Shown here piece by piece: positions 1 to 64,000 of a stretch of DNA of 64,000 nucleotides (positions are counted from its first letter, which is position 1; every line of letters begins with the position of its first letter). Location: contig OX597814.1 in NCBI GenBank assembly GCA_951406725.2, positions 210,490,001 to 210,554,000 on the forward strand, given 5' to 3'. The notes beneath the pieces were generated by a model. It searched no databases. It was given only the letters and a program-made list of their open reading frames with translations, and was not told the DNA's origin. The stretch is from Octopus vulgaris. Its lineage: Eukaryota. Position numbers and translations under genes: made by a program.

Positions 1-394
1 TACAGATATAAGGGCAAGGATAACAATGAAGAACCTCAGAAAGATGATGGTAAACAATTAGAGATTAAAACTAATTATTTAGATGAATAAAATTTATTAT
101 AAGACATTTTGAAGGAGTAGAAGAAGGAATAAATTTAGAAAAAAAATAAAATTAACTCATATTGTAGGAATATATGTAAATATATTATCCGGCAATGTAT
201 GTGTAGATGTCTATAGATTTCTTAGACGAAATAGCCAAGATGTAGAAAAGGCTGAATGTGAGCGGGGAAAGACACATACCGTAAGGTCATGTGAAAATAA
301 AAAAGAAGATAGAAACTGAAAGGGAGGTTGAGATGGAGAATGGGAGTGAGAGAATCAGATTGTGTTAAGTGATGTAGAATAGAAAGGGACATAT

Positions 395-570
395 TCTTTT
401 ACTGTTTTACTCTATTACTTGTTTCAGTCATTTGACTGAGGCCATGCTGGAGCACCTCATTTAGTCGGGCACATCGACCAGAGGACTTATTCTTTGTAAG
501 CCTAGTACTTATTCTATCGGTCATTTGTCGAACCGTTAGCTTACGGGGCCGTAAACGCATTAGCATTGTG
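395..570 (-). mobile_element. tRNA-derived SINE family A, 3' fragment
   Basis: Reverse complement of the 3' half of the full copies at 28060 and 35498 (gtttcagtcatttgactg..gccatgctggagcacc..ttattctttgtaagcctagtacttattctatcgg). Confidence 0.85.
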
Positions 571-1359
571 AATTGAATAAATGTATAGGTTCTATTACTC
601 TGGAGACTGTGGTGAGTTATGCACACTTTTCAGCTTAATACTAAATCGATAATCGTTGAATTGGGTAAACATACAGAGTTGAAATACTACAGAGTTCAAA
701 TTTGCAACTAAACGTTTGATTTCAAATTTTGGCACAAGACCAGCAATTCCGAGCGAGTGAGTAACTCGATTACATTTAAGGATAGAAAGATAAAGTACCG
801 GTCAAGTACTGCAATCTTATATCGCCTAACACCTATTACCAACTTACTGATTTAATACCAAAGTTAGGATCAATTATAATACAGGATGTGATAGTCTTAG
901 TAATAGCGGCGACAATAGTAGTAGGGGTCAGTCAGTCCGTCGGTCAATCAGTTTGTATTTATCCGGTGTCTGAGTTCCGCATATGCGAGGCTGCTTATGT
1001 ATTTATTTTGTATTGATATATTTTGGCAAAGTCTAGAGTTTGCTGGTGTAATTTTTTGGAAAAATGAGGAGACGGCCTAATACAGTAATGAAGTAAAAAT
1101 CAGAGTAAAAAGTAAGCAACTACTTCAATAAGTAAATTTCTTTATTGCTGTTCTAATAGTGAAAACTAGTTTACGACTCTACCATAGCACATTAAAGCGA
1201 TAGCTGATTCCAATAAAATCGCAGTACAGTCGTTCATTAGGAAAAAAATCGAAAATTTTAAAGTTTCAACCGTGAATGGCCCTGGTTAAAAATTAAAATA
1301 CAAATTACTAAATGCAGTAAAACCTAATGCACTATTGCATAAAAGTGTGTGTATGTATG

Positions 1360-1407
<48 letters not shown>

Positions 1408-2062
1408 GTGAGAGAGAGAAAGAGAGAGACAGACAGACAAACAAACAGACAGAAAGAGTTGTACTTATATCAATGCGGATGGAGTGACTGTATGTCATAA
1501 AAATCAGAAATGAAAGTATGCCACTATAAAATCAAATTAAGAGATACTGGATACATAAAAAAAGTTCGAGAATTTACAAAGAACATCCATTCATAAATTT
1601 TCTCACCACATTGCGTGTGAATATATCTATATGTTTTGTATATCAATGTTTGTATATGTGTATGCCTGACTCGGTGTGTCCATATGGTATGCAAGTAAAT
1701 GAAAATTTTGTTTTGAAATATTGGTGAACATTCAATTTTCATCGTTTAATCAATTACTATTCGACATAGGGTATGATGTGTTACATTTTATTGTGGTTGA
1801 TTAATTTTGTAAAGATTATTTAAGAGAGCAAGTAGTAGTAATGTCCCCATTGATTACAAGTATATGGCAAGAGAGTTATTAACATTAAAGCATTTATTAA
1901 AGCTATTAGTGCTTTTGTAATTGATACAGTTGTACAGTTGGAGAAAGTTATTATTTTTACGTTTAGGATCATTTTCTTTCTTTTTTTCTTGTTACACCAA
2001 ATATTAATTTTCAAACCAAGGCACACGCATAAATACATGAGTATAACATATATATATATATA

Positions 2063-2345
2063 TCACGTGATCACGTGACCGATCAGTCCATCAGATGTAG
2101 TTACACATCGCTGGTCACAATGCGTTTGCATTGTTTTAGCCTTCGAATGGCGCCACCCCGCTAGCTAAGTGAGCAGGCCAACAGAAGAAAGAGTGGTGAA
2201 AGGGTACAGCAGGGATCACCACCCCTTGCCGGAGCCTCGTGGAGCTTTTTTAGGTGTTTTCTCTCAATAAACACTCACAATGACCGGTCTGGGAATCGAA
2301 ACCACGATCCTACGACCGCGAGTCCGCTGCGCTAACCATTGCGCC
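2063..2345 (-). mobile_element. tRNA-derived SINE (third family)
   Basis: Minus strand begins GGCGCAATGGTTAGCGCAGCGGACTCGCGGTCGTAGGATCGTGGTTTCGATTCCCAGACCGG, with A-box and B-box-like motifs, followed by a non-tRNA body ending at (TA)n. Confidence 0.75.
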
Positions 2346-2555
2346 GAACTCGTCTGTACCACTAGCGATCGATTTTTTCCCCCTGTCTTCCCTTCTCGGG
2401 ATCTTTCCCTCTCCTATGTTTCCGACGAAGAGCTCCACTCGAAACGTCAAACCCTCCTTCTTCCCTTCTTTCCTGAGCGTCCAATAATACTTTATTTGTT
2501 CCACGTCCTTGCGTTGTTGTTTTTTTTGTTTTTGTTTTCTTGTTTGGATTAACTT

Positions 2556-2556
<1 letters not shown>
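2346..2556 (+). mobile_element. PLE pLTR-like repeat with minimal hammerhead variant (2418-2452)
   Basis: gttt-CCGACGA-a-gag-ctcca-ctc-GAAA-CG-TC-aaac. Homologous copies at 21142-21345, 4183-4240 (minus), 49893-49975 and 52049-52132, all next to (TA)n. Confidence 0.65.
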
Positions 2557-2601
<45 letters not shown>

Positions 2602-2602
2602 G

Positions 2603-2655
<53 letters not shown>

Positions 2656-3058
2656 TATAGATAGAGATATGTATATATATATATATATATATATAGGTAG
2701 ATAGATAGATAGATAGATATAGATATGTATATATACGTATATTAAATACCTAAATATATATACGTATATATATATATATATATAATTAATTAATAAGGGT
2801 GAGAGAATTAGATACTAATTTAATAGTATATCTATTCAACACCAAGTGGCCTAGTGCTCCGAGAAACCTGGATTATTATAATATTTTATAATATATTATA
2901 ATATTTTTACAAAATAAATATAAGAGAGTGGTCACTATATGGCTCACTCTAGCACCAGTTAATCCAAAAGGTTTCAACCACAAAAATACATGTTTCCCAT
3001 GAAAGTCAGTACGATTGTTAGCTCACACGGACAGGGCAAATAAAAAATAACAAAAATA

Positions 3059-3154
3059 CAGATTATTTTGGGACAATTGTTTCGCTATTAATGAATTAAA
3101 TGTAATTTTACTTACAAAAAAATCCACTTGTAGCTCGTCAGCCAAAACTATCTG
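3059..3154 (-). ncRNA. Type I hammerhead ribozyme motif (inverted copy)
   Basis: Reverse complement of 3792-3887. Confidence 0.8.
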
Positions 3155-3791
3155 GATGAAATCCACTCAATCACACGCCAGATTTTACCATAACGATAAA
3201 TACGCGTGTGGTTCAATTGATTACATCCGACGTTATAATTCAAATTATAATTCAAATTATAATTATAATTACATCCGACGTTATAATTCAAATTTAATTC
3301 ATTTAATTCATTTAATTCATTAATAGCGAAACAATTGTCCCAAAATAATCTGTATTTTTGTTATTTTTTATTTGCCCTGTCCGTGTGAGCTAACAATCGT
3401 ACTGACTTTCATGGGAAACATGTATTTTTGTGGTTGAAACCTTTTGGATTAACTGGTGCTAGAGTGAGCCATATAGTGACCACTCTCTTATATTTATTTT
3501 GTAAAAATATTATAATATATTATAAAATAGTATAATAATCCAGGTTTCTCGGAGCACTAGGCCACTTGGTGTTGAATAGATATACTATTAAATTAGTATC
3601 TAATTCTCTCACCCTTATTAATTAATTATAATTATGCTGCATTTATTTCTAAATGCAGTATTTGTTTTCCGTGAGAGTTTGGCGCGCTGTTAGTTGGGGC
3701 ATTTGAATTATAACGTCGGATGTAATCAATTGAACCACACGCGTATTTATCGTTATGGTAAAATCTGGCGTGTGATTGAGTGGATTTCATC

Positions 3792-3887
3792 CAGATAGTT
3801 TTGGCTGACGAGCTACAAGTGGATTTTTTTGTAAGTAAAATTACATTTAATTCATTAATAGCGAAACAATTGTCCCAAAATAATCTG
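3792..3887 (+). ncRNA. Type I hammerhead ribozyme motif
   Basis: ttttgg-CTGACGA-gcta...tagc-GAAA-caattg-TC-ccaaaa: intact core, stems I and II pair, palindromic stem III, GUC cleavage triplet, distal cagat/atctg pairing. Confidence 0.85.
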
Positions 3888-4034
3888 TATTTTTGTTATT
3901 TTTTATTTGCCCTGTCCGTGTGAGCTAACAATCGTACTGACTTTCATGGGAAACATGTATTTTTGTGGTTGAAACCTTTTGGATTAACTGGTGCTAGAGT
4001 GAGCCATATAGTGACCACTCTCTTATATTTATTT

Positions 4035-4101
<67 letters not shown>

Positions 4102-4256
4102 CAGGAATCAGACCCGTATGCTTGCGGGTCGGCCCCGGCTGGATAGTCACGCTCTAGGTGACCGTCGCACCCCAAGGGGGTCAGAAACATAGGAGAAGAT
4201 GGAGGAAAAAATATCGCCAACGGTACACACACGGTCACATTTTGTAAGTATATATG

Positions 4257-4333
<77 letters not shown>

Positions 4334-4509
4334 GTCAATGTGACAATTATGTAAAAAAATTTTTTGAATTCATAATATTCTATGTTACTTTTGACAATCT
4401 TTTTCCAAAGAGTGAAACCGGTTAAGTAAATAAACATCTTTTAAATTGCATTTTCAAACCTTCTTTCGTATATAATTCCACTCGTGCGATACCCCACAAC
4501 TCAACTTTG

Positions 4510-4566
<57 letters not shown>

Positions 4567-4732
4567 TATAGATTTATAGATAGATAGAAATAGATATATA
4601 TGCTTGCATATATATATATATATATATATACAATATATAAATAAGTATTAAGGAATGGATATTTAACACTTCTGAGGTTCTGCTCATTATGAAACCGATG
4701 TAGTCCGGATCTCATATTCACCTTCCCTTAAC

Positions 4733-4905
4733 TTGTATTCTCATTCACATACCCAGCAAACCTGGTCGCCTACCGAGTACTATAAAAAAAACTTCTTTCA
4801 ATTTAAGATACTTCGATATGAAACATCCACAACCTTACGTTTCAGTAAACCGCTATTGTCCCTGAAAGTTGTTTTTAATTTTTTGTACGATCCTTGGATC
4901 TTATG

Positions 4906-4941
<36 letters not shown>

Positions 4942-4945
4942 TATA

Positions 4946-5016
<71 letters not shown>

Positions 5017-5170
5017 TTACGATTTTTCGCTGTGGTCAGGGATAGTCTGCAACGTGATATTAAAAGCAAAGCGATGTCTGTGTCTGAAATTTTCTAAGGT
5101 ATATAAGTACTTACCGCTGAACTATTCTCATTCTCTAAAGAAAGTATGCATTTGCCTCAAAACATGACCT
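4733..5170 (+). pseudogene. Degenerate Penelope-type GIY-YIG endonuclease C-terminus split by (TA)n
   Basis: KNFFQFKILRYETSTTL ... W ... AKRCLCLK ... LN ... C resembles the recalled PLE C-terminal pattern (H..SF...Y...T.LS / KRCxLCL.EK / LNKRSEL..KC). Confidence 0.4.
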
Positions 5171-5551
5171 CTTCTACAATACTGGATTCAAACGATGTCG
5201 TAATCTTACACTAAAATTTTGCGTGCCCTAAAGACTATGGATTTCTCATTCCCAGCAGGTGGCTTACCATTATTATATTGACTTTATTCCCTATTTAACA
5301 TGTATTGCGTATTTTGCTATTTGAATTCCAATGAAAATCATAGACCTTATCAACCAGGATTGGTGGAGTGACCATGAAATAGGTTGCGCTGGGTATACTG
5401 TTACCTGCAGGAGTAAGAGTAACTTAGCATAGCTATGTACATGCATGCATATATAGACACATGCAAACATTCACCTCACACATACGCGCACACGCACGCA
5501 CACACACAATATATATACTGACGTATATGTGTATATATGTATATATATTTG

Positions 5552-5820
5552 TTGCACTTCCAGAAGGGAAGGGTCTTCCTTTGATTCTGACATGCAATGT
5601 CTGTGCAAGACCCTGCCTCAGTAAAGCTGGACTCATGAGTCATCTTCGTAGTCATAAAACGAGACAGATGAGTGACAACCTGGCCATTGGTGGTGGCGTA
5701 ACACACCATACTAATCATATCTGTCGGGCATGTGGAAGAGAGTGTAATTCGGCAGGAGGACTTAAACGACATGGAAAGGTACATGAAGCCCAGTTACAAC
5801 TACAGCCGGCTGTTACCAGT
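5552..5820 (+). mobile_element. Two C2H2 zinc fingers, probably the 3' end of an RTE-clade LINE ORF
   Basis: CNVCARPCLSKAGLMSHLRSH and CRACGRECNSAGGLKRHGKVH, with no TGEKP linker. Similar fingers follow the RT tail in the RTE remnant at 21.9-22.7 kb. Confidence 0.6.
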
Positions 5821-6927
5821 AAAGTATATATATTAGTTGCCGCGATGTTAGTAATGTTAATATTTGGTATAGTCTTAGTGACATAGAGATCTTATGACTT
5901 AAGATTTTGCAAGTCCGTTTTGCGACTACTAAGAGAAAAGCACGGGCAAATATTGTTGACATCGTTGGGAGGCAAGGTGTTAAAAGGCTGATAATATAAT
6001 AAGGGAAAGTGACACTGCAATGAAGACAATTTCTTCTCTCCACAACGAAATTGAATTTAAAACCTGAGTGTATTTTCTATTTCTTCCCACCGGCTTTTAC
6101 GAAAGTATTGTAATATCGTTAAGTCAATTTTACGATATACACCCTTCGTTTAACTACTCTTTGGAGTCAGATCAAACAATATCAATATTGTGATCATTGG
6201 CGTATTATTTAGCAAATAAACTTAACTACTAGACGAAATCATTTAAACAAAGAGAGTTGTCCGTGTACTTCACTTTTCCTTTACACACCATTGATTCAGT
6301 CAAGTGTTTATCTATAATGATTATTTCTTGTACAATTTAGAATACTCATCAGCTATATAAGGGGTGGTTGTTTTGTTGATTATAGTGGAGCAGTCGGTGA
6401 GTTTCTGGTGGTCGTTGAAACCTTAGAGGTCGAAAAAAGTGGCAGAAATGTCATAGGTAGATCTCAGAGTGGAATGGAATGACACAACAAAATGTTAGTC
6501 TCATTCTAGCAACAACAATTATCTAAATAATAAATTTTTAGCATTAATGCAGTGTAAGTTTCACGAAAAGCATTGTGTATCACAGTGGCTTTTTTTGTCA
6601 ATCTTTCAATAAGGAGAGAAAATTCGACACCAGTCGGACGTGAACTAGGAATCTAAAATGACAGCAAGTTAATACAAGTTTTTTTTTTTTTTCTGAGGCG
6701 CCTGTGTAAAAATAAGTATTGATATGACAACAGAACAAATATTGCCTCTAATTCTAGGCTCGATTATCTATCTCTTACCAACTTCGAAGCTTATAAAATT
6801 TCCGTTGACACTTATGTCTCTCAACACTGGTTTTGGATTGTAAAATTGCGAATTGGCCACCATTATTATTTACACACACACACACAAATGTATATTTACA
6901 TAGACATATGTATATTTGATATATATA

Positions 6928-7230
6928 AGGCACAAGAGTAACTGTGTGGTTAGAAGCTTGCTTCCCAACAGAATGGTTCAGTCTCATTGCATGGGACCGA
7001 TGTTGGTGTGCTTACGTCTCCATAACTTTGTGGTTCGGCAAAAGAAACCCATAGAATTTATTCTAGCTTGTCTAGCTATAATATACAAGAGCGGAAGAAT
7101 TCCGAAGATTAATGTCATTGTGAATTAATTCTATAGGTCTCTTTCACCGAACCGCTAAGTCACGGGGACATAAACACACCACCATCGGTTGTCAAGCGAC
7201 GTTGGGGGGACAAACACAGAAACACAAACA
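6928..7230. mobile_element. SINE family A fragments: internally deleted plus copy (6928-7058) and minus fragment (7128-7230)
   Basis: Head (..ctgtgtggttagaagcttgc) and body (ggttcggcaaaaga; ccgaaccgctaagtcacggggac) match the full copies. Confidence 0.7.
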
Positions 7231-8047
7231 CACACACAATACAGCTAAAATTAAGTTTAGTCATGCAGGACTAATGTTCACAGGTCTTTAATATTGGGTA
7301 GGGAGCTAAAATTGTATATCTCGACTACCCGTTTTATTATAAATACAGTTAATCTCTCACGTATGAGTATTATTTTTGTTGTAAGATCAGATGCATTTAC
7401 GTTGCTTCAAAGGAATATATTATGATTGCATATACGATGAAAATAGCTGCGTGGCTTTCAACGCGGTCCTCTAACATATACAAGAACAAAGTAAATAGAT
7501 ATAGATATTAAGGAGATGAGATATACATAACGTTGGAATGATACATTTCTATAAATCTAATTGTCAAACATGGAAGAATGTGGCTGCATTTTTATAGATG
7601 CTTTCATCATGTGAACGAATATATGACGAAATATATATAATGTTATTATTATATCACTTATACACGCAGAACTAGATTTATCTCTTCTCCATCGTGCATT
7701 GTATTGGTATTAAACGTATTTCGTTACAGACAAGCTGCTTTAAGATATGTCAGAATATTTTGTCTGATATATATTACTCAGAAGCATACTTATATTACCA
7801 TATCAGTAAGATTACTAATAACTACAATTCAAGTTTATCTCGCGGGCACCGACCCCAACAGATAAATTGTTCTTCTTTTCTCCCTGTACAGATTATTACA
7901 AGGTCAGTCTGTAGCATCTGGGGAAGAAAACGTAGCTGGAAGCTAGTTCTCTGCCGTTATTCTTCGTCAATTAGCCAATCCCTACTGCTTATGTAGTATG
8001 TATTTATATAGTTACATATATTCATATATTTAGACACACACACACAT

Positions 8048-8078
<31 letters not shown>

Positions 8079-8237
8079 AATACTCACACACACACATACA
8101 TGTGTGAGTATGTGTATGTGAGTATTCATATATAAATGCATACACATGCATTCTTTATTCTTCTATGTGCTTCAGTCGTTATACTGCGTCCATACACGAG
8201 TTCACTTTGAAGGCATTAGTAGATGAAATGGAACCCG

Positions 8238-8300
<63 letters not shown>

Positions 8301-8342
8301 ATACTACTACTAGTAATAATGATAATAATGATGATAATGATG

Positions 8343-8423
<81 letters not shown>
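8238..8423 (+). repeat. (TAC)n then (TAA)n compound microsatellite
   Basis: Read directly. Confidence 0.95.
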
Positions 8424-8424
<1 letters not shown>

Positions 8425-8426
<2 letters not shown>

Positions 8427-8625
8427 TGATTAAAAAATATTCAGACAAATACATAACAAAAAAAAAACAGGACTTACAAACACATATAACATAAATAAAA
8501 TTGCTCTACTAGGCACTACACACATCCTACGCAGAACACTTTCCATACAATAACCATCACAACAAATCACAGCACATACCCAAGGCACACAGAGTACGCT
8601 ATAAAAATAAAACTACTGAATGATA
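8425..8625 (+). mobile_element. R4/Dong-like LINE extreme 3' end in (TAA)n
   Basis: MIKKYSDKYITK ... KIALLGTTHILRRTLSIQ* plus 3' UTR, homologous to 47462-47700 (minus). TAA repeats on both sides. Confidence 0.8.
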
Positions 8626-8827
8626 ATAATAATAATAATAATAATACTGTTCTGGTTGTTGTTTTTGTCATTGTTATTGTTGTAAATAAACACAAACACC
8701 TATTGCCCAAGCAGAAGTGATACTACAAACATAAATACGCGCGCACACTGATACATTCATGCATGCATATATTCCTACATATATGCACATATACATAACT
8801 GCATAAATACATATGGACATGCATACA

Positions 8828-8882
<55 letters not shown>

Positions 8883-9161
8883 ACATTTATATTTGTCAAA
8901 ATATATATATATGATAGTCCGTGCTGCATCTCTTACGGCAGTGACATTGTTTTTAATAGCCACAGGGATGAGATGCAGCACGGACTTTGTCAGTGAACAG
9001 GTCGCGGATTTTAGCGACGAAAATATTTTGACAAATTAAACTTAAATGTTATCGAACGGCTTTTGTGTGTTTCTTAAATGGCTTATACCTCCACGCTGCA
9101 ATTGTTTTCGTTTCAGCACACGATCTCAGATCAAATTACTTGCTATGCGAGTACATCTCCG

Positions 9162-9236
<75 letters not shown>

Positions 9237-9475
9237 GCCCATCCTTAGTTCTTTTATCCCTCTGCCTTTACCTCTCTCTCTTCTCTCCCCACTTGACCAG
9301 TGTTCGACCAGGCCTGACTTTTCTTTCATGGCTCGACTACCATCCGTGCAACATCTATATCCCTCCCTGTGGCTATTAAAAACAATGTCACTGCCATAAG
9401 GCTTTACTGCCTCATACGCCAGCATTAATTTAATTCGTCCTTAGTAGAAAGACACCTGTTGTTATGTCCTGTTAA

Positions 9476-9755
9476 TTATTCTCCCGACCTTGCTCCTTCA
9501 GACAACCATTTGTTTCGTAGTTTACACAATCATTTGTAGGACATAACTTTCGCAAGCCAGGAGGAGGACGAAACTGACATTTCAGAGTTCTTCGCTTTGA
9601 AACCAAATGATGGGATTAAAAAACTTGTAAATAGATGGACAGAAGTCAGATAATCAAGGAAAGTACATTGATGATTACATTTCAATTAAATATAACATTC
9701 GATCACTTGTTTTCTTTATTCAAAATTCGGACAGAACTTATGGGATGACCTGATA
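9476..9755 (+). mobile_element. mariner (DD34D) transposase 3' remnant with right TIR
   Basis: YSPDLAPSDNHLFRSLHNHL signature, later GIKKLVNRW; ends in cggacagaacttatgggatgacctga-TA. Confidence 0.85.
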
Positions 9756-9774
9756 TATATACATATATATATAT

Positions 9775-10630
9775 GAAGATATTCAGTATTTCTCATACTG
9801 AATGGGTAGGGGCCAATTTTTACTCCCAGCCATCAAGGACAAGAGGAAAGACATCCCTTAGAACCTCTTGAAAAAAATCAAACATACCCTCTAACCGAAC
9901 TGCTTTGGTTTTTCTCAGATGAGAAAAATTTCTGCCTGGATCAAATGGTTAACACACAGAACAACCAATCGCTTACTGAGTCCCCAAAACATGTACCGAC
10001 AGTGATAAAAATCAAACATTCAGTCAACATCATGGTGTTTGGAGTGATCACTACTGATTGTGACGTTATGCTTCCATTCATCCTCCCACACGGTCTCATA
10101 CTCAACATGGAGGTCTACATCAAGTTCCGACAGGAGGTAGTACTGATCTAGGCCAAGAAGGTGGCTGCTGTAGGACCCTATGTCTAGCAACAACATTCTG
10201 CACCATGCCACACAAGGAAATGAACCTAGTATTGGTTGTCAGACAATTTCTGCGACAACTTCACACCTAACTTCTGGTCACCTAAATCCTCATCCTGCAA
10301 CACCATTGATTATTATGCGTGGGACACAGTTCAGCGAGAGCCCAACAAAACTGAACTGAAGGCAAGTATTATGGCAGCATAATACTGAAGATGAACTGAA
10401 GGCAAGTATTATGGCAGCATTCACTATCTTTAAAAAGGAGAGCGTCCAGAAGAGGTGGAGGAGATTCTGAAGTCGTCTGGAAGCCGTGGCTGAATTCAAT
10501 GGGGATTTTATTGAACAAATTTACTCTTTAGTATTGCAATGTATTATGTTATTTTGGTAAATGTATCTGTTAAAATGAGATGTTAATGTTTTATTTATTT
10601 CTGCGTAATTTAGACGACCGCAACTTGCAT
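9775..10630 (+). mobile_element. Tc1/mariner-superfamily (maT/DD37D-like) transposase pseudogene
   Basis: WFFSDEKNF, IMVFGVIT..VMLPFILPHGL, QQHSAPCH and FWSPKS..NTIDYYAW motifs with stop codons; internal duplication of about 29 bp at 10352-10420. Confidence 0.85.
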
Positions 10631-11275
10631 ATATATTTACTGATGTATGTATATGGAATCGTGTTTCTGTTTGTATGTATACTCAGAAAAGACAGAGATA
10701 GTGGGGAAAGAGAGATAATGAAAATGTGTGATAGAGATGTAGAGGAAGTGGATGTGATACGGATAGGTAACGGCTTGTGTTAGCGAAAAAATTGCGCAAA
10801 ATATTGAGTGTGAATATTTTATTCATGAATCAAATTATTCTCTTTTGCGATTCAGATTGTTCGAATGATTAAAGAGGGGCAAGTTATTTGACAATATCAG
10901 AGCAAATATAAAGACAAACATAAGAATATATGATTAATTGAAACTTTGGTGATATGGTGATGAACACAGAACATGCGTTTTTCACATACACATGAAAACA
11001 TCACTTGCCACTAGAGATGGTAGAGAATGTATGAAAATGAAAGCCGTACCCTATTTCTCGTCATCGCATAGGAATTTCATGCAGTTTTTAGTTATCTTAC
11101 GTGTTTTAACATTCTCCACGTACCTTGTCACAACACGATCGTCCATGAAGTTTTAAAGTAAAGAATGAGTGAATGTATGTACTAACAGTTATTAAGCTTC
11201 ATCTACCAATAACACAGAACATTGCTTTTCTATGCGTCCTTGTGCGTGTGTGTATATACATTTTTTTGTAACATG

Positions 11276-11333
<58 letters not shown>

Positions 11334-11472
11334 TGAGTGTGTTAAATTGTAAGGCACTAAAAGAGAATGACTCTCCTCATACGCAAAAGAATATGTTTCA
11401 ACTAAGATAAAGAATCTTACAAACCGAATCCGAAAACGAAATATATGCATTATATATATATATATACATACA

Positions 11473-11517
<45 letters not shown>

Positions 11518-11573
11518 ATATTTATTTATGTATGTATATATATATGTATGTATGTATATGATGTATATATGTA

Positions 11574-11619
<46 letters not shown>

Positions 11620-14600
11620 ATATGTAACTATACCTTTTTATACATATACCAAATTACACACGCACACTCACACACAGATTTTTCGACACTGTTAAATATT
11701 CTTCAATATAATCTATTTTCGAGGTATGTGACGCCTCTTTTTTCCCTTCTTACAGATGCAGTTGCTTTTCACGAAACACATTCAAGGTGTTCTTCTGAAG
11801 TACATCAGATCACTAAGTACGAATCTATACATTACTGTAATATATAGATTTGTTCTTAATGACTTGATGTATTTTTATTTCTGTATTTCTTTATTGTTTT
11901 GGAGGATTAGATTCTTATGTATTCCTTAAAGCAACTAAAAAAATTTTTTTTCGAAAATCTGTTCAGAAGACCTTTGATATCTCATCAAGAAACAAAGGAC
12001 TTTAAAATGAGAGTTAACTGTATCGCCATTGAAAACTCTCAAGAATAGAATAAATCATTATCCTATTCTTGGAAGTTGTCAAGGGTGATACTTCTAACTT
12101 TCATTTCAAATTCTTTATAATTTCTTCTGACTCCTTTATTATTACTTCAAATTCTCTCAACAACATTTTCACCCGGATGTCACTGGTCATTTTATGTGTA
12201 AACTATAACATCAAATGCAAGATCTTTCACTTCTGCAGATATAGCACTGTGCGCCCATATCTGCAGCTGAACTATGATATTTCCAAATATAAGTGTTTGT
12301 GTGTTCGTGCATATGTAGTTTATGTGCGTGTGTGGCGGAATGCACATGTACCTCTATGCACATGTGTGCATCCAAGTATTTCTATGCACATTTTCGTTGT
12401 TGTACCATAGATATAAATATATAACGTTATTTGTGTATTTAACCCTACATCCATGCTGGTCGATTTGGGGGCTTTCTTTTGTTTTGGTCTCTCTTTTTCC
12501 TGTTAGGTTTCTCTTTGTGCCAGGAGAAAGATTGGTTCATTCAAATAACGAAGTATTGCGAGAAATTTATGCTGCTTAGCTCTTATTACATATTTCAAAT
12601 CGTTAACCTTATCATTCCAACAACACCCTGACATATGCAAATATACGCATACATTGAACAAAAATGTATTTCATAACTAATGTTAACCTTTATAATTTAC
12701 TTACCTGTAACTAATTTACATTCCTTTAGGGAATGCACCTATTATTTTCCTGATGCTACTACAGCATATATTACATTGTATATGGAAAGAATTTTCCGAA
12801 TTCAAATGGTATTTGCATGCACAACGTCATGATTGGCATTAAAGCACAACTGATTCACCTTCAGGAAGCATTGCTTTAGATAAAAAAATAATTGGAAGAA
12901 ATCACATGACAGGCAACGGAGAAACAGGAATCAGAAAATGAAGTATATGAAGGCGTAAAATATGTGTAGCCAAATATGTTATTTTACACATATACCAATC
13001 TACAATTAAAATACGATGACAAAGTAATAGGGAAACGAATATAACCAAAATAAAGTTACGAGTGAAAACGATATATAGTCCTTTCTGATAAAGGAAATAT
13101 ATCTTACACAAAAATTGGCTTTCTCTAATAGCAATATTTTGGTAATTTCAGATTAGATTTATTAGTAATCATATTTACGAATATGCAGATCCACTATATT
13201 GGAGCAGTGTTCCTTCACATGAGTAAAAGAAATTGGATGTAAATATTCAATACTATTCAAAGTAAAATTATATGATAAAAAAAATTTAACTGAAAATATG
13301 CATATTCAAGACAAATAATTCTCTACAACAGACACGGTTGCCGAAGTGAAGTGGCAAAAGTGTATGAAAAGATTAGAATATATAATGAACTTGTTAGAAA
13401 AAATATAATCAAAACAACATCCAGAGACACGCACTAAAAATTGTCCAACAACATATATATCACTTCTGTCATTAGATAATATTATAAATTAATGAAGACT
13501 TCATTTTATATTTAAAAGTAAATAGTTACTTATAATATATAATAATGACAAATGGAATTGCAAAAAAATTACTTATTACAATAGTAATTTCCAAGAAAAT
13601 CAATTATCTCTCGTGACAATAATCTAACTTGCTATACTTCTTTCTTTAATTTTCTCGTAATGCTGCTTCAACGTCCAAAGGTAGATGCTAAAGTTTTCAA
13701 CATATATGATTTCTGAATCATTATACTTATATGATTGTATTACTTTAAAGAATTATTTTAGTTGTTCTTCTTAGAATTCTTTACAGCATTAATAATTTAA
13801 AATTTAAATTAACTTTCCTTGTTAAATGATGGCGTATAATCTAAAGTTCTACCCAACTCATGAAAAATGTTGAAGTAAAATATTCATACTTCGACTTACA
13901 TAAAAGAAAAAAAAAACATAACACTTACATCTATAACGTAAACAATAGAAAAAGACACGTTAAATTATATCAATAAATGTCCTATGGGAAACATGCCAAA
14001 GCATAACCTACTACCGTATCACGCGAACTAAAGTGGAAATGTAACCATTAATAATAATCCAACCTCTACACCGTCAAGAAAAAATAAACCGTAATTCGAA
14101 TACATATTTATGTAAACAAATTCATTTTAGCTTCAAAAATATTTAAATGTGTAGAATGAACATTTTACTAGAAACACATAAGCACTCTTCTGTATGAAGC
14201 TACAGGTTTTGAGAACTACACCTATATAAGAGACATCTCTTTTGCTTAAAAATGATAAAATACAGAAACTTATAAGGAGAATGTACAGAAATTAATGCAA
14301 AAGTGGGTATCACGATTTTTCATTCACTGAATTCTCATTGCAGGCAATTGTAGCGATTCACACTCACACACATGCGAACTCACGCAGGCACACGCACACA
14401 CACACACATACAAACACACCACACACATAAACGTATTGTAATACCTCCTTTATAGTAACGTTTGATCTTCGTAACAGGCAAACAAAATTCTGGGCATCGG
14501 AAAGTGAGTGAAAAGCGAAAAGCTCGACAGCTGACTCACAAATTCAGCGGAAACTGTTCCAATTTATAAAAGTCATTTGAAGGCAATTAAGACATTTTTT

Positions 14601-16460
14601 TTCTGATCTGTTATCAATGCATAAAATGCGGGCGTATTTCTAGGATGCAAAATGAAGGCCCTCATTTCATATAATGAAGTACCATCTTTTTTCATAAGGC
14701 ATAGTAATTTCGCTACCCAGCTACACATTGTGGCTATTTTAAGGATTCGTATTCATTGTTTGGAATGTGGCTGCACCGAGCAACAAGTTGTAAATTGTGA
14801 CACTCTAAAACAAAGTTCAAAAGCAATTAAGTGGGACATAACGCAGGCAATCGGAAAAACAACCAGGTCACCTATCCAAAGAACAGCCTACATCAAACGT
14901 TTTCATTTAATTTTCGGCGATCCCAAATAACTATTTCAATTGTCTGTGAGAGGTAATCCAATGGCATCCGATAAAGTTAATAAGATTTTGATTAACATAA
15001 ATCCTTTAACTTGATCATTTGATTTGCCATAACGGTACAAATATTCTGGATGCCCATCTCTGCACCTTAGTTGAGATATATTTCCGATGAGCTGATGCAT
15101 TATGTCTGATTTTCAAGGAAATTATTTAAAAGGATTTCTTACGACATAAGTGTTTCTCGACAACAGATCTGGATGCCACGTTGAGGGTGATAAATTCATA
15201 CTTAAGTGTTTCTGTTTTGCTATTTCTATTTATTTTTGAATTTTTGTAGCGGGAAACGTGTATTTATTTACTAGTTGTATAGAAGAATTATCAGGAGGTT
15301 GTATATAAAAGTGTTTATTACCTTACGTACGTTTGTGCATATATGTATGTATGCATATATATATATGTAATTATAGAGGGACATGTAGTTGTAAGTGAAT
15401 ATGGTGTATTAAATACTCTAAAGATAAATGCCACGTCAAAATTTTGATATAAATATTGAAGAGCCTCTCTCTAAACATTGAATTATGCAATATGAAATTT
15501 AAGTTCCAGTCGTTAGATACAAGAATCACTATTTGTTGATTAAGTCAAATGAAACTACCACAACCTCTCCACTCAATAACGAACACCCAGGCAAACATAC
15601 ATACGCAAACAGAAACACACATATAAAAATGATTTTTTTATTTATACTTCCTTCTTGACAGTTGCATTCCGATAAAGAAATATAGGATTGGAGATTTTCC
15701 AATTCTAACTATGTCTAGCTTGATATCTTTTGGAAGAGAAGTACAGAATTCACAAAGAAAAGAAGCTGAAAAATGTACATAGTAAGTAGTATATTAATTC
15801 GAATATTTGGTAATAATAAAAGAATTATTATAGTTGAGTTTGTTGCAATAAATTGTTGATCAACAGATATGGCAAACAAATTATTCTCATTTGGAATAAC
15901 ATTAAAGAAAAACTGATATCACAAATGCGCTTCTAATATTTGTATATTATTTTATTCAATATAAAATCTGAGCAATATTCTAATTTCTTAAAAGACGACA
16001 TTCACAAACACACCCGCATACATAATATGTGTGCCTGTTTCTACGTGGGAATATATGTGTCACTGCGCAAATGAACACTAAAAGCAGTAAACACTGAAAT
16101 CATATATATATATATATGTGTGTGTGCGTGTGAGTGAGTACATAAAATATACATGTTTATATATGGATGTATATATGTAGCCTACGTAGCAGATATATAC
16201 ACAGTGAAACATTTTATTATTTCTCCGCATACTGAGTGTAAGATGAATAGTCTTTAACGGTTTACGAACGATTTTGGGGTCACATCAGAGGGTTTACAAC
16301 TATTTGACCAATGGCATAGAATATACAAACATACCGATGTATGTAAGTATGTATGTATATATGTATGCACGCATGTATGTATGTATTTATGTATGTATTT
16401 ATGTTTGCACGTATGTATGTGTTTATGTATGTAATTATGTATATATTCATTTATATATAC

Positions 16461-16980
16461 CCAGTACAACCTGTTGCACGATCTGGTCGTCGGCGACTAA
16501 ACCAGCAACCCCACCAAGCTTGCTTGGTGAGGAGAGTGTTTATTGGACACCCTACGGGATGAAAAACAAATCCCGTCAAGGGGCGGAGGAACTCTTGAGA
16601 GTCAACGGCCATCCAATAAATGTCTTAAGGCTGTATCACGCACGGGGGCATAGAAATAATCGAACTGAATATCCGGTCGCGCGGTTAAACCATTGGGAGT
16701 GAAGGACTCCTAGCCTTTGTTAGGGCATCCTTCTAGGAGAAGGTAACTCAGGTAACTGGGATAACTCCGACATAAAACCTGCGGCTCAGTGGTTACCGAT
16801 GATGTTGACTTGTTCTTCTTTTCGGATTATGGCTGCTGTTGCTTAGTGAGTGGGATTGACTCAGTGCACAGCCTTTCCTCACTTAAAAAAATCTTTTTGC
16901 ACAGGCATTGCACGATAACAACATTGATTAAGCTTCATGCAATGGCGATACTCGATAACGAGGTGGGCAGCCACCATGCA
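16461..16980 (+). mobile_element. RTE-like 5' UTR-derived non-coding element
   Basis: GC-rich and rich in hairpins. tagggcatccttctaggagaaggtaactc resembles the recalled RTE 5' UTR motif GGGCAACCAGTCTAGGAGAAGGAAAACTC. No transposon ORF. Confidence 0.55.
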
Positions 16981-17045
16981 TTTATATACGTATATGTGTG
17001 TATGTATGTATGTATGTATATAGACATATACAAAGGATGAAGATA

Positions 17046-17122
17046 CAAGCTACTAATAGTTTCTAACTTTGGAGACGTAGGTCTAGACCGGATTTTTAAC
17101 CTGAAGTAATCTTCAGGTTGAT
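17046..17122 (-). ncRNA. Type I hammerhead ribozyme motif
   Basis: Minus strand: caac-CTGAAGA-ttactt...aagtta-GAAA-ctattag-TA-gcttg. Core intact, stems I and II imperfect. Confidence 0.55.
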
Positions 17123-17696
17123 GGTCTATTCAGTTTCGCCTCTTCAGAACGCTGATACAAGAGAAATCACGGGGGGGGAGGAACTAGAAATAGATAAATG
17201 CAAAAATGTTGGTGGGTGAATAAACAGGTAAAAAGTAAGGACTGAGAGGAAAAGATAAGAAAGAATATTAGGATTATGTTCCCTTTGACCCTACAACCTT
17301 AATTATGCTGGCTGTTCTAGAATAATTCAACGGTGAGCTATCCTAAGCCTGCGAGACATCTGTGCAGTCCGAAAAGGCCAGTAAGCAAAAATTTATATGC
17401 AGGTCAACAACTCAGGATCTAACACCCACACCCACAGACACACACACACATGCACAAACACGTGTGTGTGTGTATGTATGTATAACAATTATTAAGGTGG
17501 TTATTAGCAATTTAGAATCTGTGACGGAGTAATGGGTGTCTAATAAAGATTAATCAAATCTGAAATCAGTATTGATATGACTCCATCTCACTTGCTGAAC
17601 ACCACAGATTTTCACTGATAACATTAATGGAAATCGGAGGAATAAGGAAAAGTTCTAAGCCCCCGTACCAATAACGGAGAAAATCGTAAATTGAAA

Positions 17697-17863
<167 letters not shown>

Positions 17864-18834
17864 TGAATTTATAGGCAAATATAACTGCACATATTTTTAC
17901 GTATCTTTTTTAATGTTAAAAATTTTCCAGACACAGAAGCAGTGTGGTCAAGTTTTGGGAATTTAGCATAAAAATCCTGGTATATCCGATTCGCAAGTTT
18001 TGGTAAACTTGAATATTTTTTAGGAAAGCACGGGAAAGAACGAAATTTGTGTAGCTGGCAACAACATGGGAGTTCGTCACGTAAATCATAAATGTAATTC
18101 AAAGATCGAATTTTATGCCCGCTTCTATCTGATTCCTTTCGCTGATTACTTTAGGCTTGCTCCTCTCTTGCGAATACGCAACCACTTTATAAGTTTTATC
18201 AATAAGGTAATAACTGAAATAGCAGAACAATTAAAATCTCATGACTGGAAATTGTGGATGAGATCCATTAATTATGCATGATTTTAAGTAAAACCCCAAG
18301 ATGGAAGGATGTTCCGTCATAAAAAATGCGGTGCTTAAATTTCTGGGACGCAATATGAAGGTGGGCAGTTATGTTTGCTGGCTGGTTGAACGACTTCAAG
18401 CATGTAATTGTAGTACGGGGTTAATACAAAGTCTGATGAGTTTATACGTTGTTGGACAATTTGGTTTCTGGCCTGAATCTCTATTGGTTAAGACGATCAA
18501 CGATCCTTCGGCCAACAAAGTGTCCGCTCGTGAAAGTGAGTTCAAGTAGCTGAGCACTCCATAGACACGAGATACCTGAACGTCAATCCAGCGTGACATA
18601 GTACGGTGTAAATGTACGCCTTTCATTTATATGTCCAACTCATATATACGAGCTCAATGGACAGGAGCATTATACAATGAATTTTCATGCTCAAAGGTCG
18701 CTGGTAAACAAACTCACGACTTTACGATCATGACCCGAGTAACATAAATATTAAAAAACGGGCCTTCTGCGTAATGCTAGATTACAAATTTCTGGGACGC
18801 AATATGATGGTGGGCAGTTAGTGGCACTGGCTGG

Positions 18835-18892
<58 letters not shown>

Positions 18893-18911
18893 AGTAAAAA
18901 AAAATATACAA

Positions 18912-18964
<53 letters not shown>

Positions 18965-18971
18965 TTTTTTC

Positions 18972-19392
18972 ACTCTTTTACTCTTTACTTGTTTCAGTCA
19001 TTTGACTGGAGCACCGCCATGCTGACGCATGCTGGAGCACCACCTTTAATCGAGCAACTCGACCCCAGGACTTATTCTTTGTAAGCCCAGTACTTATTCT
19101 ATCTGTTTTTCTTTGCTGAACCGCTAAGTAACGGGGACATAAACACACCAGCATCGGTTGTCATGCAATGCTAGGGGTACAAACACAGACACACAAACAC
19201 ACACACGCATATATATATATATATACATATATACGACGGGCTTCTTTCAGTTTCCGTCTACAAATCTCACAATGCTTTGATCAGCCCAATGCTATAGTAG
19301 AAGACACTTGCCCAAGGTGCCACGCAGTGGGACTGAACCCGGAACCATGTGGTTGGTAAACAAGCTACTTACCACACAGCCACGCCTGCACC
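18972..19392 (-). mobile_element. tRNA-derived SINE family A, near full length
   Basis: Reverse complement of the 35498-35930 copy, including the head (GGCGTGGCTGTGTGGTAAGTAGCTTG..GGTTCCGGGTTCAGTCCC) and a CORE-like CCTTGGGCAAGT. Confidence 0.9.
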
Positions 19393-19420
19393 TATCTATA
19401 TCTATATATATATATATCTA

Positions 19421-19499
<79 letters not shown>

Positions 19500-19976
19500 G
19501 TGTGTGTGTGTATGTGTGTTTGTCTGTATGTATGTATATATGTGTGTAAGTACGCATATATGGAATTAATAAAATCATAAAGCAGTAAAACAGTCATATG
19601 TTAGCTCTTCTAGCATCTAAAGGGCAACTCTTACGAAGACTGCTTCAACAAGCAGATGGATATGAGTAGATTTCGTTTATAACTCTGTACCTTTAAAATA
19701 AGTCTATGTAAATATGCATAAAGATAGGTATTTATCTACAGTTCCATCGATATGTTTGCATTTTTATGTTCCTCAATCCGTGAGTTAGTGTGTGTTTACA
19801 TGTATATGAAATATACGGCAGAATCAGCAAAGCTCGGAGTAAACTCTGAAGTGGAAGACTGTCAATTTTTGCTTTAGTAAACATATTCATCCGAACCACA
19901 TAACGCATTGAATTTTATGCCATGAAATGTTTGCATTGCGTTAAATAAATTGTAATTCATTTTCAAATACTTGAAT

Positions 19977-20070
19977 TACCTACTTACCTACCTACATACC
20001 TACCTACCTACCTACCTACCTACCTACCTACCTACCTACCTACCTACCTACCTACCTACCTACCTACCTA
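19977..20070 (+). repeat. (CCTA)n tetranucleotide repeat
   Basis: Read directly. Confidence 0.95.
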
Positions 20071-20167
20071 CGTGCATGCCTAGCTACCTGCATGCCTCCT
20101 GCCTACCTGCCTACCTACTTATATCTACCTACCAGCATACATACATACATACATGTATGTATGTATG

Positions 20168-20202
<35 letters not shown>

Positions 20203-20641
20203 ACATATATATACATACATGCAGAAGCATACACATACACACTCTCACACACACATACACACACACATATATGTATACATATATATACCTATATATGTTT
20301 ATGTGAGTGTATATCCTTACTTTATCATAATTATATTACCCCATAATTCCTATGAATACACACACTCACACACATATTTATATATATATGTATGTATGTA
20401 TGTGTGTACACGATTATAATTATATTTTCGTATACTTCCTTCCTGACAGTAGGCTTCGAAATAAACAAATACAAGACTGGATAATTTCCAATTCTAGCCT
20501 TGTGCAGATGGTATCTTTTGAAAGTGAAGCACACACGAACGCTCACCGCACTCACACATACTTACATACACATATACATACATACATACATACATACATA
20601 CATACATACATACATACATACGTACGTACGTACGTACGTAC

Positions 20642-20683
<42 letters not shown>

Positions 20684-20807
20684 AATATTAGGGAATAAAT
20701 CCAAATTTATACATATTTTGACTTAATCAATACATATATATATATATATAAAACTGACTTATTGAAATCCACCTGAAGATTGTCGATCAAGACAAGAACC
20801 AATTGTA

Positions 20808-20844
<37 letters not shown>

Positions 20845-20979
20845 CCGAGTGTATTAATTCGAAATATTTGTTAATAATTACAAATTTGTCTTATGCAGTC
20901 TTACAAGAGATTTTTCATCACATTTCTTTAATTCTTTTTCTGACATAAATTCACATAGTTAAAAAATAATGTTCGAAAC

Positions 20980-21031
<52 letters not shown>

Positions 21032-21141
21032 ATATGTGTGTAAGTACGCATATATCGAAATAATAAAATCGTAAAGCAGTAAAACACTCGTATGTTAGCT
21101 CTTCTAGCATCTATGAGTGGATTTAGTTTATAAATTTGTAC

Positions 21142-21345
21142 GTGACCTCGTGTGTACTGTTGGCGATTTTTTTCCCCTCTGTCTTCCCTTCTCTGGATCT
21201 TTCCTTCTCTTATGTTTTCGACGAAGAGCTCCGCTCGAAACGTTAGACCCTCCTTCTTTCCTTCTTTCCTGAGCGTCCAATGATACTATATTTATTCCAC
21301 GTCCTCGCGTTGTTGTGATTTTTGGGCTTTCTTGGTTGGATTAAC
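21142..21345 (+). mobile_element. PLE pLTR-like repeat with degenerate minimal hammerhead (21214-21248)
   Basis: Homologous to 2346-2556: gttt-TCGACGA-a-gagc-tcc-gctc-GAAA-CG-TT-agac. Confidence 0.65.
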
Positions 21346-21373
21346 TATATATATATATATGTATGTATATGTG

Positions 21374-21441
<68 letters not shown>

Positions 21442-21504
21442 ATTAATTAAATTAATATTCAATTTATCTCCCGCATTATTTAAATGTTATATATATATAT
21501 ACGC

Positions 21505-21670
21505 ATATTCTTTTATTCTTCTGTTTGTTTCAGTGATTTGACTGCGGCCATGCTGCAGCAACACCTTTAGTCAAACGTATCAACCCCAAGACTTATTCTT
21601 TGTAAGCCTAGCTATTATTCTATCAGTTTTGCCGAACCGCTAAGTTACGAGGACTTAAACACACCAACAT
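21505..21670 (-). mobile_element. SINE family A 3' fragment
   Basis: gtttcagtgatttgactgcggccatgctg...gccgaaccgctaagttacg. Confidence 0.8.
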
Positions 21671-21899
21671 GAGACAGATATTTATTTTTAGCAGTGGTTA
21701 GTCCATATTTTCTAATAATGCCCCTTCCTGATATCAACAAGCGATATGTATCCAAATACATCCAATCGCATGCATCGCCTTCAGTTAGGTGTTCGTGTAC
21801 TAGTTGATTTGAAGTTAGTGATACCTTTGGTAGGCTTCACTAGCGTCTCTTGTCTCGCCATGGCATATTTACCCAAATTAAAGTTAAGGTTTATAACAA

Positions 21900-22680
21900 A
21901 TGTGTTCTGCCATCATTGTTCTATGCAAGTCAGACACGAGTAATTTATCGTACAAGTCTGAAGCATTTTGAACGATTCCATCAACAGTAATCGGAAAATT
22001 CTTCGAATAAAACCTGAGGATGGAGATTATTGATGTTGAAGTACTTGAGACATCGATCGTTCTTCAAAGTCGTTTGCGGTGTGGGGTGGACATGTGGTGA
22101 GAATGAATGGTGAAAATCTTCCAAAGCAAATTTTGAATGGTGAGCTGACAGATTGTAAAAGGCCAGCAGATAAACCTAAAATGAGTTTCAATGTCTGTCT
22201 TAAAACTGCTTTCACACAAACACTTATTTCAGATATTTGTTTGGGAGAGTGGAGCACAGCACCAAAATAAGTGGAGGAAAATGTTGCGCAACAGTTGCTG
22301 GAAATTTGCCAGAGAGAATGAAGCATAGATGATTAGGAGAAAGCTTAGAAAAAATGAACCAGCAGAAAATGAAGGAGTATTGATTTTTACGTGTGTAATC
22401 TGCAGAAGGCTATGCTTGAATGTGCAGGATTGGTCAGCCATCAAACTAGCCACAGGAATATACACTTTGTAAATTATGATACAGCTATCGTTGACAACAG
22501 AACATATACAACCTGTAGAAAGGTGTGGCATTAAGTTGGAGGATAAGAGAAACAGGTCAAATGACTTCAGACTGAGGCACTGGTTCCTTCTGATAGCCAG
22601 CACAACTATGTGTTATGCAATGACATGTGCAAGTCTTTGACGGAGCGCAAGAATCATAAAGGGGCCTCACAGTCCTTTAT
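21900..22680 (+). mobile_element. RTE-clade LINE 3' remnant with decayed C-terminal zinc fingers
   Basis: LKHFERFHQQ ... WGGHVVRMNGENLPKQILNGEL ... KP, then FTCVICRRLC and a frameshifted GLVSHQTSH. Many stops and frameshifts. Confidence 0.8.
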
Positions 22681-22759
22681 CTATAACTCTTAGATGTACG
22701 AGTATACACCGGTATACATATATATATATAAATATACACAAAGACGCGTGCACACATAT

Positions 22760-22791
<32 letters not shown>

Positions 22792-23116
22792 ACACACACA
22801 AACACAAACATATATATAATTTAACGTACAAGATAATAAATAGCTCAATATAGATTTCAGTAATAGTACATGCTTATGGTGTAATAAATTTTGTGAAGAC
22901 AAGTTCACCTCATGTTAGTTGCATCGGGTGAAATGACATGAATATTCACTGGGGTTGGAATCCTGTATATCATAAATATATCAACAAAATACATTTGTGC
23001 CTGGCTATCACAGAGACGTGCAGTAAACCGTGCAGAAACAAATGTATATACAACCGCAACAGCTCTTATATAAATGCACAATTTAATAGCTCTGCATCTT
23101 TATATTATTTCACTTT

Positions 23117-23166
<50 letters not shown>

Positions 23167-23271
23167 TAGTGTTGTCCCTATATTCGTTCAGAAACATTTA
23201 TGGTAATGTCGTATTTTTAGTCAATCCTTGACATTTTCCCCTCATATATATAAAAACGTGTACGCGCGTGT

Positions 23272-23311
<40 letters not shown>

Positions 23312-23789
23312 TATTTGAATGTTTTGCGTTCTTGTCCCATTTTGTATTTTTATATATATTTTTTATACATATATAGAATATATATATCTTTTTCTCTATG
23401 TCTTTCTCACCTCCTGCGCACACATGCACAGGCAAACGAATAACAAAAGTTTTCTCAGTATATAAGTTGATAAAATATGTAAGTGAAACAATCAGGTTTT
23501 ATTTCAATCTGCATCTGCATTTTCTTGATCGTAACACAGGGTTTCATACAACCGAGTATTGGAACATATATATTAGAGGGATGACTGTACCAATAACCAA
23601 GCAAGCATGTTCGAGAAGCAACCATTCTCCTCATTATTGCCTTGACACATTACAATACACTGGCATTGAATATAGAATACGTTTTATACAGTATTGTAAG
23701 ATTATACTAAAAATAAATACACACAATTATACAGAACATTGACTGTTCTTAATACTCTACTATTCATTTCTTAATATGACTATGTATCT

Positions 23790-24090
23790 CTTTGGGGAAG
23801 TGCTTTCTGCTATAGGCCCGTGCCAGTCAAAATCATTTCAATGGATTTGGTAGGCTCAAACTGAAAGAATGTATAGTGTGCGTGTTAGTGTGTGGGTGTG
23901 TGTCCGGCCGTCCACTGCTTGACAACCGCTGTTTGTTTACATCCTCGTAACATAGTAGGTCGTCATGAAAGACGGTCAGAATAATTACCAGACGTTAAGA
24001 AATAAGAACTGAGAGCGATTTGTTCGACTAAAACACTTTCAGACTGTGCCTTAGCAAGGTTGCATTCCAATGACTGTCAACAAACAAAAG
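23790..24090 (+). mobile_element. Old, degenerate SINE family A-related copy
   Basis: ttggggaagtgctttctgctataggcc..ggatttggtagg..aactgaaagaa..gcttgacaaccg. Confidence 0.65.
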
Positions 24091-25260
24091 GAAACATTAG
24101 TTCTCATTGGCAATATTAACTGCTAACTCGTTGAAATTATGATACCAACACCGTGTACTTTAAATACATAGGGCGTTCAGGTGACCTATTGCTTCAGCAA
24201 AGAGTTAACGTCTTCGATAAACAGTAAGTACCAGAGAAGGCTTCCCAAAATAAGCAAGAAAATCTCTTATGTTGTATTAAATTTTAAATTCAACAGTGTT
24301 TCATATTTTCCATTTCAACAGTATATTCTTATCTGACACCTTGGCAGGTGGTAATAGTTGTATATTTCCGTTGTCTTACGGATGAAACTTTGCTTAATAT
24401 CATCACAATTACATCCATAATTTGGGATAAACTGCAAGACAATTTATACGTACACAATACGAAATTGTAAGTTTAAAGAATGATAATATTATAAAATAAA
24501 TTGAATCAGTTGCTTGCCTACATTCACAGGTCTTGATTTCCTATTTCGAAAGGCACATGCATATTTCTCACCTGCGGTTGAATAAAAAACGGAATGTTTA
24601 GTTTGACCTAAAATGAACGTTTGTGAAATTGCTACAAATATTTTCATTCAGGCATTACAAACAAAAGGCTCTTTCTTTAGACGAGTTCAAATGAGGAAGA
24701 TAAATGCATGCTTGTATCTATGAAGTTCTTTGCCAGAATGCTAGAACACTGATAACATTTTTGGAATTATTCATTCACCACTACAGTTGTTTCATTTGCT
24801 GATAAGAGTTACAAAATCGTACATGTAGGAAAAACAGGTAAGATATTTCCTATTATGAATTCTTCAGAGAATCAAATAATATTGTGTCAACTTACGCTTT
24901 GAAAACATTTGATTATAACCCTACATACATGTATGTATATATATATAAAAAGGCAAGAAATATTAAGCGATTATCTCCCTTACACCGGAAGAAATCACTT
25001 ATTACCTCCCCTTACCTGTAACTCTTCTTTACACTTCTCAACGAAAAGATAACGATGTAAGAAATGTGAAAAGCTGAACGCGAAACCGGTCATTTCTTCA
25101 AAAACTATGTTACTGTATGAAAAAAAATTTATAACATTCTTCTGACATAATGACTCAAATATATATTTTTTAACCTTTTAAAACAAGCCTTCTGTAGTTT
25201 TTTCACTTTTTACTATTTTCTATATAGTCAACCACGTGCTTTCACACACCAACTTTCTCA

Positions 25261-25314
<54 letters not shown>

Positions 25315-26518
25315 CACGTAGACATACGCTAAAACACACACATACAGATACACGCTTACATTCACACAAACACATACACGCACATGCATTCACACACATA
25401 AATATGCATTCACGTATCTCTGTTTATTTCTTTGCATTTCACTTGCATATAATATCGAAAGATTTAAATGGAAGCGAGGGAAACGATAAACCGCTACTGT
25501 TGACACAAAAATACATCTTTGTTCAGTTGTCTCCGACTTCCAGAAAAGTTACAATATCGCATACCATACAGTAATGCATAGAGTCATGACTCGCGGACAG
25601 ATACATATAACTAATAACGATACAGTACATAATATGCGATATAAATAAATAATGGCATCGACCACACATACGTACATATATATTTCAGATAGTTACTATA
25701 TATATATATATATATATAAATTCGTATATATATATATATATATAAATTCGTATATATATATTCGTATACATACATACAAACATACATATGTATATATATA
25801 CACGCATACGGTATATATGTTGGCGTTTGCTTGTCAGTATTTTAATTTCAATAGTGAATGTATAAATTGCATACTAAATTTTTTTTCCTTTATTTGTTAA
25901 TATTATCTCGAAAACTCATTTTCACTAAAATTCTGTGCACATGTAGATAACTCTCTTAAAAAAATTGTTAATTGGTCTTTTATATTGAATAGCTTCCTTG
26001 TTTTTTGTTATCGAAATTAATATATAAAAATATCAATCACACTTGGTTAATATCAGCATTTGCAACGATCAGTATGTAATCATTGAAAGAACTTTATAAA
26101 CATATGTAAAGAACTAAGAATACTTATTTAAGTATAATCCTTTGTTCATTCTTATCGTACTAAATTTTAAGGGAACCATCTGTTTCATATGACAAATATA
26201 CGAAAGAAATTCATCGATTATTTCAACAATAATAACAATGATGAATAAACATAAACGCAAACAACACATACGCTTGTTCCGTTGACTTCAAACGAAATAT
26301 TTTAAAAGAGGATAATATAGAAGCGAATATATATTTACACACAAAAAATATATACTCGAGAATGAATGTATACGTGTGTGTGTGTATGTGTGTGTTTGTG
26401 TTAGGAGAAGGGGGCGTTAGCATCTACGTGCCTATATTATTCCTGTGTGTATGCGTGTGCATACACAATATGTAGATTATATAAATATATGTGTGTATGC
26501 GCGTGTATATACCTACAT

Positions 26519-26564
<46 letters not shown>

Positions 26565-26991
26565 ATATATTATATGTGTGTGTATGTGAGTGTGTGTATG
26601 TATGTATATATATATATATATCATTTGGATATACTTAGACATAATAGAAATATTCGCTTCTGTCTATAAACAGACACGTATGTATATTATAACCTAAATA
26701 TATACAAGGAATTTCCGATTTCGGTAAAACGCCAGCATTTTAATCAGTTCGACCTTTGTGGTACGATATTGTACGGGTACGAGAGGGATAAAGGTTACAG
26801 TTGACTTACGATTCGATATTTAACTCGCCACTTAAGCAACAAAAAAAAAAAAAAAAAAAAAATAAACAACGGAATACCGCAAAGCATTTTCCTACGCTCT
26901 AAGCGTTCAAAATTTCCCCCTCTACCTCTCGCTATCACTCGCAGAAACTACGCGATGACATCCCAGCATCGGGACGTATATATATGTACAC

Positions 26992-27048
<57 letters not shown>

Positions 27049-27051
<3 letters not shown>

Positions 27052-27255
27052 CCAGTGCAGGTGGCACGTAAAAAGCACCCACTACACTCACGGAGTGGTT
27101 GGCGTTAGGAAGGGCATCCAGCTGTAGAAACATTTCCAGATAAGACCGGAGCCTGGTGCAGCCTTCTGGCTTCCCAGATCCCCGGTCGAACCGTCCAACC
27201 CATGCTAGCATGGAGAACGGATGTTAAACGATGATGATGATGATGATGATGATGT
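27049..27255 (+). mobile_element. SINE 3' half with RTE-type tail and (GAT)n end
   Basis: tggcgttaggaagggcatccagctgtagaaac...gaacggatgttaaacgatgatgatg. Confidence 0.75.
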
Positions 27256-27272
27256 ATATATATATATGTTAT

Positions 27273-27324
<52 letters not shown>

Positions 27325-27359
27325 GTGTTATCTAACTATCCATATCCATATACGTATAT

Positions 27360-27600
27360 GTCTCAAGAAAGGAATACGAAAAGCTTTCTCAGTCTAAAGA
27401 TCTGCAAATTGAAATCCCCAAAAAGTGGAAGCTTAGTACTATGATAATACCAGTAGTAATTGGTGCATCGGGAATGATAAAGAAGGGAGCTGAGAAGTGT
27501 ATTAAGCAACTCCCTCGTAATTCCAATCTCCGTTATCAACGAAAGATAACCTTGATGGGTTCATCCTATATATTACTAGGGAAAGCACTTTCCATCTAAA
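27360..27600 (+). mobile_element. R4/Dong-like restriction-like endonuclease C-terminal remnant
   Basis: KEYEKLSQSKDLQIEIPKKWKLSTMIIPVVIGASGMIKKG...QRKITLMGSSYIL. Confidence 0.75.
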
Positions 27601-27635
27601 ACACAACAAATGTAGTGATAATTTTAACATGCATA

Positions 27636-27995
27636 GATCGACACCAGTACACAACTGGTACTTAAATTATCGATCCTCAAAAGATGAAAGGCGATGTGAA
27701 TCTCGGCGGAATTTAAGTTCAGAACGTAGCGACGAGCGAAATACCTTTAAGTACTACTGTCTGCTTTCTAACGATTCGGCCAGCAAGGCCTGAAATCTTT
27801 TAGTTTTTTTGCGGGGTGGGGGCATTCGATTAGATCAACCAAATATGCAACTGGTACTTAATTTATTGACCCCCGAAAGGATGAAAGGCAAAGTCGACGT
27901 CGGCAGAATTTGAACTCAGAACATAAAGACAAGACAGACGAAATATTGCTTAGCATTTCGCCCGGCGTGCTAACGATATTGACAGCTCGCCACCT
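27636..27995 (-). mobile_element. SINE family B (Nin/Deu-domain-like), two tandem copies
   Basis: Reverse complement of 56223-56380 (GGCGAGCTG..CGTTAGCACGCCGGGCGAAATGC..GAGTTCAAATT..GCCTTTCATCCTTTCGGGGGTCAATAAA). A further degenerate copy lies at about 26710-26920. Confidence 0.85.
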
Positions 27996-28059
27996 TTACA
28001 AGTAACATAAATGCCAACACGACACTCGTGTACATACACAGAAAATAAAAAAATACACG

Positions 28060-28472
28060 CGCAGGGGTGGCTGTGTGGTAAGTAGCTTGTTTACCAGCCA
28101 CATGGTTCCGGGTTCAGTCCCACTGCGTGGCACCTTGGGTAAGTGTCTTCTACTATAGCCTCGGGCCGACCAAAGCCTTGTGAGTAGATTTGGTAGACGG
28201 AAACTGAAAGAAGCCCGTTGTATATATGTATATGTTTATATGCGTGTGTGTGTATGTGTGTCTGTGATTGTCCCCCTAGCATTGCTTGACAACCGATGGT
28301 GGTGTGTTTACGTCCCCGTAACATAGCGGTTCGGCAAAAGAGACCGATATAATAAGTACTGGGCTTACAAAAAAGAATAAGTCCCGGGGTCGAGCTGCTC
28401 GATTAAAGGCGGTGCTCCAGCATGGCCGCAGTCAAATGACTGAAACAAGTAAAAGAGTAAAAAGAGTAAAGA
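28060..28472 (+). mobile_element. tRNA-derived SINE family A, full length
   Basis: tRNA-like head, internal (TA)/(TG) tract, (AAAAGAGT)n tail. Confidence 0.92.
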
Positions 28473-30834
28473 GTTACAAAAACAAAGCGACTTCCTACGT
28501 GTGTAATGTGCATGCACGAGCTAAAACATTCATATTTATCAGTAGAAAAAAGGAAACGGTTAGCGCAGGCCGCCATATTTTTGTCTGTCAATTACAAATT
28601 GATGTAATGCATCGGTTCATGTGACTAAAAATCCAGAGTTTAGCTTGTAGAGTTTAACTTCCTATTCTCTAACTAGTAACACAGTTTGTCGAAACCTTTT
28701 GTGTATTCTGTTAGGGCTTGTGTTTCTGTTTATTAATGTTTTGTATCGAAATATCTTACAAAAATAACATCCTGCAAAATCACCTGATATGATATTTTCA
28801 GCGAGTAGTGAAGATTGCTCACTAGTGATAACAACGTTATATATATAACCTTGTGAGGATTACAGATCTACATTTCCCTCATCCGAAACAACTCTGTCTC
28901 AAAAATATACCAATAACTTGCTGAATGTGAAGCAATGGTAATTTTTATTTCTAACTTTCGATAAATATAGAATTAGCAAAAGACACGCAAAAATTGCATA
29001 TATCCCACGTTGATACTAGATATCTAAAATTTACATTCACAACGGTAAACAAACGAAATAGAAATTCTTAAACAAAAGAAAACGAAAGACGCGATGTGAG
29101 TGATATTGTGTAGTTGCAATGAGGTGAGCAACATGCAGGAAAAGTAGGAAGTTAGTAAATATATTTATAAACTAGCTATAGACACAAGCAAAAATACAAA
29201 TAAGAGTCTAATCACCGGAGAAAGACAGGATAAATCTACCAAGGAATGTAAAAATATATATGAAAAAAAAATTGTCAAAAGGAGGAGAGAAAGCAATAAC
29301 AATACAAGTTTTCTGTAATCTCTCAGAATACTAGAAACAAAAGCCAATTCTCAGGCAAACCTCAATAATATTCTATAAACAGATGCGCATATGCAACAAC
29401 ATTGATCTAGTTATGTCTCAAAAGATCTGACCGTTACTGCTAGAACATCTCGGGTCAATTATGCATTAGACCATAGTAGATATGTTGGAGAATGATAACA
29501 TATGATCAACAGCAAGGGAATGGATGCCTGTGCTATTAACAAAACCACCATTGCCCCTCTCCTTCGACTACCGATAACAATAACAGCAATAATAAATTTT
29601 AAAATAGTTGGAACAATATTGTTGTAGTTGGAACAATATATTCAAAAAGCAGTTCTACTCTATTGAAGCAGCCACAGCTGGTGTCCAAGTTACATGTAGA
29701 ACTTGGACACTAGCGGTAGCCGCTTAAATGTTAGATTTTGTTTGTTAATGAAACTAATGCGAAATTATTGCTGCGATTTTCAACTTCACTAAAAGATATA
29801 ACGGATGTAGAGAATAAAGACAAAAACATAAGGTGAGGTACATTTCGAAGTTTCTTCTCTGGTACGTCAGCAAATTCGTTCGGAAGCATCAGATATATTT
29901 AGACATTTACTTTTCTTTATTAAACAAAAATATCGGAAGTTGACACAATATCGCACATCGAAAACAATATTTATTTCTGAGACAGACACGAGGACACCAA
30001 GATTGAGAGATCTTTCAAAAGACTTTAGCCGATCGAATCGACTCATTATGAGATTGATTTCAATTCAGGAATTAAAACGCTGGGAGAAATGGTACAAAAT
30101 TTGTATCTGATGCTTCTACAATTGTGCTTATTGAGTTCCCTTATTTGCATACATACACAAACATATTCAGAATTACTTTAGACGCCACACAAATACATGA
30201 ACATTCGCACACACATATTAACACACAGACTCATGAACATGCACGTACACACATACACACACATACACACACATATATATATATATATTCATACATACAT
30301 ACATCTATAAATATATACCAAATTCTAATATAGATATAGTGCAATAACAAATTAGGTCATTCTGTGACTATGAATAGAATTTTTGTATACTTCAAAACAT
30401 AGGTCACTTCTGCGGTCACATAAAAATAATTTTGTGGATCTCATTAAATTTCTGTAGTGATGCGAGTCGGAAATTTTCAAGTATATTCTTTCTTCAACAG
30501 ACTCATTAGCGGGAAATAATTTCTTCTGAGGTTAAGCTGGGATACGAGAAAACAAACGTTTTGGTAAAATGTAGGAATTTCTTTTCATTTCGAAAGAAAG
30601 CAGTCAGTGGGCATCGGAGACTTGGGCTTTAGGGGATAAAAAAGATGATTACATTGCAGAAATAGCACAGAATTTTTCATAAACAGAATAGATGAAATCT
30701 AAGCAAGCTATTGCCAAATATTACTGCCCTCTCCTTCTCTTCTGTGTACATGTGCTTACAGTATATACACAATATGTGTACATATGTATGTGTCTACATG
30801 TATATGTGTGTGTGAGTGTGTATGTTTAAGAATA

Positions 30835-30884
<50 letters not shown>

Positions 30885-31410
30885 AAAACTGGCATACACA
30901 CATATGTGCATACCAACTTGCATGAAACATTTATTAGAATATATAGAGTTATTTTCACCAGTTTTTAAAACTAAATATTCACAAATGCTCATTTACACAA
31001 GCTTATAAATATACACAAATACTCTTTTTGCAAGTGGTTAAGTGAAATATATTATAGGGGCATATAGGTCACAAATGTTATATAGAAAGCGTGGTTTCAC
31101 ATTAAACTTTACTGTGAAGAATTTAAAGGGTTCTCACAAACGCCCACTATATCAAATTACTCTTAATATTTCTTTTCAACCGAGTTGCTAAAGCTTTCAT
31201 AAATATATTAGAAAATGTATTTTTTATTTTTTGTGGTTGAGTGTATGTTTTAAAATCTTGTATATAATGTTTATAAATTACAACTCCCTAATGAAACACA
31301 TTAAATTCACTATAAATACTTAAATATAACGAAGTGTATAAAACTCATGCTGCTTCTCAAATTCTATATTTCAATTAAAGACTGATAAATTGATGTTATC
31401 AGTTAAAATG

Positions 31411-31443
<33 letters not shown>

Positions 31444-32875
31444 TGTGTGTGTATGTGTGTGTATTATCATGCGTGTGAACTAATAAGTTAAACTATGGAC
31501 GCATGTAACAATTTCATTTAAAATTTAGTTTTTTCCAATCAAAATTGTAAGTCACTGTGTCAAAAATATTGAGCAGCGAAAATTTGTTTTATTGATAACC
31601 CTTTAACCTAAAAGATAATCTGGGCTGTGTCATGCTATAAACGCTAGGGAATTGTAGAAAATGACTCCTTGGATCGTGTTATCCACCAAATTTGTCTCTC
31701 ATTGATCAAACTTCGAGAAAAACTATGTAATAATTTCAAGTTCCATCGATTCAAACCTACTTGCGCGGATTTCTCTCTATTTGTTTTTAATCTAAGGAGC
31801 AAATGATAATTATGTCATACACCTATGAAGATTTCTTTTCTTTCATATTTGTTTCTTATGGAATATAACTATTGGAATATTGCATTATCATAACAAAGCA
31901 ACATGGAGTGAAACCCTATATGTATCAAGATTATATCATAATATATACTATTGTCCTAGTTCGATCATAATCTAACGGCATTTCATCAAGATAGTGATAT
32001 TAGTTTCTTATAGGTTACGTTTCATAACAATTCATTGCATATATTCTACGAAGTTCATATGTAAACCAATGTCCAATGCCTTAAAAAAATAAAATGAATT
32101 ATTGGTTGAGTGCATAGAAAAGTCGAGTACCAAGGGGGATATTAATGCTTCTAAAAAGAGATTTTTCTACATAAGAGTGGAATAGTCATTCATATAGATA
32201 TTAAAATAATCGGTCCTTGTAATTCTGACAATGATAAGGGAATATTGGTAGATTTGCACACTAAATGTGCGTCTTCATATTATTTCATGTATTGTCGGTT
32301 AATAAGAATTTACATAGGTTAGAGGGACTGTATGATAAGAAGCTCAAGGTTTTGACCAGTTGCAATAATTCTGTCCTTACTCTCCTTACTATCATTATGC
32401 ATGTTATAATTTTTATTTATATCTTTGTTTAAAGATCATTATCATGAAATTTCATTTTTTCTTATTTTAGATTTTTTTAAAAGAAAATAGCGTTATAAAT
32501 TCCGTTAAATTTTATCCAGAATTCATTTTGGTGAATAGATTTGGAGTCGTAACCTTATCATATCTGTCCATTAAAATTATTACGTTATCCGTTCAATCGT
32601 ACTATAACAATGCCCTCAGATTTAAATAGATAACATATACTTTTAACAGTTTCATTTCGTTTATCTCAAAATTCATATCGTGCTCTAAATATCAAAATAC
32701 CTCATTATTCCTGCTATATGGTAGCTCATGATTTCTCCTACGTGATAAAATCGAAACATTTTCCTTCATTTTCCTTCATCTACAATTGCATATAGTTAAG
32801 CTACATTGTATCACGAAAAAATAGAATAAGAGACGAAACCATGAAATAATCTGGCAAAGCACTTTTTGGAATTAC

Positions 32876-32931
<56 letters not shown>

Positions 32932-34132
32932 TTAAATAAAGAATCTCAATCTGATGTTAATACTTAACTTATTGAATCATTTATATTTTAATTCTGTGCA
33001 TGCATCTAACTTTTTAATCTAGAAATCCATATAATAATACCCTCATTTCAATAATTTATTGCATTTTCACATATTTTCCAAATGTGACATATGTAACTTT
33101 TCTTCTACTGTTTGTAGTATGAGATAAAAAAAAGTTGGCTGTGGAAGTTTAAATGCCAACTATTATTCGTCAGCGTTTACTGATTCAATAACCATTACAT
33201 TGGTCATAAAATATATTTATTTGACTTCAGTTCCGCTTTCAAATAATGTTTGATGGAATTATACTGAAGGTTTCGATATGTCTCAGATAGATAATATCAA
33301 TATGTTTCTTTTCTAATTCAAAGTGCAATTCGAAAGATGTTTGGATAGAGAACGTAGATATATATTTATTTGTATGATATTCGAAGAAATTTAGCGTGTT
33401 ATTGATTTTTAAAGCCAATATATTATCTTAGAGTATTCGATCTCGCGAAGCAATTTCCCAATCTAAACTCTTCCAATTATATCTTATTGCATTTAATGTT
33501 TAAAAATAAAAACAAACACTGAATGAAAATATGAAGAATAAACGTATTATTATGCAATATTTAGAATCGGTGGAGGGAGGGAACAAATATAATTCTCATA
33601 TTTCTAAGGAAATTAATTCTGCATAATCAATATAAATATATCATCAATGTATACCAGAAATAAATATATACGTTCAAGTATACATATGAATGTATGCGCC
33701 TGTGTGGTTGGGTGTGTGTGTTTGTGCGCGTGTTGAGTACGTTGCATAACTAACAATTCTTTGTGAAAACATTGATCTTTACGTAAAACTACTTAATACG
33801 GACGTGAAGTTAAACCAGCTAAAGAGATTATTACCGTTTCGTTTTCTCTGTAACTGACTTCAACTAACTTGTCTGCGAGTAAACGAATGTTACGCTATTA
33901 AATATCAATTCATGAGTGTGGGCCTGTATAAATATACGATTTTCAAAGCATACTTTAAAACGGATACTTGTTTTGATTTCATTAACATTATATTTTGTGA
34001 TGTCTCTACGTGTATAAAGCAGATTTCCATTTCTGTCATATCTGTCCTCAATAAATCGCTTTTAGTAATGCGTTATTATTCATGCTACATAGAAATCCAT
34101 CTTCATATAATATCCATTCTGAATGTATAACA

Positions 34133-34174
<42 letters not shown>

Positions 34175-35497
34175 TGTATAAAGGAAACAGAAAATGGAGA
34201 AATATTGATGAACAAAAATTGACTTACATCAATTATTATTTATTAATTCAATACAAATAGACTGCACCCCATCAAACAACTGTTTCTGCTTCCAATGTTG
34301 TATGGTATTGCCATTGATATGCTAAAAACATTTATCATATAAGGTAATATTACTGATCTGGAACATGGAGCTTCATCAGAGTGAAGAATAAATAAAAAGG
34401 TAGAGCTTACAGAAGAAAAAGGAAGAATTAAATATGCTTGTAATCATACCATTTTGCTTGTGTATCTCTTTGAGACGTTAAATAAGTGACTACACTGAAA
34501 ATAGTATTTGGTGGATGAATCCTTCGTACGGGGTGGGGTAGGATGGATAAATAAAAAAATAAAAACACTAGTAGTGGGACACGCCAATAAGTATCATTCG
34601 GGGAAGGAGTGAAGATATAATAACGCTTTAGATTAATCATAATTTATAATAATTATGTTTATAGTACTAATTAATAGTATTTATCATAATACAGAGCTAA
34701 TCAATTAAATTTAATTTTCTTATTTATTTACTAGAGGTGGTTATGCCCTTCCACCAGCTGTCCGAAGTTAGATAGGCCAAGGACCAACCTTCGATATAAC
34801 TGGTCAATTGAAATTTTAAAACAAAGACCAGCTATTGAGACGGTTATGCGAGGGACGATTAGTAAATAAATGAATGGGGAAATGGTGTATTTTGTAAGGG
34901 GTCCTCATGGCTTAGGACAGTATATACTAGATTGAAAAATAGATATTATGGAAAAGTATTAAAAGCGAAACGTATTCGGACATTTAGGAAGTAAGACTGT
35001 TGGTGGTGAAAATGTGTTTTTTTAAGAGTAAGGTGAAATTAGTAACAATGAAAGGAATTTATTTCGTAGGAAGATTAGGGGAATATTTATGGTTAAGGGG
35101 AGGTAATAACTAGGGTAAGTGGCCTAAATTAAAGACTGCTGCTCTGCCATCCTGTGCACCTTGTCAGTGAGCCGACTATCCTAACAGACAGCTAATTCGC
35201 CAAACAATCTATAAATCAGTCTGCCTAGTGGCCAATTAAATAAGTAAAGGTAAATATCCCTAATTAAATTGTGAATATAATTTATAATTAAGAATTAAAT
35301 CTTGAAATACCTGGGTGTTAATTTTATAGATGCAGGCCCTTACAACAATTTGCTCATGCTTTCATTCACACACAAAAAAAATCATCACAAGATGAATATG
35401 GCTATGAATCAACGGTTTTTATTGACCAAAATTAGCATGATTCTTCTGTTCTATTATCATTGAATGTGAAGAAGACATTTGGATAGGATTGAAATAT

Positions 35498-35663
35498 AGG
35501 CGCAGGAGTGGCTGTGTGGTAAGTAGCTTGCCAACCAACCACATGGTTCCGGGTTCAGTCCCACTGCGTGGCACCTTGGGCAGGTGTATTCCGCTACAGC
35601 CCCGGGCCGACCAATGCCTTGTGAGTGGATTTGGTAGACGGAAACTGAAAGAAGCCTGTCGTA

Positions 35664-35728
<65 letters not shown>

Positions 35729-35930
35729 TTGTATGTCTGTGTTTGTCCCCCTAGCATTGCTTGACAACCGATGCTGGTGTGTTTACGTCCCCGTCACTTA
35801 GCGGTTCGGCAAAAGAGACCGATAGAATAAGTACGGGCTTACAAAGAATAAGTCCCGGGGTTGATTTGCTCGACTAAAGGCGGTGCTCCAGCATGGCCGC
35901 AGTCGAAATGACTGAAATAAGTAAAAGAAA
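35498..35930 (+). mobile_element. tRNA-derived SINE family A, full length
   Basis: GGCGCAGGAGTGGCTGTGTGGTAAGTAGCTTG...GGTTCAGTCCCACTGCGTGGCACCTTGGGCA..., internal (TA)n, ends ATGACTGAAATAAGTAAAAGA. Confidence 0.92.
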
Positions 35931-38049
35931 GAAAAAAATACGTAATCATGTGCGAAGTTTACACTAAGGTACATTCCCCGTTGTCAGCCAAAGCGAGAAA
36001 AGTATTCATGTGAAGTTTTGTTGGTTTACTCTGTCTTAATCAATCGTCCTTGAAAGGTTAAACCAGATATACTTGTGAATAAGAATTAACAAGTCAAATA
36101 CATCCAAGGTTTGGAAAGTATTTTCATTGAATATTTTTTCTATCTCCAACTGCAACTGGTAAAGTATCTCGAAAGAAGAAACATTAACTACCTGTATGTA
36201 TGTGGTTTTATTTGTGAGTGTGCATGTGCATGTGTTAATAAAAAAAAAAAAAAACTTGATGTGCAAATTGTGTGTATGTAATTACTGGAGCGATGTCCCT
36301 CTGTGGTTTTGACTAATTTTCAGATCAGCGCTGATTATTCATGTGTAAGCATGATAACTTCGCTTTTCTTTTTCTGTTCTACACTTTTGCGCCCTGCATC
36401 TGTTTGCTTGAAATTTAACTCTATGCAAATTGCGGGGAATTTTTGCATAATAGAATATTTGACTGAAAAACAAACGGAAAATAATAAACAGATGTGTACG
36501 AGGCCCAATTCAGAAATATTTGATAGGCTGTGAATTAATTATCGCAATGTTTTGCTTTTATTTCTGTTTATCATACAATAATTACTGTTGGGAATTACTA
36601 TTTAATGGCCTTTGCATAATGAGTTTATTACACATCACCTCCAATTGATGGTGTACTGAAGCTTACCTAACCGATGTTGCAAGTGAGACTGAACCTTCAT
36701 TTTATTTCGTGACATCTGTTTAGCTCGTCAAGTCACAAATAATACATAAGCAAATTTCCAAGCAAATTTCACACGACCTACCTGGTAGCTAGTAGCCTAA
36801 GTTCTTTTTTATTAGATTATTATAAAAGTGACGTTTTTGGTGATTATAATTTTCCACAAGTATGTTTATAGAATGTAATTTCCAAGTGTAAACTGAATTA
36901 CGATAAATAATAATATTTTGAAAATGTTTGAACCAGTTTCCCATTCTATTTTACTTTTGTTATTCTGATCAAAATACATTGTCAATAACAGAAGATCAAC
37001 GTCTTGCATATCTGATCATGTCCACTCTCTAGAAATCATAGTTCGGTTAAGGTAATCTTTTTTTTTTTATAGATTGGAGATTATTTCCAGAGCAATTTAT
37101 GATTATTTTTCAATAACATGATTCATTTATATTTGCAAGAAATTGAGTTAAATCTGGCACGGATTCAGTTCTTACTTTATGCGCTTTAAGCTATTCATTT
37201 TTCGGAAATCTCACAGGGCACCAGAAAGGCTACCGTTCTCTACGTAATTTTGCTACCACAAGTAATTTCCTGAAGTTTGTGTGCATTACTACGTGATTAC
37301 ATTTCTTAACACTACACTGTCATCATTGTACCAGCTTAATGCAGGTTGTTTGTCTTTTTCGATAAAAAATTATAATAGTTTCCTAATACACAATTGTTAA
37401 ACATTGCTAGATTATTAGTACTTGGGCATATATAAGATTCATCTGCATATCAGTTTTGATAAACGGAAGGAGACTACATGCAGGAGTACAATATATATAT
37501 GGATACATTTCAACTATAATATATTTTGTGGCATATATCACAATAATTACTGCTGGTTTCAATTTTCGCATTAATTATGGAAATGGATAGTTGTGTTTGT
37601 ATGAGGTAAGGCCAATACAGAGGCTGTGTGTACACGGAATAGAGAAGGGCTAAATATAGATCCACATACATATTTTAACAAGGAAATACTACTTAAATTT
37701 AATTATAAATTTTGATCGGGTGTTGAAATATACGGGATATCACATGTTTGTAAAGACCCATACTTAAGGAAGAATTTTTAAAGGAAAAAATGAAAGTATG
37801 AATTTGGTGTTTATGAATACTGCAATAACTTTCACAGCATAATAAAAAAAAACATTTCAGAGAATGTTACCCGTTACAAGTTCAATATTCGTACTTTTAT
37901 TGAATCCAACGTGATTTCGAACCTTTCTTTGAATGATATTCTCTTTAAGATAATTGGTAACAATGACGTTCCGCCGTTCCACTAAAGTTGTGTAATACTG
38001 AATAAAATCTTGTTTCAATATTCAAATATTAATTCCTCTACGTCATAAA

Positions 38050-38230
38050 TGAAGGGCGGCTGAAAGGTTTATAGGCTTTCTTAGACACTCTCGAGGAATG
38101 TGACCAAATAAAGCCTATTTTTCAACACCATCCCCTTGCCCTACACATATTTACTTCAATGCAGTGCTTGGTTCAACTGGTTAATACGCTTTCATCCTGT
38201 CGGTCAAAAACATCATGAAAGCTGTATGAA
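38050..38230. mobile_element. Possible mariner terminal remnant
   Basis: gaagggcggctgaaaggtttataggctt...tatttttcaaca..tcccct resembles mariner TIR and subterminal sequence from memory only. Confidence 0.35.
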
Positions 38231-38805
38231 AACATCTATGAATTTAATTTTAGAAAAACTTAGAGGATATGGTAATTTTGAGGTCTAAATAATCCTAAAT
38301 ATATCTACTGTGTGTATATCACAGTCGTAGTATATGTCCAAACCATCGTCACGGTCAACTATGTAAATCTGGCTCTTATGTTTATCTTTTAAATTAACAA
38401 ACCAAAGTACGACAATGTAGCTAATTACCCAGTGTTGCAGTAGTATCTGTAATTCTGAACTATACTGACGTATCAGCAATTTAACTTCGTTTAGCGATGA
38501 ATCTAACCTAATTTTTAATATTATTGCATATATACCTATGTCAGCTTCGTTACATTTAGCAGAACTGGTGTCGTGCAAAATTTGATCATATAAATTATTA
38601 CTGACTTTATACATATTTTTAGTTTCATTAGAGAATACGAATTAGTATTGAGAGCCTTTAAAATTTATAACGTCAAATTTCACTTACGCTTGAAAATTGT
38701 TATAGTACATAAAGGAATATTATATTAGTTACCAAATCAAGGAGGTCTGCTTTAAGATTGGCTAGATCCGTACATTCTCTCACTTTCTCTCTCTGTCTGT
38801 CCCTG

Positions 38806-38896
<91 letters not shown>

Positions 38897-39157
38897 ATGG
38901 AGACAAACGTTCAATCTGCTACTTAGATCATTTACGGTGATATAAATAATTTCAGTAAAGCCTTAAGCTTTTGTCTCTATTTTCAATTATTCTTCTGTTC
39001 TCCAAACCTCGTCTCACTTCTCTCGGGAATTAACTCCCATGCAAATGTGCTCAGTAATTCCTAGGACGCTTATGTGACATTTGGGTACCTTGTAATTGTT
39101 CATCTGGGTCTTGATCTTTCCTATAAATTGAACATTCATATATATATATATATAAGC

Positions 39158-39600
39158 CTGAATGACAGCATTTCGAATATTGATCAATTCTCTAAATATA
39201 AGATTGTTACTATTGTATCCTTCTTGTTGCAGTCTTAATAAGGATTCATCATATGGTCGAACTGAGCGTCAACGGAAGTCCAAGAGAAAGAACAACGATT
39301 GGGAAGCTGAAATATACAATGCCCAATGTACAAAGATATGCTCAAACGTAAATTGAAGTGTTAACGATATCAGCAGAAACATTTAAAGAAATCCGTATTG
39401 AATTGTAACTTGAGAGGCTAAGATGCTACAAAGCCATAAAGCACTATGCATTTGGACTTCCGAATCATCTTCAAATCTAAGACAAAAGCAAATTAACAAA
39501 CCAGCCGCTCTGTATCAGTATCCTCTTTGTTGTCCAGCTTGTTTTCTTCTTTGTAAATCGTTGTCTGGTTTAGAGTGCCATAAGAGACGTAAACAAGGGA
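39158..39600 (+). mobile_element. Highly decayed RTE-like 3' remnant with C2H2 finger
   Basis: CPACFLLCKSLSGLECHKRRK has the same finger style as 5552-5820. Confidence 0.4.
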
Positions 39601-39673
39601 ACTTAGAAAATAAGTGTTCTTACTTATCCATTCGTCGGGATCGACCGGATAATCCATTAATATGAGTGGTTTG

Positions 39674-39729
<56 letters not shown>

Positions 39730-40671
39730 CGTTAAATAAGAAAGAAGAAGAAATGCAGAAATTTTCCTTCGCTGTCAACGAATTCATTGACTCATCATTT
39801 GGGAGCCCAAACATAAGCTGCCTTTCTGAACGTGCGTACGTTTAAAACGATTCATATTCCAACCTACTGTATTTTAAAACTCATCCGTGAAAGCGATGTT
39901 TATGGCATGAAAGTAAGTTTCTTTTTATGAGATTTTAAAATTCTCAATTTAAATAATAAAAGAATATTTACGGTAACGTAAAGCATGAAGGAAACCCAAG
40001 CACATTAATTCTTTCCTCAGCTGAGCAACGAATGGCTGAGAAAGTTAAAATAGCAGTTACACATTTTTGCTATAGATCATATCTATATTTATCTTGTTTA
40101 AAAGAAATAAAACTGAATCAAAATTATATGAAAAGGAAGTATTAAAAATATAGTATTTTCATAACAGAGTGCCCAGAATCTGTGTGACAGGAAGAAAAAT
40201 CGCACAGAGGAATGTTTTCAACGATGCTCGGGTATAAGAAATACATGGCATATTCGATTAATACCTTTTATATTGCTTTCTTTCTTTTACACATTAAATT
40301 AAGAGAAGAATAACAGGCAAAGAAAGGGAAAAAGAAGCAAAAAATAAATAAACAAAGCGTGTGAAGTAATGTTTTGTCATGAAATCTCAGGTGAGGCTTA
40401 ATCAGTTTACTGCGAGAAATATTTTTGAATGTTCATATATATATTGCTTATAAAGGCATCAGATATTAATCAATAAACGATACAAGAATTAGATTGAGCA
40501 GGAGAGTGGAAAGATAATGTACAAAATCGTAAAGAATTTATCTTTAAAAACACTACAAAAAAATATATAGTATTTATTTTATAAAAAGTAAAGTATTTAG
40601 GGAACTGTTTCAAGAAATGAAGACATACATAGAAATATTGAAAGCGGGAAATAAGAAATGGGAAGAGAATA

Positions 40672-40708
<37 letters not shown>

Positions 40709-40727
40709 ATATATATATATATATATA

Positions 40728-40784
<57 letters not shown>

Positions 40785-40811
40785 TGTGTGTATGCATGTA
40801 TATACATACAT

Positions 40812-40854
<43 letters not shown>

Positions 40855-42042
40855 TACATACATACATATATACATACATATATATACATACATACATAAA
40901 TATATTTAGGAGTGTGTGTGTTTTTATATGAATAAATACACATATATGTATGAACGTATTGTGAATACGTGGGTATATATATGTGTATGTGTGCGTATGT
41001 GTGAGCGTGTTTTGCTTGTGGGTAGGGACATTTCTAAGTGCTTGTGAAAGAGGAATGAGAAAGGAATGCTCACAAACATATATAGGTAAATAGGCACTAA
41101 GTTAGGGAAATAGGAAAAATAATCAATGTGCAAATGAAATATACATTAGAATAAAACAAAGTAAAATCTAAATTGAATATTCGCTAAAGGTGAAATATCT
41201 TTCATGCAGTGGGTAGAATATGCTAAGCTATTCCTATCCTACGGAAAGAAATCAAATAAAAAGCAAAAGTATGCTCTTTCCGAATTAAAGTGTTTAAATA
41301 ATGAACGCTTTACAATTGATATATCCCTTTGGGATATGGATTCTCAACTGAGAATAGCTGTAGGATGGGGATATGATCTGAAACCTGCATCAAGGAATGA
41401 CAGCCTACTTGAATGAATGGCTCAGCCATCTTTTCCTCTCTTGAGCGTGTTTTTTTTTTTTTTTTGACATTTTCCCCACTCCTTTCTATTTCGTTCTCAC
41501 TTGATTCAGGCCATTCTTCTCGGAAGTGCTGAAGAGCATATTTTGTGATCTTGACATTTTTGTGAGCATTAGGAATTCAGAATTTATATTTTTATTATCA
41601 ATTCTGGGAATCTTAGAAAAACTTGCATATACAATAGAGTAGAAAAGTATTTGCTGCTTGATGAAGTTTGAACATGTGTTTCGGATCCATTAAGAGATAT
41701 ATTGTTGATCTTTCTGTTTCTGAAATCAAAATGCTTCCCAAATAAAATGATTCAGTATCTGAGCTGGTTCATTATTCCAACAGAGTTTATAACAAGACAA
41801 TCCTCCTTCACTCTGCTATAACAGGTAGAAGCCGCAAGTCTCCAGGTTTCTCATTTAATACAAAAAACTGTTATATGATTCATTACTACAGCATTAACAT
41901 TTGCGGGTTTACTCTTGCCCTCCACAGATTTTCATACAGATATACTCGAATAGCTGTAATGTGCCATCGTTGGGTGGGAAAATTAATCGTTCACCCATTT
42001 AAGCCAGTGTTTCTCTATGTTGTGACTATGCGTGTGTGCATA

Positions 42043-42443
42043 TCTTTATATATAAAAGAGAGGTTGTGTGTCTGTCTCTTACGATTTAGATTCCTAACTA
42101 CTCCCACATTTTGCGGTGCAGTTTAACCAAAACCGGGTATCTTATAATCGTGATTCATATCGAGCCCTTCTGGGTATTAGCGCGCGTCTACGACGAGTCT
42201 ACGATTTAAAAAAGAAATTACCATAATTTTTTTTCCATTTTAATGCCTTTTTTCGCTATTATATAAGGGAAGTAACTCTATTATAAAAATGTCTACGATG
42301 AGTCAACGATTTAAAAAAAAAATTACAATCATTTTTTTCCATTTTTAATGCATCTGTTTGCTATTTTTTGGCTATAACTCTCTAAAAAGGCTTATATAGT
42401 TATTTCCCTTACAAACCCGAATAACGCCGGGCGATACTGCTAG
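42043..42443 (+). mobile_element. Non-autonomous Helitron, about 400 bp
   Basis: 5' A|TCTTTATATATAAAAG; 3' hairpin cccg-aataacgc-cggg then 8 nt then CTAG|T; internal direct repeat gtctacga(c/t)gagtc(t/a)acgatttaaaaaa. Confidence 0.8.
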
Positions 42444-42584
42444 TTTATTCTAAAATCTTCAACAACTGAATTTTGCACGCTATTACAACAATGATACTAA
42501 AATAAACGCTGCACTTGTTCTATTAGTTGTCTTACGTACCGTGAAATATTACATATTTTGTACATAGTAATTTTTCTTCTTTAG

Positions 42585-42742
42585 GCACACAACCCGAATT
42601 TTCTTTTACGTGGGGGTGTCAAGTCGATTAGATCGACGCCATTACGCAACCGGTGCTTAATTTTTCGACCTCGAAAAGGTGAAAGCAACGTCGACCTCGG
42701 TGGAATTTGAACTCAGAACGTACAGAGAGACGAAATACCGGT
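42585..42742 (-). mobile_element. SINE family B fragment
   Basis: gtcgacctcggtggaatttgaactcagaacgta..gacgaaataccg. Confidence 0.75.
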
Positions 42743-42779
42743 AATATATATGCATGTATATTTGTATTTGTCTACTGTT

Positions 42780-43545
42780 TTGTGTGTATTCCACTGATGA
42801 GGCGAAGCATTTCTTGTAGACAGCCAGAAATGTGGTCGACCTAACTGTGGTACAAGCCCCCACCTTTTGGAGGGTTCAGAGTTCTTTTTTATACAAGGTG
42901 AAATATTTAAGATTAAATCAAATTTCACCTGTGCCACGGGAAATCTAATCTATGCCATTATATGTTTAGGGTGTGTTAATTATATTGGCCAGACAGGGAT
43001 ATCAGTCTGTCGAAGAACCACTCACGACAAAGAACAATCCCGCCACTCACAATACAGACAGATACAGATCAGTGAAGAGATCGAAAAATGCGCTAGGAAT
43101 ATTAATCCTAATTTTCCCCTTCTATCACTGTTAACTGGACACATCAGTACAACAAAGAATAAATCAAGTGGCAACTTTCATCAATAAAAATCTTCCACAA
43201 CTCAATATGAACACATAGCATATTACAGGACACTACTAACCTTTCAATTAATACACTAACCCCCATACATCCCATATACCATTCACATTACAGATCTGTA
43301 TCTACTCTAATTGCAGTACATCCAGAACTACTTTTACTCATAATCGTTTTACTCAGGGACTAGTAGACCTGACACCGTTCAGTAATCGGTGTAGATTCAA
43401 AGCAAAGTTAATAAGTTTACGAAACCGGTATGCTTATAAATATATTTAACAATTCACAATAATGGCATTTATTACTTTTATTCCTACCTCACTTCATCTA
43501 ATTGTATATATCTTTCATTACTTTTCATAAAATCCCTTTATATTT
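42780..43545 (+). mobile_element. Penelope-like element remnant: GIY-YIG endonuclease (42867-43187) between hammerhead-like relics
   Basis: FKIKSNFTCATGNLIYAIICLGCVNYIGQTG is a PLE GIY-YIG with its cysteine motif. cca-CTGATGA-ggc..gcc-a-GAAA lies upstream (42791) and GAAACCGGTA downstream (43421). Confidence 0.8.
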
Positions 43546-43593
43546 TTGATTTCCAATGTGCATTTTCACTTATGTTTATTCTTACTTTCCCCC

Positions 43594-43678
<85 letters not shown>

Positions 43679-43680
43679 CC

Positions 43681-43725
<45 letters not shown>

Positions 43726-43731
43726 GCATAC

Positions 43732-43778
<47 letters not shown>

Positions 43779-44412
43779 GTGAGATAGAGGGAGACGGAGA
43801 TGGATAAATAGACAGAGATTGATAAGTATATCGATAAACAGACAGGTAAATTACTGTATATAAGAATAGAAAGGTGTATGTAGAATGAAATATTTATTGC
43901 ATTAAAGATAACAAAATTATATATATATGAGCTATATATGTGTGTCTGCATGTGTGTATGCATAAACAGGTTGCCATCAAGAAGAAAAAGAAGACGAAGA
44001 AGAGAGAGAGAGAGAGGCGCGGGAGAGAGAGACAGAAATTTATGAATTTGTATTCAAATGCAAAAATGATGCCATTTTCGCATGATCTCCACACCTACAT
44101 TTAGTAGTTCTTACTACATAAATGACAAGTTCCTATAATAAATTACAATTGTCCAACAACTGCAGCTGTAACAGCATTCTCAAGCTGGTAATGTATACGT
44201 TAATTTGCGTTGTTGAATTTCAATTATAATTTGGTTATAGTGAAAATCTCTCCGAGAGGCCTGTCGGTTTCTGAGATAAGTAAAACAACCCCGTAATTTA
44301 CATGCGGTGTCACAAGATCAGGTATGATGATTTAAGCACATATAGATGTATGAAACTGAAACTACAGCTGATTTCAAAACCATGTGTATGTATATAGGCA
44401 TATGCATTTACA

Positions 44413-44478
<66 letters not shown>

Positions 44479-44513
44479 TATACATACATACATATATATA
44501 TACATACACACAC

Positions 44514-44552
<39 letters not shown>

Positions 44553-44556
<4 letters not shown>

Positions 44557-44758
44557 GGAAAATTTACGAAAATAAACAAAAGACGTAGGCAGGTGGTGTT
44601 CAAACAAACAAATGTATTAGTATAGCTATCAGGAATAGAAATAGTCTTTTACGTTTCGAGCCTACGCTCTTCGACAGAAAAATACACAGAAAAAAAACTA
44701 GGAGAGAAACAAAGAGAGAAAAAATGCGTGTCGTAGCTAACGATCTATCATGGCGTCC

Positions 44759-44762
<4 letters not shown>
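44553..44762 (-). mobile_element. PLE pLTR-like solo repeat with minimal hammerhead variant (44645-44683)
   Basis: Minus strand: ttttt-CTGTCGA-a-gagc-gtag-gctc-GAAA-CG-TA-aaaga. The element lies between two (TA)n tracts. Confidence 0.65.
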
Positions 44763-44799
<37 letters not shown>

Positions 44800-46594
44800 T
44801 AGACAAATACACTAAACCAATAAGTTTACGACAACGCATCTGTTTTGAGTATCATAAACAGATAATATATATATATATATATATATATATCTGTTTATGG
44901 CACCAAAACAGATGCCTTGTGGAAAGCCTGCTAAACTAAGGTATTCGTCTGGACAAAGTCTTCTAATATCGTCCCATCGTGTTCAAAGAAAATAACAATT
45001 TTATCATCAGCATTTGAAAATAATACAGAAACGTTGGTGTCATTAAGGAATATGTAACTATGCTTCGTTGAGGTTTGCCAGTAGCACGGCATGCAAACAA
45101 AATTGGGCTCCCCCCCCCCACTGCTATAGTTTAGCTGTGAATAAATAATCAATGACACCGCATTCAGCCGGCAGACTGAACAACAGTTTATTATCACCGA
45201 CTGAAAGAGTATTTCTTCAAAATAGCTGTGTATCATACCTAAAGCACATATGGTGATGGAAGTCTGTTACACGTGTAGGCTAACAATCTTTCATAGTCGT
45301 GTAGAATCGAAAAGTAACTTCTTTTAATGATGTGTAATCACTGAGTCATTATCCACTATGCAGGGCTAGAATCAACGGCATTGCCATTGTACCCATAATC
45401 ATCTTATCTGGTTTATCAGGAACGTGCATCTACGACAATATAATTCAAAGTGTTCATGTTATGTGGGAAACTTTTCTTCTTATTATTATTAACAAATAGA
45501 ATAAGTCAGAGATTTTAATATTAAAAAGTATGCTTGTATAATTTTATGATATATGAAACTTTAATATTGCGCTGATTTGTTAAACGCATTAAAAGAAACT
45601 GCGCTTTAAGTGTTATTTTAAATATATGGTATCTAAATGTATCTCAAATAGAAAATATGCACATGCATACTGCTGCATATGCATTACTTTTGGACAATAT
45701 ACGTGATGGAAATAACATTTAATCGTGTCAAAAGAACCAAGTAATGTAAATGATACTTATACAGTTACAAAAATAGGTAGCAGACACTTAATAAAATCTA
45801 AGCATTCAACTTTTAGTTTATATGCCCACAAACGGTATTCTCAATTCGATTGAACTTAATGTATATTCAGTTTTATACAAAGCATACAAAGTTTCCAAGA
45901 AGCGGATTGTAACGAAAGTTATAAAAACATTAAATATAAGATCAAAGCGACAATTATATCAAATATATGCAAGAAAGCTACAAATATACCAACCGTTCTT
46001 GATACTAATACAAACAATAATTCTAAGAATTTCAATATGTCACATCTGTTCGCTTTTATGTGGAGATGCTTAGAAGATATTTCTATCTGTGTTTCATTGT
46101 ATGGAAATAGTTTTGTATAATTAATTTCACTGCATTGGAAATTTCTCCGAAGGTGGAAACAAGATGTTGTGACGCTTAGACTTATCTCAAACATACTGGA
46201 AATATAATTGAATTGTTACATGAAGCGGTAACCTAAACTATGTCCTTAGTTACAATGCTATATAAATATATCATAATGATGAAAATATGAAAGATGAATA
46301 TAACAATGACATGGCTAAAATAGCGACGATATTAATGATGATGATGACAAACTGACTGAAATTCCTAATAATGGTGGTGATAGGCTTGGTTGTAGTAGCG
46401 GTGAGATGTATATAATGGTAGTGCACAAGCGATGGTATTGGGCGATGGCTGGAATGATGTAGTTAGGCGAAATGGATTTTAAAGGCTTATACACGCACAC
46501 ACATACACACACAAATCACAAACATATATAAATATATATATATATATATATACTATCTCTCTCTTTATATACTCATTTACTCTTTTATATACTC

Positions 46595-46965
46595 ATTTAC
46601 TCTTTTACTTGCTTCAGTCAGTTGACTGTAGCCATGCTGGAGCACCGCCTTTAGTCGAGTGAACAAATCGACCCCAGGACTCATTCTATCGGTTGTTTTG
46701 CCGCACTGCTATGTTACGGGGGCGTGAACACACCAGCGTTGGTTTTCAAACGATGTTGGGGGGACAAACACAGACGCACAATCATACACACACTCACACA
46801 CATACATACGACGGGCTTATTTCAGTTTCGTCTACCAATTACACTCACAAGGCTTTGGTCGGCCCGAGGCTGTAGTAGAAGACACTTGCCCAAGGTGCCA
46901 CGCACTGGGACTGAACCCGGACATGTGGTTCTTAAGCAAGCTACTTACTACATTGCCACACCTAT
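46595..46965 (-). mobile_element. tRNA-derived SINE family A
   Basis: Reverse complement of the full copies, with small deletions. Confidence 0.88.
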
Positions 46966-46996
46966 ACCAATATTTTATCTTTTCCCTGTTCCATTT

Positions 46997-47230
46997 AAGA
47001 GCTGATCCTTCATTTCCTGCCTCCCTTTTCGGCACCCTTTCTGTTCAATGGGCAGTAGGCCATTTATTAACTACTATCTGTGCAGTTCATCGGCCAAAGC
47101 ACCTGACATTAGTTCCCACATTAGAGGAAGGCATGCTATTGGTCTAAAGTTGGACGAAACATGTCCTTTTTCGGGGTCCTTAGCACATAACAATACCTTT
47201 CACAATTGTCATCAAGCTGGGTACTGCATT
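46997..47230 (-). mobile_element. R4/Dong-like reverse transcriptase fragment
   Basis: Minus strand reads LCAKDPEKGHVSSNFRPIACLPLMWELMSGALADEL...GLLPIEQKGCRKG..EMKDQL. Next to (TTA)n. Confidence 0.85.
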
Positions 47231-47248
47231 CATTATTATTATTATTAT

Positions 47249-47450
47249 TGAGTGAGAGAGAAGCACATACCATCAAATAGACACTGGGCTAAAATATACT
47301 ACGCCCGATATACCCATCATGACAAGCCATCTAGTAAAGGTACACTGCACATGCATCACAACCATGTGTGCGCGATAATGTCATCTCACGCGTGATCTTC
47401 CTGTGGGTCCTAGTTAGAATTTCGAGTTCAGTAGTCCATCCCGCTTAACG
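47249..47450 (-). mobile_element. Diverged 3' fragment of the 560-bp (TAA)n-associated element
   Basis: Reverse complement of about 48935-49158. Confidence 0.8.
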
Positions 47451-47461
47451 TTCCAGTTTGT

Positions 47462-47827
47462 TATCATTATTATTCAGTAGTTTTATTTTTATAACGTGCT
47501 TTCACTTCACTACCGAGCGCAGCTCTGTGTGTCTTGGGTATGTGCTGTGGTTTGTTGTGATGCTCTCATGGTTACTGTATTGAGTGTGTTTTGCGTAGGA
47601 TGTGTGCGGTGCCCAGTAGTGCAATTTTCTGTATGTTATATATATTTGTAAGTCCTGGTGTTTTTGTTATGTAATTGTCTGAATATTTCTTATCGTACCT
47701 AATGATCCTACTATGATAGGAATTGTTTCTGTTTTTAGATTCCACATTCGAGTTACCTCTATTTCCAGGTCTTTGTGTTTTGAAATTTTCTCCATTTCTT
47801 TTAGAGAAAAGTTGTCATCTGCTGTCA

Positions 47828-47830
<3 letters not shown>
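47462..47830 (-). mobile_element. R4/Dong-like LINE 3' end (endonuclease C-terminus and UTR)
   Basis: KEMEKISKHKDLEIEVTRMWNLKTETIPIIVGSLGTI...IQKIALLGTAHILRKTL. TTA repeats on both sides. Confidence 0.88.
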
Positions 47831-47890
<60 letters not shown>

Positions 47891-47904
47891 GCACACACAT
47901 ATAC

Positions 47905-48435
47905 AATGTATTGGGAGCTTTGTGGAAATCACGGTCTACAAGGAGGAAAGACGTTGTAAGTCACGGAGAATGAAAATAGCTAAATCCTGTGAGATACAAT
48001 AATTCATTGTCATAACCTGATCAGACATCGGAAACCGAACATTGTGGTGGTGGAAAAAATGAAAGAATATCCATAATAGTCGAGAAAGCATATGTCGGCG
48101 TCAACAGGATCAAAGAGAATAAAGAAAAACTGAACAACTATGACGACTTAAAGTGAGAAATACGAAATTTGCGGTCAATGGGGAAAGTAAACGTGGTACC
48201 AGTAGTTATTGCGGCACTTGGATGTATCAGCACTCAACTTCCATCATGGTTTAAAAGACTTGCACAAATGCAAAGTGTACGACACCTACAAAAACCCAAC
48301 ATTGTTAGGAACTGCAAGAATTCTTCTCAGGGTTCTTGAAGTATAACCAGTAAATGTGTGTCACTATTGTCTGCTTGCTGTGGGCAGCTGGCACTTTCCA
48401 TCTTACCCAGCAAAACAAGCTGTGAGTATGCATCA
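47905..48435 (+). mobile_element. R4/Dong-like LINE 3' end, different subfamily
   Basis: YWELCGNHGL..RHRKPNIVVVEK..EKLNNYDDLK*EIRNL..VNVVPVVIAALGCIS..LLGTARIL, followed by (AAC)n(AAT)n. Confidence 0.85.
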
Positions 48436-48447
48436 AACAACAACAAC

Positions 48448-48485
<38 letters not shown>

Positions 48486-48511
48486 TAATAATAATAATAA
48501 TAATAATAATG

Positions 48512-48600
<89 letters not shown>

Positions 48601-48604
<4 letters not shown>

Positions 48605-49158
48605 GCCCTGATACAGTACCAGGCAATGGCTCTCATGGCTTCTGATCTTAACTGATTGGAAGTGTTATCATGTACATTGTTTTGTCTTGGTATAAAAGAT
48701 GGGCTACAGCAAATATTCTGCTCAATACCACAGATTTGCTTGTCAGTTGTTTGACCTTAACCAGTTGAGCATGTCCCTTAGTGGCTGACGATATGTGCAT
48801 CTCTGATCACGAGCAGAAGTAGTGGGGGAGCATCATAACCATGTGTTGAGAGGGATTCTTTGGGGTTTGAATAATTCACCTCTGGAAACATGGGTAGTTC
48901 TTTCAACATCCTTAAACAACCCTTATTCAGGGACCGCTTGAGCGGGATGGGCTACTCAACCTGAAGAAAATTCTAACTGGGCCCCACCTGCAAGATCATG
49001 AGCTATTTATCTTGATATGAGATCTCCATGTCGCGCACATATGGTTGTGATGCATGTGCCTGGTGTGCCCTTATCAGACGGGTAGTCATGATGGGTATAT
49101 TGGGCTTCGTATATTTTACCCCAGTGTCACTTTGATGGCATGAACTGCTCTCTCACTC
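48601..49158 (+). mobile_element. 560-bp non-coding element bounded by (TAA)n, copy 1
   Basis: Sharp TAA boundaries. Near-identical copy at 50884-51441 and a diverged inverted fragment at 47249-47450. Confidence 0.75.
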
Positions 49159-49180
49159 AATAATAATAATAATAATAATA

Positions 49181-49231
<51 letters not shown>

Positions 49232-49835
49232 TACTAATATCAACAACGATATGTCAGTATATACTTGTGCGTGCATGTGTGTGTGTATGTGTGTGTGTGT
49301 GTGTTTAGGTGTTAGAAATTTAACTTATTTTGGCATTACTTCAAGTTCCTTAGAAGCAGAGCACGAGACAACTCAGATTTTACGGTTCAGAATAATGATA
49401 CGTATAAAGCACTTCTGTGTGAGATAAGTTTTGGGCCTTCTCGTTTCATTCTTAGATCACGTGCGGAAATTAGTTACATAACTTTAAGAGATACTCCTCG
49501 TTGCGATTCCACGTCATGCAATACTTAAGGTCGTATAGTTTGTGATTATTAGGTTACTTAGCGATGTCGTTTAGAAATGGAATTAATAATTGGCATTCCG
49601 AATAATGTGGATAGTATACTTTAGGTGTCACTCTACTTATCAATATAACAATATGTCATGGTCACATGCTAGTTCTTAATCTGGTTATTGTAAGGGTGAT
49701 GCATTTCTGCTCCATATCATCACTGGTAGCGAGTACTTGTAGTTAGAAGTGGAATAATCACTTTATGTGTTGATTATACTTAAATTGTGCATAGATATTA
49801 TCAAGTTCATAAATACTTTTTTTGTTTTCTTTCTG

Positions 49836-49896
<61 letters not shown>

Positions 49897-49971
49897 CGAC
49901 CAATAATACCATATTTGTTCCACGTCCTCGCGTTGTTGTGCTTTTTTGTGCTTTCTTGTTTGGATTAACTT

Positions 49972-50046
<75 letters not shown>

Positions 50047-50649
50047 TTATAATGTGATATATGAATTTTCCTTTAGTTGGCTATTGCAGACATGTGGAGG
50101 TATAGTTTTCTTTGAAGTTAGCAGAGCAAAGGAAACTATAAAGTCTCCCTCGTTGGTTCTCTTCATTAGTTATATATTTTTGACAGGCACCAATTCAAAA
50201 CTTTAAGAGGTTTAATTAAAGGGACAAAGGCATTTCAGGTGTGATCATCTTCCAGGTTTACTTGCATATTTGCACGTACGTGAAAATATATGCAGTGCAA
50301 ATATATGCGTGTGCATATAATACATACATTCATAAGTGTTTTTATGAGTGTGTAGATGTGCGTGCGTGCGTGTGTGTGTCTGTGTGTGTCTATGTACCAT
50401 GAGACTATAATACGCAAATTAGGCATGCAGGTCATTTTAAAGTGGATTTTAAGCAGGTCTAGTACTGTATGCCTACACGTTGTTTACTGTACTTTGCTAA
50501 AGAAAGACTATCAACTCAGAATTCCCTTTTTTATGTCTTCAAAAAAATTTGATTTAAATTATATTTCTATAGTTATTTCAAGTCTCAGAATCGAAGTTTA
50601 CAGATTTAAAATTTATATTACACAATTACAAATGTAACGCCAATAGTGT

Positions 50650-50697
<48 letters not shown>

Positions 50698-50835
50698 CAA
50701 TACTACTGCTGCTGCTGCTACTGCTGCTGCTATTGCTGCTGCTGCTGCTGCTGCCACTGCACTTCTGTTAATACTACTACTACTTATACTACTACTAATA
50801 CTACTACTACTATTAATGATGATGGTGAAGATGAT

Positions 50836-50883
<48 letters not shown>

Positions 50884-50887
<4 letters not shown>

Positions 50888-51441
50888 GCCCTGATGCAGT
50901 ACCAGGCAGTGGCTCTCATGGCTTCTGATCTTAACTGATTGGAAGTGTTATCATGTACATTGTTTTGTCTTGGTATAAAATATGGGCTACAGCAAATATT
51001 CTGCTCAATACCACAGATTTGCTTGTCAGTTGTTTGACCTTAACCAGTTGAGCATGTCCCTTAGTGGCTGACGATATGTGCATCTCTGATCACGAGCAGA
51101 AGTAGTGGGGGAGCATCATAACCATGTGTTGAGAGGGATTCTTTGGGGTTTGAATAATTCACCTCTGGAAACATGGGTGGTTCTTTCAACATCCTTAAAC
51201 AACCCTTATTCAGGGACCGCTTGAGCGGGATGGGCTACTCAACCTGAAGAAAATTCTAACTGGGCCCCACCTGCAAGGTCATGAGCTATTTATCTTGATA
51301 TGAGATCACCATGTCGCGCACATATGGTTGTGATGCATGTGCCTGGTGTGCCCTTATCAGATGGGTAGTCATGATGGGTATATTGGGCTTCGTATATTTT
51401 ACCCCAGTGTCACTTTGATGGCATGAAATGCTCTCTCACTC
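50884..51441 (+). mobile_element. 560-bp non-coding element bounded by (TAA)n, copy 2
   Basis: Near identical to 48601-49158. Confidence 0.75.
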
Positions 51442-51494
<53 letters not shown>

Positions 51495-52006
51495 TAATAA
51501 TATCAACAACGATATGTCTGTATATACTTGTGCGTGCATGTGTGTGTGTATGTGTGTGTGTGTGTGTTTAGGTGTTAGAAATTTAACTTATTTTGGCATT
51601 ACTTCAAGTTCCTTAGAAGCAGAGCACGAGACAACTCAGATTTTACGGTTCAGAATAATGATACGTATAAAGCACTTCTGTGTGAGATAAGTTTTGGGCC
51701 TTCTCGTTTCATTCTTAGATCACGTGCGGAAATTAGTTACATAACTTTAAGAGATACTCCTCTTTGCGATTCCACGTCATGCAATACTTAAGGTCGTATA
51801 GTTTGTGATTATTAGGTTACAATATGTCATGGTCACATGCTAGTCCTTAATCTGGTTATTGTAAGGGTGATGCATTTCTGCTCCATATCATCACTGGTAG
51901 TGAGTACTTGTAGTTAGAAGTGGAATAATCACTTTATGTGTTGATTATACTTAAATTGTGCATAGATATTATCAAGTTCATAAATACTTTTTTTGTTTTC
52001 TTTCTG

Positions 52007-52051
<45 letters not shown>

Positions 52052-52126
52052 CGTCCAATAATACCATATTTGTTCCACGTCCTCGCGTTGTTGTGCTTTT
52101 TTGTGCTTTCTTGTTTGGATTAACTT

Positions 52127-52200
<74 letters not shown>

Positions 52201-52794
52201 CTTATAATATGATATATGAATTTTCCTTTAGTTGGCTATTGCAGACATGTGGAGGTATAGTTTTCTTTGAAGTTAGCAGAGCAAAGGAAAATATAAAGTC
52301 TCCCTCGTTGGTTCTCTTCATTAGTTATATATTTTTGACAGGCACCAATTCAAAACTTTAAGAGGTTTAATTAAAGGGACAAAGGCATTTCAGGTGTGAT
52401 CATCTTCCAGGTTTACTTGCATATTTTCACCAACGTGAAAATATATGCAGTGCAAATATATGCTTGCGCATATAATACATAAATTCATAAGTGTTTTTAT
52501 GAGTGTGTAGATGTGCGTGCGTGCGTGTGTGTGTGTGTGTGTGTGTCTATGTACCATGAGACTATAATACGCAAATTAGGCATGCAGGTCATTTTAAAGT
52601 GGATTTTAAGCAGGTCTAGTACTGTATGCCTACACGTTGTTTACAGTACTTTGCTAAAGAAAGACTATCAACTCAGAATTCCCTTTTTTATGTCTTCAAA
52701 AAATTTGATTTAAATTATATTTCTATAGTTATTTCAAGTCTCAGAATCGAAGTTTACAGATTTAAAATTTATATTACACAATTACAAATAGTGT

Positions 52795-52832
<38 letters not shown>

Positions 52833-52980
52833 ATACTACTACCAATACTACTGCTGCTGCTGCTACTGCTGCTGCTATTGCTGCTGCTGCTGCTGCCACT
52901 GCACTTCTGTTAATATTACTACTTATTATACTACTACTAATACTACTACTACTACTATTAATGATGATGGTGAAGATGAT

Positions 52981-54962
<1,982 letters not shown>

Positions 54963-56101
54963 TTTCATTTCGTTAGTTCTATATCTTGCTGTGACTATAG
55001 CAGCTTTTAATAAAATGTTTTCATTATTAACTGCATAGAGGTCTATATGTAATCTAGCTAACTCCACGCAGTCTTGTACCTATAATTGACCATAATAATA
55101 ATAATAATAATGTCCAAGTAGCTTTAATACTGCTACTCCTGCCCTTGGGTGGAGTCGTTCATTCATATTGAATTCCTTCCTAGACCTTCTTTTGTCCAAT
55201 CAACAAAAGCTGCTGAGTATGTAAATAATGATACTGCCCAAGTATTTACAGCCTTCAGTAGATTCGGACAATTTAGCTTTGACTTCATTAGCTTCCTCAC
55301 TTTTCTGACGTACACCTCCTCTATTTTCGTTTTCATTCTGTTGTTAGCACTCTGCCATATTCTAATACTACTAGATACTTATAACTCTCTCCACCTTTCA
55401 ATGATATAAACGTCTGGCCGTCTGGTAACCGGATGCCTTCACTGTTGACTAACTGCCCTCTTCTAATGACTAATATTGCACACTTATTTATGCCAAATTC
55501 CATGCCAATATATTTGCTGGAGAGTCCTCCAGTCTGTATTAAAGAATCTGTCTCTTTTTTCATTTTTACTTAAGTGCTTCAGATCATCCATGTAGAGCAA
55601 ATGGTTATTTTTTCCATTGGAACCTCTGAACTGCTACCCTGCCTTTGATTCCCTTAATACTAAACTGAAGGGGATCAAACAGAAGACAAAGATTAAAGAG
55701 GATATTATCTTTCCCTAAGAGAGTAAAGATCTACTTCCCATTTCTTCATGCTGAACCTAACTAATTCTCTTATGTTTTCTGCTATACTGAATAAACACAA
55801 ACATTCACTTATCGATGAGTGTGGGAGCATGTCATATAATCTATACATGTTATTGTTAGATATTTCTTTCTAGCTTTTACTTCATTTATAACTGTTTTGT
55901 CTATATATAATAGATCAAGTATTCTTCTAGCCAACTTCTTGCAACCTTTCTGGTAGTAAATTCAGGTTGTCAAGGTGTTCATAAATGCTTTCTGAAAGCA
56001 TTCCTGCTAATATCTTCCACATTAATGCTAAGTAAGTGATTGGTCTATACCTGCTCAGACACGTTAGCGCGCTGGGCGGAATGCTTAACGGTATTTCGTC
56101 T

Positions 56102-56221
56102 GCTGACGGCCATATCACGTTGAAAGCACCGGTTCTCGTCCGATCACCGAAGTTAAGCAACATCGAGCCTAGTTAGTACTTAGATGGGTGACCGCTTGGG
56201 AAACCTAGGTGCTGTAAGCAT
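56102..56221 (+). rRNA. Full-length (120 nt) 5S rRNA copy, probably a retropseudogene
   Basis: GCTGACGGCCATATCACGTTGAAAGCACCGGTTCTCGTCCGATCACCGAAGTTAAGCAAC...AGTTAGTACTTAGATGGGTGACCGCTTGGGAAACCTAGGTGCTGTAAGCAT. The ends pair as helix I with one mismatch. No oligo-T terminator; solitary copy. Confidence 0.95.
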
Positions 56222-56222
56222 A

Positions 56223-56638
56223 AGGCGGCGAGCTGGCAGAAACGTTAGCACACTGGGCAAAATGCGTAGCCGTATTTTGTCTGCCATTACTTTCTAAGTT
56301 CAAATTCTGCCGAGGTCGACTTTGCCTTTCATCCTTTCAGGGTCGATAAATTAACTACCAGTTACACACTGGGGTCGATGTAATCGACTTAATCCGTTTC
56401 TCTGTCCTTGTTTGTCCTCTCTGTGTTTATCCACTTGTGGGTAGTAAAGAAATAGGTATTTCGTCTGTCGTTACGTTCTGAGTTCAAATTCCGCCGAGGT
56501 CGACTTTGCCTTTCATCTTTTCGGGGTCGATAAATAAAAGTACCAGTTTCGCACTGGGATCGATGTAATTGACTTAATCCGTTTGTCTGTCCTTGTTTGC
56601 CCTCTCTATGTTTAGTCCCTTGTGGGCAATAAAGAAAT
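56223..56638 (+). mobile_element. SINE family B: full copy plus tandem 5'-truncated copy
   Basis: GGCGGCGAGCTGGCAGAAACGTTAGCAC head; the body from about 56271 to 56452 is repeated at about 56455-56638. Confidence 0.9.
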
Positions 56639-57611
56639 ATATATTACTTTTGCTCTTATCCATCGTAATGCGTATTGTTCTCCCTCTAATCCTCCAATCT
56701 CGTATTATTCCTCCATTAGGACAAGCCTTAAGTTGTTCCGTCAACTCCCATGTACACTACTGAATTTCTTTACCCTGTACCCTTGAACTAAATCTGGTAT
56801 TGGGCCCTCCAGTTCGGCATTTTTGCTAATACCTTACTCATTAATACACCAGTTAATCTTAGATCTGGCTGCTTTTCACTCACTACTTATTACCTCACTT
56901 TCTTTAACCATACTACATCCTCATTATGATTGACTGGTTTGTCCGCAATATTACTCCAGAACTTTCTAGGTTCCTCTGCCTTAGGTTTCTCAAATTCAGT
57001 ACTTTATTCTCCACTATTTATTTGGTTAAAACATCCCTTCTGGTCTTTCTCAAATAATCTACTCTGTCGATACTGATCTATTCTTTTCCGGAGAGCTTGT
57101 CTGGTACTGTTATGGTACGCTGTTTAAACCTTCTCTTATTGTCCCAAATCCTTTCCTTTAAATCATCTTTCCTCGAGGCAAGATTTGCATCTTGAGTTTC
57201 CTAACTTGTTTGTTTTCCAGACTTGTATTCAACTCAGATCTTCACTTTCTTTAGTAGTCTCCTTTTCCACATTTTATCCTTTGTAACCTCTCCCTGTGAG
57301 ATATCTAATCTCCTGGTAACTACTGCCCCTCCTGCATAGATCAATAAGCTAGTCTTCTTTATTTTTAGCATCTATCCTACTGATAACAGAATCTACTTTG
57401 CTATTCATTTCTTGTAACTTCCTTCTGTTGGTACATTTTAATGCTGACAGTATATTTCTTACTTCTTTACTCATTACTTCCTGCAACTCATATAAAATCT
57501 TGTGATCTTCCTCACTTAAATCACTTAAGACGTTGGTGCCAGATGTCCTTCCTTATTGGTAATTCCATTATAATTTTTTCCCTTAGGTTCATCTTCCGTT
57601 TGAGCTGTTTC

Positions 57612-57626
57612 TATTATTATTATTAC

Positions 57627-57677
<51 letters not shown>

Positions 57678-57793
57678 CATTATCATCATCATCATGATTA
57701 TGATTATTATTATTATTATTGTTATTGTTATTATTAATATCATTATCATCATCATCATGATTATCTTTGTGATTATGATTATGATTATTATTA

Positions 57794-57843
<50 letters not shown>

Positions 57844-57952
57844 ATCATTATCATTATCATCATGATTATGCTTATTATTATTATTATTGTTATTATTATT
57901 ATTAATATCATTATCATCATCATCATGATTATCTTTGTGATTATGATTATGA

Positions 57953-57986
<34 letters not shown>
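57612..57986 (+). repeat. Compound (TTA)n/(TCA)n/(TGATTA)n repeat with higher-order blocks
   Basis: The block ttattaatatcattatcatcatcatcatgattatctttgtgattatgattatgat recurs. Confidence 0.9.
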
Positions 57987-57987
<1 letters not shown>

Positions 57988-60060
57988 TGGCTGTATAACA
58001 AACCTAGAATATGTGTGTCGTTGAAAAGACAGAAACCTCTGCTTTCCGACTGGGAACATTCCCTTATGCTGTTATTTATACACCCATATATTTATACATA
58101 TTATATTTGTTAACTGTTCGTGCTTGCGCCTGTGTGTATGTGTGTGTGTTTGTGTGTGTATGTGCGTGTGTATGTGCGTGTGTATGTGTGTGTGTGTGTG
58201 TAGGTGTGCGTGTATGTGTATGTGTGTACATTTTCAAAATTTTCTTGATTAGAATTACTACAATTGATATAAAACTTATATTGTGATTTTTACCAGGACA
58301 TAGCAGACAAAATTCCGAATACGTGACTATTGTTAATGCTAATATTTTGCCTCAAAGAATGTAAAACTCTCAATATCCTGATTCTCTAATAAGAATTATT
58401 GTTAAAGACTATTTCAGTAACAAATGTGTTATCAAAAAAAAAAAGCGTATTCTAACATCTCACTCTCTTTAAAACATGACATGTGAGTCTTTAACATATG
58501 TGAACCTCGCCCCACAAAAATATAAAAAAAGAAAGAAGCAGAAAGCGGAGAGTTTAGAATCACATGTCAATATTAACACATGCCCTGACCTTGTCTTACA
58601 TAAATAATCCCTGCCTTTCTTCCTAAATGTGTATCTCAAACACCCAGCAGCCCAGAAAGCAATTGAATTTACTTTATTCAAATACGAGTAGGAAATAGCA
58701 TGCATTTCAATTCCGAGTAAAGAGTGGTTGCTCTTCATAATCAAATAAATTCAATTCAATAATGTATCAGCTGAAATTGAAAGGGCAACTTTAATGAACG
58801 GGATAGTGGGTGATGTATAATGTCTTACGCATAAATTGATAGCAATCGCTTCAGTAGGCAATCAAGTTTGCCAGTTTGCATCTCTGTGCAGGAGAACACA
58901 TTCATACGCATACCATACATACACAGACATGCGCACAAACACATATACACTATTCTATACGCACACATAGATATAAACACACACATACACTTGCGGGTGA
59001 TCTGACTTTATTTCGTTATTTCAGGGTTAACTAAACGCTTCCTCTCATCTAGAGGTGCGTGTCTGGATGGCTGCCATATCACTGAATCTTCACGAGTTTT
59101 GCAGAAATTTCCCAACATTACTATTTCCTATGTGTATAGATAAGGATTTTAATAGCAATATAAGTAAATACTGATGTATCAGTAGGCCAGCTTGTATGAC
59201 CAACATCATTAACATTGAAATGGTTAAGTAGATCAAAGCATAGATTAGTGTTAGACAGTAAGGAAGTTTATGACTACGTTTTATGAGCTTATTTTATTAA
59301 ATTATAGTATCGACACATGTGACGAATTTTTATCTAATCGTTTTATCGGAATAGTTATCAAACAGTTTTATCAGAATATTCATAAAACTATTTTAAATAA
59401 ATTACGCTCACATTTTCTTTAAATTATTCCAGCGAATATTACGACGTGGCATTAACAACCTAATTTATGAAATTAATTTAGACAATTAAATTAATTCTTT
59501 CATGAATGTTGATGATCAATCTCCCCAACACGGTAAAGCTGTCGAATTTTAGTGGGTGTCAGTTTTAAATAGGATACATCACTAAATCACCAAAGCTATA
59601 ACCACGCTCAGGAGAAGCGGTTAGCACCGTTTCTATGTAAGATCGAACTGGAGTCTCCGCTTATAATAACGTAAATATCTTTATAGAAATATCTTTAGGA
59701 AAAATTCATGTATTTCAGATTTATTAATACTCTGACTGTGAACTTGAAGCCGACACCTCTCATAATTAAATTTACGTTCACTCACTCACTAATCTTTAGA
59801 ATATTATAAACTTTACAGACCAAACAATATCATACAGAGATGCATGACCAGGGTGAAGAGTATGACCAGGGTGAGGAATGTACGATAGTGTATTAATTTC
59901 TCTATGTAAATGTACTAGTCAACCGTTAATTCCACGACGAGGTTTTGGAATTTCCCATCATATATTTCACATCATATAAAAAAGTAAGATAATTATATGT
60001 GTGACTACATGCATATATAAATCAGTCCATCCATCAATACATCCGTACACACACACACAT

Positions 60061-60098
<38 letters not shown>

Positions 60099-60496
60099 AC
60101 ACACCACACAAACACACACAGACAGACACACACTCACACATACACACATACATATGTATATACACCCACAACCACGCTAATAGGTTACAAGTGAAATTTA
60201 CTATTTCTTGGTTTTCTGTGAATCGATTTTGATAAAGCTTTTCCCATCTGGTTTTGCACACTATGTCAACACTATTGTTGTGTTTTCATTATTCTGTGTA
60301 ACGGCCTTTCTTTTCTATTTCAGATCCTTCAGGTTTAGGGTGAAACATGGTAATAGATTTTGAATGAAAATAGCCCATCTGGATAGTTTTTAATGACAAT
60401 AAATGGCAATGATACATATAAAGCATACTTTAAATATATATTTAACAGAAAACCATAATATGTATGTATGTATGCATATATATATATATATATGTG

Positions 60497-60759
60497 TGTC
60501 ATCTCTTGTGAAAGGTAGGAGAGTCCAGTTTGCTGGACATTGTTGTAGAGCTGAAAATGAAGTAATTTCTACTCTTCTCCTCTGGAAGCCATCTACTCGC
60601 AATGCCAGAGGGCGCACACTCTCCTACCCTGATGTAATCTCTAGGGATACATGCATCCAGCAACAGGACCTCCGTAATGCCATGATGGACCGTGAAGTCT
60701 GGCGTAGCATGGTAAATTCCATTGTCTCGTCCACGGTCGAATAATGATGATGATGATGA

Positions 60760-60762
<3 letters not shown>
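60497..60762 (+). mobile_element. RTE-clade LINE 3' end with (TGA)n tail
   Basis: Open frame RRVQFAGHCCRAENEVISTLLLWKP..GRTLSYPDVISRDT..LRNAMMDREVWRSMV..*, then (TGA)n. Confidence 0.85.
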
Positions 60763-60797
<35 letters not shown>

Positions 60798-61004
60798 GAA
60801 GGTTTGGAGATGATGTACATGTATCATATATTAGAAAAAATGAGGTAATCAGATCAGATGGTTCATATTTGTAGATATTTATTTATATATTACATTTTTT
60901 ACATATACATCATATCATATCATTCGGATTAGCGCTTGCTCCCATTCTAGTGGGCTTTTCAAATCTCTCTATATATATATGTAACAGAGAAACAATATTT
61001 ATAT

Positions 61005-61110
61005 ATCATCTGAGGAAAGGCAAGCAGATCCTATAACGATGGGAAACGGTTACATAAATAAATACTTGCAAAACTGAAGAACTATGAGGCCTGGAAACAA
61101 TTGTAGTGAT
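61005..61110 (+). ncRNA. Type I hammerhead ribozyme motif
   Basis: atcat-CTGAGGA-a-aggc...gcct-g-GAAA-caattg-TA-gtgat. Intact core, GUA triplet, same caattg stem III as 3792-3887. Confidence 0.75.
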
Positions 61111-61167
61111 TAGAAATATATGATCCTGTGTACTCGTTTTTGCCTACAACTTATTGAGTTACATTCA

Positions 61168-61450
61168 TGCATACATGGCTCAGATTTTAGGGTGTTGCAC
61201 TCATGACTGCGAGATCGTTGGTTCGATTTCCAGACTGGGAGCTGCGTTGAGTTCTTAAGCAATGCACTTTATTTAATATTGCTCTGCTAACATTTCGTCA
61301 CATGACATTTGGTATACGGTACAACTCTATAAGTAATGCCGAGTTGATGGTGGGAATGAGCTTATGTGTACACAAATTTTGATCTGAGTTATTTTTCGGC
61401 AGGAAATGGCCGAATCCTCATACGTCGTCTTACGACAGGAATGTCCGTGG
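61168..61450 (+). mobile_element. Degenerate tRNA-derived SINE
   Basis: tggctcag A-box-like and ggttcgatttcc B-box-like motifs, then gttgagttcttaagcaatgcacttt. Confidence 0.6.
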
Positions 61451-62003
61451 TTCACTCGGACACACACACACACCCACAAACACACACACACGCACACTCA
61501 CGCGCGCACACACAATCACGCACATATTCACACATTTAGTAGAATAATAAATAGAAAGTTATTGGTGCAGTATTATATATATTTGAAAGAATGGTTAGAG
61601 ATGGCATTTCTGAGGGCAAATTTTTTATTTTGTAAACATTATTAAAATTTTAAAAAATTATTCCCTCAAAAAAGCCATCTCTACTCATTCTCTTGAATAC
61701 ACCACCGCATATACACACATACACAAACACACACGTGCATATATATATATATATGTAATATATATGTAATATATACCTATTTATCTATCTATATACATAC
61801 ATGCATACATACACACATATAAACATACATATATACATATACACACACACACACACACATATATATATACACACACACACACATATATATATATATGTAT
61901 GTATGTATACATATGCATATGTATATATATATATTTTATTTTGGGAAAGTGGAAATTTTACCGGTGAATGTGATAAATTATAAGACAAAGACTCTTCCCA
62001 ACA

Positions 62004-62065
<62 letters not shown>

Positions 62066-62067
<2 letters not shown>

Positions 62068-62127
62068 CATTCTGCAGAATTGAGCATTCTGCAGAATTGA
62101 GCATTCTGCAGAATTGAGCATTCTGCA
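62066..62127 (+). repeat. 17-bp tandem repeat (AGCATTCTGCAGAATTG), about 3.6 units
   Basis: Read directly; each unit contains the palindrome ATTCTGCAGAAT. Confidence 0.95.
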
Positions 62128-62148
62128 TTTTTTAAAAAAAATTTTCCT

Positions 62149-62207
<59 letters not shown>

Positions 62208-63394
62208 GAGACAGAGAGAGAGAGAGAGAGTGGGACAGAGGGACAGCTTGAGTTAGATGGTTAGACAGATAGTTAAATAGATCATGTATGTTCTTGTTGC
62301 ACGAGGCATATATGTGCTCTTGGATGTTGAAATGTATTGCTAACCGTTTCCCTGAAAAAGAGCACATCTGCCTAAATATATATTATAACCATTGTCACTT
62401 GAAATGCGTGAATCACGCCTTACAGCAGCAGCTCCATTTCGTTGCAGCTCAGTTTCACTTGACAGTCAAGGAGTTTAGATTAAGAGAGTGCATACTGGAT
62501 AACATATATCTGTGTATGTGTAAATTTAGGATGAACTGTGCAAATATTCCCGAAACATAATTGTAATCTCAGAGCAAAAAAAATATTCTGAAGATGTCAA
62601 CCAAAGTTCAGAAGCTGATATTGATGTATTCTTTTGCATGTGATTTAGTTTCTCTAGTCACACCAAACGCCGCCAATATCCTTTTATTCATCTGTTGTTA
62701 GGTAAATTATGCAAGTTTCTGGACACTGATAAACGATGTGATGCTATCAACAACTGAAGTAATGTTATCTACAGTCTGATGAACGACGTTTGTGAATGAA
62801 GGAAAATACCGAGCATTGCTTTGAATGGATAGTATATTATGTTAATATACAATATACTTAAAAGATGATATGAGTGGCACTTAGGTTTACTAGAAATACT
62901 GAATATGGATTTCATGTTTTATGACATAGATGTCAAAATATCGTAGCACATGATGACTTGTCGTTCAGTAAGTCTTATGAACAGATAAACCTGTGACTTG
63001 TTTACAGTTAGTTTTCTCAGCATTATTTTGTAAGGAATGAAGAATTTTGCATATGATTTCGCATATAAATCCGGTGCATTATAATGGTAGCATGTGCATA
63101 AGCTCTCAGATGTAATATAGCTTTATTTTTGATAAGTACATTTATTGTCAGTTGAAATAAAAGAGACCCACGTTTCTTCCGCTGATGAAACATATATCAG
63201 GTGATTGTTCACACTTTTATACGAACAGGTTACAATTTATTGACACTATATTTTCACTGCCACTCTCAGCATTATATGTGATTTCCTATGCGTACGTACT
63301 AAAAACATATATTAATATTACTGTGTGTACATATATTATGTACATATATATACATAAATATGTTTTGAGTACACATACACATATACTATGTATG

Positions 63395-63477
<83 letters not shown>

Positions 63478-64000
63478 AATACACCGTCACTTAAAAGTGA
63501 CCAAAAGTGCAGCGAGCACCAGGATTGCGAGAAATAACAGTCGGAGATTTTTTAACCACAGAAAGCACATGTTCTACTCGGCTAACATGGGAGATATCAT
63601 CCCTACCGCAAGCGAGGTACATTAAGTTAGCATGCTTATTTGTATAGACATTAATACTCATCAGTAATGCTTACTCAATAGCGGGTGGTGAAGCTGAACT
63701 CAAGGCTGTCAATACTTGTAGATTTTACCAAAGGAATCAGCGGCTGATTCCGCACAATGGCTAGATGCAATTTAAAACAAAAAAGAAACAATTCATTGTC
63801 ACTACAAAGCGACTAAGTTTAGAGGGATTACCGGCGTTGCTGGAAATAAGTGTCAGAAACGTCTAAGCCACAGTCAGCACGTGTATTTAACTGTCTGTTT
63901 GCCGACCGGCGACGTCGTATGAGGTCGTACTGCTATGTGGTGGTCTTTTGTACGCTGAGCTTCTCCCCTGTTCGTCGATTTTTGTGATAGTTGAAACAAA

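Follow-up and report, generated by a model that had tools for sequence, protein, structure and literature searches.

Small RNAs fused to retroposons form a recognized kind of chimeric retrogene, represented by U6-L1, U6atac-Alu and U6-Mon-1 and described with target duplications (available text of PMC4476161), and a switch from a SINE to 5S rRNA has been proposed as the origin of 5S-headed composite SINEs (available text of PMC4824008, PMC4758252, PMC4494074 and PMC3272025). In the stretch of Octopus vulgaris DNA analyzed here (64 kb; hereafter the window), a complete 5S rRNA copy is joined to a SINE inside a dead LINE, and the locus raises the question of how, and in how many events, this composite arose, and whether it belongs to a family or stands alone. 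If it is a one-off, the small-RNA/SINE chimera route of mammals and a fungus also operates in this invertebrate genome, and the locus illustrates cleanly, in a single case, the initial step by which 5S-headed SINEs have been proposed to arise. With the possible readings taken together, a one-off retro-accident is very probable; the chimera is of a kind already known, and no function is evident. The parts of the locus, in window coordinates, are as follows.

54960..56055, minus strand: downstream part (RT region) of a dead non-LTR retrotransposon ORF (tblastn with protein P0001)
56056..56102, plus strand: 5' part of an outer SINE that lacks about 14 nt of the head and extends to the base of the head hairpin (similarity to the inner head; fold)
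56090..56102, plus strand: left copy of an exact 13-nt repeat, a candidate target-site duplication (sequence comparison)
56102..56221, plus strand: complete 5S rRNA copy (Rfam RF00001, 110 bits, model 1-120)
56222..56454, plus strand: inner SINE, full-length (SINE comparison; 5' start of the family from public-run contigs)
56455..56467, plus strand: right copy of the exact 13-nt repeat (sequence comparison)
56455..56639, plus strand: 3' part of the outer SINE (continues the head at 56056-56102)
56640..57600, minus strand: upstream part of the dead non-LTR retrotransposon ORF (P0001 alignment; outer limit set by the flanking microsatellite)

The order and coordinates of a head fragment, a 5S rRNA, a full SINE and a partial SINE copy had been proposed in a sequence-only reading of this DNA, and they are upheld by the Rfam match and by SINE alignments in which the head fragment is 81% identical to the inner SINE head over 48 nt (56056-56103) and the 3' unit (56455-56639) is 87.5% identical to the full inner SINE over 184 nt. 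The 5S rRNA is joined directly to the SINE start at 56222, with the small RNA 5' of the retroposon, and the whole insert of 584 bp splits a LINE that encodes a reverse transcriptase (RT). The LINE was traced with an RT protein found by homology (P0001; E = 4e-12), which carries the Pfam domain RVT_1 (E = 4.6e-23). In tblastn, residues 270-417 of P0001 align to 57084-56640 and residues 419-796 to 56055-54996, with residues 383-417 at 56744-56640 and 419-539 at 56055-55711 on the two sides of the insert; the ORF is collinear across it with one codon unaccounted for (residue 417 at 56640, residue 419 at 56055), and the host RT does rejoin almost cleanly, as had been stated.

The RT region of the LINE contains many stops and frameshifts and is 29-40% identical to P0001; a Pfam search of the window's own LINE fragments gave no match. 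The protein layout and the AAT-type microsatellite flanks point to a Dong/R4-like non-LTR retrotransposon as the host: in P0001, by our reading, a Cys/His and nuclease-like region follows the RT at the C-terminus, and the host sits between AAT-type microsatellites, the reported target of Dong (available text of PMC3812793). It differs from Dong/R4 in that the element here is dead and 3'-truncated. Further retrotransposon fragments related to the RT and C-terminal regions of P0001 lie at 27360-27575, 46996-47199, 47593-47828 and 47915-48343.

The 5S copy matches the whole Rfam model at 56102-56220 with 110 bits, where 38 is the gathering score, and it is the sole Rfam match at gathering level in the 64-kb window; the earlier description of it as complete is borne out. 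Both of its ends are natural RNA ends, and it lies in sense to the SINE. The overlap reported between head and 5S is present, its size being 1 nt when judged against the outer SINE's own continuation and 2 nt against the inner copy. Two helix-breaking changes, at positions 4 and 61, underlie the two non-standard pairs flagged by Rfam: G4.A116 in helix I, a mismatch that had been noticed already, and C17.A61, which is added here. The TAGATGGG variant places A81 opposite U95 in helix IV, which we take to be a standard pair in the eukaryotic structure; given that assumed pairing, TAGATGGG need not be damage, and probably it is not. At window position 56140 the copy has C, T being present in most of the contig depth (64-92%) of all three public contig runs; more than one 5S variant therefore exists in these genomes.

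Transcription from the 5S into the SINE had also been envisaged, on the ground that an oligo-T terminator is lacking. None lies directly 3' of the 5S, but TTTT occurs at 56275-56278, within the inner SINE and 54 nt beyond the 5S; Pol III read-through would likely end there, which limits its proposed passage into the SINE.

The SINE is a high-copy, interspersed element, as seen both in the window, where it has three loci (the 5S-SINE structure has one copy), and in contigs from three public runs, of which 499,878 (X1), 220,338 (X4) and 92,232 (X6) aligned to the stretch with their depth concentrated over the SINE parts. Depth sums are not taken as copy numbers. None of the runs listed as containing the stretch is recorded as RNA, and X6 is RNA by guess only, so they give no evidence on expression; a raw-read run (X21), in which only 10 of 12.9 million reads aligned, was out of line with the contig runs and was excluded. 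Tandem joints into 56222 in the public-run contigs mark the 5' start of the family. The inner SINE has an A-box-like motif at 56234 and a B-box-like motif at 56298, the box patterns being those we presume for such promoters; neither ARAGORN nor Rfam matched a tRNA in the SINE. An abundant SINE with box A/B-like motifs recalls, by description rather than by comparison of consensus sequences, the octopus tRNA-derived SINEs OR1 and OR2, which are CORE-SINEs (available text of PMC4824008 and PMC4758252).

The unit downstream of the inner SINE, previously called a tandem partial copy, is instead the 3' half of an outer SINE. When the block 56103-56467 is skipped, it rejoins the head fragment as a continuous SINE that is identical to the inner copy at 188 of 218 positions, with a single 1-nt gap, and it opens with the hairpin arm of the outer head, not with the inner copy's variant of that arm. 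Public contigs agree that the uninterrupted SINE is the normal form of the family: 56103 is joined to 56471 in 6 (X1), 1 (X4) and 1 (X6) contigs and to 56475 in 9, 2 and 3, respectively, and in 1576, 1185 and 449 contigs the loose end ahead of 56455 has SINE-head sequence. The 5S and the full SINE are bracketed by an exact 13-nt repeat (56090-56102 and 56455-56467); the two junction regions share no other exact repeat of at least 8 nt. Because the left copy ends on a base that also serves as 5S position 1, the length of the duplication is 12 or 13 bp. The sequence-only reading was right that no target duplication surrounds the whole insert (none of at least 4 nt was found) but missed this one. 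Around the 5S alone, no flanking duplication of at least 3 nt was found. Anatomy, repeat and the collinearity of the SINE halves and of the LINE are all seen directly, and because the halves are continuous, the repeat is present and no duplication brackets the 5S by itself, the simplest anatomy is an outer SINE interrupted by 5S plus SINE. The single composite insertion proposed before is not the simplest reading of two halves of one SINE that overlap by 13 nt; it survives as a rival explanation, taken up below.

About an even chance is accordingly given by this analysis to a 5S-SINE chimeric retrocopy, with a target duplication of 12-13 bp, having been inserted into an older SINE, and a retro-chimera of 5S rRNA and SINE, as had been suggested, is supported. 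We infer an order of events and an enzyme as follows. A Dong/R4-like LINE would have decayed, and an ordinary SINE, a little shortened at its 5' end, would have entered it in antisense; 0-3 nt would have been lost and no duplication made. A nick by a LINE reverse transcriptase at the head hairpin of the resident SINE would have followed; the enzyme would have copied a SINE RNA over its whole length, 3' to 5', continued on a 5S rRNA, entered at that RNA's 3' end (through a template jump or owing to prior RNA ligation), and copied the full 5S, leaving the target duplication of 12-13 bp. A variant, in which a dimer-type SINE RNA was primed by homology on the resident SINE, would be indistinguishable here. 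The chimera so formed is likely dead and likely single-copy.

Small-RNA/SINE chimeras with target duplications provide a precedent (available text of PMC4476161). As in the chimeric retrogenes described there, a complete Pol III RNA lies 5' of, and in sense to, the 3' part of a retroposon, and a short direct repeat brackets the pair; the difference is that the partner here is a full-length invertebrate SINE, sited in a copy of the same SINE. Human 5S-L1 chimeras are described as mostly truncated and antisense (available text of bioRxiv 10.1101/2025.02.02.635956), whereas the 5S of this locus is complete and in sense, and in this it resembles the U6 chimeras.

The proposed order of insertion is not confirmed by dating, because the inner SINE shows no lower divergence than the outer one: polarised changes number 14 inner-derived and 8 outer-derived, with 8 ambiguous (p = 0.29). 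The inner copy has an apparent surplus of lost CpG sites (11 vs 16 CpG), which was set aside because compensated change in the hairpin accounts for part of it. The overlap of the two halves is, taken alone, modest evidence, since independent random fragments overlap by 5-25 nt in 8.5% of trials.

The repeat itself has a second possible source. The SINE head contains a 12-bp hairpin (56074-56101, 56255-56282 and about 27934-27964 on the minus strand), which all three heads form when folded, at -11.8 to -13.7 kcal/mol (-13.7 in the outer head), and which the inner copy preserves through two double changes. The 13-nt repeat coincides with the 3' arm of this hairpin, and partial units begin at the same arm at 27745 (minus strand), 42739 (minus strand) and 56455; at both other SINE loci in the window (the second unit at 27.6 kb, and 42.7 kb), a unit starts at the arm with no upstream head. 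These starts suggest that the arm is an RT pause site, a point of RNA cleavage or a hot spot of self-insertion. Of the contig pieces, 24 were shown and 446,224 further pieces lie outside that listing, so that the counts hold among the pieces listed; 5 of these 24 bridge the tail/restart junction at 56454/56455 with at least 31 letters on each side and 12-17 differences, and other copies therefore carry this junction (two more listed pieces fell below the 31-letter rule and were left out of the count). In 16 contigs of X1, 16 of X4 and 0 of X6, an opposite-strand joint from 56221 to 56471 attaches the reversed SINE 5' end to the SINE body just beyond the hairpin, which looks like twin-priming 5' inversion or antisense SINE-in-SINE insertion, and tail-to-head joints in the public-run contigs also cluster at the same SINE points. 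Since the junction recurs and other units start at the arm, the repeat may be a by-product of breakpoints defined by the hairpin. Whatever the history of this locus, the broader lead is the conserved hairpin of the SINE head: truncations, dimers and this insertion all fall at its 3' arm.

Two further features of the SINE were observed. At 56446-56462, SINE tail and restart together form a perfect inverted repeat with 6-bp arms and a 2-nt loop, and the 3' end of the SINE RNA could therefore pair with the hairpin arm. At 27634-27996 (minus strand), there is a SINE whose 3' tail differs, and behind it a partial second unit that starts from the same hairpin arm; this locus may be a SINE dimer of independent origin. 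A 7-nt repeat around the 27.6-kb SINE unit was rejected as a duplication, for it overlaps the SINE's own start.

Breakpoints of this sort would allow a single retrotransposition with several template jumps to have placed all 584 bp in the LINE. The RT would have copied the SINE 3' unit as far as the hairpin arm, then a full SINE (or a dimer-type SINE RNA), then 5S rRNA, and lastly a head fragment ending at the hairpin base, and the 13-nt repeat would be the hairpin 3' arm copied twice. Such an event is credible because the repeat lies on the arm of a conserved hairpin, the tail/restart junction recurs, random fragments overlap as often as they do and the inner SINE is not the younger; the opposite-strand and tail-to-head joints likewise speak for frequent rearrangement at these points. 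Published counterparts are the tripartite chimeras WEIRD-MgSINE-MGL and mouse B2-U6-L1, for which template switching at hairpins is reported and which share with this locus the order of SINE piece, small RNA and retroposon as well as breakpoints at RNA hairpins (available text of PMC2104539). Those cases were recognised by 14-16 bp repeats that bracket the whole unit (available text of PMC2104539), whereas here the whole insert has no target duplication and the repeat brackets only 5S plus SINE. Two or three jumps are required, moreover, the last of them landing within 13 nt of the first stop, and head fragment and 3' unit fit as one SINE copy. The multi-jump origin is treated as a real rival, though a less likely one than the nested insertion.

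A different question is whether 5S plus SINE is the daughter of a 5S-headed composite SINE family (SINE3-like, or like AmnSINE1, one such SINE), with the 5S as internal promoter and mobilised through the SINE tail. The 5S is complete, directly fused and in sense, with no terminator at the junction; the whole Rfam 5S model is matched. For SINEBase, identity of 60% or more to 5S rRNA across no fewer than 60 nt defines a 5S head, and 100 or more interspersed copies of one structure define a family (available text of PMC3531059). An automated annotation of Octopus vulgaris includes a SINE "5S" class of 9.8 Mb, represented by 4 consensus sequences (supplement table 1 of PMC13282606, in its available text), and this is only a lead. 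The 7 recent insertions of that class cover 42 kb, an average too long for a SINE. Beyond that class, no description of a cephalopod 5S-SINE chimera or an octopus SINE3 family was found in the available text of the literature covered, Repbase/Dfam and most subscription papers being outside its scope; bioRxiv 10.1101/2024.12.09.627507 contained nothing that bears on the matter (available text). Among published 5S-headed composite SINEs, a subgroup of Deu-SINEs has 5S fused to a tRNA head (available text of PMC4758252 and PMC4824008), and HaSE3 is a further example (available text of PMC3272025); the locus resembles them in that 5S is joined 5' of a SINE, but differs in that its SINE head is intact rather than trimmed, it has an internal TTTT and a second copy was not found in the window or among the listed contig pieces.

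The contigs lean against an old family of this kind. The 5S/SINE junction is bridged by none of the 24 listed pieces, of which the longest from X1 is 144 nt; the test is weak, since these are 24 of about 446,000 and a young family would yield short contigs. Neither 5S junction, that of the locus itself included, is spanned by any of the 24. Full-length, diverged 5S copies (12-18 differences) are present in 8 of the listed pieces, and all 8 end at 56221/56222 and continue for 27-461 letters, without any alignment to the SINE. The consensus of the loose ends 3' of the 5S in 29 X6 contigs is rich in T (agreement 0.5), which is what ordinary 5S genes show. The same evidence leans against the SINE being a normal 5S spacer, a comparison that the sequence-only reading had recommended, and transcription of this copy would probably terminate at the TTTT beginning at 56275. 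Searches with the junction pattern (0 matches in metagenome contigs) and the SINE core pattern (0 in metagenome, viral and prokaryote genome collections) are uninformative, since those collections are not expected to contain this animal. The 5S-headed family put forward earlier is thus unsupported among the pieces listed, and descent from one is considered improbable. A similarly small chance is left to an undescribed, small cephalopod lineage of 5S-headed SINEs at the birth stage of a SINE3-type family, with 5S joined to a tRNA-type head that is as yet intact; its parent SINE would target, or break at, its own head hairpin, which would also explain the recurrent dimers.

Very unlikely is a sequential origin, in which the 13-nt duplication was made when the inner SINE inserted into the outer one, and a 5S retrocopy arrived later exactly at the inner SINE's 5' junction: a U6atac/Alu case without duplication has been read so (available text of PMC4476161), but one exact position must be struck, and by a 5S with no duplication of at least 3 nt to its name. 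An orphan piece of a 5S rDNA array with a SINE in its spacer, or an assembly chimera, would suit junctions that no listed piece spans but is scarcely tenable against boundaries that are exact RNA ends, a host ORF collinear across the insert, other 5S copies that run into non-SINE or T-rich sequence, and runs from two samples, one of which may be the source, that contain 57-66% of the sampled words from 55150-57560.

Other repeats in the window were noted in passing. A perfect 338-nt inverted repeat with an internal copy (3305-3487) occupies 2908-4038; it represents a foldback element of very recent origin or else an artefact of assembly. At 48605-52900, blocks of 170-550 nt are duplicated about 2.2 kb apart at 97-99.6% identity, with AAT microsatellites between them; the region was either duplicated in tandem recently or doubled as a haplotype/assembly duplication. 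Another short interspersed repeat family is represented at 19234-19389, 28059-28218, 35500-35661 and 46809-46963, its copies being 85-92% identical.
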